DNA of 64,000 bases from a virus. A program made the position numbers and the translations under genes. The notes beneath the pieces are model-generated. The model ran no database searches and was not told where the DNA came from. It was given only the letters and a program-made list of their open reading frames with translations. Within the stretch, counting starts at the first letter, position 1, and every line of letters begins with the position of its first letter. This document shows positions 1 to 64,000 of this stretch, one piece after another. Where the stretch lies: positions 121,266 to 185,265 of IMG/VR virus record IMGVR_UViG_3300045960_000114; one strand, given 5' to 3'.

Positions 1-222
1 CACCGCGATACGACCGGCGAGGTGCACACACGGCACGACAACCATGCACGAGCTACCGCCGCGCGGTTCTTGCAGATTGAGAACCGCGTGACGGAACTCG
101 AAGGAAGAGTTGCTAACCTGCCCACGAATCTACCTGGTCGGCTCATTGAGCTGAGAAACAGGATCGAAAGGCTCGAGCCCCGCTCAGAAAGCGGGCAACA
201 AAACGAAGGAGGGACGTCTTAA
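1..222 (+). CDS. Hypothetical coiled-coil protein, probably 5'-truncated by the window edge
   Basis: Frame 1 is open from base 1 to TAA at 220-222. Heptad-like sequence (QIENRVTELEGRV...LIELRNRIERLE). Abuts the E2 gene. Confidence 0.5.
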   Translation, partial: HRDTTGEVHTRHDNHARATAARFLQIENRVTELEGRVANLPTNLPGRLIELRNRIERLEPRSESGQQNEGGTS

Positions 223-936
223 ATGGCGGTTCCCGCACAACAACAGCGGCGTCGGATCGTCGTTCAGAATGGACTCGTTCTGATGGAGCTGGTGACGTTG
301 GAGAAGGTCGGCTCCCTCGGTGACTGGATGAACAAGGTACTGGAGTCGTCGCCCTCGCCCAGCAAGTTGCTTCCGCTCGACTGCGTGGACAACTTCTCCC
401 TGCGGCGCAAGGACACGACGCACCGCCGGATCTACGTGACATACATGCACCCCCGGATGCAGACGTTCCGCTTCCGTGGCGACCGCGCGAACGCGCAGGC
501 ACAGCAGTACGAACTGAGCTGGCCGCACACCCTCTGGTGGTTCGTGTTCTCGAACCAGCAGTTGAACGGCCTGTACCTGACCGCCACGAAGGTCTCACCG
601 TACGAGGTTCCGAACTACATGGACCTCGACTTGTTCTGGCTGCCCTGTCCGAATCAGTACCCTGAGGGTCACTTCTGCCTCGGTAACCTGAGCACGGACA
701 TCTCGTGGCCGGACTGGCGGCGCGTCAATGTCCTGCGCAATGATGTACTGTCGTCGAACTGGAACACCGACCTGATCCCGAATCTGTCCGGGTTCCCGTT
801 CAGCTCCATCCCGGAGTGGGCGGAGCAGTCGAGCCGCAAGCCGGAGCTCTGGAAGGAGCTTCCGTTCAAGCCGTACGTACACCCCACGTACCGGAAGATG
901 TGCGACTACCTGATGGGAGTGGGAGGCCGAGAGTAG
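223..936 (+). CDS. Prokaryotic E2 family D ubiquitin-conjugating-like protein (PRTRC protein B-like)
   Basis: WPHTLWWF and LPCPNQYPEGHFCLG match the Prok-E2_D pattern P-N-x4-G-x-x-C-x-G with the catalytic Cys. Upstream of JAB and ThiF genes. Confidence 0.75.
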   Translation: MAVPAQQQRRRIVVQNGLVLMELVTLEKVGSLGDWMNKVLESSPSPSKLLPLDCVDNFSLRRKDTTHRRIYVTYMHPRMQTFRFRGDRANAQAQQYELSWPHTLWWFVFSNQQLNGLYLTATKVSPYEVPNYMDLDLFWLPCPNQYPEGHFCLGNLSTDISWPDWRRVNVLRNDVLSSNWNTDLIPNLSGFPFSSIPEWAEQSSRKPELWKELPFKPYVHPTYRKMCDYLMGVGGRE

Positions 937-937
937 C

Positions 938-1249
938 ATGGCTACGAAAGTCGAAGACGAGAAGTTGATGCAGCAGCTGATCGACGCGCTGGTGGCTATG
1001 CCTCCGGGCAAGATCCAGAGCATCCCCGAGATCATGGGTCAGTTCATGACCATGTCCCGGGAGAGCCTGGTTACGTGGGCTGGGCGGCCCGAGCAGGTGA
1101 TGGCCGCCCAGTTCATGGCCTATCTCAAAGGCCACGGCATGCTGACGGAAGTGCTGGAGTCGAAGTTCGATTCCTCGTTCAAGGTCATGACGGACGCAAT
1201 GGCGCTGTGTCCGTCAAAGGCGAGCAGAGTCTCGGAGGGAGGCCACTAA
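938..1249 (+). CDS. Hypothetical helical protein inside the E2-JAB-E1 operon
   Basis: 103-aa ORF tightly packed between E2 and JAB; no recognisable motif. Confidence 0.65.
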   Translation: MATKVEDEKLMQQLIDALVAMPPGKIQSIPEIMGQFMTMSRESLVTWAGRPEQVMAAQFMAYLKGHGMLTEVLESKFDSSFKVMTDAMALCPSKASRVSEGGH

Positions 1250-1252
1250 GGG

Positions 1253-2542
1253 ATGTTTCCCATCATTCAGGTGAGCAAGGAGATGAAGGACTCCGATATC
1301 CCGCAGGAGAATTGTTATCTCATCGGGTCCAACGGGGTCTTCAAGCAGGTCGTCAACGAGTTCTACAGCGTCCGGGTGAAGAACGGATCACTCCCGGATC
1401 TGCAGGAACTCAAGGAAGACGTCGAACTCCACGTGACGCGGCTGCCCCAGCGCATCCTCGACCACGTGCACGCGTTCTTCCGCGCCGTGAACGACAAACA
1501 CAAGGGGGAGGCTGTTGTCCTCCTCATGTACCATCCCACGGACAAAAGGTGGATCGTCAAGATCCCCCCGCAGGACACAAAGGGGATGAGCGTCCACTAC
1601 GATCTGGATAAGGGCGACGCCCTCATCTGGATTCCCTCGAACGGTAAGGAAGAGATGACCTTGGTACATAACCAGCGGGAAGCCCCGCCGGAAGGTATCA
1701 AGGATTTCAGGCTCTTCGGGTCGATACACAGCCACTGTGACGCCGGCGCGTTTCACAGTGGTACGGATGACAAGGACGAGTTCTGTTTCGACGGCCTCCA
1801 CATCACGTTGGGGCACGTCAGCAAGAATCCGCCCGACATCAGTTGCCGGTGGATGTTAGCTGGCCAGTGGTGGAAAGCGGAAGCGAGCGGCTGCATTGCG
1901 TTCGACCACGCGGCACCGAAGGTGGACGACCGCTGGATGGATCGCGTAAGCGAGGTGAAGTATTCGCCCGCTGTCCAGACCTGGGTGTCCCCGCCATCGG
2001 GTACCGGGTTCGATTCGCCCATGAGCAGGCATCCGTACGATGGCAATGGGTACGGGTACAGCGGGTACGAAGGACCTGGGAGTCACGACGACCCAAAATC
2101 ACAAACCCCCACACAGGCGGGCGGCGGAAGCGCAGGAGGAAGCACAAGCGGGACGACAAATCCTGCTACCTCCTCGACTAATACGCCGGATGTGGGGGAA
2201 GATGACACACCGCCGGTGTACGAACTGTTCGCTCGGTACGAGGACGTTACTGAGCACGCAACACTCACCAGTAAGGAACTGTCCATCATCCAGTTGTGCG
2301 AGGACGACCCGCAGCTCCTGTCGTTCATGGAGACGTTGAGTGAGGAGGAACTGAAGCGGTTGCTGACTACTCACGAACTGTTCGACAAGTTCATGGAGGA
2401 GGCGTCGATCGACTTCATCGCACGCAAGCAGGCTGAAGGCGATGGTTCAGGCAAGACGGATATCGACGGCAAGCGGCTTGCCGATCTGATCGAAGAGGAG
2501 AAGGAAGCGCAAAAGGAAGGGGAGGTACTCGGGAGTGTTTGA
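1253..2542 (+). CDS. JAB/JAMM metallo-isopeptidase (Prok-JAB, PRTRC protein A-like) with long low-complexity/acidic C-terminal extension
   Basis: SIHSHCDAGAFHSGTDDKDE = HxH-x7-S-xx-D JAMM motif; upstream EAVVLLMY; GLHITLG downstream. Confidence 0.85.
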   Translation: MFPIIQVSKEMKDSDIPQENCYLIGSNGVFKQVVNEFYSVRVKNGSLPDLQELKEDVELHVTRLPQRILDHVHAFFRAVNDKHKGEAVVLLMYHPTDKRWIVKIPPQDTKGMSVHYDLDKGDALIWIPSNGKEEMTLVHNQREAPPEGIKDFRLFGSIHSHCDAGAFHSGTDDKDEFCFDGLHITLGHVSKNPPDISCRWMLAGQWWKAEASGCIAFDHAAPKVDDRWMDRVSEVKYSPAVQTWVSPPSGTGFDSPMSRHPYDGNGYGYSGYEGPGSHDDPKSQTPTQAGGGSAGGSTSGTTNPATSSTNTPDVGEDDTPPVYELFARYEDVTEHATLTSKELSIIQLCEDDPQLLSFMETLSEEELKRLLTTHELFDKFMEEASIDFIARKQAEGDGSGKTDIDGKRLADLIEEEKEAQKEGEVLGSV

Positions 2543-3311
2543 ACCCAAAACTGTAGCGGTGGTGGGTTGCGGGGGGATCGGCTCATGGCTGATCCCTCCG
2601 CTCGTACGATACTTGGCGTCGGAGGACTACGACGGGGAGATAATCCTCTTCGACGGCGACAAGTACGAGGAAGGGAACGTTTGCAGGCAGGCGTTCCCCA
2701 TGCGCTGTATGGGCATGAACAAGGCGGAAGCCATGCGTGACCGCATCCTCGATGACCTGCCACACGTGCTGGTTACGGCTAACAGCCAGTACATCAGCAA
2801 GGAGACGGCTGGGATGGCCATGCGCGAGCATGGCGTGTGCTTCGCCTGCGTGGACAACCACCCGGCGCGTGCACATCTGGCCCGGCAGTGTGAGTCATTG
2901 AAGAACGGACTGTTGATCTCTCCAGCAAACGAGAAGTATGACGGCAACGTCTGCGCGTACCTGAGAGAGAATGGGAAGGAGTCCACAGAGCACCTCCTCA
3001 ACCGTCACCCGGAAATTGCGGCGAAGACCGAGGGTGACCGTGGAGCGGGCTGTGAGGCTCTTACTGCGGCAGGCGAGACGCAGCTGATGTTGGCCAATCT
3101 GTATGCGGCTACGACTGCGATGGGTGTGTTCTGGAACCTGTACAACCAGGGCATGCGCATGGAGAAGGGTACTAAGCTGACTGAGAAAGCGCAGGAAACC
3201 TTCTTCGACATCCGTACGTTGCAGGCGAATACCGTGTTCGCACCGAAAGGAGGCGTACATGCAGCTAGCCCCGATATGCCTGTCGTCGCTATTCCTGCTG
3301 GATCCGCATAG
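2535..3311 (+). CDS. ThiF/E1-family ubiquitin-activating-like adenylyltransferase
   Basis: VVGCGGIGSW (GxGGxG), DGDKYEEGNVCRQ, CVDNHPAR, candidate catalytic Cys in GAGC; overlaps the JAB stop. Confidence 0.9.
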   Translation: MFEPKTVAVVGCGGIGSWLIPPLVRYLASEDYDGEIILFDGDKYEEGNVCRQAFPMRCMGMNKAEAMRDRILDDLPHVLVTANSQYISKETAGMAMREHGVCFACVDNHPARAHLARQCESLKNGLLISPANEKYDGNVCAYLRENGKESTEHLLNRHPEIAAKTEGDRGAGCEALTAAGETQLMLANLYAATTAMGVFWNLYNQGMRMEKGTKLTEKAQETFFDIRTLQANTVFAPKGGVHAASPDMPVVAIPAGSA

Positions 3312-4113
3312 CCTGCATGAAAGCAAAGAAGTGAGTCGGGACCTGACGTTGACTGTGGCGGATGCAACGGACGACTACAACACGGACGAAGGCGATGGCG
3401 CCTGGATACCAGAGTACCTACGCTGGATTCAGAACATGTGGTTCTCACTGACCCAGGAGGAGATCCACTGGCCGGATTACCACCGGTTCGACGACGATTC
3501 ATTCCGTGAGACGCTGCGGACCGTATACCACAGAAACATGTTCGTGGAGTTCACGAACAGGTTCTACACGGAGTGGCGGGACAACCATATACACATCCCG
3601 TCCATGTATGACGTGGACTCCAGCGTACAGGATCGGGTGTGTTCCGAGTGCGAAAACGACGACGTCTGGGAGGAGGAGTATGACATGACCCAGGCGCCAA
3701 TCAATCCTGATGAGTGGACGGGGTGGGAAGTTAGTCCTCCGCGCTGTTCCGCAGCCGTTCTGTTTGCGGTTGGTGAGCGTAATGCATCACTTCGTCAGCA
3801 CATGGAGAACGCGTGGCAGCAATGGCTCGCCACACGAGAGTCGATTGGGCGCCACAATATCTGCGATGAACGATGCGATTTGTTCTACGATAACCAAGCC
3901 GATCGCATGAGGCGAATGATCGACTTCAACATCCACTGGTTGGACGCGAAGTGGCAAGCCTTTATAGGCACCACTATCCAGATCCCACCGATACCGAAGC
4001 CGATCAACGTGCTTCCTTTCCCTGAGCTGCAGATCGACCCGGCACCAGCCGTGACGATCAGGCCGCTTAGCGAGATCGCAAAGGAAGCACGAAGACTTAG
4101 ACGTGGCTGGTAA
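3259..4113 (+). CDS. Hypothetical acidic, Trp-rich protein (one CxxC)
   Basis: 284-aa ORF following E1; start uncertain. Confidence 0.6.
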   Translation: MQLAPICLSSLFLLDPHSLHESKEVSRDLTLTVADATDDYNTDEGDGAWIPEYLRWIQNMWFSLTQEEIHWPDYHRFDDDSFRETLRTVYHRNMFVEFTNRFYTEWRDNHIHIPSMYDVDSSVQDRVCSECENDDVWEEEYDMTQAPINPDEWTGWEVSPPRCSAAVLFAVGERNASLRQHMENAWQQWLATRESIGRHNICDERCDLFYDNQADRMRRMIDFNIHWLDAKWQAFIGTTIQIPPIPKPINVLPFPELQIDPAPAVTIRPLSEIAKEARRLRRGW

Positions 4114-4117
4114 ACCT

Positions 4118-4148
4118 TGCGGGGCCGGGCGTGTAACCCGGCCCCGCA
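4118..4148 (+). terminator. GC-rich hairpin after the Ub-system operon (no U-tract)
   Basis: GCGGGGCCGGG (4119-4129) / CCCGGCCCCGC (4137-4147), perfect 11-bp stem. Confidence 0.5.
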
Positions 4149-4179
4149 CTTGAACCTTTGCCTGCGTAAGGAGACGATT

Positions 4180-4452
4180 GTGGCCATCAAGGTAAAGATG
4201 CTGTTCCTGGACCCCCACTGTGTTGATGTCGCAATCAAATCGGCTGAGTCGGATGGTGTGGGTATGGACTGGGCGCACCGTCACATCAACGAATGCAAAT
4301 GCTGCAGCGAGTACGACAAGCTGGTACGCGCGAATATGAAGGATGTGGCTGACGACCATGAGTCCGGGAATCTGGTACGGATGTGCTCAGCAAACACGAT
4401 GTCCGTCCGCATCCCCAAGGGGATCAAGCACGTGCACTTCGAGGCGCCTTAG
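4180..4452 (+). CDS. Hypothetical protein
   Basis: GTG start with AAGGAG RBS at 4168-4173. Confidence 0.6.
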   Translation: MAIKVKMLFLDPHCVDVAIKSAESDGVGMDWAHRHINECKCCSEYDKLVRANMKDVADDHESGNLVRMCSANTMSVRIPKGIKHVHFEAP

Positions 4453-4616
4453 TCCCCGGCGATCTTCTTCAGGTGTTCATTCAGTTCCTGGAGTTGCTGA
4501 TTGGTGCCGTGCAGTTCCTGCTGAATGCATGCTGCTCGCCGGTCGAAGATGACAATGCAGGTGGCAACCAGGCTGGCGATTACCAGTACCGTGATCAGGA
4601 ATTCACGCTTGGTCAT
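4449..4616 (-). CDS. Small single-pass membrane protein with coiled coil
   Basis: MTKREFLITVLVIASLVATCIVIF hydrophobic helix; GGGAGG RBS on the minus strand. Confidence 0.6.
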   Translation of the reverse strand: MTKREFLITVLVIASLVATCIVIFDRRAACIQQELHGTNQQLQELNEHLKKIAGD

Positions 4617-4651
4617 GTCACACCTCCCAACCAAAGGATAAAGGAGAACCG

Positions 4652-5245
4652 ATGTTAAGGCAAGATGTGCCGCTACTTACGTTGTGGCGACATGGCGGGC
4701 AGGACGTGCCGTATCTGGCTCTGGACGTGGAAACGTTGAAGGTAGTCAACCGGTCGCCGCTCTTCAGGTCGTGGGATCCAGGTTGGCAGATGCCGTGTAT
4801 TGATGCTAGTGGAGAGGGAGTGGACGGGCTCTGGCGGCTGAACCAGACAGACCCCGAGAACTCAAACGTCGAATTGATGCGGCCTGATGACCTCGATGAA
4901 ACACAGCGCCGGAACGTTGAAAGATTGGCACGCATTTTAAGGCTACTTGGACTGAAGTTTGAAAGCCTCTACGCAGACCTGACTTGTGGTCGTCAGCATC
5001 TCGTAAAAGAACAGCAGGATTTGAGCGAGCTTTTTCAGGTAGGATTATGGATCATGTTTGAATCTATTGACAGGATGGAAGGGCTGGGCTTTCCGCCTTC
5101 GGATAACCCGGAGGTATTGTCTGACATAAAGATCCGCTTAAGCGCACTGGTAAAATCAGTCCCGGAACAGCACGTGAAAGCGAGCTTTTTTAACAGGCTT
5201 TTGAGACATGGTTTTCGTACCCTCCGCGATCCCGAAAAGAAGTAG
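4652..5245 (+). CDS. Hypothetical protein
   Basis: 197-aa ORF with AAGGAG RBS. Confidence 0.65.
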   Translation: MLRQDVPLLTLWRHGGQDVPYLALDVETLKVVNRSPLFRSWDPGWQMPCIDASGEGVDGLWRLNQTDPENSNVELMRPDDLDETQRRNVERLARILRLLGLKFESLYADLTCGRQHLVKEQQDLSELFQVGLWIMFESIDRMEGLGFPPSDNPEVLSDIKIRLSALVKSVPEQHVKASFFNRLLRHGFRTLRDPEKK

Positions 5246-5278
5246 GGTCTCTCCGGTCGACATCTGGGCTGTTGGCGG

Positions 5279-5773
5279 GTGTCCGCCGAAGCTACCCTCA
5301 AAAAACCGATGTGGGCGATGCACGTAGTGCAGGAGCAGACTATGAGTGACCGATGTTACATCAGGGTTTGGTGTGCCAGGTGTGACGTTAACCTCTTTGA
5401 ACCCATAGGGTTACTTGAGGATGGCGGGGATGAAGCAGTCGCTGAGTTGGTCAATGCGGAGTGCAACTACGCGGCTGGGATGGGTTCTGGTGATGAGGAA
5501 GTAAACGGCTGGCCACTACGTGTTCCGTTCTTCGGCTGGCACTCAGGCGGCGGTGAATACGGTGCTTTGCAGTTCGTGTGCCTGGGTGATCGTAGGGTGA
5601 TTACCGTGGCGGACTACAAGGACCAGGTCGTAGTGGCCTTCAATGGGGCTACGGGTCAGCCTGTCTTTAGTGATGTCGAAAACGCATGTGCGTTCTTTGC
5701 GGCCATGGCGGTCGTACGCAACCACCTGATGATGCGACAGACAGAGGTACCAGGCGGGGCCAGTAGAGCCTGA
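5279..5773 (+). CDS. Hypothetical protein
   Basis: ORF in operon context; start uncertain. Confidence 0.55.
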   Translation: MSAEATLKKPMWAMHVVQEQTMSDRCYIRVWCARCDVNLFEPIGLLEDGGDEAVAELVNAECNYAAGMGSGDEEVNGWPLRVPFFGWHSGGGEYGALQFVCLGDRRVITVADYKDQVVVAFNGATGQPVFSDVENACAFFAAMAVVRNHLMMRQTEVPGGASRA

Positions 5774-5835
5774 CTGGTGGGAAGGACATGTAGCCCGGGT
5801 CGAGGCGGCGATGGATCGGCTTGGCTTGAGAAAGG

Positions 5836-6087
5836 ATGTGGTGGATGGAGAAGCGGGAACTGGTGCTGGGCAGCCTGGTAACGGGCCGCCCAGCAATCCT
5901 GTACTTACCGTACGAGATCACGGTAGACGAGGTTACGAAGCTGGAAAATTTTGTTGCGCATATCCGCTACGAAGCGGAGCAACGGGCGAAGGAGAAGTTG
6001 GATAACCTGAAGGCTGCACGGGGGAGTGCGGCCAAGGAAGAGACCAGACGGGTTGAACCCATACGGGTGGCGCCGTCACTGAAATAG
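5836..6087 (+). CDS. Hypothetical protein
   Basis: 83-aa ORF, RBS-like AAAGGA. Confidence 0.55.
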   Translation: MWWMEKRELVLGSLVTGRPAILYLPYEITVDEVTKLENFVAHIRYEAEQRAKEKLDNLKAARGSAAKEETRRVEPIRVAPSLK

Positions 6088-6097
6088 GAGGCAGTCG

Positions 6098-6985
6098 ATG
6101 CCGAATCTCGAGTCGTTCCCGCTCGGCTATCTGCTCAAGGGTGACGAGGGGGGTGATATCCTGATCAAGGCTTCAGTGAGGATGCTGGGCGAGCTGGCAC
6201 GTGGTGGGGTGATCGACCACAGCGTGGTGGATGAGCCCATGCTGATCAGGTGCATTCGGTTGGAGGAGGGCGGGCGTATCATGCATGTATTTCGGTCTGG
6301 TACGTACCGCGTGCACCTGGCGGAGAGAGAACTGGATCTGACTTGTGAACAGGACGAGGCGTGGTGCCGATTGGTGGAATTCACCTGTCTGCATGGGATG
6401 GCGGGCGAACTGCTGGTCTGTGACAGTGGCGGAATGGTGCCTGTGCGTACGAAGCTGGCCAGTGGCGAGAAGATCTGTGCCGCGGGTCCGTATTCGTCTT
6501 CACTGGTCAAGCAACGCCCGGAGCCGAAGCAGGATGTGGTCAATGAGGCGGTTCGCAGCGCTGCGAAGACGGCGTCCTTCGCGAATAACGAACGCAGGGT
6601 CAAGCTACGCCCGAAGTTGAAGAACCCGTTGGATGAGACGCCGGCATCGTCGCCGAGAGACATTGATGCCGAGTGGGCACATTGGCTGCGGCATGGTGCG
6701 CAGGAACTGGAGGCGAAGCGGGTGAAGGAGATGCTTGCGCGCCGGTATGCCGCGTTGCCTGAGAATGCGGTGACGAAGGCGGACGCGGACAGGATCAGGG
6801 ATCAGGTGAAGCTGCAGGGCGAACTACATTACCAGCTGGATTTGATCCGTGCGGCAGTCGAGTACCTGGAAGACAGGCTGGAGAACGCCAAGCAGCTGGG
6901 TATCCGCAAGGAGCTTACGGACAAGAGCGAGCGGATCATCAAGTTCATCCGCGATGACGATAGGGGGCGCCAGACAAAAGCGTAG
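6098..6985 (+). CDS. Hypothetical protein with C-terminal coiled coil
   Basis: 295-aa ORF with AGGAGG RBS. Confidence 0.7.
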   Translation: MPNLESFPLGYLLKGDEGGDILIKASVRMLGELARGGVIDHSVVDEPMLIRCIRLEEGGRIMHVFRSGTYRVHLAERELDLTCEQDEAWCRLVEFTCLHGMAGELLVCDSGGMVPVRTKLASGEKICAAGPYSSSLVKQRPEPKQDVVNEAVRSAAKTASFANNERRVKLRPKLKNPLDETPASSPRDIDAEWAHWLRHGAQELEAKRVKEMLARRYAALPENAVTKADADRIRDQVKLQGELHYQLDLIRAAVEYLEDRLENAKQLGIRKELTDKSERIIKFIRDDDRGRQTKA

Positions 6986-7095
6986 GCGGTCGCACGTCTA
7001 CGGTGAGGCATCGTAGTCCTCGATACTGGCTGACATGCCTGTGCTTGTCGGTTAGGCTTATGGGGGAAGGAGGGGGGTGTCTATGGAGGTGGAGA

Positions 7096-7242
7096 ATGAG
7101 AGCTCGGTTTGCGGAGTTCACCTTCTGGTTCATCAGGAGTCCGTTCTTGTGGTACGTTGTCTTTGGGTTGATTGTCGTTGCGATGGCAACGGTCATTACG
7201 GGTTGTCGACCGAACCCTGAAGACATCCCGATTTTCAGGTAG
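7096..7242 (+). CDS. Small putative lipoprotein
   Basis: GGAGGTGGAG RBS; hydrophobic helix ending in lipobox-like ITGC. Confidence 0.55.
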   Translation: MRARFAEFTFWFIRSPFLWYVVFGLIVVAMATVITGCRPNPEDIPIFR

Positions 7243-7246
7243 CCAA

Positions 7247-7273
7247 GGGGGCGGGGCACACGGCCCCGCCCCT
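7247..7273 (+). terminator. GC-rich hairpin
   Basis: GGGGCGGGGC / GCCCCGCCCC 10-bp stem directly after the stop; no U-tract. Confidence 0.4.
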
Positions 7274-7281
7274 CCTACCTT

Positions 7282-7530
7282 ATGAGGGTGACCGGAATGA
7301 CTGGAGCCGACTGGCGCAGGGTCAGCAAGTGTCCTAAGTGTCATGGCTCCAAGCTGTTTAGTGTGGTAGGTAATCACAAGGTAATCCTGCGTTGTCTCGA
7401 CTGTGATCACCACGTGGTGGGTCGCAACAGCGCACATTGCCTGAAGCTCTGGGTGCACGATAAGCGCCCTAAGAGCGAACGCCGGGCATACACCGACCAG
7501 GTGCGTCGCCCGTTTCAACAATCTTTTTGA
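7282..7530 (+). CDS. Zinc-ribbon protein
   Basis: CPKC...CLDC pairs. Confidence 0.55.
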   Translation: MRVTGMTGADWRRVSKCPKCHGSKLFSVVGNHKVILRCLDCDHHVVGRNSAHCLKLWVHDKRPKSERRAYTDQVRRPFQQSF

Positions 7531-7547
7531 GCACACACGGGGAAGAC

Positions 7548-7811
7548 ATGGCGAATAGCGGCTGTTTGGAAGGCATGCGGTGCCCATCTTGTGGTTCGGG
7601 GGGGCCGTTTCGGATCGCTTCGTTGTGCTGGGCGATCGTGCATGATGACGGGGTCAACGAGACATCCGAGCACGAGTGGGATCATTCCAGCAGTTGCCGC
7701 TGCATCAGCTGTGGGCATGCGAGCGATGTTGGCAAGTTCTCGCGCAAGCTGAAGACCAGAAAGGAACTGGCCCATGCAGATGGGGAATCGGCTGGAAAGG
7801 GCGCTGGATAA
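7548..7811 (+). CDS. Zinc-ribbon protein
   Basis: CPSC...CISC pairs. Confidence 0.6.
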   Translation: MANSGCLEGMRCPSCGSGGPFRIASLCWAIVHDDGVNETSEHEWDHSSSCRCISCGHASDVGKFSRKLKTRKELAHADGESAGKGAG

Positions 7812-7998
7812 GCTGGCGAGGATGTCGCACCCGTCTGTTGCCGGCTTGTTGAGCAAGTACAGTTTCGACTACGAGGCGGAAGTGGTGGACGAGGTAGTCG
7901 CGGCGTTTGAGGAGTGGCAGAAGGCTGCCAAATGCCCAGGAAGGGCAAAGGAGATGGAATGCGGAAGTTCATCGTCGGAATCATTGTCGTCGGGGTGA
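7774..7998 (+). CDS. Hypothetical protein
   Basis: ORF in operon context. Confidence 0.45.
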   Translation: MQMGNRLERALDKLARMSHPSVAGLLSKYSFDYEAEVVDEVVAAFEEWQKAAKCPGRAKEMECGSSSSESLSSG

Positions 7999-8111
7999 TG
8001 CTGTTGCCGGGTTGTTTCGGCGACCGTGGGCGTGTCGTTGAGATGGGGCGGATGTGGGAGCTGCAGTTGTCGCCTCAGGGACCGGATGACAGCTACGAGC
8101 CAGTGGGCTAG
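7959..8111 (+). CDS. Small putative lipoprotein
   Basis: MRKFIVGIIVVGVMLLPGC signal peptide with lipobox LPGC; AAGGAG RBS. Confidence 0.65.
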   Translation: MRKFIVGIIVVGVMLLPGCFGDRGRVVEMGRMWELQLSPQGPDDSYEPVG

Positions 8112-8137
8112 CGCGCTGGAGATAGGGAAGGAGGAGC

Positions 8138-8707
8138 ATGAGTCACAAGGTAAAGCCGGGGCAGGCATGTGTGATCAGAACCATTGAAGTCGCGTTCCCG
8201 GCTGGGACTTCTGAGGGTGACATCGACGACGAACTCAGCGTGATGCTCACGGATCACGGCACGCATAGTCCGAAGAGCAATGTGGCGGACTGGCGGTACA
8301 TACACAACGACAGGAAGGTTGAAGCGCGGGCCACGTTTGAGCCTGTGGAGGGTGAGATCTTCACGGTTGCGCGGACGAATCTGCCCAAGCAGGGCGTGAA
8401 GATGACGTTGGGGCAGAAGGTCAAGGAGAGGACGAAGGACCAGGTGTCGGTGCTGATTGTGAACAGCGAGACTGGTTGGGACTATTACGGGCACGAACCG
8501 TCGGGTCTGTCGCTGACGGTGTGCGTCGTCGATTTTACGGCGATGGGGAAAATGGATATTTGGGATATCAACGACCTGATTCTCTCGCTGACTCGGTTGG
8601 CGCCGTCGGTTCTTCGTGATAGTGCTCTGATACGGTTGCGCAAGGAGTATCGAGCCGCTGTCGCGCGGGCCGCTGCTAATGCGCAGGTACCCGACGACAA
8701 CATTTGA
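8138..8707 (+). CDS. Hypothetical protein
   Basis: 189-aa ORF with AGGAGGAG RBS. Confidence 0.65.
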   Translation: MSHKVKPGQACVIRTIEVAFPAGTSEGDIDDELSVMLTDHGTHSPKSNVADWRYIHNDRKVEARATFEPVEGEIFTVARTNLPKQGVKMTLGQKVKERTKDQVSVLIVNSETGWDYYGHEPSGLSLTVCVVDFTAMGKMDIWDINDLILSLTRLAPSVLRDSALIRLRKEYRAAVARAAANAQVPDDNI

Positions 8708-8955
8708 TATGCACCTTGTGTCCAAGGGCGAAAAACCGACATAGAGGAGGGCCAATGGCGAAGCGTTGGCAGCGTGTTGTGTTTGCGGGCGAGTTGCCCA
8801 GCTGTCCAGACTGTGGGGAGCCATGGTGTCCCAGGCACGGAAAGCATTACTCGGACTGTAGTTGCATTGGTCCGCACGAAGACGGAGTCAGGTTCAAGGA
8901 ACGAAAGGGCGTGCTTTACGCCCAGAGGCTCAGTCGTAGCCGTAACCGTATGTGA
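8704..8955 (+). CDS. Cys-rich zinc-finger protein
   Basis: CPDC...WCPRH...DCSC. Confidence 0.6.
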   Translation: MICTLCPRAKNRHRGGPMAKRWQRVVFAGELPSCPDCGEPWCPRHGKHYSDCSCIGPHEDGVRFKERKGVLYAQRLSRSRNRM

Positions 8956-8959
8956 GGCG

Positions 8960-9165
8960 GAGTAGCGCACCAGCCCAGCGGTGCGAGGCAGTGCTGAGTA
9001 GGGATCCGCCCGTTCGGGTTGCTGACCGAACGACTCATAAACCCAAAATCGACCGCAGCGAGTGGACAGGAACTCCGCCTGGGCCGCCCGTGTTACTCAT
9101 GGGGGGCAGTGTGTGTCTTAAAGTCGGGTCGTGTGCTCCTGACTGGCACACACTGCCCTTTAACC
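8960..9165 (+). ncRNA. Candidate structured intergenic RNA
   Basis: Stems CGCACC/GGTGCG, CGTTCGG/CCGAACG, GGGCAGTGTGTG/CACACACTGCCC (12 bp perfect) enclosing AGTCGGG/CCTGACT, in a ~230-nt gap. Confidence 0.4.
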
Positions 9166-9187
9166 TTAGTTCAGTGGAGGACTTACA

Positions 9188-9631
9188 GTGTTTGAGATCG
9201 ATGATTCGGACGAAGGCGTTGCGCGCCGGTGTCATTTCGGGTTGGACGGCAAGACGAACGACGTGGTGCTCACGAAGCCGCTTCCCGACCTTCTGACGGA
9301 TGAGGAGACGTTGCGGTTCTGCATCGCGAAGTGGGAAGTGATCGCGATGTTGGCTGACGAAGGCCACCGCATCGAGTCGGATGGTGCCCACAACACGTGC
9401 GCGCTGTGTCGGTTCTACTTCGACCCCAGCCGCATGATATGCACGAACGCAGCTGGCAAGCGCTGTCCTGTGGCGATGGCTACAGGTGCTGATATGTGTC
9501 GGGACACGCCGTACCAGGCGTTCATTCGGGCGGACAAGGGTGACGACTACGACCGGCAGGTGGCGGCTGAGCGGGAAGTGGCTTTCCTGCGCGGGCTGCT
9601 GGAAGTCGCGATCGAGAAAGAGAACTGCTAG
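9188..9631 (+). CDS. Cys-rich hypothetical protein
   Basis: GTG start after GGAGG; CALC...C...CP...C. Confidence 0.65.
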   Translation: MFEIDDSDEGVARRCHFGLDGKTNDVVLTKPLPDLLTDEETLRFCIAKWEVIAMLADEGHRIESDGAHNTCALCRFYFDPSRMICTNAAGKRCPVAMATGADMCRDTPYQAFIRADKGDDYDRQVAAEREVAFLRGLLEVAIEKENC

Positions 9632-9659
9632 GAGCAGGCGCGAGCCTGTTCGGGCTGGG

Positions 9660-9702
9660 GGGCTGTGGGTATTTCAACCGTTATACCCACAGCCCTTTTT
9701 TT
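9660..9702 (+). terminator. Rho-independent terminator
   Basis: GGGCTGTGGGTAT / ATACCCACAGCCC 13-bp stem followed by T7. Confidence 0.85.
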
Positions 9703-9717
9703 GCTTACAAGGAGAAC

Positions 9718-10308
9718 GTGATGATCACGCAGATGGTTGTTCTGAAGTGGCGGCACGCGCTGGATCATACGCCGCGCTTCACCGTGGTTGGACCGGGCAC
9801 GACGCTGATGGTCAAGGACAAGGTCTTGTGGGTTAACGACTCGCCGACATGCAATGGCTTCTCCACAGCTGACGAGGCGAATGCGTTCGCTTCCTCCTTG
9901 TTGAACAGCATCAACAAGTGTTCGGGCAGCAACGCCGTGTTTGACTTGGACAAGCTGTCGTATGTGACCACCTATGAGGCCAAGAACAACGAGTTGGATG
10001 CGCGGGTGGCGGAGTTGACACGTCGGGCGCTCGGATATGACCAGTCGATTGCCGATCGTAAAGCGCGCCTGGAGCAGCTGGAGAAGCAGCACACTGAGAT
10101 GTGGTTGAAGTTTTCTGATGCGGAGGGCAAGAACGCCGAGTTGAGCAAGAAGTTGGAGGAGTCGGAAATCCGTATCACAGCGAAGAGGCAGAGGATGCGT
10201 GAGTTGGACGACGAAGCGCAGATCATACAACAGCGGATCAAGGCAACAGAGACCTGGATCAAACGGAATCGGGTGACGCTGAAGCGCCTGAAAGGGAAGC
10301 GTAAGTGA
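9718..10308 (+). CDS. Coiled-coil hypothetical protein
   Basis: Long heptad-rich C-terminal half; AAGGAG RBS. Confidence 0.7.
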   Translation: MMITQMVVLKWRHALDHTPRFTVVGPGTTLMVKDKVLWVNDSPTCNGFSTADEANAFASSLLNSINKCSGSNAVFDLDKLSYVTTYEAKNNELDARVAELTRRALGYDQSIADRKARLEQLEKQHTEMWLKFSDAEGKNAELSKKLEESEIRITAKRQRMRELDDEAQIIQQRIKATETWIKRNRVTLKRLKGKRK

Positions 10309-10802
10309 AGTGTAAACTGTGCGAGACCAAGGAAGCCTACAAGGGCACGGAACTGTGCTACCCGTGCTCTGAGTTGCGCAATGCGATTGCCGCCGATCCG
10401 GGGCTGGCTGCGAAGATCCTGCGTAGCCTGTCCCCACCGGTAGCGGACAAGGCCAAATCGGAAGGGTGGCATGGCGTCGACCTGGACGGGACGCTGGCGC
10501 ACTACGACGGCTGGAAGGGCATTGATCACGTCGGCGAGCCGATTCCACGGATGGCGGAACGCGTGTGCCAGTGGCTGCTCCGCGACGAGCAGGTGCGCAT
10601 CTTCACGGCGCGCGTCTGTCCCAATCAGGATGGGCGTGTGCTCGAGGTGGTGCGGTACTGGATCGACAAGTGGTGCCTGGAGCACTTTGGGCGGACGCTG
10701 CCGGTCACGAACGAGAAGGACTTCGGGATGATTGACCTTTGGGATGATAGGTGTGTCCAGGTCATCCCCAACACAGGAATCAGAGCGGATGGAAAGGAGT
10801 AA
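10305..10802 (+). CDS. HAD-superfamily phosphatase (phage PNKP-phosphatase-like) with N-terminal Zn finger
   Basis: GVDLDGTLA (DxDGT motif I), IFTAR (motif II), NEKD and WDDR (motifs III/IV); N-terminal CKLC...CYPC. Confidence 0.8.
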   Translation: MKCKLCETKEAYKGTELCYPCSELRNAIAADPGLAAKILRSLSPPVADKAKSEGWHGVDLDGTLAHYDGWKGIDHVGEPIPRMAERVCQWLLRDEQVRIFTARVCPNQDGRVLEVVRYWIDKWCLEHFGRTLPVTNEKDFGMIDLWDDRCVQVIPNTGIRADGKE

Positions 10803-10882
10803 CCATAATCAGTCGGACGGATCCGACAGACGAGAAGAAAGTGCTTGATCCGGAGTTCTCATTCAGGGAACAGGAGAGAAAC

Positions 10883-11173
10883 GTGCGTAACGCTTTTTGT
10901 GTCGGTACTTTGTTGGTGTTGTTGTCTTTGTCCGCATGTAGCGCTGGTGGGCAAAGAGGAAACAGTCCTGCTTTCAAGGCGGGGTACATAGATGGTTTCA
11001 GTGTGGGTGAGTCAGCGCGGGGTACGTTGTTGATTTCGCGGGAGGCCAAGCAGCGCGTAGCGGAGCTCGATCTTTACCGCAATCTACGCATGTTGGGTGC
11101 CGAGTCGGAGCAGGTCCGGCAGGAGTACACTTCGGGATTCTGGGCTGGATATGCGGCTGGTGAGGGAGGGTAG
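10883..11173 (+). CDS. Putative lipoprotein
   Basis: GTG start after CAGGAG; MRNAFCVGTLLVLLSLSAC with lipobox LSAC. Confidence 0.6.
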   Translation: MRNAFCVGTLLVLLSLSACSAGGQRGNSPAFKAGYIDGFSVGESARGTLLISREAKQRVAELDLYRNLRMLGAESEQVRQEYTSGFWAGYAAGEGG

Positions 11174-11177
11174 GCTG

Positions 11178-11702
11178 ATGGAGGCGAATGTGAAACTGTC
11201 GCAGGCGCAGGTCGACAAGCGTAAGAAGCCTATCATCAGGGCGAAGCTGACGCCCATGGGCAAGGCGCAGGTGAAGTTCCTGCAGGTGCGTGATGCCGGC
11301 ATGAAGGCGACGGAGTGGACACCGTCGTGGCAGCTCAGGGGCCGGCTGCTCGACATTGGTGGTCGGTTCGTGATCCTGCCGGTATGTGAGCCTGATGCGG
11401 GGAAGATCATTGCCAGGGGTGAGCTGATCTATGGCAGGCCGATCATGAAGCGCGGCGAGCCCTGTCGCTGTCATGCGAATGCGGCGCATCTGTGGGATGA
11501 GCGCGCGGTCTTAAAGGGAGGGGACCTGGAGTTGATGACCGGCTACGGACTGAGCCGGGATGGCATCTGGCGCCAGCACAGCTGGTGTTGGTGGCCGCGC
11601 AAGAAGAAGGTGGTGGAGACGACGGAAGCACGTATCGCCTATTACGGATTCCGGCTGTCGGAGCCCGAGGCGGAGGTGTTCCTGGACAACAATTTTCTGT
11701 AG
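11178..11702 (+). CDS. Putative transglutaminase/papain-fold Cys-His protein
   Basis: PCRCHANAAHLW...WRQHSWCW...VVETT gives a Cys-His-acid triad order. Confidence 0.45.
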   Translation: MEANVKLSQAQVDKRKKPIIRAKLTPMGKAQVKFLQVRDAGMKATEWTPSWQLRGRLLDIGGRFVILPVCEPDAGKIIARGELIYGRPIMKRGEPCRCHANAAHLWDERAVLKGGDLELMTGYGLSRDGIWRQHSWCWWPRKKKVVETTEARIAYYGFRLSEPEAEVFLDNNFL

Positions 11703-11711
11703 GAGGATGAG

Positions 11712-11924
11712 ATGGGTTGCCCGAAGAAAGTCTACATCATCGTGACTGATGACAACCATGAGTTGCAGCATGACGTTACCTACACCACGCTGGAGGAGGC
11801 GAAGGCTGCCATCATGGAGTGTGTCGAGAACGGTGAGTACGAGATCAACGACGTTGAGATTTGGGCTGCTACGCCTTGTCTCAAACCGAAGAAGCTCGAG
11901 ACGGTCTGGGAGGAGATAACATGA
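11712..11924 (+). CDS. Hypothetical acidic protein
   Basis: AGGAGG RBS, 70 aa. Confidence 0.65.
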   Translation: MGCPKKVYIIVTDDNHELQHDVTYTTLEEAKAAIMECVENGEYEINDVEIWAATPCLKPKKLETVWEEIT

Positions 11925-12349
11925 GGCCGCTGCTTATAACGGCGGACTTGCTGCGGAGGATGCGTGCGTGTTATCCGTCGATCGAGAAGTTCGAACAGCT
12001 CTGGCCGGATGGGTGTCCGCTTACGGTGGAGAATGTCAGGCGCGCGTACACGCAGCAGTCTCTTCCGCCTGACTGGTTTTGTCGGCATTATGTGCAGCGT
12101 GATCCGGTGGTCATGCGCTGGTATTGCAATCGGCTGGATATTGCCTGGAACAAGCGTGGCGTGGCGTTGAATCGGTCGTGGTTGTACACATACAAACTGT
12201 GTGTGGACACCAGGAACAAGCTTGCTGCGCAGGTGGCGCAGGCCAGGCATGACCGGCTGACTGAGGAGTTGAATCACGCCTATGACGAGGCGCATATCCG
12301 GGCGGTTGTCATGGCTGTCAACAGGTTCAGAAGGAGGAACGGAGAGTGA
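11921..12349 (+). CDS. Hypothetical protein
   Basis: ATG overlapping the previous stop; GGAGGAG RBS. Confidence 0.65.
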   Translation: MRPLLITADLLRRMRACYPSIEKFEQLWPDGCPLTVENVRRAYTQQSLPPDWFCRHYVQRDPVVMRWYCNRLDIAWNKRGVALNRSWLYTYKLCVDTRNKLAAQVAQARHDRLTEELNHAYDEAHIRAVVMAVNRFRRRNGE

Positions 12350-12690
12350 ACGCAGAGGTGTTAGCGGACTACAAGATGGAGCCGGACGGATACTTCACGG
12401 TATCGCGAACGCTCAGTCTGCCCTTTACGCCGGTGGTGGGGATGTGTCTGGAGTGGGGCGAGGATTTGTTTACCATTCAGAGTGTGACATGGGACGCGAT
12501 TGGTGACAAGTTCATGTTGGAAGGCATTTTGGAGTACACGCCCTGCAAGTACGAAGAGGCGATGGACACGATTGAGGGGCTGTGGGAGGACGGCTGGAAG
12601 TTTGAGATTGCCACCAGTGAGTTCTTTGAATCCAAGCATGCGGACAAGGCGGAGCTGGAGCGGTTCATGAAGACTTGTCCTGCGGGATAG
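12346..12690 (+). CDS. Hypothetical protein (similar to 18046-18342)
   Basis: LSLPFTPVVG...FTIQSVTWD resembles LEIPITPFPG...FFVKSVDY of 18046-18342. Confidence 0.65.
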   Translation: MNAEVLADYKMEPDGYFTVSRTLSLPFTPVVGMCLEWGEDLFTIQSVTWDAIGDKFMLEGILEYTPCKYEEAMDTIEGLWEDGWKFEIATSEFFESKHADKAELERFMKTCPAG

Positions 12691-12716
12691 TGCATTCAGA
12701 TAGGGAGGACTGCGGG

Positions 12717-12902
12717 ATGAGGCGTCTGAAGAGTGTCGAGACGGACCAGTACAGTCTCGAGGTGATCGAGTGTGACTGTGGGTATCACATGGGGATAGAC
12801 TCCAGTTTCCTGGATCAGGTGGGTGATTTTGAGACCACATGTCCTTCGTGTGAGAGGGCTATCCGGACGGAGGATATTGTTCCGGAGGACATTGACGGAT
12901 AG
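12717..12902 (+). CDS. Zinc-ribbon protein
   Basis: CDCG...CPSC; GGGAGG RBS. Confidence 0.65.
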   Translation: MRRLKSVETDQYSLEVIECDCGYHMGIDSSFLDQVGDFETTCPSCERAIRTEDIVPEDIDG

Positions 12903-12908
12903 CTAAGG

Positions 12909-12930
12909 AAAAGGCGTAGTGCCTTTTCTT
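12909..12930 (+). terminator. Rho-independent terminator
   Basis: AAAAGGC-GTAGT-GCCTTTT followed by CTT. Confidence 0.6.
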
Positions 12931-13019
12931 TGTGCCCCCTGCGGCGTAAACGGCCTGGCCTGATCAACCAGGACATCCAGGATGATCTCCTGGTTAGCGC
13001 TGTTGGGGGTATCAGTTTT

Positions 13020-13173
13020 GCCGCGATAGCTCAGAGCGAGCCCGTACCCTGCAAGTACGGTGTGTAGCCGGCGCGCATGCGACCGGTGAAAGTCTGGATC
13101 CGACTGGGAGAGTCACGTGCTCCCTGCCAGTTGGCCGAGCCAGGCGAAGGGGGTGCGACTCCCTCGCGCGGCA
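13020..13173 (+). ncRNA. tRNA-like RNA with an ~89-nt structured insertion in the variable region (anticodon position TGC)
   Basis: Acceptor GCCGCGA/GCGCGGC (6 of 7 pairs), TAGCTC, D stem GCTC/GAGC, anticodon arm CCGTAC-CCTGCAA-GTACGG, T arm GGGGG-TGCGACT-CCCTC. Confidence 0.6.
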
Positions 13174-13209
13174 CTTCAAAGCAACTTCAATTACCTTGGA
13201 GGATGAAGC

Positions 13210-13473
13210 ATGGCAGAAATCATCGCTACGTATTCCCCGTGCTGCGGGATCTTTCACACAGGAGACGCAGAGCAGGGAATCATGCACTGCGCACTGCCGC
13301 ATGAGCGGCAAGTCATAAAACTGGTGGATGAGAAGGAGCTAGGGATACTTGCGATACTTGAAGAAGAGAATCGCAGGCTGAAGCAGATGAACAAGCGTTT
13401 TGAAATAGCGCTTCGCGGCCTTGGCTACACGTCGGATAGCTCGATTTTCATTCAGGTGACTAGGCTTGCGTGA
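13210..13473 (+). CDS. Hypothetical protein
   Basis: GGAGG RBS. Confidence 0.6.
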   Translation: MAEIIATYSPCCGIFHTGDAEQGIMHCALPHERQVIKLVDEKELGILAILEEENRRLKQMNKRFEIALRGLGYTSDSSIFIQVTRLA

Positions 13474-13545
13474 GTGTAAGGCAATAGGAGGATTCTGCTG
13501 TGAGTGCAGCAGAGGCACAAACAGGATTATCTTGGAGGTAGCCCG

Positions 13546-13716
13546 ATGGACCCAGTATGCGTACGACACCGAGACGGATGGTGTGCTACTCGGTTAAAGA
13601 AAGCCAGATACCGCGACTCAATTAGGACGTTGTGTAATCATTATGTGGTACTTCCGCTTGGAGTTGAGCGTAGGCAACCGACCTGTGCTTGGTGCCTGGC
13701 GCTAAAGGCAAAGTGA
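13546..13716 (+). CDS. Small Cys-rich protein
   Basis: GGAGGT RBS; C...C...C...CAWC. Confidence 0.55.
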   Translation: MDPVCVRHRDGWCATRLKKARYRDSIRTLCNHYVVLPLGVERRQPTCAWCLALKAK

Positions 13717-13769
13717 GGAGCCCCAGCGGGTTCCTTGAACAGATCCAATTACCTTGAGAGGAAACGACC

Positions 13770-14033
13770 ATGCCAGAGATAAAAGATACGCACACCGTCT
13801 ACGGGCCAAGTCCAAAGTACGAAGTCAAGAGTAGTAAGGTCGTCACTTACAAGATTCGACCATGCCCGTTCTGTCACAAAGCTCCGAAGGAAATTATGCA
13901 TATGACCACAGGGGCGATCCTCAAGGACGGATCGATAGAAGAGTCGCGTGCCGTGACGTGCCAGTGCGGAATTTACGGACCAATTCGTGATAGCGCGGCC
14001 AGTGCCGTCGCTGCGTGGAACGGGATCGAGTGA
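13770..14033 (+). CDS. Lar-like restriction-alleviation zinc-ribbon protein
   Basis: IRPCPFC...VTCQCGIYGP...AVAAWN matches the Lar_restr_allev pattern. Confidence 0.65.
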   Translation: MPEIKDTHTVYGPSPKYEVKSSKVVTYKIRPCPFCHKAPKEIMHMTTGAILKDGSIEESRAVTCQCGIYGPIRDSAASAVAAWNGIE

Positions 14034-14225
14034 AGGCAAAACGAGGAGTTGGCGCGGTGTCGTAGTGTCGGCGGCCCGTGATTAAAGTGGCTTGCCGTTG
14101 AGCGTGCATCGACTTTGGCCGAGGTCTGGACGCATCTCGGCACGCGCCAAAGTAAAGGCAAATCTAGCAACTGTCCGGGGATGCCGGAGAGTTGAACAGG
14201 CCGAAGACTTTTTACAGGAGGAACG

Positions 14226-14465
14226 ATGAAGAACTGGCGTGGGCCGTTGATTAAGCTGACAAACGTACACAATCGTCCAGTTAGCCCAGTATACGTTCGT
14301 GCGTTTGACGTGAGGGAGATCTGGGCACGGATGGGTTCTGGCAATTCACGCTTGCTGCTCCGGTCTTCGAGGGAGAATCTTCTGGACGTTGCGGAGATGC
14401 CGGAGGAGGTGGCGGAGCTGATTGCTGCTGCTGAAGCCAGGTACATCATTCGATCGGGGGGCTGA
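14226..14465 (+). CDS. Hypothetical protein
   Basis: AGGAGG RBS. Confidence 0.6.
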   Translation: MKNWRGPLIKLTNVHNRPVSPVYVRAFDVREIWARMGSGNSRLLLRSSRENLLDVAEMPEEVAELIAAAEARYIIRSGG

Positions 14466-14467
14466 CG

Positions 14468-14698
14468 ATGGACACTGGCGAGATGTGGCGTGGTGTTCAG
14501 CGGGCTGCGGACCAGAAGGAGATTGATGCGTTGGCATGTGAGCTTGCCCGGCTGGCTGGGCGTAACGAGCGTCTTGAGGTTGTGATTCACGGGATACGGC
14601 GCATGGCGGAGAGCGGGTGTTCCTTGAAGGACATCATTGATGCTTGTGAGGCGGAGCTGCCTGAGTCGTTGCCGGGGGAGTTGGGGGGACTACCTTAA
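14468..14698 (+). CDS. Hypothetical protein
   Basis: Coupled to the upstream ORF; followed by a terminator. Confidence 0.6.
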   Translation: MDTGEMWRGVQRAADQKEIDALACELARLAGRNERLEVVIHGIRRMAESGCSLKDIIDACEAELPESLPGELGGLP

Positions 14699-14724
14699 AG
14701 CGCCCTTTGCGGGGCGCTTTTTTT
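14697..14724 (+). terminator. Rho-independent terminator
   Basis: AAAGCGCCC / GGGCGCTTT stem plus T-tract. Confidence 0.85.
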
Positions 14725-14745
14725 AGCTATCAGGCAGGTGGTGTA

Positions 14746-14772
14746 AAATACCCCCCAGTATGCGTTAGCATA
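14746..14772 (+). promoter_or_regulatory. Candidate phage promoter motif AAATA-N10-TGCGTTAGCATA
   Basis: Same motif and spacing at 15578-15604; related CGTTAGAATA at 32879 and 45126; all intergenic. Confidence 0.45.
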
Positions 14773-14826
14773 TATTAAGGAGCGTTCCGTTAATCCCCCA
14801 TAACCCTTTTCTACGGAGAGAGTTGC

Positions 14827-15159
14827 ATGAGTCAGTTCCCAAAGAACCAGCATGACCGGGACGCGTTGTTGAATCCTGGTGAGCTGAAGAGATGGGTGGC
14901 CGACATAGTAGACAACAAGTTCGCTGTGTGCCATGTCTGTCTGCGCGCTTGGCGGCGTGTGGATGGTAAACGGTATTTCGAGACGTCGCCGCAGATCTTC
15001 AAGCATCACAGGTCGGTCTCAGCGATGCATACGGTTATATGCCCGGAGTGTGCCGCGAGCGAGGAAGACAGATGGAAGCGGCAGTGTGTTAGTGCGAGGG
15101 TAAACCGTAAGTCGCGCATAGCCATGGTGAAGATCCTAAAGTCGGAGAGGGATTTGTAG
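14827..15159 (+). CDS. Zinc-ribbon protein
   Basis: CHVC...CPEC. Confidence 0.65.
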   Translation: MSQFPKNQHDRDALLNPGELKRWVADIVDNKFAVCHVCLRAWRRVDGKRYFETSPQIFKHHRSVSAMHTVICPECAASEEDRWKRQCVSARVNRKSRIAMVKILKSERDL

Positions 15160-15419
15160 TGAGAAAGGAGGAGCAAGTGGGACACGAAGTCATCTGCCCG
15201 ATCTGTCATAGGGTTTGGGTGTGGCAAGGCGATGATGCGCTGTATAACGTGGCTGGGTACATGGTAGTTGTGTATGGAAAGCCCACCAAGTTGGACAGAT
15301 GTACTTGCCCTACGTGCAGCCATATACCAGCTCCCAGGCATATCCCACCTAATGGGCCAGGTAATGTGCCCGAGGTAAACCCCTGGCAGGAGAATGCCAT
15401 CAGGGCACTAGAGGGATAG
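15159..15419 (+). CDS. Zinc-ribbon protein
   Basis: CPIC...CTCPTC. Confidence 0.6.
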   Translation: MRKEEQVGHEVICPICHRVWVWQGDDALYNVAGYMVVVYGKPTKLDRCTCPTCSHIPAPRHIPPNGPGNVPEVNPWQENAIRALEG

Positions 15420-15526
15420 GTTGAGAGCCCACCCAAAGCCGTTCCCTGCCACGAATATTGCCCGCTGCGAGTAGGATGCATCTATACGCAAGCTGGTAGC
15501 TGCACTAGCTTTACATGGTGCAGTGA

Positions 15527-15551
15527 GATTCTGACGTAACCTAACAGAATC
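15527..15551. promoter_or_regulatory. 25-bp palindromic site GATTCTG-N11-CAGAATC (copy 1 of 4)
   Basis: GATTCTGACGTAACCTAACAGAATC; arms extend to TGAGATTCTG/CAGAATCTCA. Confidence 0.55.
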
Positions 15552-15577
15552 TCAGCCGTACGGGTTAACCCCTTATT

Positions 15578-15604
15578 AAATAGGGGGTTACCTGCGTTAG
15601 CATA
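15578..15604 (+). promoter_or_regulatory. Candidate phage promoter motif AAATA-N10-TGCGTTAGCATA
   Basis: Second copy; sits in an AT/GC hairpin-rich intergenic region upstream of 15716. Confidence 0.45.
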
Positions 15605-15715
15605 CCATGGCCGAGAGTTGTGCTTGTCCAGAGGGTAACCCGGGGGCTTGATGCGATACGTCAGGACCGGGCTGTGCCTGAGGCTTGCGCGACTCTCACT
15701 CGCGAGGAGAAACAC

Positions 15716-16054
15716 ATGAGTTGGATGACCTACGGACTGATCGGCGCTGCGGCACTGGTGGGCGGGTTGGGCATCTACGCCTGCTGCAAGCGCAAGAAGG
15801 GCGGCTCGAGCAAGGTCAGCGGCAGGCGCCACACGTCGGAGCCCAAGTTCAAAGCGTCCAAGGACAAACGCTTTGACAAGCACCGCCGCTTGGCGTTGGC
15901 CGCGCTGAAGCAGGCGAACAGCTTGCAGAAGAAGTTGGCGATGGCCATCGCCAAGAACGACAAGTCCTTGGCGAAGAAGGTCACGAAGCGCCTCGAGGCG
16001 CTGAAGACCCAGATGGAGCGTCTGCACCTGAAAGGGGCAGCTGTGGCGGCCTGA
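15716..16054 (+). CDS. Highly basic protein with N-terminal membrane anchor
   Basis: MSWMTYGLIGAAALVGGLGIYACC followed by a Lys/Arg/Ala-rich helical tail; GAGGAG RBS. Confidence 0.7.
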   Translation: MSWMTYGLIGAAALVGGLGIYACCKRKKGGSSKVSGRRHTSEPKFKASKDKRFDKHRRLALAALKQANSLQKKLAMAIAKNDKSLAKKVTKRLEALKTQMERLHLKGAAVAA

Positions 16055-16092
16055 ACCGCCCTGCCGCCGGCTCCTCCGGGAGCTGGTGGCGG

Positions 16093-16128
16093 AAGAAACG
16101 CGCGCGATCATCGCGGGCGTTTTCTTTT
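16093..16128. terminator. Bidirectional terminator between convergent genes
   Basis: AAGAAACGC-GCGCGA-TCA-TCGCGG-GCGTTTTCTT with A- and T-tracts on either side. Confidence 0.65.
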
Positions 16129-16136
16129 GATATGGC

Positions 16137-17009
16137 TTAAAGGAGTCGCTTGACTACGGCTGCTCCGGTGGCGGAAGAGCCGTTCAGCGGGATATGGCGT
16201 ACAGGCTTCTCGAACTGCATGGGCCGGCAATCCATCGGGAAGTGGCCGCCGGTGTCGCCCCAGTGGATATAAACGGCTGCCGTGGGGATGTTGAGGATAG
16301 GTGCCCACAGCGTAGTGCCGGTCTCACCCCCGACGTGCACAGCGGCCATGCTGATCAGGGCCAGGCTGTCCATCGGGTCCAGATCCTCATTCCAAAGGGG
16401 ATAACAGTTTTTGGGCGTCCGCATCTTCGCCGCCGAGTCCTTGGTGCCGATCAGCACGACTGGGCAGATTTTGCCGATCTCCTCACACAGCTCAGCCCAC
16501 CAGCCGGGCGGTGCGTTGCGGTGTTGATTGTAGGCAGCGTCGTAGAGTGGTTGGATGGTAATGAAGCCGCTGTACAGCTTGTGCTTATCCAGCAGGGCGC
16601 GAACCTTCGTGCAGTTCTCCGGTTTGGGCTGGATGCTCGGCCTGCAGATCTTGTTCTTCCGTAGCCAGAGCCAGATCCGCCACATGTTCGTGTGGTACAT
16701 GACGTAGGCGGCGGGCTTGGGGATTTCCTCTGTGGAGGACTCGGCGATCCACAGTTCATCGGCGATGCCCCGGAACATCCATTCGATGTCCAGGTGCTTG
16801 GCCCAGCTCACTTCTTCGCGGTTTGGGTCATCGACGACGATGATGTGGTCGTGGGGATTGCGTGTGCGCCAGTCCAGCAGCCAGACGTAGGCTGCCGCCC
16901 GGTCGCCCATGCGGAATGCCCCGCCGTGCAGCTTGGGCTTATGGCGCCCAGAGAGGTCCATGAATGCCCGGCGCCCGTGGTGCTCTGACAGCAGTAGCTT
17001 CTTCATCAT
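16137..17009 (-). CDS. GT9-like (heptosyltransferase-family, GT-B) glycosyltransferase
   Basis: N-terminal FRMGD; C-terminal VVLIG...DSLALISMAAVHVGGETGTTLWAPILNIPTAAVY resembles the WaaC/WaaF donor-binding domain. Confidence 0.7.
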   Translation of the reverse strand: MMKKLLLSEHHGRRAFMDLSGRHKPKLHGGAFRMGDRAAAYVWLLDWRTRNPHDHIIVVDDPNREEVSWAKHLDIEWMFRGIADELWIAESSTEEIPKPAAYVMYHTNMWRIWLWLRKNKICRPSIQPKPENCTKVRALLDKHKLYSGFITIQPLYDAAYNQHRNAPPGWWAELCEEIGKICPVVLIGTKDSAAKMRTPKNCYPLWNEDLDPMDSLALISMAAVHVGGETGTTLWAPILNIPTAAVYIHWGDTGGHFPMDCRPMQFEKPVRHIPLNGSSATGAAVVKRLL

Positions 17010-17653
17010 TTGCCCTTGAGTAGTGCCGTCTGGATGTTCTGTTCGCCGCTGGGCAGTGTGCCGCGAATGGCGTCCTCCAGATCAGCGCACGTGTACATGG
17101 TATGGCCATAGAAGAGTGTGGCCAGTGAACACAGGGTGAAGTAGTGAAGATGCTCGCCGGGCCGGTAGTGCTTCCATTCGCGCTTGTAGGGGAACCAGCG
17201 CGGCCTGGCCGGGAAGGACACCAGGATCCACTTGGCTCGCTTGGCCAGGTGGGTGACGGCCTTGAAATCGGGGAAGTGTTCGAGCGAGTCGAAGAAGGTC
17301 ACGACGTCCCAATGCTCGTGGCCTTCCAGTGGCATTTCGCGGACGCCGTAGTCCGCGTGGTGGACGTCGTTGCCATATGCGTCGAAGCCGGCCTTCAGCG
17401 CCGCCTTCACGAAAGCACCATTCCCGTACCCGACGTCAAGCAGCTTGCCCTTCGGGCAGAATGACTTGAGGTAGCCCAGCCGAAGGTAGCTCATGGCCTC
17501 GGTGGTTGGGTACATGTCGTAGCGATTGTGGATGTAGTCTTTGTCGTAATGTGCGGTGACAGCCAGCGTGGACTGGTAGATGTGGTCACAGGCGCAACGC
17601 GACAGCCCGTCCAGCTCTTCAATGGGATGAGTGTGGCATACGGGGCAGATCAT
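17006..17653 (-). CDS. Class I SAM-dependent methyltransferase with N-terminal Cys cluster
   Basis: LLDVGYGNG (motif I), FFDSLEHFPD, EHLHYFT. ATG at 17653 preferred over the ORF-track start. Confidence 0.8.
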   Translation of the reverse strand: MICPVCHTHPIEELDGLSRCACDHIYQSTLAVTAHYDKDYIHNRYDMYPTTEAMSYLRLGYLKSFCPKGKLLDVGYGNGAFVKAALKAGFDAYGNDVHHADYGVREMPLEGHEHWDVVTFFDSLEHFPDFKAVTHLAKRAKWILVSFPARPRWFPYKREWKHYRPGEHLHYFTLCSLATLFYGHTMYTCADLEDAIRGTLPSGEQNIQTALLKGK

Positions 17654-17739
17654 CAGACAAACCCTCCAGTTCGGGACCATCATACAGAGTATTGATAGCC
17701 CCGTCCACACCTGGAGCCAGAAAAGAAACGGAGAGACAG

Positions 17740-18024
17740 ATGAGTCATTGTGCTTGGCATGTAAAGTTCCTCGAGGGTTCACCTGACTGTGATGACAAGC
17801 CAATTCGCATTCCAGGGGGTGTACGTGTTGTGTACGGGGGGAATTATATTGATCATACGCTTGCTGGAGAGACTGTTCGCCAGGTGGCGAAGCGGTGGCG
17901 TTGTTTCTTTTCTATACGCAGACGTTCGAGGTGTTTTGTAAATGAGCAGCCTTCCAACCGTAATTACAGACTTGAACCTGGGGACCGTTTGGAGTTCGTT
18001 CCACCTGGCGATTGTTGCCGATAA
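17740..18024 (+). CDS. Ubiquitin-like beta-grasp (ThiS/MoaD-like) protein with atypical C-terminus (...EFVPPGDCCR)
   Basis: VRVVYGGN...LAGETVRQV...CFVNEQ...YRLEPGDRLEFV matches the prokaryotic Ubl pattern (G-x-TV...VNG...L-x-x-GD-x-L-x-F); GGAGAG RBS. Confidence 0.65.
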   Translation: MSHCAWHVKFLEGSPDCDDKPIRIPGGVRVVYGGNYIDHTLAGETVRQVAKRWRCFFSIRRRSRCFVNEQPSNRNYRLEPGDRLEFVPPGDCCR

Positions 18025-18045
18025 CTCTTGATAACGGAGGTGATC

Positions 18046-18342
18046 ATGCGAGTTAGGTTCAATGTGCAGTTTGAAGGGGACTGGTTATATTTGGATTTAG
18101 AGATTCCTATTACTCCTTTCCCAGGGTTGGTTGTTTGGGAACTGCCGGGCTTTCCAGGCGAGCCGTTTTTTGTAAAGTCGGTCGACTACATGTTTAAGGG
18201 TGGTTACTCGACTGTTATGTACGGTCACGGTGACGATGAAGACGACGTCGAGTATCCCCCGTTATACGGCGAGTTTGCCAAGCGGCTGATTAACGCTGGC
18301 TGGCGATCTGGTATTGATACGGATCGGATAGAAATAACGTAA
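18046..18342 (+). CDS. Hypothetical protein (similar to 12346-12690)
   Basis: GGAGGTG RBS; shared LxLPxTPxxG motif. Confidence 0.65.
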   Translation: MRVRFNVQFEGDWLYLDLEIPITPFPGLVVWELPGFPGEPFFVKSVDYMFKGGYSTVMYGHGDDEDDVEYPPLYGEFAKRLINAGWRSGIDTDRIEIT

Positions 18343-18407
18343 CAGCCATTACCAACCAATCTGTCGTTTCGTAGTTCAAACCCAACACAACGATAACGGA
18401 GGTGCCA

Positions 18408-18647
18408 GTGAGAAAGAATGCAGCATCAGCGGGACAGTGGAAGCGGCGATCGTCGGCGAGAGCCGAGGCGCCAAGCAAAGTGAAGTCTCCTGCTACGGTT
18501 CTGAAGGAGGTTTCCGCCTATGTACGGGAGGTGGATCCGCCCAAGCGAAGGTGTGAGCTCTGCAGGGCGTTCCTGCGGAGTGGAAACAACACCAATAGGT
18601 GTGCGCTGTGTGTGCGGAAGCTGAAACCGAAGGAGTTGGAGGAGTGA
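18408..18647 (+). CDS. Basic zinc-finger protein
   Basis: CELC...CALC; GGAGGTG RBS. Confidence 0.6.
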   Translation: MRKNAASAGQWKRRSSARAEAPSKVKSPATVLKEVSAYVREVDPPKRRCELCRAFLRSGNNTNRCALCVRKLKPKELEE

Positions 18648-18648
18648 G

Positions 18649-19038
18649 ATGATAAGGAAAAGAAGTGAGCTGTTGCGCGGTACGATCTGGAATCACATAA
18701 TGCAGGGGAGTGACGCACTGTATATCGCCTTGTCAGTCGATGACAGTAATTCTCTCGGTAGACGGTCCAGTGAACACCAACTGTGGTCGATCACATTATC
18801 GCCCTTAAACTGTTGTGGATTGGTGTGGTCACGCACAACTGACAACTGCGTTGTCTTCCCACCTCATACGTGGAGTCCTGCTACATATGATGCTGTCATA
18901 CGGGGGACTGATTGGGCGGCACAGCGTGGCGTGTTTCTGACGCCGCTGTGTTGGCGACTTTACGCAGGAGATCAGGATGCAGGCGGACAAGCGGTGCAAG
19001 GACTGTCACAGGGGGGTGCTGGAGCACAGGTCCGGTGA
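18649..19038 (+). CDS. Hypothetical protein
   Basis: ORF after GGAGGAG; 3' end overlaps the next gene, so extent is uncertain. Confidence 0.35.
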   Translation: MIRKRSELLRGTIWNHIMQGSDALYIALSVDDSNSLGRRSSEHQLWSITLSPLNCCGLVWSRTTDNCVVFPPHTWSPATYDAVIRGTDWAAQRGVFLTPLCWRLYAGDQDAGGQAVQGLSQGGAGAQVR

Positions 19039-19114
19039 CCTGTGGGCATGCCGCCGCTGTGGTGCGAAGTGGTACAGGAACTTTCACGGGAAGATGCTTC
19101 CAGTAAAGGAGTAG
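18977..19114 (+). CDS. Small zinc-ribbon protein (not in ORF track)
   Basis: MQADKRCKDC...WACRRCG...KE*, CAGGAG RBS. Confidence 0.6.
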   Translation: MQADKRCKDCHRGVLEHRSGDLWACRRCGAKWYRNFHGKMLPVKE

Positions 19115-19116
19115 GA

Positions 19117-19479
19117 ATGATTCACGTTGATTTGGGGAATGGCCGCTCCATCAAGATCGAGTGGCACCACAGGCCGAAGGAGCGGTACAGCATTGCCACG
19201 GCGTTGATGATCACGAAGGAGGGGACGGTCGGCGACGCGGTCAGCACCATGTCCAAGTGCCACCCGAATGATCCCTGGAGCAAGGAGCAGGGCAGGCGCG
19301 TGTCGTTGACGCGGTTGCTCGAGGTGTTGACGTACCACGGGGTGGATGACCTGGCGTACATGCTGCCTAACAAGCTGACGAAGATGGACCGGACGTTGAT
19401 CTGGGCGGCATACTTCGGCAGGAAAGCTGCAGCATTACAGCAGCCTTCCAGCAGCATTTCCGCAGCAATTCAGCAGTAA
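19117..19479 (+). CDS. Hypothetical phage protein
   Basis: AAGGAG RBS; CHPNDPWSKEQGRRVSL motif typical of small phage proteins. Confidence 0.65.
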   Translation: MIHVDLGNGRSIKIEWHHRPKERYSIATALMITKEGTVGDAVSTMSKCHPNDPWSKEQGRRVSLTRLLEVLTYHGVDDLAYMLPNKLTKMDRTLIWAAYFGRKAAALQQPSSSISAAIQQ

Positions 19480-19494
19480 TCCTGCAGTCTTCTG
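19418..19494. repeat. Seven degenerate 11-bp tandem repeats beginning GCAG
   Basis: GCAG at 19418, 19429, 19440, 19451, 19462, 19473, 19484 (exact 11-nt period). Confidence 0.85.
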
Positions 19495-19504
19495 AGGAGG
19501 AGTC

Positions 19505-19948
19505 ATGAGTACAACATACACGGCGTACACCGTGATCGGTGTGCGCCTGCATGAGAACCAGCTGGTTCGGTACAGGAAGGTGAAGGGTTGTAACTGCTTC
19601 GATGTGGACCCACGCAACAAGTTCTGTCCGCACTGCGCGGCGCCGGTCAGCAAGTCGCACAAGTATTATGTTGGCGTGTTCAACGGCGAGCGCGATCAGC
19701 TGGAGCGTGAATTGGACAACGGGCTCAAACTGGTCCGGCCTTACCACGACAGCGAAGATGTGTTCCTTGGTAGTGTGTTTGGGGTGGATCACGACGTCGG
19801 CTCAGGCGACTTCACTTGGAACTTTCTCCACTGGCCGGACATGGAGTTCGTCATGTCGACCAAGGAGAAACTGCGGCATATGTTGGAGCTGCATGAGCTA
19901 TGGGATGAGCGTGATTTTGGGATTTACACATTCCTTGGCATCCGTTGA
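19505..19948 (+). CDS. Hypothetical protein with Zn ribbon
   Basis: GCNC...FCPHC; GAGGAGG RBS. Confidence 0.65.
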   Translation: MSTTYTAYTVIGVRLHENQLVRYRKVKGCNCFDVDPRNKFCPHCAAPVSKSHKYYVGVFNGERDQLERELDNGLKLVRPYHDSEDVFLGSVFGVDHDVGSGDFTWNFLHWPDMEFVMSTKEKLRHMLELHELWDERDFGIYTFLGIR

Positions 19949-20382
19949 GGAGGAAACATGAACCTGTGCACAAAGCAGAAACGGAGGAGCTGATGGGTAA
20001 GCAGAAGGTAACAGCGCAGCCGCTAGAGGTTCTTCATCAGTTGGCAAAGGACATCGTACACGGGCATATATTCACGCATCGGCATCTCGAGGACGTGAAG
20101 CTGGTCATCCACGTGTTCCTGCCTATCGGACTTGGGGGACTGGATGACATTGATTACAGCTCCCTGGGCATGATCTATGCACGCCGGGACTCGGCCATCA
20201 GGCTGAGTATTAATGGTCACCCCGTCTTCAGGGAGTGTTCATTGCTGAACAAGAAAGATGCGAAGGCCGTATGGAAGATGGCCAACGAGATGCACGAGGC
20301 GGTTGAGCGGGTGCAGATACCGGCGAAGAAGAAAGTTACCGGTCGTAGACGGCAGGTCTTCAAGCGTAAACGGAGGAGCTGA
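19945..20382 (+). CDS. Hypothetical protein with basic tail
   Basis: ORF in operon context. Confidence 0.6.
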   Translation: MRRKHEPVHKAETEELMGKQKVTAQPLEVLHQLAKDIVHGHIFTHRHLEDVKLVIHVFLPIGLGGLDDIDYSSLGMIYARRDSAIRLSINGHPVFRECSLLNKKDAKAVWKMANEMHEAVERVQIPAKKKVTGRRRQVFKRKRRS

Positions 20383-20386
20383 AGGG

Positions 20387-20836
20387 ATGGATCGGGAATT
20401 GGAGATATCGGTCATGCGGGCGGTTTTCGGCGAGAAGAGAGTGGAGCCGTGGATTCCTGCGCTGGAAGCCGCCTTGGATACGGCGGATGAGGACCGGCGG
20501 GGGTCTGTTTCGGAGTTGTTCAAGCAGATCTTCGCTCAGAATGCGAAGTTCAATGCCTTGACCGGAAGACAGAAAGAGCTCGCGGAAGAGGCGGAGGAAA
20601 TCCGCAGGTTGGTTAATGGGGACGGTGGTGCGCCAGCACTCGACACGGTCATGCGGACTGAAGAGCGCGTTAACAGGCTACACGATAACGCGGTCCGTAT
20701 TGAGCGAGAGTCGGCGTGGTCGTTCATCCAACTGATGGTCAGCGTCCGTAAGCTGCGGAAGCTGATGGAGGACGCGGAGCCTGGTTCGTCCATCAGGCTT
20801 GAGGCGCAGATCAAGCGGGAGGCCGGATTGGAATAG
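20387..20836 (+). CDS. Hypothetical coiled-coil protein
   Basis: ATG after GGAG; helical heptads. Confidence 0.6.
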   Translation: MDRELEISVMRAVFGEKRVEPWIPALEAALDTADEDRRGSVSELFKQIFAQNAKFNALTGRQKELAEEAEEIRRLVNGDGGAPALDTVMRTEERVNRLHDNAVRIERESAWSFIQLMVSVRKLRKLMEDAEPGSSIRLEAQIKREAGLE

Positions 20837-20850
20837 GAGGGAGATCTAAG

Positions 20851-21351
20851 ATGCCCTGTCAGGATCCGTGGCCGGAGGGAACGCGCGCCGCTGAGGAGGA
20901 AGGGTGTCGCGCGCGGTTGGATAAAGTCACGCAGTTCCTCTGCTGGCTCTGCGGTGAGCTGGAGGAGGATAAGCTTCTGGATAAGTACACCCGGAACCAC
21001 GAAGAGCTGCGGAAGTGGAAGGACGAGCATGACAACGCAGACATGAATCGCGTCTATCTCGAGATGTACCGGTTCGTCTGTAGTGGTAGGTGTGACCCAG
21101 ATGAGTGGGAATTGCTGGGTGGCCACTTTATCAATCTTGCGCTCAAGGTCCATCCCGTGAGCCGTTCCCATCGGAAGTGGTTCTTGCGGATGGCGCATCA
21201 GGTGTGTCTTGCGCGCAGGAACGAGCTGCGCGCCCATACCAAGAAGATGTCGTTGAAGGCAAAAGTGTTGAAGCGGCTGTCCCCCGAGGAACGCGAAGCG
21301 CTGGGGTTCAGCAACAGAAAACCCAAACCCAAGAAACGGAGGAAGAAGTGA
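20851..21351 (+). CDS. Hypothetical protein
   Basis: GGAGGGAG RBS; MPCQD...FLCWLC. Confidence 0.65.
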   Translation: MPCQDPWPEGTRAAEEEGCRARLDKVTQFLCWLCGELEEDKLLDKYTRNHEELRKWKDEHDNADMNRVYLEMYRFVCSGRCDPDEWELLGGHFINLALKVHPVSRSHRKWFLRMAHQVCLARRNELRAHTKKMSLKAKVLKRLSPEEREALGFSNRKPKPKKRRKK

Positions 21352-21803
21352 CTGAGGCGATGAAGGAAGCGGCGGATAGGTTGAACATGGCGATGAGGAC
21401 CGCCCTGACGACGTTTGCCGGCGAGCTGGACATCACCGAGATCGAGCGCAAGCACTGGCAGGAGTTGACGGCGCAACTGAAGGCCAAGGAGGCGGAGTTG
21501 GCCCAGCGCGAGAAGAATGTCAAGAACCGGGAGGAGTCGGCGAAGGACGTGCACAAGATCGCGGCTGACAGACTGCTCCGGGAGAAGATCGCGAAGGAAA
21601 GCGCCGATCAGTCGAATGCGAAGTGCAAGAAGGCTGAAAAAGAGAGGGACGAGGCGCGGGCTGACAAGAAGCGTCTTGAAGACGTGATCGAGGCGCTCAT
21701 CAAGGAGAAGAAAGAGTTGGCTGCACGCGTGGCCGACTTGACGCGGGCGTGTGCTGAACTGGAGGCGCAGGTGCCTGTGAAGGGAGGCGCTGATGTCGGA
21801 TGA
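21348..21803 (+). CDS. Coiled-coil protein
   Basis: Long charged heptad stretch; GTG overlapping the previous stop. Confidence 0.65.
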   Translation: MTEAMKEAADRLNMAMRTALTTFAGELDITEIERKHWQELTAQLKAKEAELAQREKNVKNREESAKDVHKIAADRLLREKIAKESADQSNAKCKKAEKERDEARADKKRLEDVIEALIKEKKELAARVADLTRACAELEAQVPVKGGADVG

Positions 21804-22221
21804 AGTCTGTGCCAAGCCGACCCCCGTGGGGCCGAGCTGGCATTCGCAGGTGCAGGTGAAGGAGATGCCCAAGCCCTCGGCGCCGGCGCAGTCGCAGCCG
21901 GCTGAGGTGAGCACGTTCATTCCCGGCGGCTCGATCGTCAAGCCGGAGACGAGTGCCGGGATCACGCACAAGAACGCGCTGCATCAGCAGGATGTGCATC
22001 GGCTGATGTACGTGCTTGAGGGTACGGTACGCACGATCACGTATTCGTTGACGATGCTTGGCATTCGTGGGGTAGACTTTGCGATAGCCGAGAAGCAGCT
22101 CCATCTGGCCGGCATGGACCGGTGTCCGTACTGTGATCGGTGGTTCAGGGAGGAGTACCGGCAGGGCCGTGGCAGGGCTGGCGCGTGTTACCTGTGCCAG
22201 ATCGGAGACGACGCCTACTAG
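21793..22221 (+). CDS. Hypothetical protein with C-terminal Zn finger
   Basis: CPYC...CYLC. Confidence 0.6.
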   Translation: MSDEVCAKPTPVGPSWHSQVQVKEMPKPSAPAQSQPAEVSTFIPGGSIVKPETSAGITHKNALHQQDVHRLMYVLEGTVRTITYSLTMLGIRGVDFAIAEKQLHLAGMDRCPYCDRWFREEYRQGRGRAGACYLCQIGDDAY

Positions 22222-22230
22222 GAGGGCTTC

Positions 22231-22713
22231 ATGCGAGTCTACGTTGCTGTTGTCCATCATCGGCATGGTGAGGATATGTATCTCAGTTGTTCGATGAATG
22301 ATCTGTTCAGGCAGTTGTACGGGTACGTCACTCAATGGTGGGGTGAATTCAAGGACGACGAACCGATCCCAGCGGACCACAAGGAGGCCGTCAAGGCGTA
22401 CTTCGAGGAGGCCGAGGGCTATGACAGCGACGAGCACGAGTGGTACACGGTGGACTCGCACGACTTGAAGGAACCGAGCCCGATGTCGCCGCCCATCTAC
22501 GACATCCTGGACGTGGTCGCGGGGCACATCGGTCGAACTGGTCCGATCAACTTCATGGACCATGGGACTGAGAACATCTTGGTGGTCGATGCGAATCTCA
22601 CCCGGAAGGAGTTCATCCTGACAGTGGACAAGGCGGGTGACGGCAATGAGGAGTCGTACGAGATGCACTTCCGGCTGAAGAAGGTCAAGCGAACAAGGAC
22701 GGACCGCGAATGA
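22231..22713 (+). CDS. Hypothetical acidic protein
   Basis: AGGAGG RBS. Confidence 0.65.
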   Translation: MRVYVAVVHHRHGEDMYLSCSMNDLFRQLYGYVTQWWGEFKDDEPIPADHKEAVKAYFEEAEGYDSDEHEWYTVDSHDLKEPSPMSPPIYDILDVVAGHIGRTGPINFMDHGTENILVVDANLTRKEFILTVDKAGDGNEESYEMHFRLKKVKRTRTDRE

Positions 22714-23021
22714 ACCCTACCCTGTGGGTGCTTGTATCGTTGCTCTTCTTCGCCGTGGGTGAGGCAGCGTCGAAGCTGTGGTCGGAAGGGTGTACGGACT
22801 GGTGGGCGATCGCTGCGGTGGCCGCTTACATCACCTGCGAGGTGCCGTGGCTGGTGGCCATACGCGAGCACGGGCACCTGACGTCGTTGGGGACGTTCTG
22901 GTCAGTTGGGGCGGTTGTGGTCACCATCCTTGTAGGCATGGTGGCCTTCGGGGAGTCCATTACCATGCGGCAGGGTATTGGGCTGGCGATCGCCTTTGTG
23001 GCCTGCTGGCTTCTGAGCTGA
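22710..23021 (+). CDS. SMR/DMT-superfamily small membrane transporter-like protein
   Basis: 103 aa, four hydrophobic helices, Glu in TM1 (FAVGEAASKLW), C-terminal FGESITMRQGIGLAI. Confidence 0.65.
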   Translation: MNPTLWVLVSLLFFAVGEAASKLWSEGCTDWWAIAAVAAYITCEVPWLVAIREHGHLTSLGTFWSVGAVVVTILVGMVAFGESITMRQGIGLAIAFVACWLLS

Positions 23022-23025
23022 GGAG

Positions 23026-23316
23026 TTGATCGTGAAGAGATTCCACCCTTTGGGGTTCATAACACAGGTGGAAGCGCATCTGATGCGCGCGCCAGACTCA
23101 GAAGAGGTCCGGTGTGCGCTGGACCTGATCGCCGTCTGGAAGCAACGGTTCGTGGTGATGCTGGAGAAGAAGAGGAGGAAGGAGCGTTTGCTGAGTTTAC
23201 AGGAAGCCAGGGACTTGTTTCTCGTCAAGAAGGAGGGTGAGGATGTTCATACCGTACAACGGATTAGTACACGAAGTGCATCAGATCATGCGGGCGAGCC
23301 GGGAGCGTCGGGATGA
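23026..23316 (+). CDS. Hypothetical protein
   Basis: GAGGAG RBS; overlaps the next gene. Confidence 0.45.
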   Translation: MIVKRFHPLGFITQVEAHLMRAPDSEEVRCALDLIAVWKQRFVVMLEKKRRKERLLSLQEARDLFLVKKEGEDVHTVQRISTRSASDHAGEPGASG

Positions 23317-24220
23317 GTCGTTCGTAGAGAAACTGCTGTTCGAGACGGGCGCGCGACTACTGGTCAATCAGAACGGCAACAGTTCCAATACGGTGACGCA
23401 CTGCATGTTGGAAAGCGCACATTACTTCCTGAGCCATCGCGTACTCTACGTGAGCAACGTGCTGGCAGAGGAGCTGGATGAAACCCGGGTGGAGATACCC
23501 CCGGATGAACTCCGGCTGCCATACCATCTGTTTGAGGTGTGCTTCAACGACAACCTGCGGATCAGGGGTCGACGCATACCTTCAGCGCTCGTCCTCATCA
23601 AGCCGGACGATAGCACCTTCAACGTGATGGCTGAGCGCTTCCAGAAGATCTCGAACACCGCCATCGACAAGGCGAATGAGGTCTTGCGGAAGGCGGGCAG
23701 GCATCCCCTCCCATACAACCAGACGGAAGTTGCGCCCAAGCTGCGCCAGTCGTTCTACCTGCTGTTCCGGTTGGATGGTCAGTTGGACACCTGCCAGCTC
23801 CACTTCAGCATGGAGGAGTACAAGGGTGTCAAGACGGATGACGCCATTGAGCGGCTCCTGGCCCAGGGGCCGATCGAGGGGTTCTCCGCCCTTACGCCTG
23901 ACGAGGTGGACGTCGAGCGGGCGTTGTGTCGGATCATCTTTGGGGCGCTGTGTTACCTCAATGTGAAGGATCCGGAAGTTGAGGAAGGATGGAAGGATCG
24001 CAACCGACCGAACATGGGCGTGAAGCCTGCGGGTGTCATGCTGGGCCGGACGATGCGTGCGTCGCCTGATCGGCACATGCGTAAGGGCAGCATGCACACG
24101 CTGATTCATCCGCGCTACGTGAACGTCAGGTGTGCCTGGCATCGCCCGTGTGAGGTGAACCCGAAGGCCAAGTCGGGTGGCCATCGGGAGAAAGTCGAGG
24201 AGCTGAATGGCCAAGCGTAA
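23243..24220 (+). CDS. Conserved-type phage hypothetical protein
   Basis: About 325 aa; C-terminal SPDRHMRKG...W..P..V motif. Confidence 0.7.
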   Translation: MFIPYNGLVHEVHQIMRASRERRDESFVEKLLFETGARLLVNQNGNSSNTVTHCMLESAHYFLSHRVLYVSNVLAEELDETRVEIPPDELRLPYHLFEVCFNDNLRIRGRRIPSALVLIKPDDSTFNVMAERFQKISNTAIDKANEVLRKAGRHPLPYNQTEVAPKLRQSFYLLFRLDGQLDTCQLHFSMEEYKGVKTDDAIERLLAQGPIEGFSALTPDEVDVERALCRIIFGALCYLNVKDPEVEEGWKDRNRPNMGVKPAGVMLGRTMRASPDRHMRKGSMHTLIHPRYVNVRCAWHRPCEVNPKAKSGGHREKVEELNGQA

Positions 24221-24500
24221 GGACTTGACGGTGGCGGACATCGTCGAGATGTGGCTCATCGAGAATGGGTACGATGGGCTGTACCAGGAGGAGTCCTGCG
24301 CCTGTCTGGCGACCGATCTGGCGCCATGCTGCGATAACGGCTGGAATTGCTTCCCTGGCGTGTTGGTCAGGTGCAATCCGGAGACATGTGAGCAGGGTGG
24401 GGAGTGTCGGTTCCACATCGGACCGAAGGACGACCCGGACAAGATGACCTGCGGGGAGCGGCAGGCCATCCTTAATGACGAAAGGGGAAGCACTCCATGA
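24207..24500 (+). CDS. Cys-rich protein
   Basis: GYDGLY...CAC...PCC...C...C...C. Confidence 0.65.
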   Translation: MAKRKDLTVADIVEMWLIENGYDGLYQEESCACLATDLAPCCDNGWNCFPGVLVRCNPETCEQGGECRFHIGPKDDPDKMTCGERQAILNDERGSTP

Positions 24501-24661
24501 AGTGCGAGAGGTGTGGGAGGGAGGCGCAGGAACTGAAAACCTGCGTTTGTTGCCGGGCGAATGCTTGCAGCAAGTGCGCGCGGGAGAGCAAGTATGGACC
24601 TTCATGTTCCGCCGCGTGTACACGCCAGTTGCGGAAGACTGGCGGCAAGCACCATGTTTGA
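24497..24661 (+). CDS. Small zinc-finger protein (not in ORF track)
   Basis: MKCERC...CVCC...CSKC...CSAAC, 54 aa. Confidence 0.6.
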   Translation: MKCERCGREAQELKTCVCCRANACSKCARESKYGPSCSAACTRQLRKTGGKHHV

Positions 24662-24794
24662 CGTGCTGTTCGGGTGGGCAGCCGATGCGTGGCGTCAGAA
24701 GGAGACGCGAGGTTGCCTGACAGAATTCATGTTCATTTCCGCAGGGTTCGCGTTGATCGCGCTGTTGGCGTGGTTGGCGCACAGATTCTGTTAG
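24654..24794 (+). CDS. Small membrane protein
   Basis: C-terminal hydrophobic helix. Confidence 0.5.
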   Translation: MFDVLFGWAADAWRQKETRGCLTEFMFISAGFALIALLAWLAHRFC

Positions 24795-24808
24795 GAGCGT
24801 ACAGAAAT
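24784..24808. promoter_or_regulatory. 25-bp palindromic site (copy 2 of 4)
   Basis: GATTCTGTTAGGAGCGTACAGAAAT; overlaps the upstream stop and the next start. Confidence 0.5.
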
Positions 24809-25157
24809 GAGTAAGCAACGGAAGTCGAAGGCCAAGGACCCGCTGGTTGAGGAGCTGAACAGATGTGCCAAGTGGTTCATCTGTGGGTTCCTGCTGTCGG
24901 CGCTAATTCCGGTGATTGTGGTGGCCATGAGTGCTGGCCTCTTATTCGGCATGGACTGGCTGAATGCGCCGGGAAAGGTCGAACGCGCGCCGATCATCGC
25001 GAATGAGGTGCCTACAACGCCGGCTGACAGGGGGGCGTATGCGGCTGCGCACTACGTGCCGCCGGACCCTCGCCAGCCCATCAAGCCCGGCAGGTTGCCC
25101 ACGGCAGCCGAGCTTCGTAATCAAAGAACTGTTGTTGTTCAGGAGCTGGACTTCTGA
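24807..25157 (+). CDS. Single-pass membrane protein with Pro-rich tail
   Basis: WFICGFLLSALIPVIVVAMSAGLLFG helix. Confidence 0.6.
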   Translation: MSKQRKSKAKDPLVEELNRCAKWFICGFLLSALIPVIVVAMSAGLLFGMDWLNAPGKVERAPIIANEVPTTPADRGAYAAAHYVPPDPRQPIKPGRLPTAAELRNQRTVVVQELDF

Positions 25158-25426
25158 TGGTCAAGATTGGTGACGTGGTGAAGCTTCGACCGCACATTAC
25201 GTCTGAGCATCTTTTGACGATCTTGTTGCGGTTCGATAAGAGGCAGGTGGAATTCTTACGCCAAGCGAAATTCAGGGCGGATCATATCTTCTGGCATAGT
25301 AGGTTCGGCCTGATGACGAGAGCCTCAATGTACTGGTGTCCCCCGTTCCAGCCCGGCTTGTGGCTGGAGTGGTGCGACGAGAACTATGTTAAACTCGGCT
25401 ACCTGGAGGTGGTGGATGGCTCTTGA
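25157..25426 (+). CDS. Small SH3-like beta protein, paralog 1
   Basis: KIGDVVKL...EHL...YVKLGYLEVVDG. Confidence 0.6.
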   Translation: MVKIGDVVKLRPHITSEHLLTILLRFDKRQVEFLRQAKFRADHIFWHSRFGLMTRASMYWCPPFQPGLWLEWCDENYVKLGYLEVVDGS

Positions 25427-25673
25427 TCAGTTTGCTGTAGGTGACAGGGTACGGATGGCTGAGTGGGTAAAGCCCGAGCATCTGCGTGTGTTGGGTATTT
25501 CTGAGAGGAATACTATTATATGGCTTCTCTCTGCTGAGTTGGTGGTGGTCTGCGGAGAGGACGGGGCTTACCGGTCCTGCGGGAGGGTGATTCAAGTTGA
25601 TAACGGAATCCGTATGCCGTTGTTCGTTAAGTGCTGTTACCTAAGGAGGGTCGATGGGCGATCTATATCCTGA
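25416..25673 (+). CDS. Small SH3-like beta protein, paralog 2
   Basis: AVGDRVRMAEWVKPEHL...FVKCCYLRRVDG. Confidence 0.6.
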   Translation: MALDQFAVGDRVRMAEWVKPEHLRVLGISERNTIIWLLSAELVVVCGEDGAYRSCGRVIQVDNGIRMPLFVKCCYLRRVDGRSIS

Positions 25674-26040
25674 GTTGAATGGGTCGTATGTACGGATTGG
25701 TAAGTGGGTGACGGTCGAACACGTAAGACGGCTTGGGCTCATGACGACTACTAGACAAAACGTTTACGAATTGTGGCGTGACTGCTCATTTTTTCAGGTG
25801 GTGCGTAGTTACGCACATGATGACGTTGGAAGAGTGGCTGAGCTGGACCTGATCAGGCATTCAGGTACCGGTTTGATTTGGTGGAACGGGGCGATCGTGA
25901 AGTGGTGCTGGCTCGAACTCGTGGCGGAGAGCGAGTTGCCTGTCACATCTCCAGTAGTATTTACTTCTGGATATGTCACAGGCTACGCCACTGGAGTGAC
26001 GTCGACTTTGTCGTCGTACACGTCATACGTGATTACATAG
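25654..26040 (+). CDS. Small SH3-like beta protein, paralog 3
   Basis: GSYVRIGKWVTVEHV...IVKWCWLELV. Confidence 0.6.
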   Translation: MGDLYPELNGSYVRIGKWVTVEHVRRLGLMTTTRQNVYELWRDCSFFQVVRSYAHDDVGRVAELDLIRHSGTGLIWWNGAIVKWCWLELVAESELPVTSPVVFTSGYVTGYATGVTSTLSSYTSYVIT

Positions 26041-26748
26041 GTGCCGCGTGAGCTGGACCATGCCTGTCATTGTGACGGGAAGGCCGGTGCGGCAGAAGCA
26101 AGGAGGCACTCAATGCTGAGTGTGGTCGAGAAGATGTCGTTCAGCTGTCATACCCCGGAGGCGAGGAAGGCAGTCGCTGAGCTGTTCCGGTTCCTGGGTA
26201 CGCTTTCCCGTACGGAGCGCGTGGCCCTGGACAATGTCGTTGGCTCTTGGTACGGCGCCACCATGGACTGCGGTCCGTTGATGGCCGCGTCGGAGAAGAA
26301 CGAGGACTTCGCGTTGGCTGCGAGGCTCCTGGACCGGCTGGCTCAGTCGAATGGGCACGAAGTGAAGCTGGAACCGTCGGCGGCTGTCCTGCCCGCGACC
26401 ATCGCTTCACCCGAGGATGGGAACGGTAAGGCGCTGATTCGCAGGATGGCCCGGTTGTCGACGATCCGACCCAGCAGAATCAACTCGATCCGGAGGTGGC
26501 TGCTTACGCTGCCGAAGGGGTCGGTTGTTACCTACGAGCAGGTGGCTTCCCGATTCTACGGTGACCATCCTGCCCGTGCTGGCAGCTGCTTCACACAGTT
26601 GTGCGGTCTCGATAAGGTGTTGAAGAAGGTTGGGCATGCCAAGTACCAACTGACTCGAAACGCTGCTACCAAACTCCGCAAGGGTCTGACGTACTTCGAC
26701 GGGGATAAGTATGCTAAGAAGGCACCTGACAAAACACTCTTTGACTGA
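26041..26748 (+). CDS. Hypothetical protein with C-terminal winged-HTH resembling the Ada/ATL DNA-binding helix
   Basis: LLTLPKGSVVTYEQVASRFYG..PARAG; no PCHRV/PWHRV motif. Confidence 0.55.
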   Translation: MPRELDHACHCDGKAGAAEARRHSMLSVVEKMSFSCHTPEARKAVAELFRFLGTLSRTERVALDNVVGSWYGATMDCGPLMAASEKNEDFALAARLLDRLAQSNGHEVKLEPSAAVLPATIASPEDGNGKALIRRMARLSTIRPSRINSIRRWLLTLPKGSVVTYEQVASRFYGDHPARAGSCFTQLCGLDKVLKKVGHAKYQLTRNAATKLRKGLTYFDGDKYAKKAPDKTLFD

Positions 26749-26828
26749 TGCCGTGGGGCGGGGAACGAGTGGCCACTTCCCCGCCCACGCTCTTGGAGGT
26801 GATGCCAGTGAATAGCGGCGCAGTAACA

Positions 26829-27080
26829 ATGGTCAAGTCTGGTGCTGTGGTGCTCATCTGCCCGTGGGTTACTGTAGACCAAGCGAGACGCTATTGGGAC
26901 AATGTAGACCGCGACATGTTGCAGCATTACAAAGGGAAATTCTTGCGGGTAGAACGGATGGAGCATGACGTGACGTTTGGAACGTGGGCACAGGTTTCAG
27001 CGATACCGAACGGTAATGGTGGTGTTTTCTGGTTAAAGACCTGTCTTCTCATGCTTGCCAGTGATTCACCACTGATATAG
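26829..27080 (+). CDS. Small SH3-like beta protein, paralog 4
   Basis: KSGAVVLICPWVTVDQ...WLKTCLLML. Confidence 0.55.
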   Translation: MVKSGAVVLICPWVTVDQARRYWDNVDRDMLQHYKGKFLRVERMEHDVTFGTWAQVSAIPNGNGGVFWLKTCLLMLASDSPLI

Positions 27081-27083
27081 TAT
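27055..27083 (+). promoter_or_regulatory. Sigma70-like promoter
   Basis: TTGCCA (27055-27060), 17-nt spacer, TAGTAT (27078-27083). Confidence 0.5.
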
Positions 27084-27089
27084 AGGTTG

Positions 27090-27746
27090 ATGAGGTTCTG
27101 CAACCTATGCAAATGGGAAGGCGCTGCCTTCGAGTTGGATGGGGTTATCCAACGGTGCCCGGCTTGTGGCAGCTCAGAGGGCAATCGTTCGATGTTCCAC
27201 GAGATGGGCAATCGGGGCTTGCGCCCACCCCCATATAGCGGTTTACCGATGCTGGCGATGAATGTCGGGGACCGTATGGGCAGTCATCTGCGCGGCCACT
27301 TCAACGTGGCCACATTCGACCTGAAGGGATACGACCTTGGCAACCGAGAGTTGCCATACTCAGACGAGCTCTTTCATCTGGTTGTTCAAGGTCGTCCCTT
27401 CGATTACTTCTACTACGACGCCGATCTGGTTCACGAAATCTACCGTGTCACAGCAAAAAGTGGCCGATACATCTCATACGTGAACCCGAAGCCGGCAGGT
27501 GCTTCCTACAAGAAGCGTACTCCTGACGGTCGGTGGCGTGAGTACAGCATACAGACATACCTGGACCTGGTGCGTGGTGCCGGGTTCAGACCAATCTTCA
27601 GGGACATGTCAGCTTCAGATGATTTTGGGGCGACAGTGGTCATAGGAGTAAAGGAGGAGCATGCCTCAGATCCTGCAATTCCCGCCAAAGACTCAGCCAG
27701 AGGCGGGAACGAAGTTCATTTACACCATCCTGACCAGGTACGGTGA
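27090..27746 (+). CDS. Zn ribbon plus degenerate class I methyltransferase-like domain
   Basis: FCNLC...CPAC; ELPYSDELFHLV and EIYRVTAKSG resemble methyltransferase motifs II/III, but no GxGxG. Confidence 0.5.
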   Translation: MRFCNLCKWEGAAFELDGVIQRCPACGSSEGNRSMFHEMGNRGLRPPPYSGLPMLAMNVGDRMGSHLRGHFNVATFDLKGYDLGNRELPYSDELFHLVVQGRPFDYFYYDADLVHEIYRVTAKSGRYISYVNPKPAGASYKKRTPDGRWREYSIQTYLDLVRGAGFRPIFRDMSASDDFGATVVIGVKEEHASDPAIPAKDSARGGNEVHLHHPDQVR

Positions 27747-27957
27747 CGGTAACGCGACGTACTGGAGCCACAACTGCACGATCGAATACGCACGCGGCAT
27801 TCTAAAGAACCTGACCAGTGCCAAGTACCGCGTGCGCTACTTCAAGCAGAAGAAGCATCACGAAACGGCGTTAGCGAGCAAATGCCCGGATTGCATCAAG
27901 GAGGGTGCCCGGATTGCGCGCCTGATGGCGCTCATTGACAACAGCAGAGAGGACTAA
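27661..27957 (+). CDS. Hypothetical protein
   Basis: AAAGGAGGAG RBS; CPDC. Confidence 0.6.
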   Translation: MPQILQFPPKTQPEAGTKFIYTILTRYGDGNATYWSHNCTIEYARGILKNLTSAKYRVRYFKQKKHHETALASKCPDCIKEGARIARLMALIDNSRED

Positions 27958-27977
27958 GGGGTAAGACTGACCCCGGG

Positions 27978-28358
27978 ATGTACGGATGGGTTTCCCTGTC
28001 CAAGTTGCCCAACGGCATCCCGGGGTTGGATTTAAGCGGAGAAGATATGCAGAGAATCCGACGTGCCTGTAAACGGTTGCTGCTCGTGCGTGAAGATTTC
28101 AAGTCTGACAAGGCGGAAGTGTTGGCCAGCGGGCGCTGCATGCTGCTGGAGGTGTCGGCGCTGCTGACGGAGCTGGCCGATGAGTTGGCAGGTAACGGTA
28201 GTATAGAGGCGCAGAGTGAGCGTCGGCTGTATGAGTTTATGTCACTCAAGCTGTCCGTTGCGAATGAAGTCGCGGATTCAGAAGAGGTGGGGGAAGTTTA
28301 CGCGTTGCTCTGCGAGCTACGTGATGTAGAGGGGAAAGGGAATTTAAGTGCAGGATAG
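27978..28358 (+). CDS. Hypothetical helical protein
   Basis: 126-aa ORF. Confidence 0.6.
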   Translation: MYGWVSLSKLPNGIPGLDLSGEDMQRIRRACKRLLLVREDFKSDKAEVLASGRCMLLEVSALLTELADELAGNGSIEAQSERRLYEFMSLKLSVANEVADSEEVGEVYALLCELRDVEGKGNLSAG

Positions 28359-28526
28359 GTGGCCGGACGTCGTACATACAGAAGAGGAAACGGAAAAGAA
28401 GATGCACGAGTGCCTTAAGGTGAGAACAAGCTGGGCGCAGCGTGAGCTGCGCGAGCTGCTCGATGCGCTGCTCGGGGAGGAAGTCATGGAGGAGGCGGTA
28501 TAGGAACCCGCCTGAAAGGGGAACCG

Positions 28527-29066
28527 ATGGAACTGGCTGACTTTCGCGAAGCTCGTAAGCTGATGATTACCAGGCTTGGCAAGTTCACGAAGCTGTTAAG
28601 GAAGGGTGCAGCGCCTGAGGTCATGGCGTTTGCGTTCGTCCTGGTGGAGCAGGCAGCATACTGGTGCTACGGCAAGGCGGTCAACGAGGCCGTATTAGCT
28701 GCTCACTCGCGTAGGTCTTCGGGCGCCAGTTGCCGCATAGACCACGCCAATCTACGCTCGCTCAGGCGGGCAGCCATCATTCTGCGTAAGCGAATCGTGA
28801 TCCGCTGTGAACCCCGCGACATTGCGGAGCAGTTCCTGCTCATCGAATCGCTTGCATTGCTCTTCTTTGGGAAGGAGGTTCTGGACTTCAGACTTCTTGA
28901 GCATGTGCAGTTCGCCAGGTTGCAGCATGGGCGTTGTCCAGGCTGCGGCCTGTCCGTGAATCACGTGCATGAGGAGCTCTGGTTGTGCGATCGGTGCACA
29001 ACGATCGCGCAGGATCAGGCTGCCGTAGACGGCGAGGCGATCCTACATGCTGTAGCGCAGGGTTGA
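28527..29066 (+). CDS. Hypothetical protein with internal helical repeat and C-terminal Zn ribbon
   Basis: CPGC...LCDRC. Confidence 0.65.
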   Translation: MELADFREARKLMITRLGKFTKLLRKGAAPEVMAFAFVLVEQAAYWCYGKAVNEAVLAAHSRRSSGASCRIDHANLRSLRRAAIILRKRIVIRCEPRDIAEQFLLIESLALLFFGKEVLDFRLLEHVQFARLQHGRCPGCGLSVNHVHEELWLCDRCTTIAQDQAAVDGEAILHAVAQG

Positions 29067-29089
29067 TTCTGTGCGGTTCTAACAGAATA
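29065..29089. promoter_or_regulatory. 25-bp palindromic site (copy 3 of 4)
   Basis: GATTCTGTGCGGTTCTAACAGAATA, overlapping the upstream stop. Confidence 0.5.
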
Positions 29090-29253
29090 CCTAATTAGTA
29101 TCCGGAAACGTGCTTTAATTAGTCCCGGTTTCATAGGGAAATGGTATCTTTTTCTGTAATATTTGCACAGGAAAATTAAGGCGCAGGCGTGTAAGGGTTT
29201 GTGAGAAAAACTTTTTGGTTTCACGCATACTCTTTCATCTGGACGAGGTTCTA

Positions 29254-29337
29254 CCTTCGAATAAGATGGATGGTCTCGCGGCGAGTGCCGACGAACGCCA
29301 ACCAAAGCGGACTACCTGGGTCCGCTCCATTCGAAGG
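29254..29337 (+). promoter_or_regulatory. Structured 5' leader of the RNR gene that pairs with the RBS
   Basis: CCTTCGAAT (29254-29262) / ATTCGAAGG (29329-29337) enclosing GCGGAC/GTCCGC; the 3' arm runs into the AAGGGGG RBS. Confidence 0.4.
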
Positions 29338-29346
29338 GGGTCTCAA

Positions 29347-31002
29347 ATGCAAACGCTGGAAGCCGCTCCGTCAGTATCGACATGTGAATTCGGAGCGCTG
29401 GCCAAGGGTATCTATGAGCACAAATACTCTTGGTTGAAAGATGACCAAACGAAGGAAAGCTGGCCTGAAACGTGTCGGAGAGTGGTAACCCACGTAGTAC
29501 ATCCGTACCTGCCCGCCTTGGCCGATCCCATCTACGAGTTGCTGGTCCAACGGAAGTTCATGCCGGGCGGTCGCTATCTTTACGCCGCCGGAAGGAAGTT
29601 CCATCAGGTCAACAACTGCTTCTTATTCGACGTGGAGGACAGCAGGGAAGGCTGGGCCGGCTTGATGTTCCGCGCCACGCAGGCGCTGATGACGGGCGGT
29701 GGCATTGGGACGGTGTACAGCAAGTTGAGGGCTGAAGGCGAACCAGTGAAGGGCATGGGCGGGCAGTCGACGGGTCCAATTTCGCTGATGAACATGGTCA
29801 ACGAAGCCGGACGACACATCATGCAGGGCGGCTCGCGGCGTGCAGCGGTATGGGCTGGACTCCACTGGAACCACAAGGACTGCCACAAGTTCGTCCACCT
29901 GAAGGACTGGCCGGAATTCGTCAAGGCGCGCAAGTCAGAGGACTTCAACTTCCCAGCTGCCATGGACGGCACGAACATCAGTGTCATTCTGGATGATGCC
30001 TTCTTCACCGCCTACAACGACAAATCGAACCCACAACACCAACAGGCGTACGACATTTATTGGGACGTGGTGTGGCAGATGTGTCGTTCAGGTGAGCCTG
30101 GATTCTCAGTCGACGTCGGCCCGAATGCTGGTGAACATCTTCGCAACGCATGCACGGAAATAACCAGTTCGGATGACAATGACGTCTGCAACCTAGGCAG
30201 TATTAACCTGGCCCGGATTGAGAGCAAAGAAGAGATGGCAAGGGCGGTCGAGCTCTCGACCGCCTTTCTCATTTGCGGCACCCTCTATTCGAAGGTGCCA
30301 TTCCCCGAAGTGGCCGACGCGCGTGAGCGCAACCGCCGGCTCGGCCTTGGCCTCATGGGCATCCATGAGTGGTTGCTTGTCCGCGGAAAGCGCTACGGCG
30401 CCGATGAGGAGTTGGGCACGTGGATGTCTGAGTACGTCAAGTCGGATGAATATGCCGCTAACTACTGCAAGCAGCTGAACATCTCCGTCCCGAAGAAGAC
30501 GCGTGCGATCGCCCCGACAGGCACCATCAGCATCCTGGCTGAGACCACGTCCGGAATCGAGCCGATCTTCTGCGTGGCGTACCTGCGTCGTTACCTCAAG
30601 GGACGCCAGTGGCACGCGCAGTACGCCATTGATAACACGGCCCGCCGCCTGATCGAACGCGGTATCCCGGTCGAGCAGATCGAGGATGCGTACGAGCTGG
30701 CAAAGGACGTGGAGCGCCGGGTGTCGTTCCAGGCGTGGATGCAGCGGTATGTCGACCACGCGATCAGCAGCACCATCAACCTGCCGGAGTGGGGCTCCGA
30801 GTACAATAACGGCGACACGGTTCGGCCCTTCGGCGAGATGCTGGTCAAGTACCTGCCGGGGCTTCGCGGCGTGACGGCATACCCGGATGGGTCGCGTGGT
30901 GGCCAGCCTTTGACGCCCGTGAGCTACAAGGCAGCCATTAAGAAGGAAGGCGTGGAGTTTGTGGAAAATACGAACTGCACGTCAGGGTCGTGCGGCGTTT
31001 GA
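29347..31002 (+). CDS. nrdJ: Adenosylcobalamin-dependent (class II) ribonucleotide reductase
   Basis: FMPGGRYLY, VNNCFL, NACTEI (radical Cys), CNLGSINL, IAPTGTIS, C-terminal CTSGSC; no ATP cone or tyrosyl-radical partner seen. ATG at 29347 preferred. Confidence 0.9.
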   Translation: MQTLEAAPSVSTCEFGALAKGIYEHKYSWLKDDQTKESWPETCRRVVTHVVHPYLPALADPIYELLVQRKFMPGGRYLYAAGRKFHQVNNCFLFDVEDSREGWAGLMFRATQALMTGGGIGTVYSKLRAEGEPVKGMGGQSTGPISLMNMVNEAGRHIMQGGSRRAAVWAGLHWNHKDCHKFVHLKDWPEFVKARKSEDFNFPAAMDGTNISVILDDAFFTAYNDKSNPQHQQAYDIYWDVVWQMCRSGEPGFSVDVGPNAGEHLRNACTEITSSDDNDVCNLGSINLARIESKEEMARAVELSTAFLICGTLYSKVPFPEVADARERNRRLGLGLMGIHEWLLVRGKRYGADEELGTWMSEYVKSDEYAANYCKQLNISVPKKTRAIAPTGTISILAETTSGIEPIFCVAYLRRYLKGRQWHAQYAIDNTARRLIERGIPVEQIEDAYELAKDVERRVSFQAWMQRYVDHAISSTINLPEWGSEYNNGDTVRPFGEMLVKYLPGLRGVTAYPDGSRGGQPLTPVSYKAAIKKEGVEFVENTNCTSGSCGV

Positions 31003-31029
31003 ACGTCGTACGAAAAACCAAGGTAACAG

Positions 31030-31059
31030 AAAGCCGCAGCGATGAGCTGCGGCTTTTTT
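31030..31059 (+). terminator. Rho-independent terminator
   Basis: AAAGCCGCAGC / GCTGCGGCTTT plus T-tract. Confidence 0.85.
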
Positions 31060-31076
31060 GTTTTGAGGAGATTGTA

Positions 31077-31397
31077 ATGGCGAAGGACAGGGAAGACTCA
31101 ACGTCAGCATCAGCAACCAACCTTACGTGGACTCCGTTTGATGTGAAGAATGCTCCACGGCACCGGCTGTACAAGGTGAATTACGCACTCGAGCTGGCGC
31201 TAAACCCGGAGCTGGCGATTGATCACGTCGCTGATATAGCTTTCAGCTGGGGTAACATGGATCACGGTCAGTTGGAAGACGAAGTTAACCGTCGGTTGCA
31301 CATCTGCCGCTGCCGTAAGCTGGTTGTCAAGCTGCCTGATCCTCCGCCGTTCCCATCGTACATTTCCAGGGACGATTGGCGTGCTCTGGTGAGTTAA
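31077..31397 (+). CDS. Hypothetical protein
   Basis: GAGGAG RBS. Confidence 0.6.
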   Translation: MAKDREDSTSASATNLTWTPFDVKNAPRHRLYKVNYALELALNPELAIDHVADIAFSWGNMDHGQLEDEVNRRLHICRCRKLVVKLPDPPPFPSYISRDDWRALVS

Positions 31398-31410
31398 CAA
31401 GGAGAGTGGG

Positions 31411-31758
31411 ATGTCATCCATCGAGAACCTACTGGGTGTGCGATTCACCTCATACAGGGGTGTATCGACGATTGAGGTTAGCAACGCGTTGTTAAAGCGC
31501 TGGATGCCCTTGGGGATGTACTTCTTTGGGGTGATCATCCTGCGCGGTCGGCAGTCGAGAAACACCAGGGCACACGAGTATTGTCACTACCTTCAGGCGA
31601 AGGAGGACTCGTTGTTCTGGTTTAAGTATTTGTTTGAGTATGCCCGGGTAGGTTACTGGGCCAACAAATACGAACGGGCAGCGCGGATTTTCGCGTTGCG
31701 ATCCCGTTGTTCCTCTCTCTTTCGGCGAAGCCAGTATATGCCTTTTGCCAAACCGTAG
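31411..31758 (+). CDS. Small HExxH metallopeptidase-like protein
   Basis: RAHEYCHYLQ...YERAA. Confidence 0.5.
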   Translation: MSSIENLLGVRFTSYRGVSTIEVSNALLKRWMPLGMYFFGVIILRGRQSRNTRAHEYCHYLQAKEDSLFWFKYLFEYARVGYWANKYERAARIFALRSRCSSLFRRSQYMPFAKP

Positions 31759-32792
31759 GCGCCTAACCCGCCACCTACGAGTCCTGCGACTGATGGGGTT
31801 AGTGAGGCTTTGGCGGGTATCTTCTTTAGCCACTTGTTGACTAACTTTTGGCGGCTTCCCATTGTGGCCTGCCAGCCTGGCCAGTGTTTGGCTATGTATT
31901 TTGCTGGGTTCCGTTCCCCGGCAGCCTGTTCGAGTTTCCAGCCGCCGTACATACCACCGGCGGCGCCGAGAAGCGCAGCCAGTGGTGCCATTCCTTCTCC
32001 TTCGCGGATGTCTTTAACACCCTTGTAGACACTTCCACCCAGCGCGGATCCCATCGCCAGCCTGATCAGGGGGTTGTACAACCTGTCCCATTTTGGGAGA
32101 TTGAACTTGGTTCCGTAATAACCGACTGGCTCATACTTATCTGAGCGCAGGTAGTCGGAAGCCAGTTCATAGCCTTTTGGGGCTTTAAGGCCGGGATCGA
32201 CGCCAGAACGACGCATAACGTCAGCAGGTCCTGTTGAGCAGACGTTACCTTTGCAATTTGGTAATGGTACGCTGGGTGGAAGGAAGATTCGCCCTGCCGC
32301 TGTTGCGAGCAGTTTGTTTGGTGAGTATTCCTCTTTCGCCAATTCGATGGCATTTCGTGCGATACCTTTCTGTTGTGTGGCTGTCAGCTTTTTTGGTCTG
32401 AGTAGCACACCCCCGCGCTGGTTCTTCAGTAGGGTATATAGCGGGTCAGCACCACCAGCCATATGGGACATACCCTCATTTCCGAGGATTTCTGCATGAT
32501 AGTATGGGGCGCCGCTCAGTATCGGTGTGACTGCTCGCCAGGCCGAGTAGGGAGCTTTGTTGTGGGTGAGAACGACATCCCCTGGCCGACTCTCCATGAA
32601 CAGGTCGTGTGCACCCATTCGTTTGACTTTACCAAGATCCATCATTGGTTTCTGTCCGATTAGGGGCGACATCACGGATAAGCCAGTTCCCAGCCCTAAT
32701 ACGTGCTCTAGCCGCAGTTTTTGTTTATTCTCTTCCTCTGCCTGGTTGGAGTACCGGGCAGCTGCGATGATCGCTTGTTTTAGCAGTGACAT
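31653..32792 (-). CDS. Membrane-associated protein with permuted papain-like (NlpC/P60 YiiX/YaeF-type) domain
   Basis: RPGDVVL...YYHAEI (His) precedes GNVCSTG (Cys); Gly-rich hydrophobic helices at the C-terminus. Confidence 0.5.
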   Translation of the reverse strand: MSLLKQAIIAAARYSNQAEEENKQKLRLEHVLGLGTGLSVMSPLIGQKPMMDLGKVKRMGAHDLFMESRPGDVVLTHNKAPYSAWRAVTPILSGAPYYHAEILGNEGMSHMAGGADPLYTLLKNQRGGVLLRPKKLTATQQKGIARNAIELAKEEYSPNKLLATAAGRIFLPPSVPLPNCKGNVCSTGPADVMRRSGVDPGLKAPKGYELASDYLRSDKYEPVGYYGTKFNLPKWDRLYNPLIRLAMGSALGGSVYKGVKDIREGEGMAPLAALLGAAGGMYGGWKLEQAAGERNPAKYIAKHWPGWQATMGSRQKLVNKWLKKIPAKASLTPSVAGLVGGGLGAYGLAKGIYWLRRKREEQRDRNAKIRAARSYLLAQ

Positions 32793-32877
32793 ATTTGTTT
32801 GATCTCCTGGGATAAGTTTATGTGTCCCCAGGCGTCAGTCAATAGCTGCTCAGGGCATCAAAACGGGGTGCCTGCAG

Positions 32878-32888
32878 GCGTTAGAATA
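32878..32888 (+). promoter_or_regulatory. Candidate promoter motif GCGTTAGAATA
   Basis: Variant of the motif at 14762 and 15594; 38 nt upstream of the 32926 start. Confidence 0.4.
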
Positions 32889-32925
32889 CATTGTGGCCCT
32901 TTTCATTCACCTAAAGGAGGATCAG

Positions 32926-33237
32926 ATGAGAGACGACGTTGGATGCAACGAGGTCGTTACGCTCAAGGCGAAGGATGTGCCTTTGGTCAGCCGGCTCATC
33001 CAGCTGGGGCGGAAGTGGACGGTCTTTTCCCTGAAAAGCAATCCGGAGGAGTTTTATGTCATCAAGACTCCGATGGGGCAGGTGGTCCATGAACACCTGA
33101 AGGCCAAGTACGGCGACGATCTCGGGATCATATACCAGCCCGACGCCGAGAACTGCGATTTGTGTCCGCATCCGCACGGCTGTCCGCGCGACCAGGCGAA
33201 GCTCCGGCAGATCACGAAGATCGGGTTGCCAGCCTGA
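32926..33237 (+). CDS. Hypothetical protein
   Basis: AAAGGAGG RBS; C-terminal CDLC...C. Confidence 0.65.
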   Translation: MRDDVGCNEVVTLKAKDVPLVSRLIQLGRKWTVFSLKSNPEEFYVIKTPMGQVVHEHLKAKYGDDLGIIYQPDAENCDLCPHPHGCPRDQAKLRQITKIGLPA

Positions 33238-33269
33238 CGGGTCTTTGCTAATCTGGATCAGGGTGATCA

Positions 33270-33479
33270 ATGGCGCGAAAGAAGAGTAAACAGACGACCG
33301 CCATGACGTTCATCGGGGGACCGATGGACGGCTCTGAGGTCACCCTCAAACTTGAAGAGAGTGCCGACATCACGCTGCAGCCGTCGGAAGTTCCAGCTTC
33401 GGTGATGGTTCTCTTCCGGGCTTGCACCTACCGCGTGAACGTCGACAAGAAACGGCTGTACCACATTCCCCTGAAGTAA
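33270..33479 (+). CDS. Small hypothetical protein
   Basis: FIGGPMDG motif common in small phage proteins. Confidence 0.6.
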   Translation: MARKKSKQTTAMTFIGGPMDGSEVTLKLEESADITLQPSEVPASVMVLFRACTYRVNVDKKRLYHIPLK

Positions 33480-33517
33480 GTTTCCTGCCCGTCAGCGAGT
33501 GCTGGCGGCGTTCCCCG

Positions 33518-33555
33518 CGCCTGGGTTGGTTCCCGCCGCCCAGGCGTTTTTCTTT
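33518..33555 (+). terminator. Rho-independent terminator
   Basis: CGCCTGGG / CCCAGGCG plus TTTTTCTTT. Confidence 0.7.
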
Positions 33556-33570
33556 AGCTAGGAGGACAGG

Positions 33571-34059
33571 ATGGTCATCAAGTTGATAGCGGTTCATAAC
33601 AAAGCTGTTGCACCAAGGCGTGCCACCAAGCGGTCGTCAGGTGCTGACGTGTACGCCGTCGAGGACTTTGTCATCCCACCGAAGGACTGGGTCACGGCTG
33701 ACCTGGGGCTTCAGGTTGCCGACATGCCGGAGATTGCAGGGTATCTATCCGGCCCTTGGAGAGACACGGACCCTCGGGTAGAGGTCGGGCTCGAGTTGCA
33801 GGTGCGCGCGCGGTCTGGCGAGGCGCGCAAGCGCGGTGTCTTCGTCCTGAATGAGCCAGGCACCATCGACCAGGACTACCGTGGAATGATGGGTGTGATC
33901 CTGGCCAACTTCAGCAATCAGCCGGTTGAGTTCAAGGCTGGCGAACGCATTGCTCAGGTCGTGTGCAGCCTGGTGCTATATGTCGACTACGAACTGGTTG
34001 GGGAGGTTAGCGAGACGGAGCGGGGCGCTGGCGGCTTCGGCTCGACAGGGAGGGTGTGA
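33571..34059 (+). CDS. dut: Trimeric dUTPase
   Basis: All five motifs: SGADV, RARSG, GTIDQDYRG, ERIAQ, RGAGGFGSTG. Confidence 0.95.
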   Translation: MVIKLIAVHNKAVAPRRATKRSSGADVYAVEDFVIPPKDWVTADLGLQVADMPEIAGYLSGPWRDTDPRVEVGLELQVRARSGEARKRGVFVLNEPGTIDQDYRGMMGVILANFSNQPVEFKAGERIAQVVCSLVLYVDYELVGEVSETERGAGGFGSTGRV

Positions 34060-34478
34060 TGGGCTTCGTAATTGAGACTGTGGGGCTTGCGGCGAAGAAG
34101 TGGGGAATGGAAGAGGTCTTCGTAAACAACTCCATGTACTGCGGTAAGCGGATGACCGTGATGCCTGGTGTTGCCTGCTCCATTCACTACCACACCGACA
34201 AGGTTGAGACGTTCGTCGTGCTGGATGGTCGGCTGATCCTCGAGATCTATGAGGAAGTCAGTCTGATGGCACCGAAGCGCCGGCGGCTACTGGAATGCAG
34301 GCCGCTGTTGCCGGGCAGGCCATTGACGATCCTCAAGCACACACCGCATCGGTTTTGGGCGGAGCACGCGCCGGTACGGTTCCTGGAGTTCTCGAGTCAT
34401 GACAGTCTGGACGATTCGATCCGGATCACCAAGGCGGGTCCGGTCACTTGGAAATATTCTTTAGGAGGGCCGTGGTAA
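34056..34478 (+). CDS. Cupin-domain protein (sugar isomerase-like)
   Basis: KKWGMEE...CGKRM...SIHYHTDKVETF metal-binding cupin motif. Confidence 0.75.
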   Translation: MMGFVIETVGLAAKKWGMEEVFVNNSMYCGKRMTVMPGVACSIHYHTDKVETFVVLDGRLILEIYEEVSLMAPKRRRLLECRPLLPGRPLTILKHTPHRFWAEHAPVRFLEFSSHDSLDDSIRITKAGPVTWKYSLGGPW

Positions 34479-43155: not shown

Positions 43156-44068
43156 GAAAGCGATTGAGGATCTGGCGCAGACCGAGAAGCCGCACATCCT
43201 GGTCATCGGTGATGTGATGCTGGACCGGTATTTGTTCTGCAACGTCACGGGTATCTCGCCTGAGGACGACCTCGCGCCGAAGCTGAAGGTGCAGTCGGAG
43301 ACATGGAAGCCCGGGGGTGCGGCTAATGTCTTTGAGAACTTGCGGGCCATGGGGGCGAACACAAGCCTCTTAGGCGTGGTTGGTGATGACGCGGAGGCGT
43401 TGGTACTTCGGCGGATATTGGATAGCGCTTCCTTGATCTCTGATCCTGAGCGCAGGACCACCACGAAGACTAGGGTCATCACGTCGCGTGGCCGGCATGT
43501 GTCACGGATCGATCGGGAGAATGTGTGGCGGATTGGTGGTCCCCTGCTACATGAGGCGATTTACATTTTGCGTGGCTGGCTGAAGGCGCACCCGGGTGGG
43601 ATTGTGGTGGTTTCGGATTACGACAAGGGGATGATCTGCCCGGAGCTCGTGGCTGATGTGGTGGCTTCCCAGCGTGCCTACCTGGTGGGCGCAAAGCAAA
43701 GTGATTTCAGCTACTACGGGCCAGCGAAGGCCATACTCTGTAACGAGTTTGAACATTCGCGGAGGACCGTCGAGGGCAAGGCTGACGTGCTCGTCGTGAC
43801 ACATGGCGCCAAGGGCTGTTGGATCATGCGGAATGACGCGGCGCAGGGAATGGTCAAGATTGAGACCAATCCGCGAGAGGTAGGGGATCCCACTGGTTGC
43901 GGCGACGCATTCCTGGCTGCCTTCTCCTTTGCGTTTGCCTCAGGCTGGTCGATCGATGACGCTGCCAGACTGGGTAATGCTGCCGGGGCGATCACGTACG
44001 ATCATGTTGGAGTGCACAGCGTAACCCTTTTGGAGCTGAAGCATGAGCTCGAACGGTTTGACTACTGA
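43148..44068 (+). CDS. PfkB-family heptose-7-phosphate kinase (HldE/RfaE domain I-like), stand-alone
   Basis: ILVIGDVMLDRY...GISPE, PGGAANV, VVVSDYDKG, VGDPTGCGDAF. Confidence 0.85.
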   Translation: MIKKAIEDLAQTEKPHILVIGDVMLDRYLFCNVTGISPEDDLAPKLKVQSETWKPGGAANVFENLRAMGANTSLLGVVGDDAEALVLRRILDSASLISDPERRTTTKTRVITSRGRHVSRIDRENVWRIGGPLLHEAIYILRGWLKAHPGGIVVVSDYDKGMICPELVADVVASQRAYLVGAKQSDFSYYGPAKAILCNEFEHSRRTVEGKADVLVVTHGAKGCWIMRNDAAQGMVKIETNPREVGDPTGCGDAFLAAFSFAFASGWSIDDAARLGNAAGAITYDHVGVHSVTLLELKHELERFDY

Positions 44069-44167
44069 GTTAATCAACGACTACGTTCGGGCGCGCATCC
44101 GGGAGGCTCCCTTACTGCTCGGATTGTTACGCTGATTTTTGCCGTAGGCACAGTTAGGAGTCGAATC

Positions 44168-44533
44168 ATGGATCAACCGAACCCGATGGAAGCGAATACC
44201 GCCGTATGCGTGCGGACGCTGGAGGAGATGGGTCGGCGCCTTAATGAGTTGAGGGGGGATGTTAATAAGGCGACTGACGGTCAGATGTTCAGTCTGCTAC
44301 AGGATATTTCGATGTCCGGTGTGGAACTGGATGATCCACACCTGCCGTACGTGACCGTGCAGATCGACCGACACACTTGGCAGAGGTTACAGGGGTATAA
44401 ACCGGGAGAGCCGGAATGTGACGATGCGTACGAATGTTTCGAGTGCGGAAGTCCGATCGTAAACAACACGTGTGCGTACTGTGAGTCGGAGGAGAAGGTG
44501 GAACAGGAGAAGAGGAGGAAGTCATGCGAGTAA
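44168..44533 (+). CDS. Hypothetical protein with Zn ribbon
   Basis: CFEC...CAYC. Confidence 0.6.
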   Translation: MDQPNPMEANTAVCVRTLEEMGRRLNELRGDVNKATDGQMFSLLQDISMSGVELDDPHLPYVTVQIDRHTWQRLQGYKPGEPECDDAYECFECGSPIVNNTCAYCESEEKVEQEKRRKSCE

Positions 44534-44808
44534 CAGTGGGGATCGTCTCAACGACGGAGGTCGATGAGATCACGGTGGCGGACAACACCATCAAGGTCAA
44601 GCCGCTCTTCTACGGCAATGGCCGTGAGGGTATGGTGTTCGTTCTCAAGTCGTTCAGGGAAGACGGAACGCTTCTGAGCGCGCAGCTCGTCCGCGTGGAT
44701 GGCCGCTCCGGGAAGCTGTCGGTGGTCGACCGCACGCGGCCTGTGGCGCCCGCGTTGGAGCGCCCGCCTGTCGAGAAAAAGAAGAAGCCTGTCGTACAGG
44801 CCAAGTGA
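44524..44808 (+). CDS. Hypothetical beta-rich protein
   Basis: GAGGAGG RBS. Confidence 0.65.
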   Translation: MRVTVGIVSTTEVDEITVADNTIKVKPLFYGNGREGMVFVLKSFREDGTLLSAQLVRVDGRSGKLSVVDRTRPVAPALERPPVEKKKKPVVQAK

Positions 44809-44816
44809 GGTGAGTG

Positions 44817-45104
44817 ATGGCAGAAGCCAAGCAGTTCAGCGCGGTCATAGTGCCGCATTCATCTGACGTGCCCCCGGCTTGCATCAATTCCACGGACGAG
44901 GCTGCCTTCTTTGAAGAGGTCAGCAAGCGGATGGCGGAGGTGCGTAAGGGCTGGTGTTTCCCCATGGTTAATGGTGTGAAGTGTGAGATCTCGGCGTCGA
45001 GGGTCGTCTTCGACGTTAAGTTCCCTGACGGGACGATCCGCACATTCGGCAGTTCTGCTGCTGCGGCCTTCACGGCAGATGGTTCTTTCGTCATTCCACA
45101 GTAG
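44817..45104 (+). CDS. Hypothetical protein
   Basis: GAGGTG RBS. Confidence 0.65.
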   Translation: MAEAKQFSAVIVPHSSDVPPACINSTDEAAFFEEVSKRMAEVRKGWCFPMVNGVKCEISASRVVFDVKFPDGTIRTFGSSAAAAFTADGSFVIPQ

Positions 45105-45124
45105 TAAACCCGGTACCTTAAACA

Positions 45125-45135
45125 CGTTAGAATAG
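45125..45135 (+). promoter_or_regulatory. Candidate promoter motif ACGTTAGAATA
   Basis: Fourth intergenic copy of CGTTAG[A/C]ATA. Confidence 0.35.
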
Positions 45136-45146
45136 ATTGTGACGTG

Positions 45147-45177
45147 GCTTGCTGCGCGCGCAGCAAGCCTTTTTTTA
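45147..45177 (+). terminator. Rho-independent terminator
   Basis: GGCTTGCTGC / GCAGCAAGCC plus T7. Confidence 0.85.
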
Positions 45178-45209
45178 TGTCCCGGTATTAACCGGGGCAT
45201 TGGGGACGG

Positions 45210-46475
45210 ATGTGGGGGAAGGAGAGACAGAAGATGGATCACAGGCGGAGTGCGTGCAAGTTGGCGGAGACGATGGGGAGCCAGGTTGCCCTGGTGGCGT
45301 GGATCCCCAAGGGGCGTGTGATGGAGCACGTTCCGGACGACAAGGACATCTGGGTCAAAGCGAGCCAGGTCCAGATGTTGTTGGTGAAGAATGGCAACCG
45401 GGAGTTCGTTTACTCCCACCGGAGCGTGCTCGGCGAGAAGCGCGCGAAGCCGAACCTCGTGAACCTGAATGCGGGACATGCCAAGGACGGCGTGTTCCAT
45501 CTTGGGGGATCAGGGCCGTGGTACGTCGATTCGCGGGGCGCCATCTCGGCGTCACCTGGTCGTGGCAAACGGCTGGAGGGTGCGGTGGTCGATCTCAGGG
45601 AAGGCGGCAGTCGTTCCAGGCTTGCGTATCAGAGCTGGAACGGCGAGCACGTCAACCTCGTCAACTGGGCGTATCAAGCGCTCAAGTTGATGGTCCAGAA
45701 CGGGAAGATGGCCTCCATACCGGACGACGAGATCGATGCTCCGCTGCTCTATGCGGGATGCAGTGGAAAGACCTTCCTTACTGTCAGGGAAGGCAACGAC
45801 GAAGCGATTACTCACCGCATCAACCTGCGGCGGTATGATCTACCCGGCGTGAGCGATCTGTCCTCGGCGGAAAACGGGTTCATCACCTTCGACTTCAAAA
45901 CCGGAGGCTACCTGTTCGAACCTGCCGATAAGGATTCCGAGCCGTACACGATCGAGAATCCCCACCTGAAGGTGCAGCATGCGCTCCAGGCGGCATTCGG
46001 GACTGACAACCCCGTGGATCTTCATCCGCTTTTCCCCAAGGCGAAGAAGAAGATCGTCGTACAGGATCAGGCACTGTGGTCCCCGCTGAAGGAACAGGCA
46101 GTAACCACGGGTAGGTCCACGAAGGACGAGCTCTCTGCAATGGAGGGCTACGAGGTGGCCAAGCAACTGGTCATCATGGGTGCCGGTGTGCGTCACGGTT
46201 CCCATACATACGTGCCTATGGAGTTTGCCTACTCCGATGATGTCTGGGTCCGGTTCCAAGCCGGTACCAGGCTGGTTAAGTTCATTCATAACAACCCGCG
46301 CGGGCTGAAGTCTTATGGTCCCACGCACAGCGTCGACATCTGCGATACCCCCATCCGGGCGCAAATGTGGAAGGATCGGCAAGCCCGGATGAAGAAGGAG
46401 GCCGGGGATAAGGTCAAGTCGAAGGCGCCGGGGACGGCCCCTAAGCTGGCTGCATTCACGGCAGCAGCGCTGTAA
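45210..46475 (+). CDS. Hypothetical protein
   Basis: 421-aa ORF; no recognisable motif. Confidence 0.75.
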   Translation: MWGKERQKMDHRRSACKLAETMGSQVALVAWIPKGRVMEHVPDDKDIWVKASQVQMLLVKNGNREFVYSHRSVLGEKRAKPNLVNLNAGHAKDGVFHLGGSGPWYVDSRGAISASPGRGKRLEGAVVDLREGGSRSRLAYQSWNGEHVNLVNWAYQALKLMVQNGKMASIPDDEIDAPLLYAGCSGKTFLTVREGNDEAITHRINLRRYDLPGVSDLSSAENGFITFDFKTGGYLFEPADKDSEPYTIENPHLKVQHALQAAFGTDNPVDLHPLFPKAKKKIVVQDQALWSPLKEQAVTTGRSTKDELSAMEGYEVAKQLVIMGAGVRHGSHTYVPMEFAYSDDVWVRFQAGTRLVKFIHNNPRGLKSYGPTHSVDICDTPIRAQMWKDRQARMKKEAGDKVKSKAPGTAPKLAAFTAAAL

Positions 46476-46489
46476 AAGAATTCACCGCG

Positions 46490-46516
46490 CCGGCGGCCCC
46501 GTGCTGGGGCCGCCGG
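46490..46516 (+). terminator. GC-rich hairpin, probable terminator
   Basis: CCGGCGGCCCC / GGGGCCGCCGG 11-bp stem with a T-rich tract shortly downstream. Confidence 0.6.
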
Positions 46517-46572
46517 TCGTGGTTGATTTTCTTTTGCTATCGGCTAGATTGAATGTCAGGGAGGAACCTGCG

Positions 46573-47394
46573 ATGGCCAAAGAGACGCGTTACAACGCTT
46601 ACGACGACGGAATGAAGACTGATCACCACATGGAGGGTACAGTCATACCTAAGGCCGCTTCGCGCGGATATTGGGATAGCAAGACGCTTCCGCAGATTAA
46701 GGCTGACACGGTCGGTGCTGACATCGACGTGCAGCAGCCACTGGCACAGAACCTGGTCGAGGTCATGGAAGATGGGTCGGTAAGGACTGTCCATCTCACG
46801 CAGGAAGACGTCAAGAAGCTCGTGGAGGCCAATCGTGTGAAAGGAAAGGACGTTCTGTCAGACCACCCGCCAGTTGCCATTACGTACGACCAGATCATGC
46901 CACCGAAGCCGCTGCCGGGCACCGTCAAGATGGCTGAGCCGGCTCAGCCAATTCAGCCGGCTCAACCGTCCATACCGGTATTTCGAACTATGCCGATCGA
47001 TCAAATCCCCCCGATGGCAGTGCCACCGGATGTGGCTGCCTACGCGGCTACTGGATCCCTGGTTCCGCCTGTCCCCGGGTACACGCAGCCGAAACCGCGC
47101 AAGAAGATTCAGTTCGTTGGTGAGTTCGGCTCGATCACCTACCATTACGAAGACGTGCACATCTACAACATCTACTTCATCATGGTGCAGCATTCCCGCG
47201 AGCGGGAGTTCTTCGAGGCGCCTTCGGGCGAGAAGCCGGTCGTCATAAACTTCGGGTCGGCTAGGTACATTTGCTACCCTGGCCCCCAGTTCCCCTTAAT
47301 TCCCAATGGCGAACTGTTCGTGACCGTGTATCTTATTGACGAGGAAGCAACCTCGCAGTTGAATGGCCAGCGGGGCAACGATGGAAAAGCGTAA
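46573..47394 (+). CDS. Hypothetical protein with Pro-rich linker
   Basis: GGGAGG RBS; PAQPIQPAQPS linker. Confidence 0.7.
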   Translation: MAKETRYNAYDDGMKTDHHMEGTVIPKAASRGYWDSKTLPQIKADTVGADIDVQQPLAQNLVEVMEDGSVRTVHLTQEDVKKLVEANRVKGKDVLSDHPPVAITYDQIMPPKPLPGTVKMAEPAQPIQPAQPSIPVFRTMPIDQIPPMAVPPDVAAYAATGSLVPPVPGYTQPKPRKKIQFVGEFGSITYHYEDVHIYNIYFIMVQHSREREFFEAPSGEKPVVINFGSARYICYPGPQFPLIPNGELFVTVYLIDEEATSQLNGQRGNDGKA

Positions 47395-47557
47395 TGTTGT
47401 TCAGCCCGGGCGTACACGTTGTGACTTCTGCTCGCTACCTGCGGTAGTGACGCGGAGAGGGAAGTCGCTGTGTGTGGATCACGACGGCACGAAGCGAGCT
47501 GTTGAGGACGCTACGTTGAAGTCCGCCCCTGAGCGGCTTTCTCGACACCACAAGTAG
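47381..47557 (+). CDS. Small Cys-containing protein
   Basis: RCDFC...LCVDH. Confidence 0.5.
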   Translation: MEKRNVVQPGRTRCDFCSLPAVVTRRGKSLCVDHDGTKRAVEDATLKSAPERLSRHHK

Positions 47558-47566
47558 GATCAAACA

Positions 47567-49465
47567 ATGGCCAGTTTTGACGCTACTGCATCATACCCGC
47601 CGTTCGGACCCACCATCCAAGGCTCAAGCACCACCAATCGTTTCCAGGGCGCGTTCCCCGATCCTTACCTCGATTACGCCTCAACTCAGATGCCTCGCAG
47701 CATCTATGACGTGCTGCGCTGGTGTGAGTTCGTCTGGATCACCACAGGCACGTACCGCATGGCTGCTCAGCGAGTCGTGCGCTACTTCCTCACTCAGATC
47801 GAACTGACTGACGCTGACGATACTGAGAAGAAGAAGTACCAGGATTTCTTGGAAGACGAAATTAATATGATGGAAGTCCTTGCTACGGCAGGGGATAACT
47901 ATATGTGCTACGGGCAGGACTTCATGTCGATCTCCGTACCGTTCAGGCGAAATATCCGCTGCCCGAAGTGTTCGCTCGAGCGTCCGCTGGAAAATGCCAA
48001 CTACTCGTTCGACAACTACGAATTTACGGCCAAGTGTCCTAAGTGCGATTTCCAGGGGAAGTTTGTTCGTGTCGACCGGCGATCGCTTGAAAGCGACCCG
48101 GTGCGTATCGTCCACTGGTCCCCATACGAGATGCGCATCCAATACTTCCCGATCTCCGGCGAGACTGCGTACTACTGGGAGATCCCCGGCTACTTCAAGA
48201 ACTACATCAAGACCGGGAACAAGTTCTACATCGAGAACACGCCGTGGGAAGTGATCGAGGCGATCAAAGAGAACAAGCTCTTCAAGTTTGGTAAGGACGT
48301 TATCTTCCATCTGCGTGACGAGCCGCTGGCCGGCATCCGTAACTTCGGCTGGGGCTTGCCGCTGATCATGTCCAACTTCAAGTTGGCATGGTACATCCAG
48401 GTGCTGCGCCGCTACAACGAAGCCATTGCGCTCGACTACATCATCCCATTCCGCGTCATGGTTCCGGTACCAGGCAGCTCGCGCGAGGCTGATCCAGTCC
48501 TCCACATCAACCTGCAACAGTTCTACTCCCGCGTCATGAGCATGTACAAGCAGCACCGCAAAGACCCCACGATGATCCATGCACTGCCTTTCCCCATCGA
48601 CATCAAGTCCATTGGCGGTGATGGCAAGAACCTCGCCCCATGGGAACTGATCGACAAGGCGACTGACGAGTTCCTGAATGCACAAGGCGTTCCTGCCGAG
48701 CTTTACCGTGGCACCCTGCAGGTCAATGCTGCGCCAGTAGCCATCCGTCTGTTTGAGCGGACGTGGGTCCACATGGTTGGCGGGTTCAACTCGTTCCTTA
48801 AGTGGTCGCTCAAGCGCATCTCCGATCTCCGCAACTGGGAACAGGTCAAGGCGCGGCTGCAGCCGGTCATGCTGGCCGACAGCCTCGAAGACCGCCAGAT
48901 GCGCGTGCAGCTGGCCCAGGCGCAGCAGATCAGCGCCCAGACGGCCTACGCGCCCTTTGGCATCAACATCAGGGACGAGATCAGGAAGCAGATGGAGGAG
49001 GAGAAGTTCCGGCAGGAGGAGATGGCCAAGTTCCAGGAAGACCAGGCGAAGAAGCAGGAGCTGGAAGACAAGATGCAGGCTGGCGCGCAAGGCCAGCTTC
49101 CGTACGCGGCCCCAGGCATGCCAATGCCGCCCGGGGGTGGCATGCCGCCCGGTGGCGGCGGGATGCCGCCTGGTGGCGGGATGCCGCCCGGAATGCCGCC
49201 CGGCGGTGGCATGCCCATGGGTGGCGGCGGTGGTGGAGGCGGCGTGACACCGGCTGACATGACCTCGCAGGCCGAGCAGATCGCTTACCAGATGCTGGGG
49301 ATGCCTGCCGAGCTGCGGCGCAGCGAGCTGCTGAAGCTGAAGAAGTCGGATGAGACGCTGCATGCCATCGTCATCTCCAAGATGAACAAGATCAGGCAGG
49401 ATGCTCAAACGCAGGGAGGCTACCAGATGCTCCAGCAGCAGGTTGCTGGCGGTGGTCAGATGTGA
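47567..49465 (+). CDS. Putative portal protein with Zn-ribbon insert and Gly/Met/Pro-rich tail
   Basis: 632 aa, helical, at the head of the structural block; coiled coil then GGMPP repeats; two CPKC motifs. Portal call rests on size, context and general resemblance only. Confidence 0.5.
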   Translation: MASFDATASYPPFGPTIQGSSTTNRFQGAFPDPYLDYASTQMPRSIYDVLRWCEFVWITTGTYRMAAQRVVRYFLTQIELTDADDTEKKKYQDFLEDEINMMEVLATAGDNYMCYGQDFMSISVPFRRNIRCPKCSLERPLENANYSFDNYEFTAKCPKCDFQGKFVRVDRRSLESDPVRIVHWSPYEMRIQYFPISGETAYYWEIPGYFKNYIKTGNKFYIENTPWEVIEAIKENKLFKFGKDVIFHLRDEPLAGIRNFGWGLPLIMSNFKLAWYIQVLRRYNEAIALDYIIPFRVMVPVPGSSREADPVLHINLQQFYSRVMSMYKQHRKDPTMIHALPFPIDIKSIGGDGKNLAPWELIDKATDEFLNAQGVPAELYRGTLQVNAAPVAIRLFERTWVHMVGGFNSFLKWSLKRISDLRNWEQVKARLQPVMLADSLEDRQMRVQLAQAQQISAQTAYAPFGINIRDEIRKQMEEEKFRQEEMAKFQEDQAKKQELEDKMQAGAQGQLPYAAPGMPMPPGGGMPPGGGGMPPGGGMPPGMPPGGGMPMGGGGGGGGVTPADMTSQAEQIAYQMLGMPAELRRSELLKLKKSDETLHAIVISKMNKIRQDAQTQGGYQMLQQQVAGGGQM

Positions 49466-49488
49466 TTCTGTTAGGTCCTTGCAGAATC
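49464..49488. promoter_or_regulatory. 25-bp palindromic site (copy 4 of 4)
   Basis: GATTCTGTTAGGTCCTTGCAGAATC: 12-1-12 near-perfect palindrome overlapping the portal stop. Confidence 0.55.
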
Positions 49489-49579
49489 AGTCTACCTAAA
49501 GAGGGGGTGCAAGGATAGCCAGCTGACGGTATACTTTGAGTAGGTAGACACCTGGGTTTGACAAGGAGAGGCTACTTAG

Positions 49580-49846
49580 ATGCAGATTTCTCTAAGCGAC
49601 CTTCTGACCATCGCTGCTCTGTTAGTTGGTATCTTCGGCGCGCTGCTTGGAACAGTGTGGGCAATGCTGAACGGTAAGATAAACCGGATGCAGCAAGAGC
49701 TCGACATGGCGAGGTCGGAGATTAAGGAATTTCATAAGGTTGAAATTACCGTCGCGGAATTCGGGGCAGTCTACATTCCACGTGAGGAGGCTGACCGCAG
49801 GTTCGCGGAAGTCTTCACCCGTGTGAATGATTTGAGAGGAGGATAG
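49580..49846 (+). CDS. Membrane-anchored coiled-coil protein (holin-like topology)
   Basis: N-terminal TM helix (LLTIAALLVGIFGALLGTVW) plus coiled coil. Confidence 0.55.
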   Translation: MQISLSDLLTIAALLVGIFGALLGTVWAMLNGKINRMQQELDMARSEIKEFHKVEITVAEFGAVYIPREEADRRFAEVFTRVNDLRGG

Positions 49847-49849
49847 ATC

Positions 49850-50218
49850 GTGCGGATCCTCTTGGTCGAGTCCAACTCTGTGTTGGCTGGCCATCTCGTT
49901 ACCACTTTGAGTAGACATTTACTTGGCGTCGAGATTGACCACGCGCGGAACCCCATGATCCTGATGGATTACCTCAGAAATAACTCGTACGACCTGATCC
50001 TGGCTGACGTGGATAGCATGGTCGGGAGCAAAATGGTCCTTCGCGAGTTGAACAACGTGGACAGCGTAGTGATCGTTTGGACATTCGCAAACCGGATTGA
50101 CGCGCTGCGCAAGCTGGCCGGATCCAAGGTCAGGGTGATACCAAAGATGGTTTCTAACGAGGAGATTGAGGAAGTCGCAGACATACTGCGTTCCACAGTC
50201 TGCCCTCAGGCGGTGTAA
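49850..50218 (+). CDS. Stand-alone response-regulator receiver (REC) domain
   Basis: MRILLVES, YDLILAD (phosphoacceptor Asp), VIVWT, VIPK. Confidence 0.75.
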   Translation: MRILLVESNSVLAGHLVTTLSRHLLGVEIDHARNPMILMDYLRNNSYDLILADVDSMVGSKMVLRELNNVDSVVIVWTFANRIDALRKLAGSKVRVIPKMVSNEEIEEVADILRSTVCPQAV

Positions 50219-50220
50219 CC

Positions 50221-51018
50221 ATGAGCATTCAATCTGAGATAGCAGCCATTGGTGGTAATACCTGGGCTTCCAGTAAGATACTAGCCATCTGGCCTTGGCC
50301 GGCAGTTATGGTCGGCGAGTACGAGTACAAGTTCACCGAGGATGACTACCGCGCTTTCACGGCGCTGCTGAAGCCGGGTGACATCCTGCTGTCACAGACG
50401 TACCCAGCCAAGCTGTCAAATTTCTTCATTGGTAAGACAGTCTTCAAGCATGGTGCCGTCTACACGGGTGACGTGAAGGGTATTAAGAACCGGGAGCACG
50501 GGTTCATCGACAGGCCGACATCACTCGGTGTTGACCATCTGCACGGCTGCACGCGAGACAAGGGCATCTACACGAGAACGATCACCCATGCCATCAGCGA
50601 GGGCGTCGTTTGCCAGGACATCCTGCGGTTGACCAAGCATGCTGACTACGTGATTGCTGTCAGGCCGTGGAAATCGGCTTACCAGCAGCAAGTGATTGTG
50701 GACTATGCGCTCAAGCAGGTAGGCTTGGGCTACAACTTTGATTTCACTCCTTCGGGTCCGAAGGAGTTTTATTGCACGGAGCTGTGTGTTGCGGCCATCA
50801 GGGCTGCGGATCTACCACTTCCAGCTACCACCAAGAAGGGCGTGTCACTGTTCAAGCCGTGGGTCAAGGCTGACGTCACGCTCTCAGATTCGATACTCCT
50901 CAAGTACGCTCCGGTTTGTTGCTCTGTGTCCTGCTTGGACCCGAAGTTCTACAAGAAGAGCATGTTTGGTGATGGGGTCCGGATGAAGATTGTGGGGGCG
51001 GATAATGCTGAGTCTTAA
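50221..51018 (+). CDS. Permuted papain-like amidase (YiiX/YaeF, NlpC/P60)
   Basis: LKPGDILL, FKHGAVY (His), HAISEGV, GLGYNFDF, EFYCTEL (Cys). Confidence 0.85.
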   Translation: MSIQSEIAAIGGNTWASSKILAIWPWPAVMVGEYEYKFTEDDYRAFTALLKPGDILLSQTYPAKLSNFFIGKTVFKHGAVYTGDVKGIKNREHGFIDRPTSLGVDHLHGCTRDKGIYTRTITHAISEGVVCQDILRLTKHADYVIAVRPWKSAYQQQVIVDYALKQVGLGYNFDFTPSGPKEFYCTELCVAAIRAADLPLPATTKKGVSLFKPWVKADVTLSDSILLKYAPVCCSVSCLDPKFYKKSMFGDGVRMKIVGADNAES

Positions 51019-51220
51019 GGAGCTGTTAATCAAGTTGGCCAAGGATTCTCCGGCGCGCCCGGACAAGGCCATCGTGCGGGATCACAAACCTTCCATTTCC
51101 AAGAGCCCTATCAAGCCCACGAGCGCGTTCATTCCCCCGTTGAACGCCCGAATTGGCCGTCGGATCCCTGGAAGGTGGGGGAAGAGTGCGGAGTACCTGA
51201 TGGCGTCGGCGCTGAAGTAG
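51005..51220 (+). CDS. Small basic hypothetical protein
   Basis: ATG overlapping the previous gene. Confidence 0.55.
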   Translation: MLSLKELLIKLAKDSPARPDKAIVRDHKPSISKSPIKPTSAFIPPLNARIGRRIPGRWGKSAEYLMASALK

Positions 51221-51233
51221 GTGGAGAGCATGG

Positions 51234-52049
51234 ATGCTGGAACCCATAGTCGCCGGACCCTGGATCGGGGAGTTTGGCTGGGAACTCATGTCTTGGCAGG
51301 GGGCATTACGTAAACTCGCCGAGTCGAGGTCTGTGATCGTTTGTTGTCCGCGTGGGCACGGTGATCTGTACAAAGACTTTGCCAGCCGCGTTATTGAGCA
51401 TGACATTGATATACGTCGGCCTGATTGTTGGCGCGGAACCATTGTTGACCGCGTTGCAGCCAACGAGTTGATAGGGGAATTGGCTGTCCTCGGCAAGCTG
51501 TTAAACCCATCGGGGCTCATTCCTGTTGAAGTGCAGAAGTTCATAAAGTACGGAACGCCTGACCGTACCCCTGAGAACCGTTTCGACGTTATTATCCACG
51601 CGCGGGCACCCATCAACGACCCGAGGCGCGCGTGGCCGACCGACAAGTGGGAGAAGCTCACGGAAATACTGATGGACAATGAACTTAAAATGGCGTCCAT
51701 TGGTACGCAGGCGTACTACCCCAAGATCACTGCAGACCTTCGCAACATACCGTTGGGTGAAACCATGGATCTGATGGCTGGCGCCACTATGGTCATTGGT
51801 CCGTCCAGTGGGCCAATGCATCTCGCCAGCCTATGTGGGACTCCACATGTCGTGTGGACGGACGACAAGTTATGGTCGGCGGCTAAGATGACCAACAGAA
51901 CTCGGTACGAAAAGGCATGGAACCCTCTGCATACGCCATGTAAAGTGTTGGATGCGGACGGTTGGGATCCACCGGTTGAAGTTGTCGCAAGTCATGTTCT
52001 GCAGGGGATAAAGGAATGGTCGAACAGGCTGAAACCACCACAGCCGTGA
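51234..52049 (+). CDS. GT9-like (heptosyltransferase-family) glycosyltransferase
   Basis: GEFGWEL; IIHAR...RRAWPTDKWEKL; DLRNIPLGETMDLMAGATMVIGPSSGPMHLASLCGTP. Confidence 0.8.
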   Translation: MLEPIVAGPWIGEFGWELMSWQGALRKLAESRSVIVCCPRGHGDLYKDFASRVIEHDIDIRRPDCWRGTIVDRVAANELIGELAVLGKLLNPSGLIPVEVQKFIKYGTPDRTPENRFDVIIHARAPINDPRRAWPTDKWEKLTEILMDNELKMASIGTQAYYPKITADLRNIPLGETMDLMAGATMVIGPSSGPMHLASLCGTPHVVWTDDKLWSAAKMTNRTRYEKAWNPLHTPCKVLDADGWDPPVEVVASHVLQGIKEWSNRLKPPQP

Positions 52050-52645
52050 AGCATGCCAAGTGGCGCGCTTTTTGGGATAGCCGAGCCAAAGCAGGCTCTG
52101 AGTATGTAGGCAGATTGGGAGAGCCGGTGAATGCTCAGACGCTCAAGATCGAAAGTCTGCTTAAGGCTAAGCTGAGTCCCGTGGAATACTATGCTGAGGG
52201 AATGGACTTCGGTTGTGGCCCTGGGCGTTTTCTTCCTTTCCTCTCCAATCACTGTGGGCACCTTTGGGCTGTTGACCTCGTCCCGTTCGCGTTGCAGCAG
52301 GCGAAGCAGCGCGCACTGAATGTGTCCACGATCGAAGCTGGTTGCCCGCTGAAGTTCCCGTGGGATAACCCGAGAATCAGCTTCCTGTGGGCATGTCTGG
52401 TATTCCAGCATGTAGTTGACGATGATATTTTCTCCAGGACGGTTTCGGAGATTGGTAGGGTGCTGGTCCCCGGCGCGCGAGTGTTAATCCTGGATAACGC
52501 GATCGACAAGGCCAATCACGTTAAGCCGCGCGGTCCTGAGCTGTTGGCCAACGTATTCAGATTGCGCCCCGGATGGACATCGACGCGTGTCACGATCAAC
52601 AGTCGACCTAACGATCACTGGTTGATCGATGGGCGCACGTCCTGA
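52016..52645 (+). CDS. Class I SAM-dependent methyltransferase
   Basis: GMDFGCGPGR, WAVDL, VFQHV, EIGRVLVPGAR. Confidence 0.85.
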   Translation: MVEQAETTTAVKHAKWRAFWDSRAKAGSEYVGRLGEPVNAQTLKIESLLKAKLSPVEYYAEGMDFGCGPGRFLPFLSNHCGHLWAVDLVPFALQQAKQRALNVSTIEAGCPLKFPWDNPRISFLWACLVFQHVVDDDIFSRTVSEIGRVLVPGARVLILDNAIDKANHVKPRGPELLANVFRLRPGWTSTRVTINSRPNDHWLIDGRTS

Positions 52646-52660
52646 TTTGGAGGGACGTTT

Positions 52661-52990
52661 GTGATCACTATCGAGATCAACCTCGGCGGCGTGATCGATG
52701 CCGTTGCTACCGATTACACGAAGGTCGTGCTGGGTCCGCGTGACTTCACAGCCATGAGCAATGTGGAGCGGCGCGGTACCATCGTAAACCTTGGTCCTGT
52801 TGAGGTTTTCCTTGGCTGGAACAAAGAATATCTCGACGCTGTCGACGAGTCCATGGAGGCTGATAAGGCGTTTCTGATGCCGGTTGGGTCAGCTACGGGG
52901 ATTACAGCTATCCGTGTACCGTTATTCTGCGAGTATTACGTTTGTCGCACGGCGGCTGGTACGACCAAGCTGATTTACGTTGAGGATTAA
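52661..52990 (+). CDS. Small beta-rich putative virion protein
   Basis: Beta-strand-like composition; precedes the fibre genes. Confidence 0.55.
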   Translation: MITIEINLGGVIDAVATDYTKVVLGPRDFTAMSNVERRGTIVNLGPVEVFLGWNKEYLDAVDESMEADKAFLMPVGSATGITAIRVPLFCEYYVCRTAAGTTKLIYVED

Positions 52991-52992
52991 CC

Positions 52993-53760
52993 ATGTCCAT
53001 GCTTCCGGGCATCGGTGTCATGCCTGCAATCCAGGGTGGTGGCGGCGGTGGTGGCGGCACTGGCACGGGCAGTGGAAGCGAGTGTAGTGGCAGCGCCATA
53101 GCCACGTACTACGACGGGGTGTATCACACAATCGCTACTTTGCCTACTGTCCGTAACCCCACTATCATCGAAGCGCGGGCGCTCGGGCGTCGAACGGATG
53201 CAGCTGGCCACGGCGTGTACATCAGGCGGGCTGTTGTTTACAGGGGTGTCGGCGGAGCTGCAACGTTACTGAACGTGTTTGATTCGCCGCTTACGCGGGA
53301 GTCTGTTTCTGGTTGGGACATGCGGATTGCGGTAAGTGGGTCGTCCGTGCTTATCCAGGTCCGTGGTTCTGCCGGCGCCACAGTCAACTGGCGTTCGAGC
53401 TGGGTCTTCAGTTCCATCTCCGGTTACGGGCTGATTACCACTGATGGCGTGTACCACACGATACAGACGGTCCCGATTCCTGACAGGACGGTTTGTTTGC
53501 TTGAGGTGCCTGTTGTTGGCATCCGCGCAGATGCTGATGGCTGCAGCGGGTACATCCACCGGGCTGTGGTGTATCGCACGGCTGGCGGGAATGCGACACT
53601 GATAACCGTGCCTGATTCGAATCTGACTCGCGAGACTGTGGCTGCCTGGGACTCAACCATCGATGTATCCGGCGATAGCGCACTCATACAGGTGCGTGGC
53701 GCGGCTGGTCAGACTGTCAGTTGGAAGTCCGATTATGCCTTTACGGAGTTGACGATATGA
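52993..53760 (+). CDS. Putative virion protein with two tandem copies of an ~110-aa beta domain
   Basis: DGVYHTI...E...GxRxDA...YIxRAVVYR..GGxATL...TRE.V..WD..I.VSG....IQVRG.AG.TV.W occurs twice. Confidence 0.7.
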   Translation: MSMLPGIGVMPAIQGGGGGGGGTGTGSGSECSGSAIATYYDGVYHTIATLPTVRNPTIIEARALGRRTDAAGHGVYIRRAVVYRGVGGAATLLNVFDSPLTRESVSGWDMRIAVSGSSVLIQVRGSAGATVNWRSSWVFSSISGYGLITTDGVYHTIQTVPIPDRTVCLLEVPVVGIRADADGCSGYIHRAVVYRTAGGNATLITVPDSNLTRETVAAWDSTIDVSGDSALIQVRGAAGQTVSWKSDYAFTELTI

Positions 53761-54128
53761 TTGCCAACGCGCCTTGTTCCGGGCCAGTTAAGTTCATTCT
53801 CGACACGGTGGATGCCGCTTACCACCCTATCGAGATCATACCCATACCAGACAACACGGTGTTTTTGCTGGAAGTCCAGGCGCTTGGTATTTGTGAAGGT
53901 GTGGGTGCGGATCGGGCTGGATACAATCGGCGAGCTGTGATCTACCGCGAGTCTGGCGGTCCGGCGATCATCGAGGGTCCTGTAAACACTGACCTTACAA
54001 GGGAATCCGATACTACATGGGACGTGACAATCCTGGTCACAGGCGTTAATGTGGAGATAATGGTCAAAGGCGCGCTTGGCCAGACCGTCAGTTGGAAGGT
54101 GTCCTACACGTTTGAAGAGGTGAGCTGA
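53757..54128 (+). CDS. Putative virion protein, third copy of the same beta domain
   Basis: DAAYHPI...RAVIYRESGG...TRE...WD...VKGALGQTVSW. Confidence 0.7.
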   Translation: MIANAPCSGPVKFILDTVDAAYHPIEIIPIPDNTVFLLEVQALGICEGVGADRAGYNRRAVIYRESGGPAIIEGPVNTDLTRESDTTWDVTILVTGVNVEIMVKGALGQTVSWKVSYTFEEVS

Positions 54129-54129
54129 C

Positions 54130-57100
54130 GTGGCAATCATTGGCTCTACTGATCTGGGTGATGGGCGTCGTGCATTATCCGTCGACGTCGATCCCGTTAT
54201 TACGCCGCCAGTTGAGGCGGTAGTCGGCGACCTCGTCGAATACAATGGCCTGTGGTACTACTTCAATGGGTCGATTTGCGTCCCTGAGCTCAATATCCAT
54301 GGTTATCTTCATGCCCCTGGGGGCGCTGATCCGCTGCCCAGTGGTTCCATTGGATCTGGGATGTTGGGCGATGGGGTTGTGCTCTCTGCGAATATCGCTT
54401 CCGGCCAGATTGGTGCGAACCATCTGGCTTCCGGTGTGCTTTCTGATATCGATCTGACGTCGGGTTCAGTTCAGTCTGGGCTACTGGGTAACGGGGCTGT
54501 CGTTTCAGCCAATATCGCTTCTGGGCAGATCGGCGCTTCCCACCTGGCTTCCGGCGTCCTGACTGCGTTCAGCTTCACGTCAGGGATTGTTCAGTCTGGG
54601 CTGCTCGGCAATGGTGCCGTCTTGTCCGGGAACATTGCGTCGGGTCAAGTCTCATCAGCTCATTTTGCAAGCGGTACCATCCTTCCGCCCGCAAGCGGTT
54701 CAATTCATTCCGGAATGCTTGGCAACGGCGCGGTTGTTTCTGGCAGCATTGCATCGGGTCAGATCTCCTCAGCTCACTTTGCGAGCGGCACCATCTTGCC
54801 ACCGGCGAGTGGCTCGATCAAGAGCGGCATGTTGGCAAATGGCGCCGTTGTTTCTGGTTCCATTGCCAGCGGTCAGATCGCTTCGGCTCACTTTGCGAGC
54901 GGCACCATCCTCCCCCCGGCTTCCGGCGCAATAACGAGCGGTATGCTGGGCAATGCGGCAGTCGTTTCGGGAAGTATCGCTTCGGGTCAGATCGGGCTGA
55001 ATCACCTGGCCAGCGGAGTCCTCACGAACGTTTCGTCTGGCTCGATACAGTCTGGTGATCTGGGTGCGGGTTCAGTTCTTAGCGCAAACTTCGCGTCGGG
55101 CCAGATCAGCAGCGCTCATTTCGCTTCGGGAACCATTCTTCCTCCTGCCAGCGGTTCCATCGTCAGTGGAATGCTTGGCAACGGAGCCGTCACTTCCGGC
55201 TCCATAGCGAGTGGCCAGATCTCTTCGGCTCACTTTGCTTCAGGAACCGTGCTCCCGAACAATCTCACAAGCGGCGGTGTTACCAGCGGTGACATTGGAA
55301 ATAGCGCTGTTGTATCTGGTTCGATCGCTTCTGGTCAGATCAGTTCGGCTCACTTTGCTTCCGGTACGATCCTGCCCAACAACATCACCAGCGGCGGTGT
55401 GACGAGCGGGATGCTGGGTAATGGGGCAGTCGTATCTGGTTCCATTGCTTCTGGCTCGGTCGGGTTGTACGCCTTGGCCTCCGGGCTGCTGACAAACCTT
55501 CTTTCCGGTTACGTGACCTCGGGCGACCTGGCTGATGGCGTTGTGTTCAGCTCCAACATCGCCAGTGGGCAGGTATCGTCTGCGCATTTTGCTTCAGGCA
55601 CGCTTCTTCCCAATCAGATCACCAGTGGCGGGATCACCAGCGGCGACCTGGGCAACGCTTCTGTGGTTTCCGGTTCCATTGCCAGCGGTCAGATCTCCAG
55701 CGCTCACTTCGCTTCCGGCACGATCCTTCCGCCGGCCTCCGGCTCTATCAAGAGCGGCATGCTGGCGGATGGGTCTGTGGTCAGCGGGTCGATCGCCTCT
55801 GGCTCGATCGGGCAGTACCAGCTGGCTTCCGGCGTTACAGCCCAAGTCACATCCGGGGCGATCACGTCGGGCGACCTGGGCAATGCTTCCGTCACTTCTG
55901 GAAACATTGCTTCGGGGCAGATCAGCTCGGCACATTTCGCTTCAGGGACGATTCTTCCCCCGGGCAGCGGGTCGATTACCAGCTCAATGCTGGCATCCGG
56001 CACAGTCATTCCATTCACACTGACCTCTGGCATCGTTACCTCTGGCCTGATTGGAAATGGCGCAGTCGTAAGCGGCAGTATTGCGTCTGGGCAGATCTCT
56101 TCGGCGCATTTTGCCAGCGGTACGATCCTGCCGCCGCAGAGCGGGTCGATCACCAGCGGCATGCTCGGCGATGCTGCTGTTCTTTCGGGCTCCATCGGCA
56201 GCGGTCAGATCAGTAAGGAGCACCTGGCTTCCGGCGTCATCCCGCCGCTGATCACCTCAGGCATCGTGGCGTCAGGCGACCTGGATGCTGGCTCTGTTCT
56301 TAGTGGCAACATCGCTTCTGGCCAGATCAGCTCCGCCCATTTCGCTTCTGGTACGATCCTTCCGCCTGGAAGTGGGTCGATCACGAGTTCGATGCTGGCT
56401 TCGGGTACTGTCATCCCGTTCGCCCTGACTTCCGGCATCATCACGTCTGGAATGCTTGGGAATGGATCAGTCGTATCGGGAAGCATCGCCAGCGGCTCGA
56501 TCGGGCCGACGCATCTTGCCTCCGGTGCTGTTCCACCGTCACTGACATCTGGCTTTGTGACGTCCGGTTACTTGGGCGACGGCGCTGTGGTCAGTGGTTC
56601 GATCGCCAGCGGCCAGATCGGCGCCAGCCATCTGGCTTCCGGGGTTCTGTCCAGCTTCACGTTGACTTCAGGTGTGGTACGGTCCGGACACATTGGCGAT
56701 GGCGCCGTGGTCAGTGGCTCGATCGCCAGTGGACAGGTGTCGTCCGCGCATTTTGCCAGCGGTACGATCCTTCCTAATCAGATTACCTCCGGCGGCATTA
56801 CCAGTGGGATGCTGGGCAATGGGTCGGTCGTGTCCGGTTCCGTGGCTTCCGGTTCCATCGGTGCGTCTCATCTGGCATCAGGGACCATTACGGCCTTCTC
56901 GCTTTCGTCTGGCTCTGTCCAATCGGGTCACCTGGGCAACGGGTCGGTTGTTTCGGGCAGCATTGCAAGCGGGCAAGTCAGCAGCGCACATTTTGCTTCG
57001 GGTACGATCCTTCCCAACAACATCACCAGTGGCGGTATCACCTCTGGCATGATTGGGAACGGTGCCACTGCTTCCGCCAACATTGCTTCCGGATTCATCT

Positions 57101-60100
57101 GTTACGGTACGCACTTGCAGTCTGGGGCTGTTGTATCTGCGCATTACGCATCCGGCAGCATCAGTTACTTCAAGATCGCTTCCGGCCAGGTGCAGGCGCA
57201 GACGATCGGTTCGGGTGCAGTCACTTCCGGTAAATACGCCTCTGGTTCAATCTCTGCATTCAAGTTGGCCAGTGGTATTCTTGACTCATCGATCTACCTC
57301 GGCAGCGGCGTGGTCACGTCTGGTGCCATCGCGTCAGGTCAGATCGGCGAGTTCCACCTGGCTTCTGGGCAGCGCATCACGTCCGGGGCGATCGGTTCCG
57401 GTATCCTTGCGAACAACTCCGTGGTATCCGGCTCCATTGCTTCTGGGCAGATTGGCGAGTTCCACCTGGCTTCTGGGCAGCGCATCGCGTCTGGATCGAT
57501 CGGCTCAGGCATCCTTGCAAACAACTCTGTTGTGTCTGGTTCCATTGCCTCAGGGCAGGTGAGCAGCGCTCACTTCGCCTCGGGTACCATTCTCCCGAAC
57601 CAGATCACATCTGGTGGTGTCACGAGTGGCATGCTCGGCAATGGTTCGGTGGTCTCCGGCTCCGTTGCCTCAGGCTCCATTGGCGCTTCCCATCTGGCTT
57701 CAGGGACCATTACGGCTTTCTCGCTATCGTCTGGCTCTGTACAGTCCGGACACATCGGTAACGGTGCTGTGGTCAGCGGAAGTATTGCCAGCGGCCAGAT
57801 CAGCAGCGCGCACTTCGCTTCCGGCACGATCCTTCCCCCTGCTTCGGGTTCGATCACTTCCGGGATGCTGGGCAACTCCTCGATCATGTCGGGAAGTGTT
57901 GCCAGCGGTCAGCTCAGCTGGCCTCACTTCTCCAGCGGTTCCATCACCTCCGGTCATTTCCTGTATAACAATCTGGCCGGTACGGGCATCGAGTACGGTG
58001 GCATTCTCGGCACCAGCGTTGATCCGATGAAGTTCAACATCGGTTCTGGCGCGGGCTGGGTGATCGATAATGTCACTGACCCAGTTCACCCGGTCGTCAC
58101 ATACGTCCAATGGCCATTCATGTCTGGATTGACTGATGACTGGCTGTCTTCGGGTAACCAGACTCAGATCGCCATCACGGCCAGTGGTACGGTTTACCAG
58201 CAAGCTGGCGACCCGTTTACGGTAGCGCAGACGCGCAGTCTCATCTTGCTGGGAAAGACGGTCCATCCGATCGCGGCGTCCGGCATCATTCGAGTCAACA
58301 TTGCGCCTCGCCCGCTAATCAATGCTGCATTGGATTCGGATGACTTGTCGACTGCGTTGGGCATCATCACAGTCAATGGCAGCGTTTATGGACCTAATGG
58401 CGCGAACCTGAACATCGACCGCACGCTTGGCACGCAGTATCGCGTCGGTGGCGGTTATGCGTCTGGTTTGCTTACGCCGAATTTTGTGGTCATGGGCGCG
58501 GCGACTGCGCTGTCGCTCAACTACCGCTACCAGAATGGAATCGGCGGGTTCAACACAGGCGCAACCCGTACGACGATCGATCCAGATAACTACGATGATG
58601 GTGATGGCACGCTGGCGGCAGTTCCGTCTAATCAATGGACTATCCAGCGTATTTACCTGTTCAGCACGGGTGCCACGTATGTCACGTACGGCCAGAAGAC
58701 CTACAACAAGTACGATGACGCGATTGTCGGCCTTCGCACTGAGATGCCGGTCATCGATCCGAATTTCTCTTCTGACGCGGCGTTGCGCTGTTTCCTGATC
58801 GTGCAGCAAGGCACCACCAACCTCACCAATGCCACGTTTGTTGCCGCAGGCAAGCTGGGCGAGATTACTGGCGCCGGCGCCACAACTCTTCCGCTTGGGT
58901 CTGGTTCGGTCACGAGCGGTATGCTGGGCAATGCTGTCGTAGTTAGCAGTTCGATTGCCAGCGGCCAGATTGGTCAGTACCACGTAGCCAGCGGATTCAT
59001 AATCTCGCTGAGAGTTTCCGGTTACCTGACTTCTGGCTACCTTGGGGATGGTGCTGTTGTCAGTGGATCGATTGCCAGCGGCCAGGTCAGCTCGGCCCAC
59101 TTCGCGTCAGGAACGATCCTGCCGCCTGCCAGTGGAAGTATCACCAGCGGAATGCTCGGTAACGGGGCGGTAATCTCCAGTTCGATAGCTTCCGGGCAGA
59201 TCGCAGGTGCTCACTTAGCTGCTGGCGCAGTTTTGAGCGCTAACATTGCCAGCGGCCAGGTCGGCGCTACTCATCTGGCATCTGGCACCGTCTTCTCCTT
59301 GACCTCTGGCATCATACAGTCGGGATACTTGGGTAACCGGTCTGTGGTGTCGGGCAGTATTGGCAGCGGCCAGATCTGGCGGTCACACTTCGCTTCTGGT
59401 CTTCAGTCTGTCTCGCAGTTTGTCACGGTTGCTCAGTCTGGTAATGCGGACTTCTCCACGATTCAGGGCGCCATTGACTCGATCACGGATGCCACGGGCG
59501 TCAAGAACTACGTCGTCATGGTCCACCCAGGTATCTACAGGGAAAGTCCGGTCCTGAAGCCGTACGTCTCGCTTGTTGGAGTATGTCCCCCCAGCGCTTT
59601 CGGGACAAACGGGACGAATGGGAATGTATCCATAGAAGGGTACGTAGGTAGCGGCGTTGTGGTAACACTTTCAGATGATACGCTTATTGCGAATCTGGCG
59701 CTCAATGGGCGTGTTCGAGATGGATACAACAGCGGTGGCGCATTCCTTAATACTGCCAGTGGTACTAAGTTTACGGTTGTCCACGCTCCTGGTGTCACAG
59801 ACGGATACGATGGACAGGTCATTGATAACTGTACGATTACCGCGTACGGAGACGTTGAGGGTACAGGTCATGACTTCTCAGCGATCTTACTTCCGGTATC
59901 CGGATACGCGCTGGCTATACGAAACACGAAAATGTCCCTGTTCGGCTTCCCGGGCGGGAAGATGCGTGGTATTGAGATTCAAGGTGAGGATGCGTCGGTT
60001 GAGCTGACCCACTGTGAAGTTTTGCGCTTCGATGACGCCAGTTCTGGTACGATATTCTACGATCGAGCGATGTCCGGTTATGGTGAGGATTTTATTCAAG

Positions 60101-61986
60101 ATCTATCTTTTGCCAGAGTTCCTCAATCCGGCGCGGTTATGTTCAATACTCCCGGAGCCCTTTGGGTGAAGGAACTGAAACGCAGTCTTGGGGATTTAGA
60201 TCCTTATATCGATCCCTACGTAATTCTTGCCAGCGGGGATCTCATTCGTTTTGATGCAACGAGCCCGGCGTGGGGTATGGGCATCGGCTCTGGCCGCGTA
60301 TTCTCGGGAGCGCTCGGTAACGGTTCTGTTGTTTCCGGGTCGATCGCTTCTGGTCAGATTGCTAGTCCTCACCTGGCCGCGGAAGCAGTTCGTAGTGCAA
60401 ACATTGCCAGTGGGCAGGTGGGCACGTTACACCTTGCCAGTGGGATAGCCATCACCTCCGGTACGATCATCGCGTTCGATCTGGCCGACAATGTGGTGCT
60501 CTCGGCCAACATTGCCAGCGGGCAGGTGGGTGGCTTCCAGCTGGCATCCGGTGGAGTCACCTCGGCGGCCTACGCCTCGGGCTCAGTCTCCACGTTCAAG
60601 CTGGCGCTGGGGGCTGTCACTTCTTCGATCATTGCAAGCGGGCAGGTTGGCACGACGCACATCGGTGCTGGTGCTGTGCGGAGTTCCAACATCGGAAGCG
60701 GGCAGATCAGCAGCGCCCATTTCGCTTCCGGCACGATCATGCCCAACCAGATCACGTCTGGAGGCATCACCAGCGGCATGCTGGGGAACGGGTCGGTCGT
60801 TTCCGGTTCCGTCGCTTCCGGTTCAATCGGCGCTTCCCATCTGGCTTCCGGCACGATCACGGCCTTCTCGCTGTCTTCGGGCTCCGTGCAGTCCGGACAT
60901 CTTGGAAATGGTTCGGTAGTCAGCGGTTCGATCGCCAGCGGCCAGGTATCGTCTGCGCACTTTGCCTCCGGCACCATCCTGCCGCCGGCGTCGGGCTCGA
61001 TCACTTCCGGCATGCTTGGCAACGGGTCCGTGATTTCGAGTTCGATTGCTTCGGGACAGATTGGTCTTACTCATCTCGCGTCCGGTGTGATTCCCACAGG
61101 TAGCCTGTCTTCCGGTTCAGTTACCAGTGGGTATCTCGGCAACGGCTCGGTGGTCAGCGGCTCGATCGCCAGCGGGCAGATCGGTTACGTCCATCTGGCT
61201 TCGGGCACCATCCCTCCGGTATGGCTGACGAAGACGTCGGCTTACACGGCGAACCCCAGGGAAGCCATCGCAGCCGACACGTTGACCATCGGCGCCTGGT
61301 CGCTGACTCTTCCGCCATCGCCAAGCCTTGGCGACTGGGTGAAGATCGCCGACTGCAAGAGCAACTTCGCGAACGCGAACCTTACTCTGCTGCGTAACGG
61401 CTCATTGCTGCAGGGGCTGGCTGAGGACATGACGCTGTCCATCAACAGCCTTGACATCACCTTCGAGTTCGCTGGCGCTACGCTGGGCTGGCAGATCGCG
61501 AACTACCTGACTTCCCCGACGGCCCTCCCGATGCCGGCTGGCGTGGTGGCGGCCAAGGATTTGGGGCAGACCAACTACTGGTCGGGGTCCATCTCCAGGG
61601 AGAACATCATCTACGGTCCGTCGATGAACTTCCTGAGCGGGGCCGCGAACGTCACTTGTCCAGTGCCGCCAAATACTCAAATCTGGCTATCGGAAGTGGG
61701 CTGGATCCAGACGCAGTGCACGCTGGTCAGCGGCAGCTCCATTGCTACACAGCCGACGATCCAGGCAGGCATCTCGGGAACGCTGGCTAAGTATCTGGCG
61801 CCGGTGCAGACGACTTTGCTGCTGGCCTCCGGCAAGCGTGAACGGTTCGCGACGTTGCTGCAGGACGACGCGGAGGTCACGATGGCAGCTGGGTTCGTGT
61901 CAGGCGCGGTGATCGCCAGCGGCGGCGCAGGGCAGCTGTACGCTGGCCGACCGTTCTGGGTGTTCAGAGCTGTGGAGAACCAGTAG
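54130..61986 (+). CDS. Giant Ser/Gly-repeat tail-fibre/adhesin-like protein (2618 aa)
   Basis: Many 5-residue-period SG repeats (SGSIA SGQIS SAHFA SGTIL); N-terminal HGYLHAPGGADPL; a pectin-lyase-like insert (VAQSGNADFSTIQGAI...VHPGIYRE, ~59.4 kb); a tail-fibre module (TSAYTA...LTLPPSPSLGDWV.IAD, ~61.2 kb). Confidence 0.8.
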   Translation: MAIIGSTDLGDGRRALSVDVDPVITPPVEAVVGDLVEYNGLWYYFNGSICVPELNIHGYLHAPGGADPLPSGSIGSGMLGDGVVLSANIASGQIGANHLASGVLSDIDLTSGSVQSGLLGNGAVVSANIASGQIGASHLASGVLTAFSFTSGIVQSGLLGNGAVLSGNIASGQVSSAHFASGTILPPASGSIHSGMLGNGAVVSGSIASGQISSAHFASGTILPPASGSIKSGMLANGAVVSGSIASGQIASAHFASGTILPPASGAITSGMLGNAAVVSGSIASGQIGLNHLASGVLTNVSSGSIQSGDLGAGSVLSANFASGQISSAHFASGTILPPASGSIVSGMLGNGAVTSGSIASGQISSAHFASGTVLPNNLTSGGVTSGDIGNSAVVSGSIASGQISSAHFASGTILPNNITSGGVTSGMLGNGAVVSGSIASGSVGLYALASGLLTNLLSGYVTSGDLADGVVFSSNIASGQVSSAHFASGTLLPNQITSGGITSGDLGNASVVSGSIASGQISSAHFASGTILPPASGSIKSGMLADGSVVSGSIASGSIGQYQLASGVTAQVTSGAITSGDLGNASVTSGNIASGQISSAHFASGTILPPGSGSITSSMLASGTVIPFTLTSGIVTSGLIGNGAVVSGSIASGQISSAHFASGTILPPQSGSITSGMLGDAAVLSGSIGSGQISKEHLASGVIPPLITSGIVASGDLDAGSVLSGNIASGQISSAHFASGTILPPGSGSITSSMLASGTVIPFALTSGIITSGMLGNGSVVSGSIASGSIGPTHLASGAVPPSLTSGFVTSGYLGDGAVVSGSIASGQIGASHLASGVLSSFTLTSGVVRSGHIGDGAVVSGSIASGQVSSAHFASGTILPNQITSGGITSGMLGNGSVVSGSVASGSIGASHLASGTITAFSLSSGSVQSGHLGNGSVVSGSIASGQVSSAHFASGTILPNNITSGGITSGMIGNGATASANIASGFICYGTHLQSGAVVSAHYASGSISYFKIASGQVQAQTIGSGAVTSGKYASGSISAFKLASGILDSSIYLGSGVVTSGAIASGQIGEFHLASGQRITSGAIGSGILANNSVVSGSIASGQIGEFHLASGQRIASGSIGSGILANNSVVSGSIASGQVSSAHFASGTILPNQITSGGVTSGMLGNGSVVSGSVASGSIGASHLASGTITAFSLSSGSVQSGHIGNGAVVSGSIASGQISSAHFASGTILPPASGSITSGMLGNSSIMSGSVASGQLSWPHFSSGSITSGHFLYNNLAGTGIEYGGILGTSVDPMKFNIGSGAGWVIDNVTDPVHPVVTYVQWPFMSGLTDDWLSSGNQTQIAITASGTVYQQAGDPFTVAQTRSLILLGKTVHPIAASGIIRVNIAPRPLINAALDSDDLSTALGIITVNGSVYGPNGANLNIDRTLGTQYRVGGGYASGLLTPNFVVMGAATALSLNYRYQNGIGGFNTGATRTTIDPDNYDDGDGTLAAVPSNQWTIQRIYLFSTGATYVTYGQKTYNKYDDAIVGLRTEMPVIDPNFSSDAALRCFLIVQQGTTNLTNATFVAAGKLGEITGAGATTLPLGSGSVTSGMLGNAVVVSSSIASGQIGQYHVASGFIISLRVSGYLTSGYLGDGAVVSGSIASGQVSSAHFASGTILPPASGSITSGMLGNGAVISSSIASGQIAGAHLAAGAVLSANIASGQVGATHLASGTVFSLTSGIIQSGYLGNRSVVSGSIGSGQIWRSHFASGLQSVSQFVTVAQSGNADFSTIQGAIDSITDATGVKNYVVMVHPGIYRESPVLKPYVSLVGVCPPSAFGTNGTNGNVSIEGYVGSGVVVTLSDDTLIANLALNGRVRDGYNSGGAFLNTASGTKFTVVHAPGVTDGYDGQVIDNCTITAYGDVEGTGHDFSAILLPVSGYALAIRNTKMSLFGFPGGKMRGIEIQGEDASVELTHCEVLRFDDASSGTIFYDRAMSGYGEDFIQDLSFARVPQSGAVMFNTPGALWVKELKRSLGDLDPYIDPYVILASGDLIRFDATSPAWGMGIGSGRVFSGALGNGSVVSGSIASGQIASPHLAAEAVRSANIASGQVGTLHLASGIAITSGTIIAFDLADNVVLSANIASGQVGGFQLASGGVTSAAYASGSVSTFKLALGAVTSSIIASGQVGTTHIGAGAVRSSNIGSGQISSAHFASGTIMPNQITSGGITSGMLGNGSVVSGSVASGSIGASHLASGTITAFSLSSGSVQSGHLGNGSVVSGSIASGQVSSAHFASGTILPPASGSITSGMLGNGSVISSSIASGQIGLTHLASGVIPTGSLSSGSVTSGYLGNGSVVSGSIASGQIGYVHLASGTIPPVWLTKTSAYTANPREAIAADTLTIGAWSLTLPPSPSLGDWVKIADCKSNFANANLTLLRNGSLLQGLAEDMTLSINSLDITFEFAGATLGWQIANYLTSPTALPMPAGVVAAKDLGQTNYWSGSISRENIIYGPSMNFLSGAANVTCPVPPNTQIWLSEVGWIQTQCTLVSGSSIATQPTIQAGISGTLAKYLAPVQTTLLLASGKRERFATLLQDDAEVTMAAGFVSGAVIASGGAGQLYAGRPFWVFRAVENQ

Positions 61987-62028
61987 CCATGATCCTGCGT
62001 AATTTGCCGGGCGTAAGGAGGAAGTGAA

Positions 62029-64000
62029 GTGTCTGACATAAAACAGTTTCTCCTGACCACGCCCCCGAGCGGCTCTATTCAGAGTGGCATGCTTGGCGAT
62101 GGCTCGGTCGTCAGTGGCTCTATTGCCGCTGGGGCGGTTGGTCCAGGGGCGCTGGCTTCTGGCGCCGTGGTATCGGGTCGCATTGGCAATGCAGCAGTTG
62201 TATCGGGGTCGATCGCCAGTGGTCAGATCGGTCAGTACCATCTGGCTTCTGGTGTCGGCGGCTCTGCGACGCTGACTTCTGGAGCTGTTCAGTCTGGTCA
62301 GCTCGGCAACGGTGCCGTGGTCAGTGGGTCCATTGCTTCCGGCCAGGTAAGCAGCGCTCACTTTGCGAGCGGTACGATTCTTCCGCCCGCAAGCGGGGCA
62401 ATCGTGTCTGGTATGCTGGGCAATGGCTCTGTGGTTAGCGGTTCGATTGCCAGCGGTCAGATCGGATGGCAGCATCTGCGCTCCGGGCTGCTCAACCTGA
62501 ACTCTGGAATTGGCTACGTGTCGTCCGGCCAGATCGGCTCGGGCCAGGTCAGCAACTTCCATCTGGCCAGCGGTGCGGTCCTGGCCAGCAATTCTGTGGT
62601 CGATACAGCACGGTTCGGTTACTGGCTGGCTTCCGGCGACTTCACGACTCAACGTGCGATGGAGACGCTGGACAAGAAGGGCATCACCGGCGAGCCGATG
62701 GGCTTCCCGAACCAGACCGATTCGCAGCTCGGCAGCGGTGGCGTCCTGTTCGACAACAGCAAGTACACGTTCACGATTCAGCCGAATTCCGGCAGATCGT
62801 CGTTCGATGTCTGGGTGCTTGGCCGGCAGTACATCTTCAGCGGCGCGCAGTCGATCAACATCTCCGGCTCGATCGCTTCTGGTGGCGAGGGGATGTGGTA
62901 TTTCTATTTCGGATCTGGCGGCGTTCTCGTTGCGCAGAGTTCGATTTGGGCGCTCAACGACGGTGCGCCCGCCATGGCTGGCTACTGGAACGCGGCCAGC
63001 GGCCTGATGGACCCGGTCAACGAAGAACGCCACGGCGTGGTGATGCCGTGGGCTGACCATGGGTATGCGCATGATACCTTCGGCATGCGGTACCAGGCTG
63101 GTCTGACGCTGACTGGTACAGTCACGGGAACTGGCGTCGCTGACTCGGATGCTCAGGTTGCGTTGACAGGCGGGTCTCTACACGACGAAGACAATGAAGT
63201 TACGGTCGTCAGCGGTGTCACCGGAACGACGCGCTACGCCCAGACTATTGCGCCAATCGCCAAGCTGCCGATATTCTTCCGAATGGGCTTAAATGGACCA
63301 TGGCGCAGTAAAGTGGCTAACAATTTCCCGCTCTACGAGAACGCTGGCTCGCGTATCAGCTACAACTTGGACACCGCGGGTACGTGGTCAGTTCCGGCGG
63401 CTACCAACGGCAACTATGTCGCCATGTGGATTCTGGGAACCACAGATTACTACGAACCAATTATCGCGGTCATGGGCCAGCGGCAGGATACGTCGTTGCC
63501 GAATGCGGTGGCCAACAACACCTACGAAACCATGGCGCTTGGCACATTCCCGGCCACAGAAACAAAGGTACTCTATCGTCTGATCTTCCAGACAGGCGAC
63601 GGGCCACCAACAAACTTCACCAATACGCCCCATGCGCGTTTAGTGAACATTACGGACTACCGTTCGATCAGCAATGCGCCGAATGGTACTTACGTTGCAA
63701 CGGACCACAACAGTTTGGCTGGTTTGTCCACGTACCCCGCTCATCCGGCTGCTGCGCTGAGCATGGATACGACGGCGTTCAGCGGCACGTTGCTCAATGC
63801 TTCGGGCACGATCCAGGCGGCGTTGAATCAGTTGGATCAGATCGTCATTCGGTCCAGCAACTACGCTTCTGGCTCGATCGGCTCGTTCCCGTTGGGTAAC
63901 GGGGCTGTTCTGAGTGCCAATGTTGGAAGCGGTCAGCTCGCGTTCATTCACATGCGTTCCGGTGCTATCGGTAACCTGGCTTCAGGTTTCGGGGCACTGC
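62029..64000 (+). CDS. Second Ser/Gly-repeat fibre protein, 3'-truncated (not in ORF track)
   Basis: GTG after AAGGAGG; I read frame 1 with no stop to base 64000; same SG repeats plus a unique GEPMGFPN...EERHG domain. Confidence 0.85.
   Translation, partial: MSDIKQFLLTTPPSGSIQSGMLGDGSVVSGSIAAGAVGPGALASGAVVSGRIGNAAVVSGSIASGQIGQYHLASGVGGSATLTSGAVQSGQLGNGAVVSGSIASGQVSSAHFASGTILPPASGAIVSGMLGNGSVVSGSIASGQIGWQHLRSGLLNLNSGIGYVSSGQIGSGQVSNFHLASGAVLASNSVVDTARFGYWLASGDFTTQRAMETLDKKGITGEPMGFPNQTDSQLGSGGVLFDNSKYTFTIQPNSGRSSFDVWVLGRQYIFSGAQSINISGSIASGGEGMWYFYFGSGGVLVAQSSIWALNDGAPAMAGYWNAASGLMDPVNEERHGVVMPWADHGYAHDTFGMRYQAGLTLTGTVTGTGVADSDAQVALTGGSLHDEDNEVTVVSGVTGTTRYAQTIAPIAKLPIFFRMGLNGPWRSKVANNFPLYENAGSRISYNLDTAGTWSVPAATNGNYVAMWILGTTDYYEPIIAVMGQRQDTSLPNAVANNTYETMALGTFPATETKVLYRLIFQTGDGPPTNFTNTPHARLVNITDYRSISNAPNGTYVATDHNSLAGLSTYPAHPAAALSMDTTAFSGTLLNASGTIQAALNQLDQIVIRSSNYASGSIGSFPLGNGAVLSANVGSGQLAFIHMRSGAIGNLASGFGAL

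Follow-up and report, generated by a model that had tools for sequence, protein, structure and literature searches.

A tRNA-like phage RNA with two extra arms in its variable region

The stretch of DNA analysed here (the window, 64,000 nucleotides) covers bases 121266-185265 of the 185-kb IMG/VR phage record IMGVR_UViG_3300045960_000114, which is estimated to be 88% complete. In a 307-bp gap between two small genes of its plus strand lies a 154-nt element (13020-13173, plus strand) that has the outline of a tRNA and an 89-nt variable region. Its sequence raises the question whether it is a tRNA that decodes, a tRNA gene interrupted by a removable insert, a relic or chance arrangement, or an RNA that is shaped like a tRNA and acts elsewhere. 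We approach this question through the frame of the element, through a second copy in a metagenome contig, and through a comparison with phage and bacterial RNAs of similar build; the features discussed are collected in Table 1.

Table 1. Features of the element and its immediate surroundings, in window coordinates.
Feature	Positions	Strand	Basis
Upstream gene, 61-aa zinc-ribbon-like ORF	12717-12902	+	ORF list, sequence
Terminator-like hairpin GAAAAGGC / GCCTTTTC, then TTTGTG, after the 61-aa gene	12907-12926	+	Read by eye; putative terminator
U-rich 5′ leader TTTT (TTTC in L084), first conserved bases before G1	13016-13019	+	Alignment with L084; putative RNase P leader
Acceptor stem, 5′ strand GCCGCGA	13020-13026	+	Six G-C pairs, 13020-13025/13167-13172; same stem drawn by ARAGORN
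D arm, 4-bp stem GCTC/GAGC, 5-nt loop AGAGC without GG	13029-13041	+	Sequence, ARAGORN, consensus fold; invariant in L084
Anticodon-like arm, 6-bp stem, 7-nt loop CCUGCAA	13042-13060	+	Compensatory change A13046-T13056 to G-C in L084; loop invariant
Extra arm 1, 8-bp hairpin, bulged A13082, loop GCAU	13067-13087	+	Compensatory change G13071-C13083 to A-T in L084
Extra arm 2, 54-nt composite hairpin	13092-13145	+	Compensatory change T13095-A13142 to G-C; A13103G keeps a G-U pair
GAA junction, within the sequence GGCGAAG (13144-13150)	13146-13148	+	Sequence
T arm, GGGGG / CCCTC, loop UGCGACU, G at position 55 (G13155)	13149-13165	+	Sequence, ARAGORN; invariant in L084
Acceptor stem, 3′ strand, and discriminator A (A13173)	13166-13173	+	Sequence, alignment with L084
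87-aa gene with ribosome-binding site, putative separately mobile cassette	13188-13484	+	Homology to L057-L063 begins at 13188
Downstream gene, 87-aa ORF	13210-13473	+	Separate from the RNA

The tRNA frame of the element

Reading of the sequence confirms the outline drawn by the first-pass annotation: the four arms are in order, the D loop has 5 nt and no GG, the loops of the anticodon-like arm and the T arm are CCTGCAA and TGCGACT, and CCA is not encoded, the element ending in GGCA-CTT where its homolog L084, described below, continues with CCA. U8 and A9 are present, as are A14, T54, C56, A58 and the G53-C61 pair, which together with the ordered arms are canonical features of tRNAs. U33, G18G19 and U(Ψ)55 are all missing, and L084 is identical to the element at these positions; the anticodon-like loop runs C32, C33 (C13049), U34, G35, C36. 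In the acceptor stem, the six G-C pairs are followed by an A7.G66 mismatch (A13026 facing G13166), and the third pair, C13022-G13170, is Watson-Crick; there is thus no G3.U70, as had also been remarked at first reading. The T arm can further be drawn in a shifted 7-bp register, as seen in the consensus fold of the two copies. In a library of 72 tRNAs from the loci examined, the frame lies closest to class I tRNAs of the Thr and Ala types, which is a weak hint only. The G+C content of the element is 68%, compared to 57.5% for the genome.

Neither ARAGORN with default settings nor Rfam at gathering scores makes a call at 13020-13173. The tRNA model RF00005 gives no match even at E up to 10, and a sensitive Rfam scan returns only noise, tRNA-Sec included (15.6 bits, E 2.3). 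The first-pass annotation had expected either a low score or an intron call from such programs; at lowered thresholds, ARAGORN indeed proposes a 79-nt 'intron'. Standard tRNA finders and Rfam miss RNAs of this class. We shortened the element in silico, removing 56-94 nt in all combinations from the variable region so as to bring it to lengths that ARAGORN allows. At its default threshold, the program calls tRNA-Ala(tgc) in 125 of the 350 variants, with scores of about 100-103, and scores reach 108.8 in the lowered-threshold run; the only two other ARAGORN calls in the genome score 103 and 108.

The tRNA frame is very unlikely to be a chance arrangement. A rule-based scan (at least 19 of 21 stem pairs, U8, A14, T54, C56, A58, G53-C61, R37, and a variable region of 4-150 nt) has the element as its single match on both strands of the 185-kb genome and no match in 30 first-order-Markov random genome equivalents; since the criteria were set after the element had been seen, these figures are indicative only. 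A search of the genome for paralogs found none, a second 'T arm' at 31434 falling within a coding frame.

A second copy and the pairs it preserves

A relaxed pattern in which the unusual D arm is linked to the T loop (GCTCAGAGCGAGC-N97-127-TGCGACT) occurs at 34 metagenome loci. Model R1, a covariance model built from the single sequence, picks exactly one of these, L084 424-586 (179 bits, E 7e-53); the remaining 33 are chance matches within coding sequence. L084 is a 10.7-kb JGI metagenome contig (Ga0105099_10002574) with phage-type genes, among them a papain-like peptidase, ThyX, ribonucleotide-reductase fragments and MazG. By blastn and tblastx, all that it has in common with our phage is a block of 159 bp at 93% identity, which begins with TTT(T/C) directly before G1 and ends after the discriminator A and one C. 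The flanks are unalignable, and no neighboring gene is common to the two copies. The element is thus a self-contained unit, with edges almost exactly at the ends of a mature tRNA, in two otherwise unrelated phage sequences; judging from this alignment, it has been inherited or transferred as a unit.

Further copies were sought widely, and none was found. Blastn returned no match in 50,697 phage records or in 72,556 plasmid records, and several exact-pattern DNA scans of IMG/VR gave no homolog. A pattern scan of 185,579 species genomes gave 29 loci, none of them real, and 401 genomes from the order of a Hyphomicrobium MAG gave only chance matches of 19-30 nt in GC-rich DNA, none tRNA-like. Models R1 and R2 detected no homolog in 20 records related by the JAB gene, and R2 none in 31 records related by ThyX, nor anything in Xanthomonas phage XacN1. 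No record was found of the ThyX gene that adjoins the L084 copy.

Of the 154 positions, 10 are different between the two copies, and the distribution of these differences is that of a structured RNA under selection. Six of the ten form three compensatory pairs: one in the anticodon-like stem, one in the first hairpin of the insert, and one in the long-range helix of extra arm 2 (Table 1). A seventh, A13103G, turns an A-U pair into G-U, and the remaining three (13108, 13109 and 13137) fall in internal loops. In the version of the RNAalifold consensus that contains the canonical T arm, all 47 pairs are standard in both copies and none is broken. A shuffle control (68 of 500) is weak with two sequences, and for this reason 10 substitutions were placed at random 200,000 times on the centroid fold of the element alone, which had been predicted before L084 was known; the probability of at least three compensatory pairs is 1.5e-5, and that of no broken pair 0.003. 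As only two sequences are known, the covariation consists of three events, and as the acceptor, D and T stems are invariant, it speaks neither for nor against these. Pairing in the anticodon-like arm and in both extra arms is maintained by selection. The homolog passes the test for compensatory changes that had been proposed at first reading: one such change falls in the anticodon arm, the other two within the insert. A conserved small protein as the cause of the similarity was ruled out by the coding pattern: the two open frames across the block show 9-10 amino-acid changes in 11 changed codons, and no frame has a synonymous bias.

The same comparison decides between folds of the insert. The 89-nt variable region folds as one 21-nt hairpin and one 54-nt composite arm, the latter built from the helices 13092-13097/13140-13145 and 13100-13107/13127-13134 and an apex, 13110-13113/13119-13122, with the loop CACGU. 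The supported order of elements is acceptor stem, D arm, anticodon-like arm, extra arm 1, extra arm 2, GAA junction and T arm. The thermodynamic optimum for the single sequence is different: it is a rod that absorbs the T arm, pairing its region with 13106-13128, and although its calculated energy is lower by 12 kcal/mol (-72.9 compared to about -61 kcal/mol), two of its pairs are broken in L084 and it was rejected. So was our first hairpin model (hp2, hp3 and hp4, including AGTC/GACT and GGGAG/CTCCC), which likewise has two pairs broken in L084. Of the hairpins listed by the first-pass annotation, CCGGCGC/GCG-A-CCGG is retained as extra arm 1, with its compensatory change, while GGGAG/CTCCC loses a pair in L084; AGTC/GACT is compatible with L084 but competes with the better-supported first two helices of extra arm 2.

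A near-identical copy in an otherwise unrelated phage, together with pairs kept by matching mutations, marks a real, selected RNA. We are accordingly highly confident that the element is a selected tRNA-like RNA.

What the RNA may be

Both copies carry the same set of features that are foreign to a decoder: C33, the lack of G18G19, G55, the A7.G66 mismatch, the absence of G3.U70, and the 89-nt two-armed variable region. C33, the D loop without GG, G55 and the insert argue against decoding, and we consider it likely that the element does not decode, even though the conservation of its anticodon loop would also fit decoding. On balance, it is probably a selected, non-decoding tRNA mimic. This agrees with the tRNA-mimic scaffold proposed by the first-pass annotation, in that the RNA is selected, structured and tRNA-shaped, with the features of a non-decoder.

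The other readings of the element each draw on part of the same evidence. A working tRNA with a giant variable arm, aminoacylated and reading GCA/GCG codons or serving in recoding, would have just the four intact arms that are seen, the invariant 7-nt anticodon loop on a stem kept by compensatory change, the encoded CCA of L084, and a discriminator A73 with an acceptor stem and frame nearest to Thr- and Ala-type tRNAs (in a small library). However, U33, which is near-universal in tRNAs, is replaced by C33; AlaRS would find no G3.U70, its identity element, and ThrRS would find C36 in place of the U36 that it reads; the D loop has no G18G19, position 55 is G, and the variable region, with 89 nt and two arms, is far above any class II arm. 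The native sequence is moreover rejected by ARAGORN and by the Rfam tRNA model, and we see only a slim chance for this reading. That the insert is an intron or small mobile element, whose removal would yield a normal tRNA, is very improbable. ARAGORN accepts the sequence after in-silico deletion of 60-90 nt and proposes the 79-nt 'intron' mentioned above, but the insert lies in the variable region, after the anticodon arm, rather than in the anticodon loop, and has neither group I nor bulge-helix-bulge features; Rfam gives no match to group I, group II or any other ribozyme at E up to 10. Elsewhere in the genome there is no further copy of the insert, nor does it match its own flanks, and inspection for terminal or target-site repeats around it noticed none. 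Even after excision, the frame would retain C33, G55 and the D loop without GG. The insert is conserved as two paired arms with compensatory changes, as expected of a permanent part of the RNA, and the intron-containing tRNA of the first-pass annotation is not supported. A decaying pseudogene, or a functionless chance arrangement, would account for the several departures from the tRNA consensus, for the silence of both gene finders and for the single homolog found, but the random expectation is below 0.03 per genome, a 93% identical copy sits in a phage with nothing else in common, and none of 47 pairs is broken while three have changed in a compensatory manner; this reading is disfavored and scarcely credible.

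A further alternative takes the element for a Y-RNA-like adaptor, an unpermuted counterpart of YrlA that would use the sequence GGCGAAG to bind Ro60/Rsr, supplied by the host or by a co-infecting phage, and would present a tRNA-like module. YrlA RNAs (RF02553; PMC4201824) resemble the element in being tRNA mimics, whose D, T and acceptor-like modules are recognized by tRNA enzymes, and the GGCGAAG of the element, conserved in L084, fits the Y-RNA motif GNCGAAN0-1G (Chen et al., 2014, PMC4201824). The structural position of the motif differs, however, and the match could be due to chance: a 6-base motif would be expected in 154 nt in an estimated 5-10% of cases. In relatives of our phage, on contigs with a 47%-identical JAB protein, a vWA_Ro60 gene adjoins the same ubiquitin-like cassette, and a 188-kb relative (G002, also listed as L004) has a TROVE ORF followed by YrlA, a tmRNA and two weak YrlB matches, the T loop of its YrlA being identical to that of the element (UGCGACU) and its D loop also lacking GG. 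Our phage has the cassette without YrlA, YrlB, tmRNA or Ro60 and has no Y RNA near it; profile searches and tblastn find no TROVE/vWA_Ro60 gene in the 185-kb record, at 88% completeness, and none was seen in L084. RF02553 gives no match in 12900-13300, while the same search finds the YrlA of the relative. The strand order also differs: YrlA is permuted (motif, V, T, acceptor hairpin, D) and ends in the Ro-binding stem, whereas the element follows the normal tRNA order (acceptor, D, anticodon, V, T) with open acceptor ends and has the motif directly against the T arm, not in a terminal stem. We regard the adaptor as improbable.

For the non-decoding mimic, a route from gene to action can be proposed. 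The RNA would be transcribed together with the neighboring small genes, cut by RNase P at G13020, trimmed at its 3′ end and given CCA by the host, yielding a product of about 154 nt, or about 157 with CCA; this route is suggested by the U-rich leader, the 7-position acceptor stem with A73, the T arm, and the CCA encoded in L084. It would then adopt the L shape, with an A18/G55 contact in place of G18/Ψ55, and act away from the ribosome, where it would occupy a host factor that recognizes tRNA. A compensatory change preserves the anticodon-like arm, whose loop is invariant, and the mimic therefore probably presents an anticodon stem-loop as well as the acceptor/T 'top'. The likeliest guess for the factor would be a tRNase acting in defense or as a toxin, or some other enzyme that binds tRNA and recognizes the anticodon arm; an anticodon nuclease or a modification enzyme are further candidates. 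The extra arms would provide stability or a second binding surface. That the RNA acts in this way as a decoy or competitive inhibitor of a tRNA-reading factor, as the first-pass annotation had suggested for anticodon nucleases, is possible but doubtful. It is more speculative, and unlikely, that the element belongs, as a single lineage, to a wide and so far unnamed class of 'giant-arm' tRNA mimics, which would pass from phage to phage as self-contained genes and would disarm tRNA-directed immunity of the host (anticodon or T-loop nucleases, for example) or capture a host tRNA-binding protein; the altered A18/G55 elbow, which recurs in the other phage RNAs described below, would be a shared adaptation preserving the L shape but evading a host factor that reads the elbow. 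As to proteins of the phage itself, RtcB, a CCA-adding enzyme, Ro60 and tmRNA were looked for, and none is in the record. A weak and uninformative match to the RNA_ligase domain lies inside a 1315-aa ORF of the record.

Related RNAs, the elbow and the surrounding genes

Since the 1970s, to our knowledge, the stable tRNA-like RNAs that T4 and T5 carry have gone unexplained, and we know of no function for the T4 RNAs rnaC and rnaD. By analogy of build, the closest published relatives of the element in kind would be the T5 RNAs, and those of T4 are similar. RNA1 (144 nt) and RNA2 (125 nt) of T5 are annotated as 'tRNA-like stable RNA with unknown functions' (GenBank AY543070). They are 125-145 nt long and, like the element, are phage-encoded and combine acceptor-like paired ends and a T arm with a large structured insert; in our folds, their ends are paired and the large insert lies between a D-like arm and a canonical T arm. 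The element differs in keeping a full anticodon-like arm, with the extra material in the variable region, in G55, and in its D loop without GG. The T5 RNAs lie inside a tRNA gene cluster, whereas the element stands alone among small early-type genes, and they have no sequence relationship to it, model R2 finding nothing in T5. In T4, rnaC (species 1 RNA, 139 nt) and rnaD (species 2 RNA, 119 nt; GenBank AF158101) are likewise small stable phage RNAs of similar size, rnaC with a canonical T arm and paired ends; they are part of the T4 tRNA cluster, have no similarity to the element detectable by blastn, and in their folds we saw no complete cloverleaf with two variable-region arms.

If a kind is loosely defined by architecture, as phage-encoded RNAs of about 120-145 nt with acceptor-like ends, a T arm and a large insert, the element falls within it. 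The architecture is shared with the stable RNAs of T5 and T4; the element differs in its full anticodon-like arm, the two arms of the variable region and the altered elbow. The element offers a clean example of this kind, with a full cloverleaf and two selected extra arms, as a discrete unit in two unrelated phages, and its defined set of non-decoder features makes it a construct with which to ask what such RNAs bind and whether they counter tRNA-targeting defenses.

Two cellular RNAs offer partial parallels. In class II tRNAs (Leu, Ser, bacterial Tyr, Sec), an extra helix likewise emerges from the variable region of a complete cloverleaf, but it is a single hairpin of about 10-25 nt, compared to the 89 nt and two arms of the element, which has a class I-like D arm, C33 and G55. 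In tmRNA (RF00023), a tRNA-like acceptor/T domain encloses a large insert, as here, but the element is under half the size and has no G3.U70, no tmRNA call by ARAGORN or Rfam, no recognizable pseudoknots and no tag frame.

In the 188-kb relative (IMGVR_UViG_3300032156_000001), an RNA island at 4370-8223 is located directly upstream of the Ubl/JAB/E1 cassette. It contains the Ro60/TROVE ORF, the YrlA RNA (7416-7547; 39.5 bits, E 5e-7), the two weak YrlB matches, and a true tmRNA (7618-7985; 76 bits) with the tag AKNDKFVRGGFGLRAAA and the T loop UGCGAGU. vWA_Ro60 adjoins the cassette also in the ENA contigs that carry P0006.

T loops with G55 (UGCGA..) occur in the element (13154-13160), in the YrlA and tmRNA of this relative, and in a tRNA-Pro(tgg) of another large phage (L025 20644-20718). 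In all three of these G55 RNAs that have a D loop, this loop reads AG where GG is expected. The RNAs may thus share an A18/G55 variant of the elbow; the recurrence of the G55 T loop with a D loop lacking GG points to an alternative tRNA elbow that can be tested.

The genes around the element have histories of their own. The hairpin that follows the 61-aa gene is not called by the consensus terminator scan. Downstream, homology of the 87-aa gene to the loci L057-L063 starts 15 bases past the end of the element, at 87% nucleotide identity with L057, where the gene adjoins RecT, and 78% with L058-L063, where it adjoins a Mom-like gene; these loci have nothing else in common with ours, and the RNA element is absent from them. 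On this pattern, the 87-aa gene and its ribosome-binding site appear to behave as a mobile cassette and not as part of the RNA. For the upstream 114-aa protein, a single homolog was found. In L002, the nearest relative of the phage (about 76% nucleotide identity), the sequence stops 5 kb before it would reach the locus.

The neighborhood of the RNA has the look of an early, anti-defense type block of small genes. A small ORF at 13770-14033 matches Lar-like restriction-alleviation proteins (PHROG 599, E 2e-6). At 10305-10802 lies a HAD-type phosphatase-like gene (DLDGT motif), with weak PHROG matches to phosphoheptose isomerase and polynucleotide kinase and a 48%-identical homolog in the relative G001; between 9 and 17 kb, it alone resembles cultured phages at the DNA level (Rhizobium phages, 67-84%), which is a weak hint that the host may be a rhizobial alphaproteobacterium. 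Further along the plus strand, a tRNA at 40760-40834 scores 46.8 bits in Rfam and is reported by ARAGORN as 'tRNA-???' with the anticodon 'tc', 8 bp in the acceptor stem and 6 nt in the anticodon loop; an unusual or frameshift-type tRNA is one possibility.
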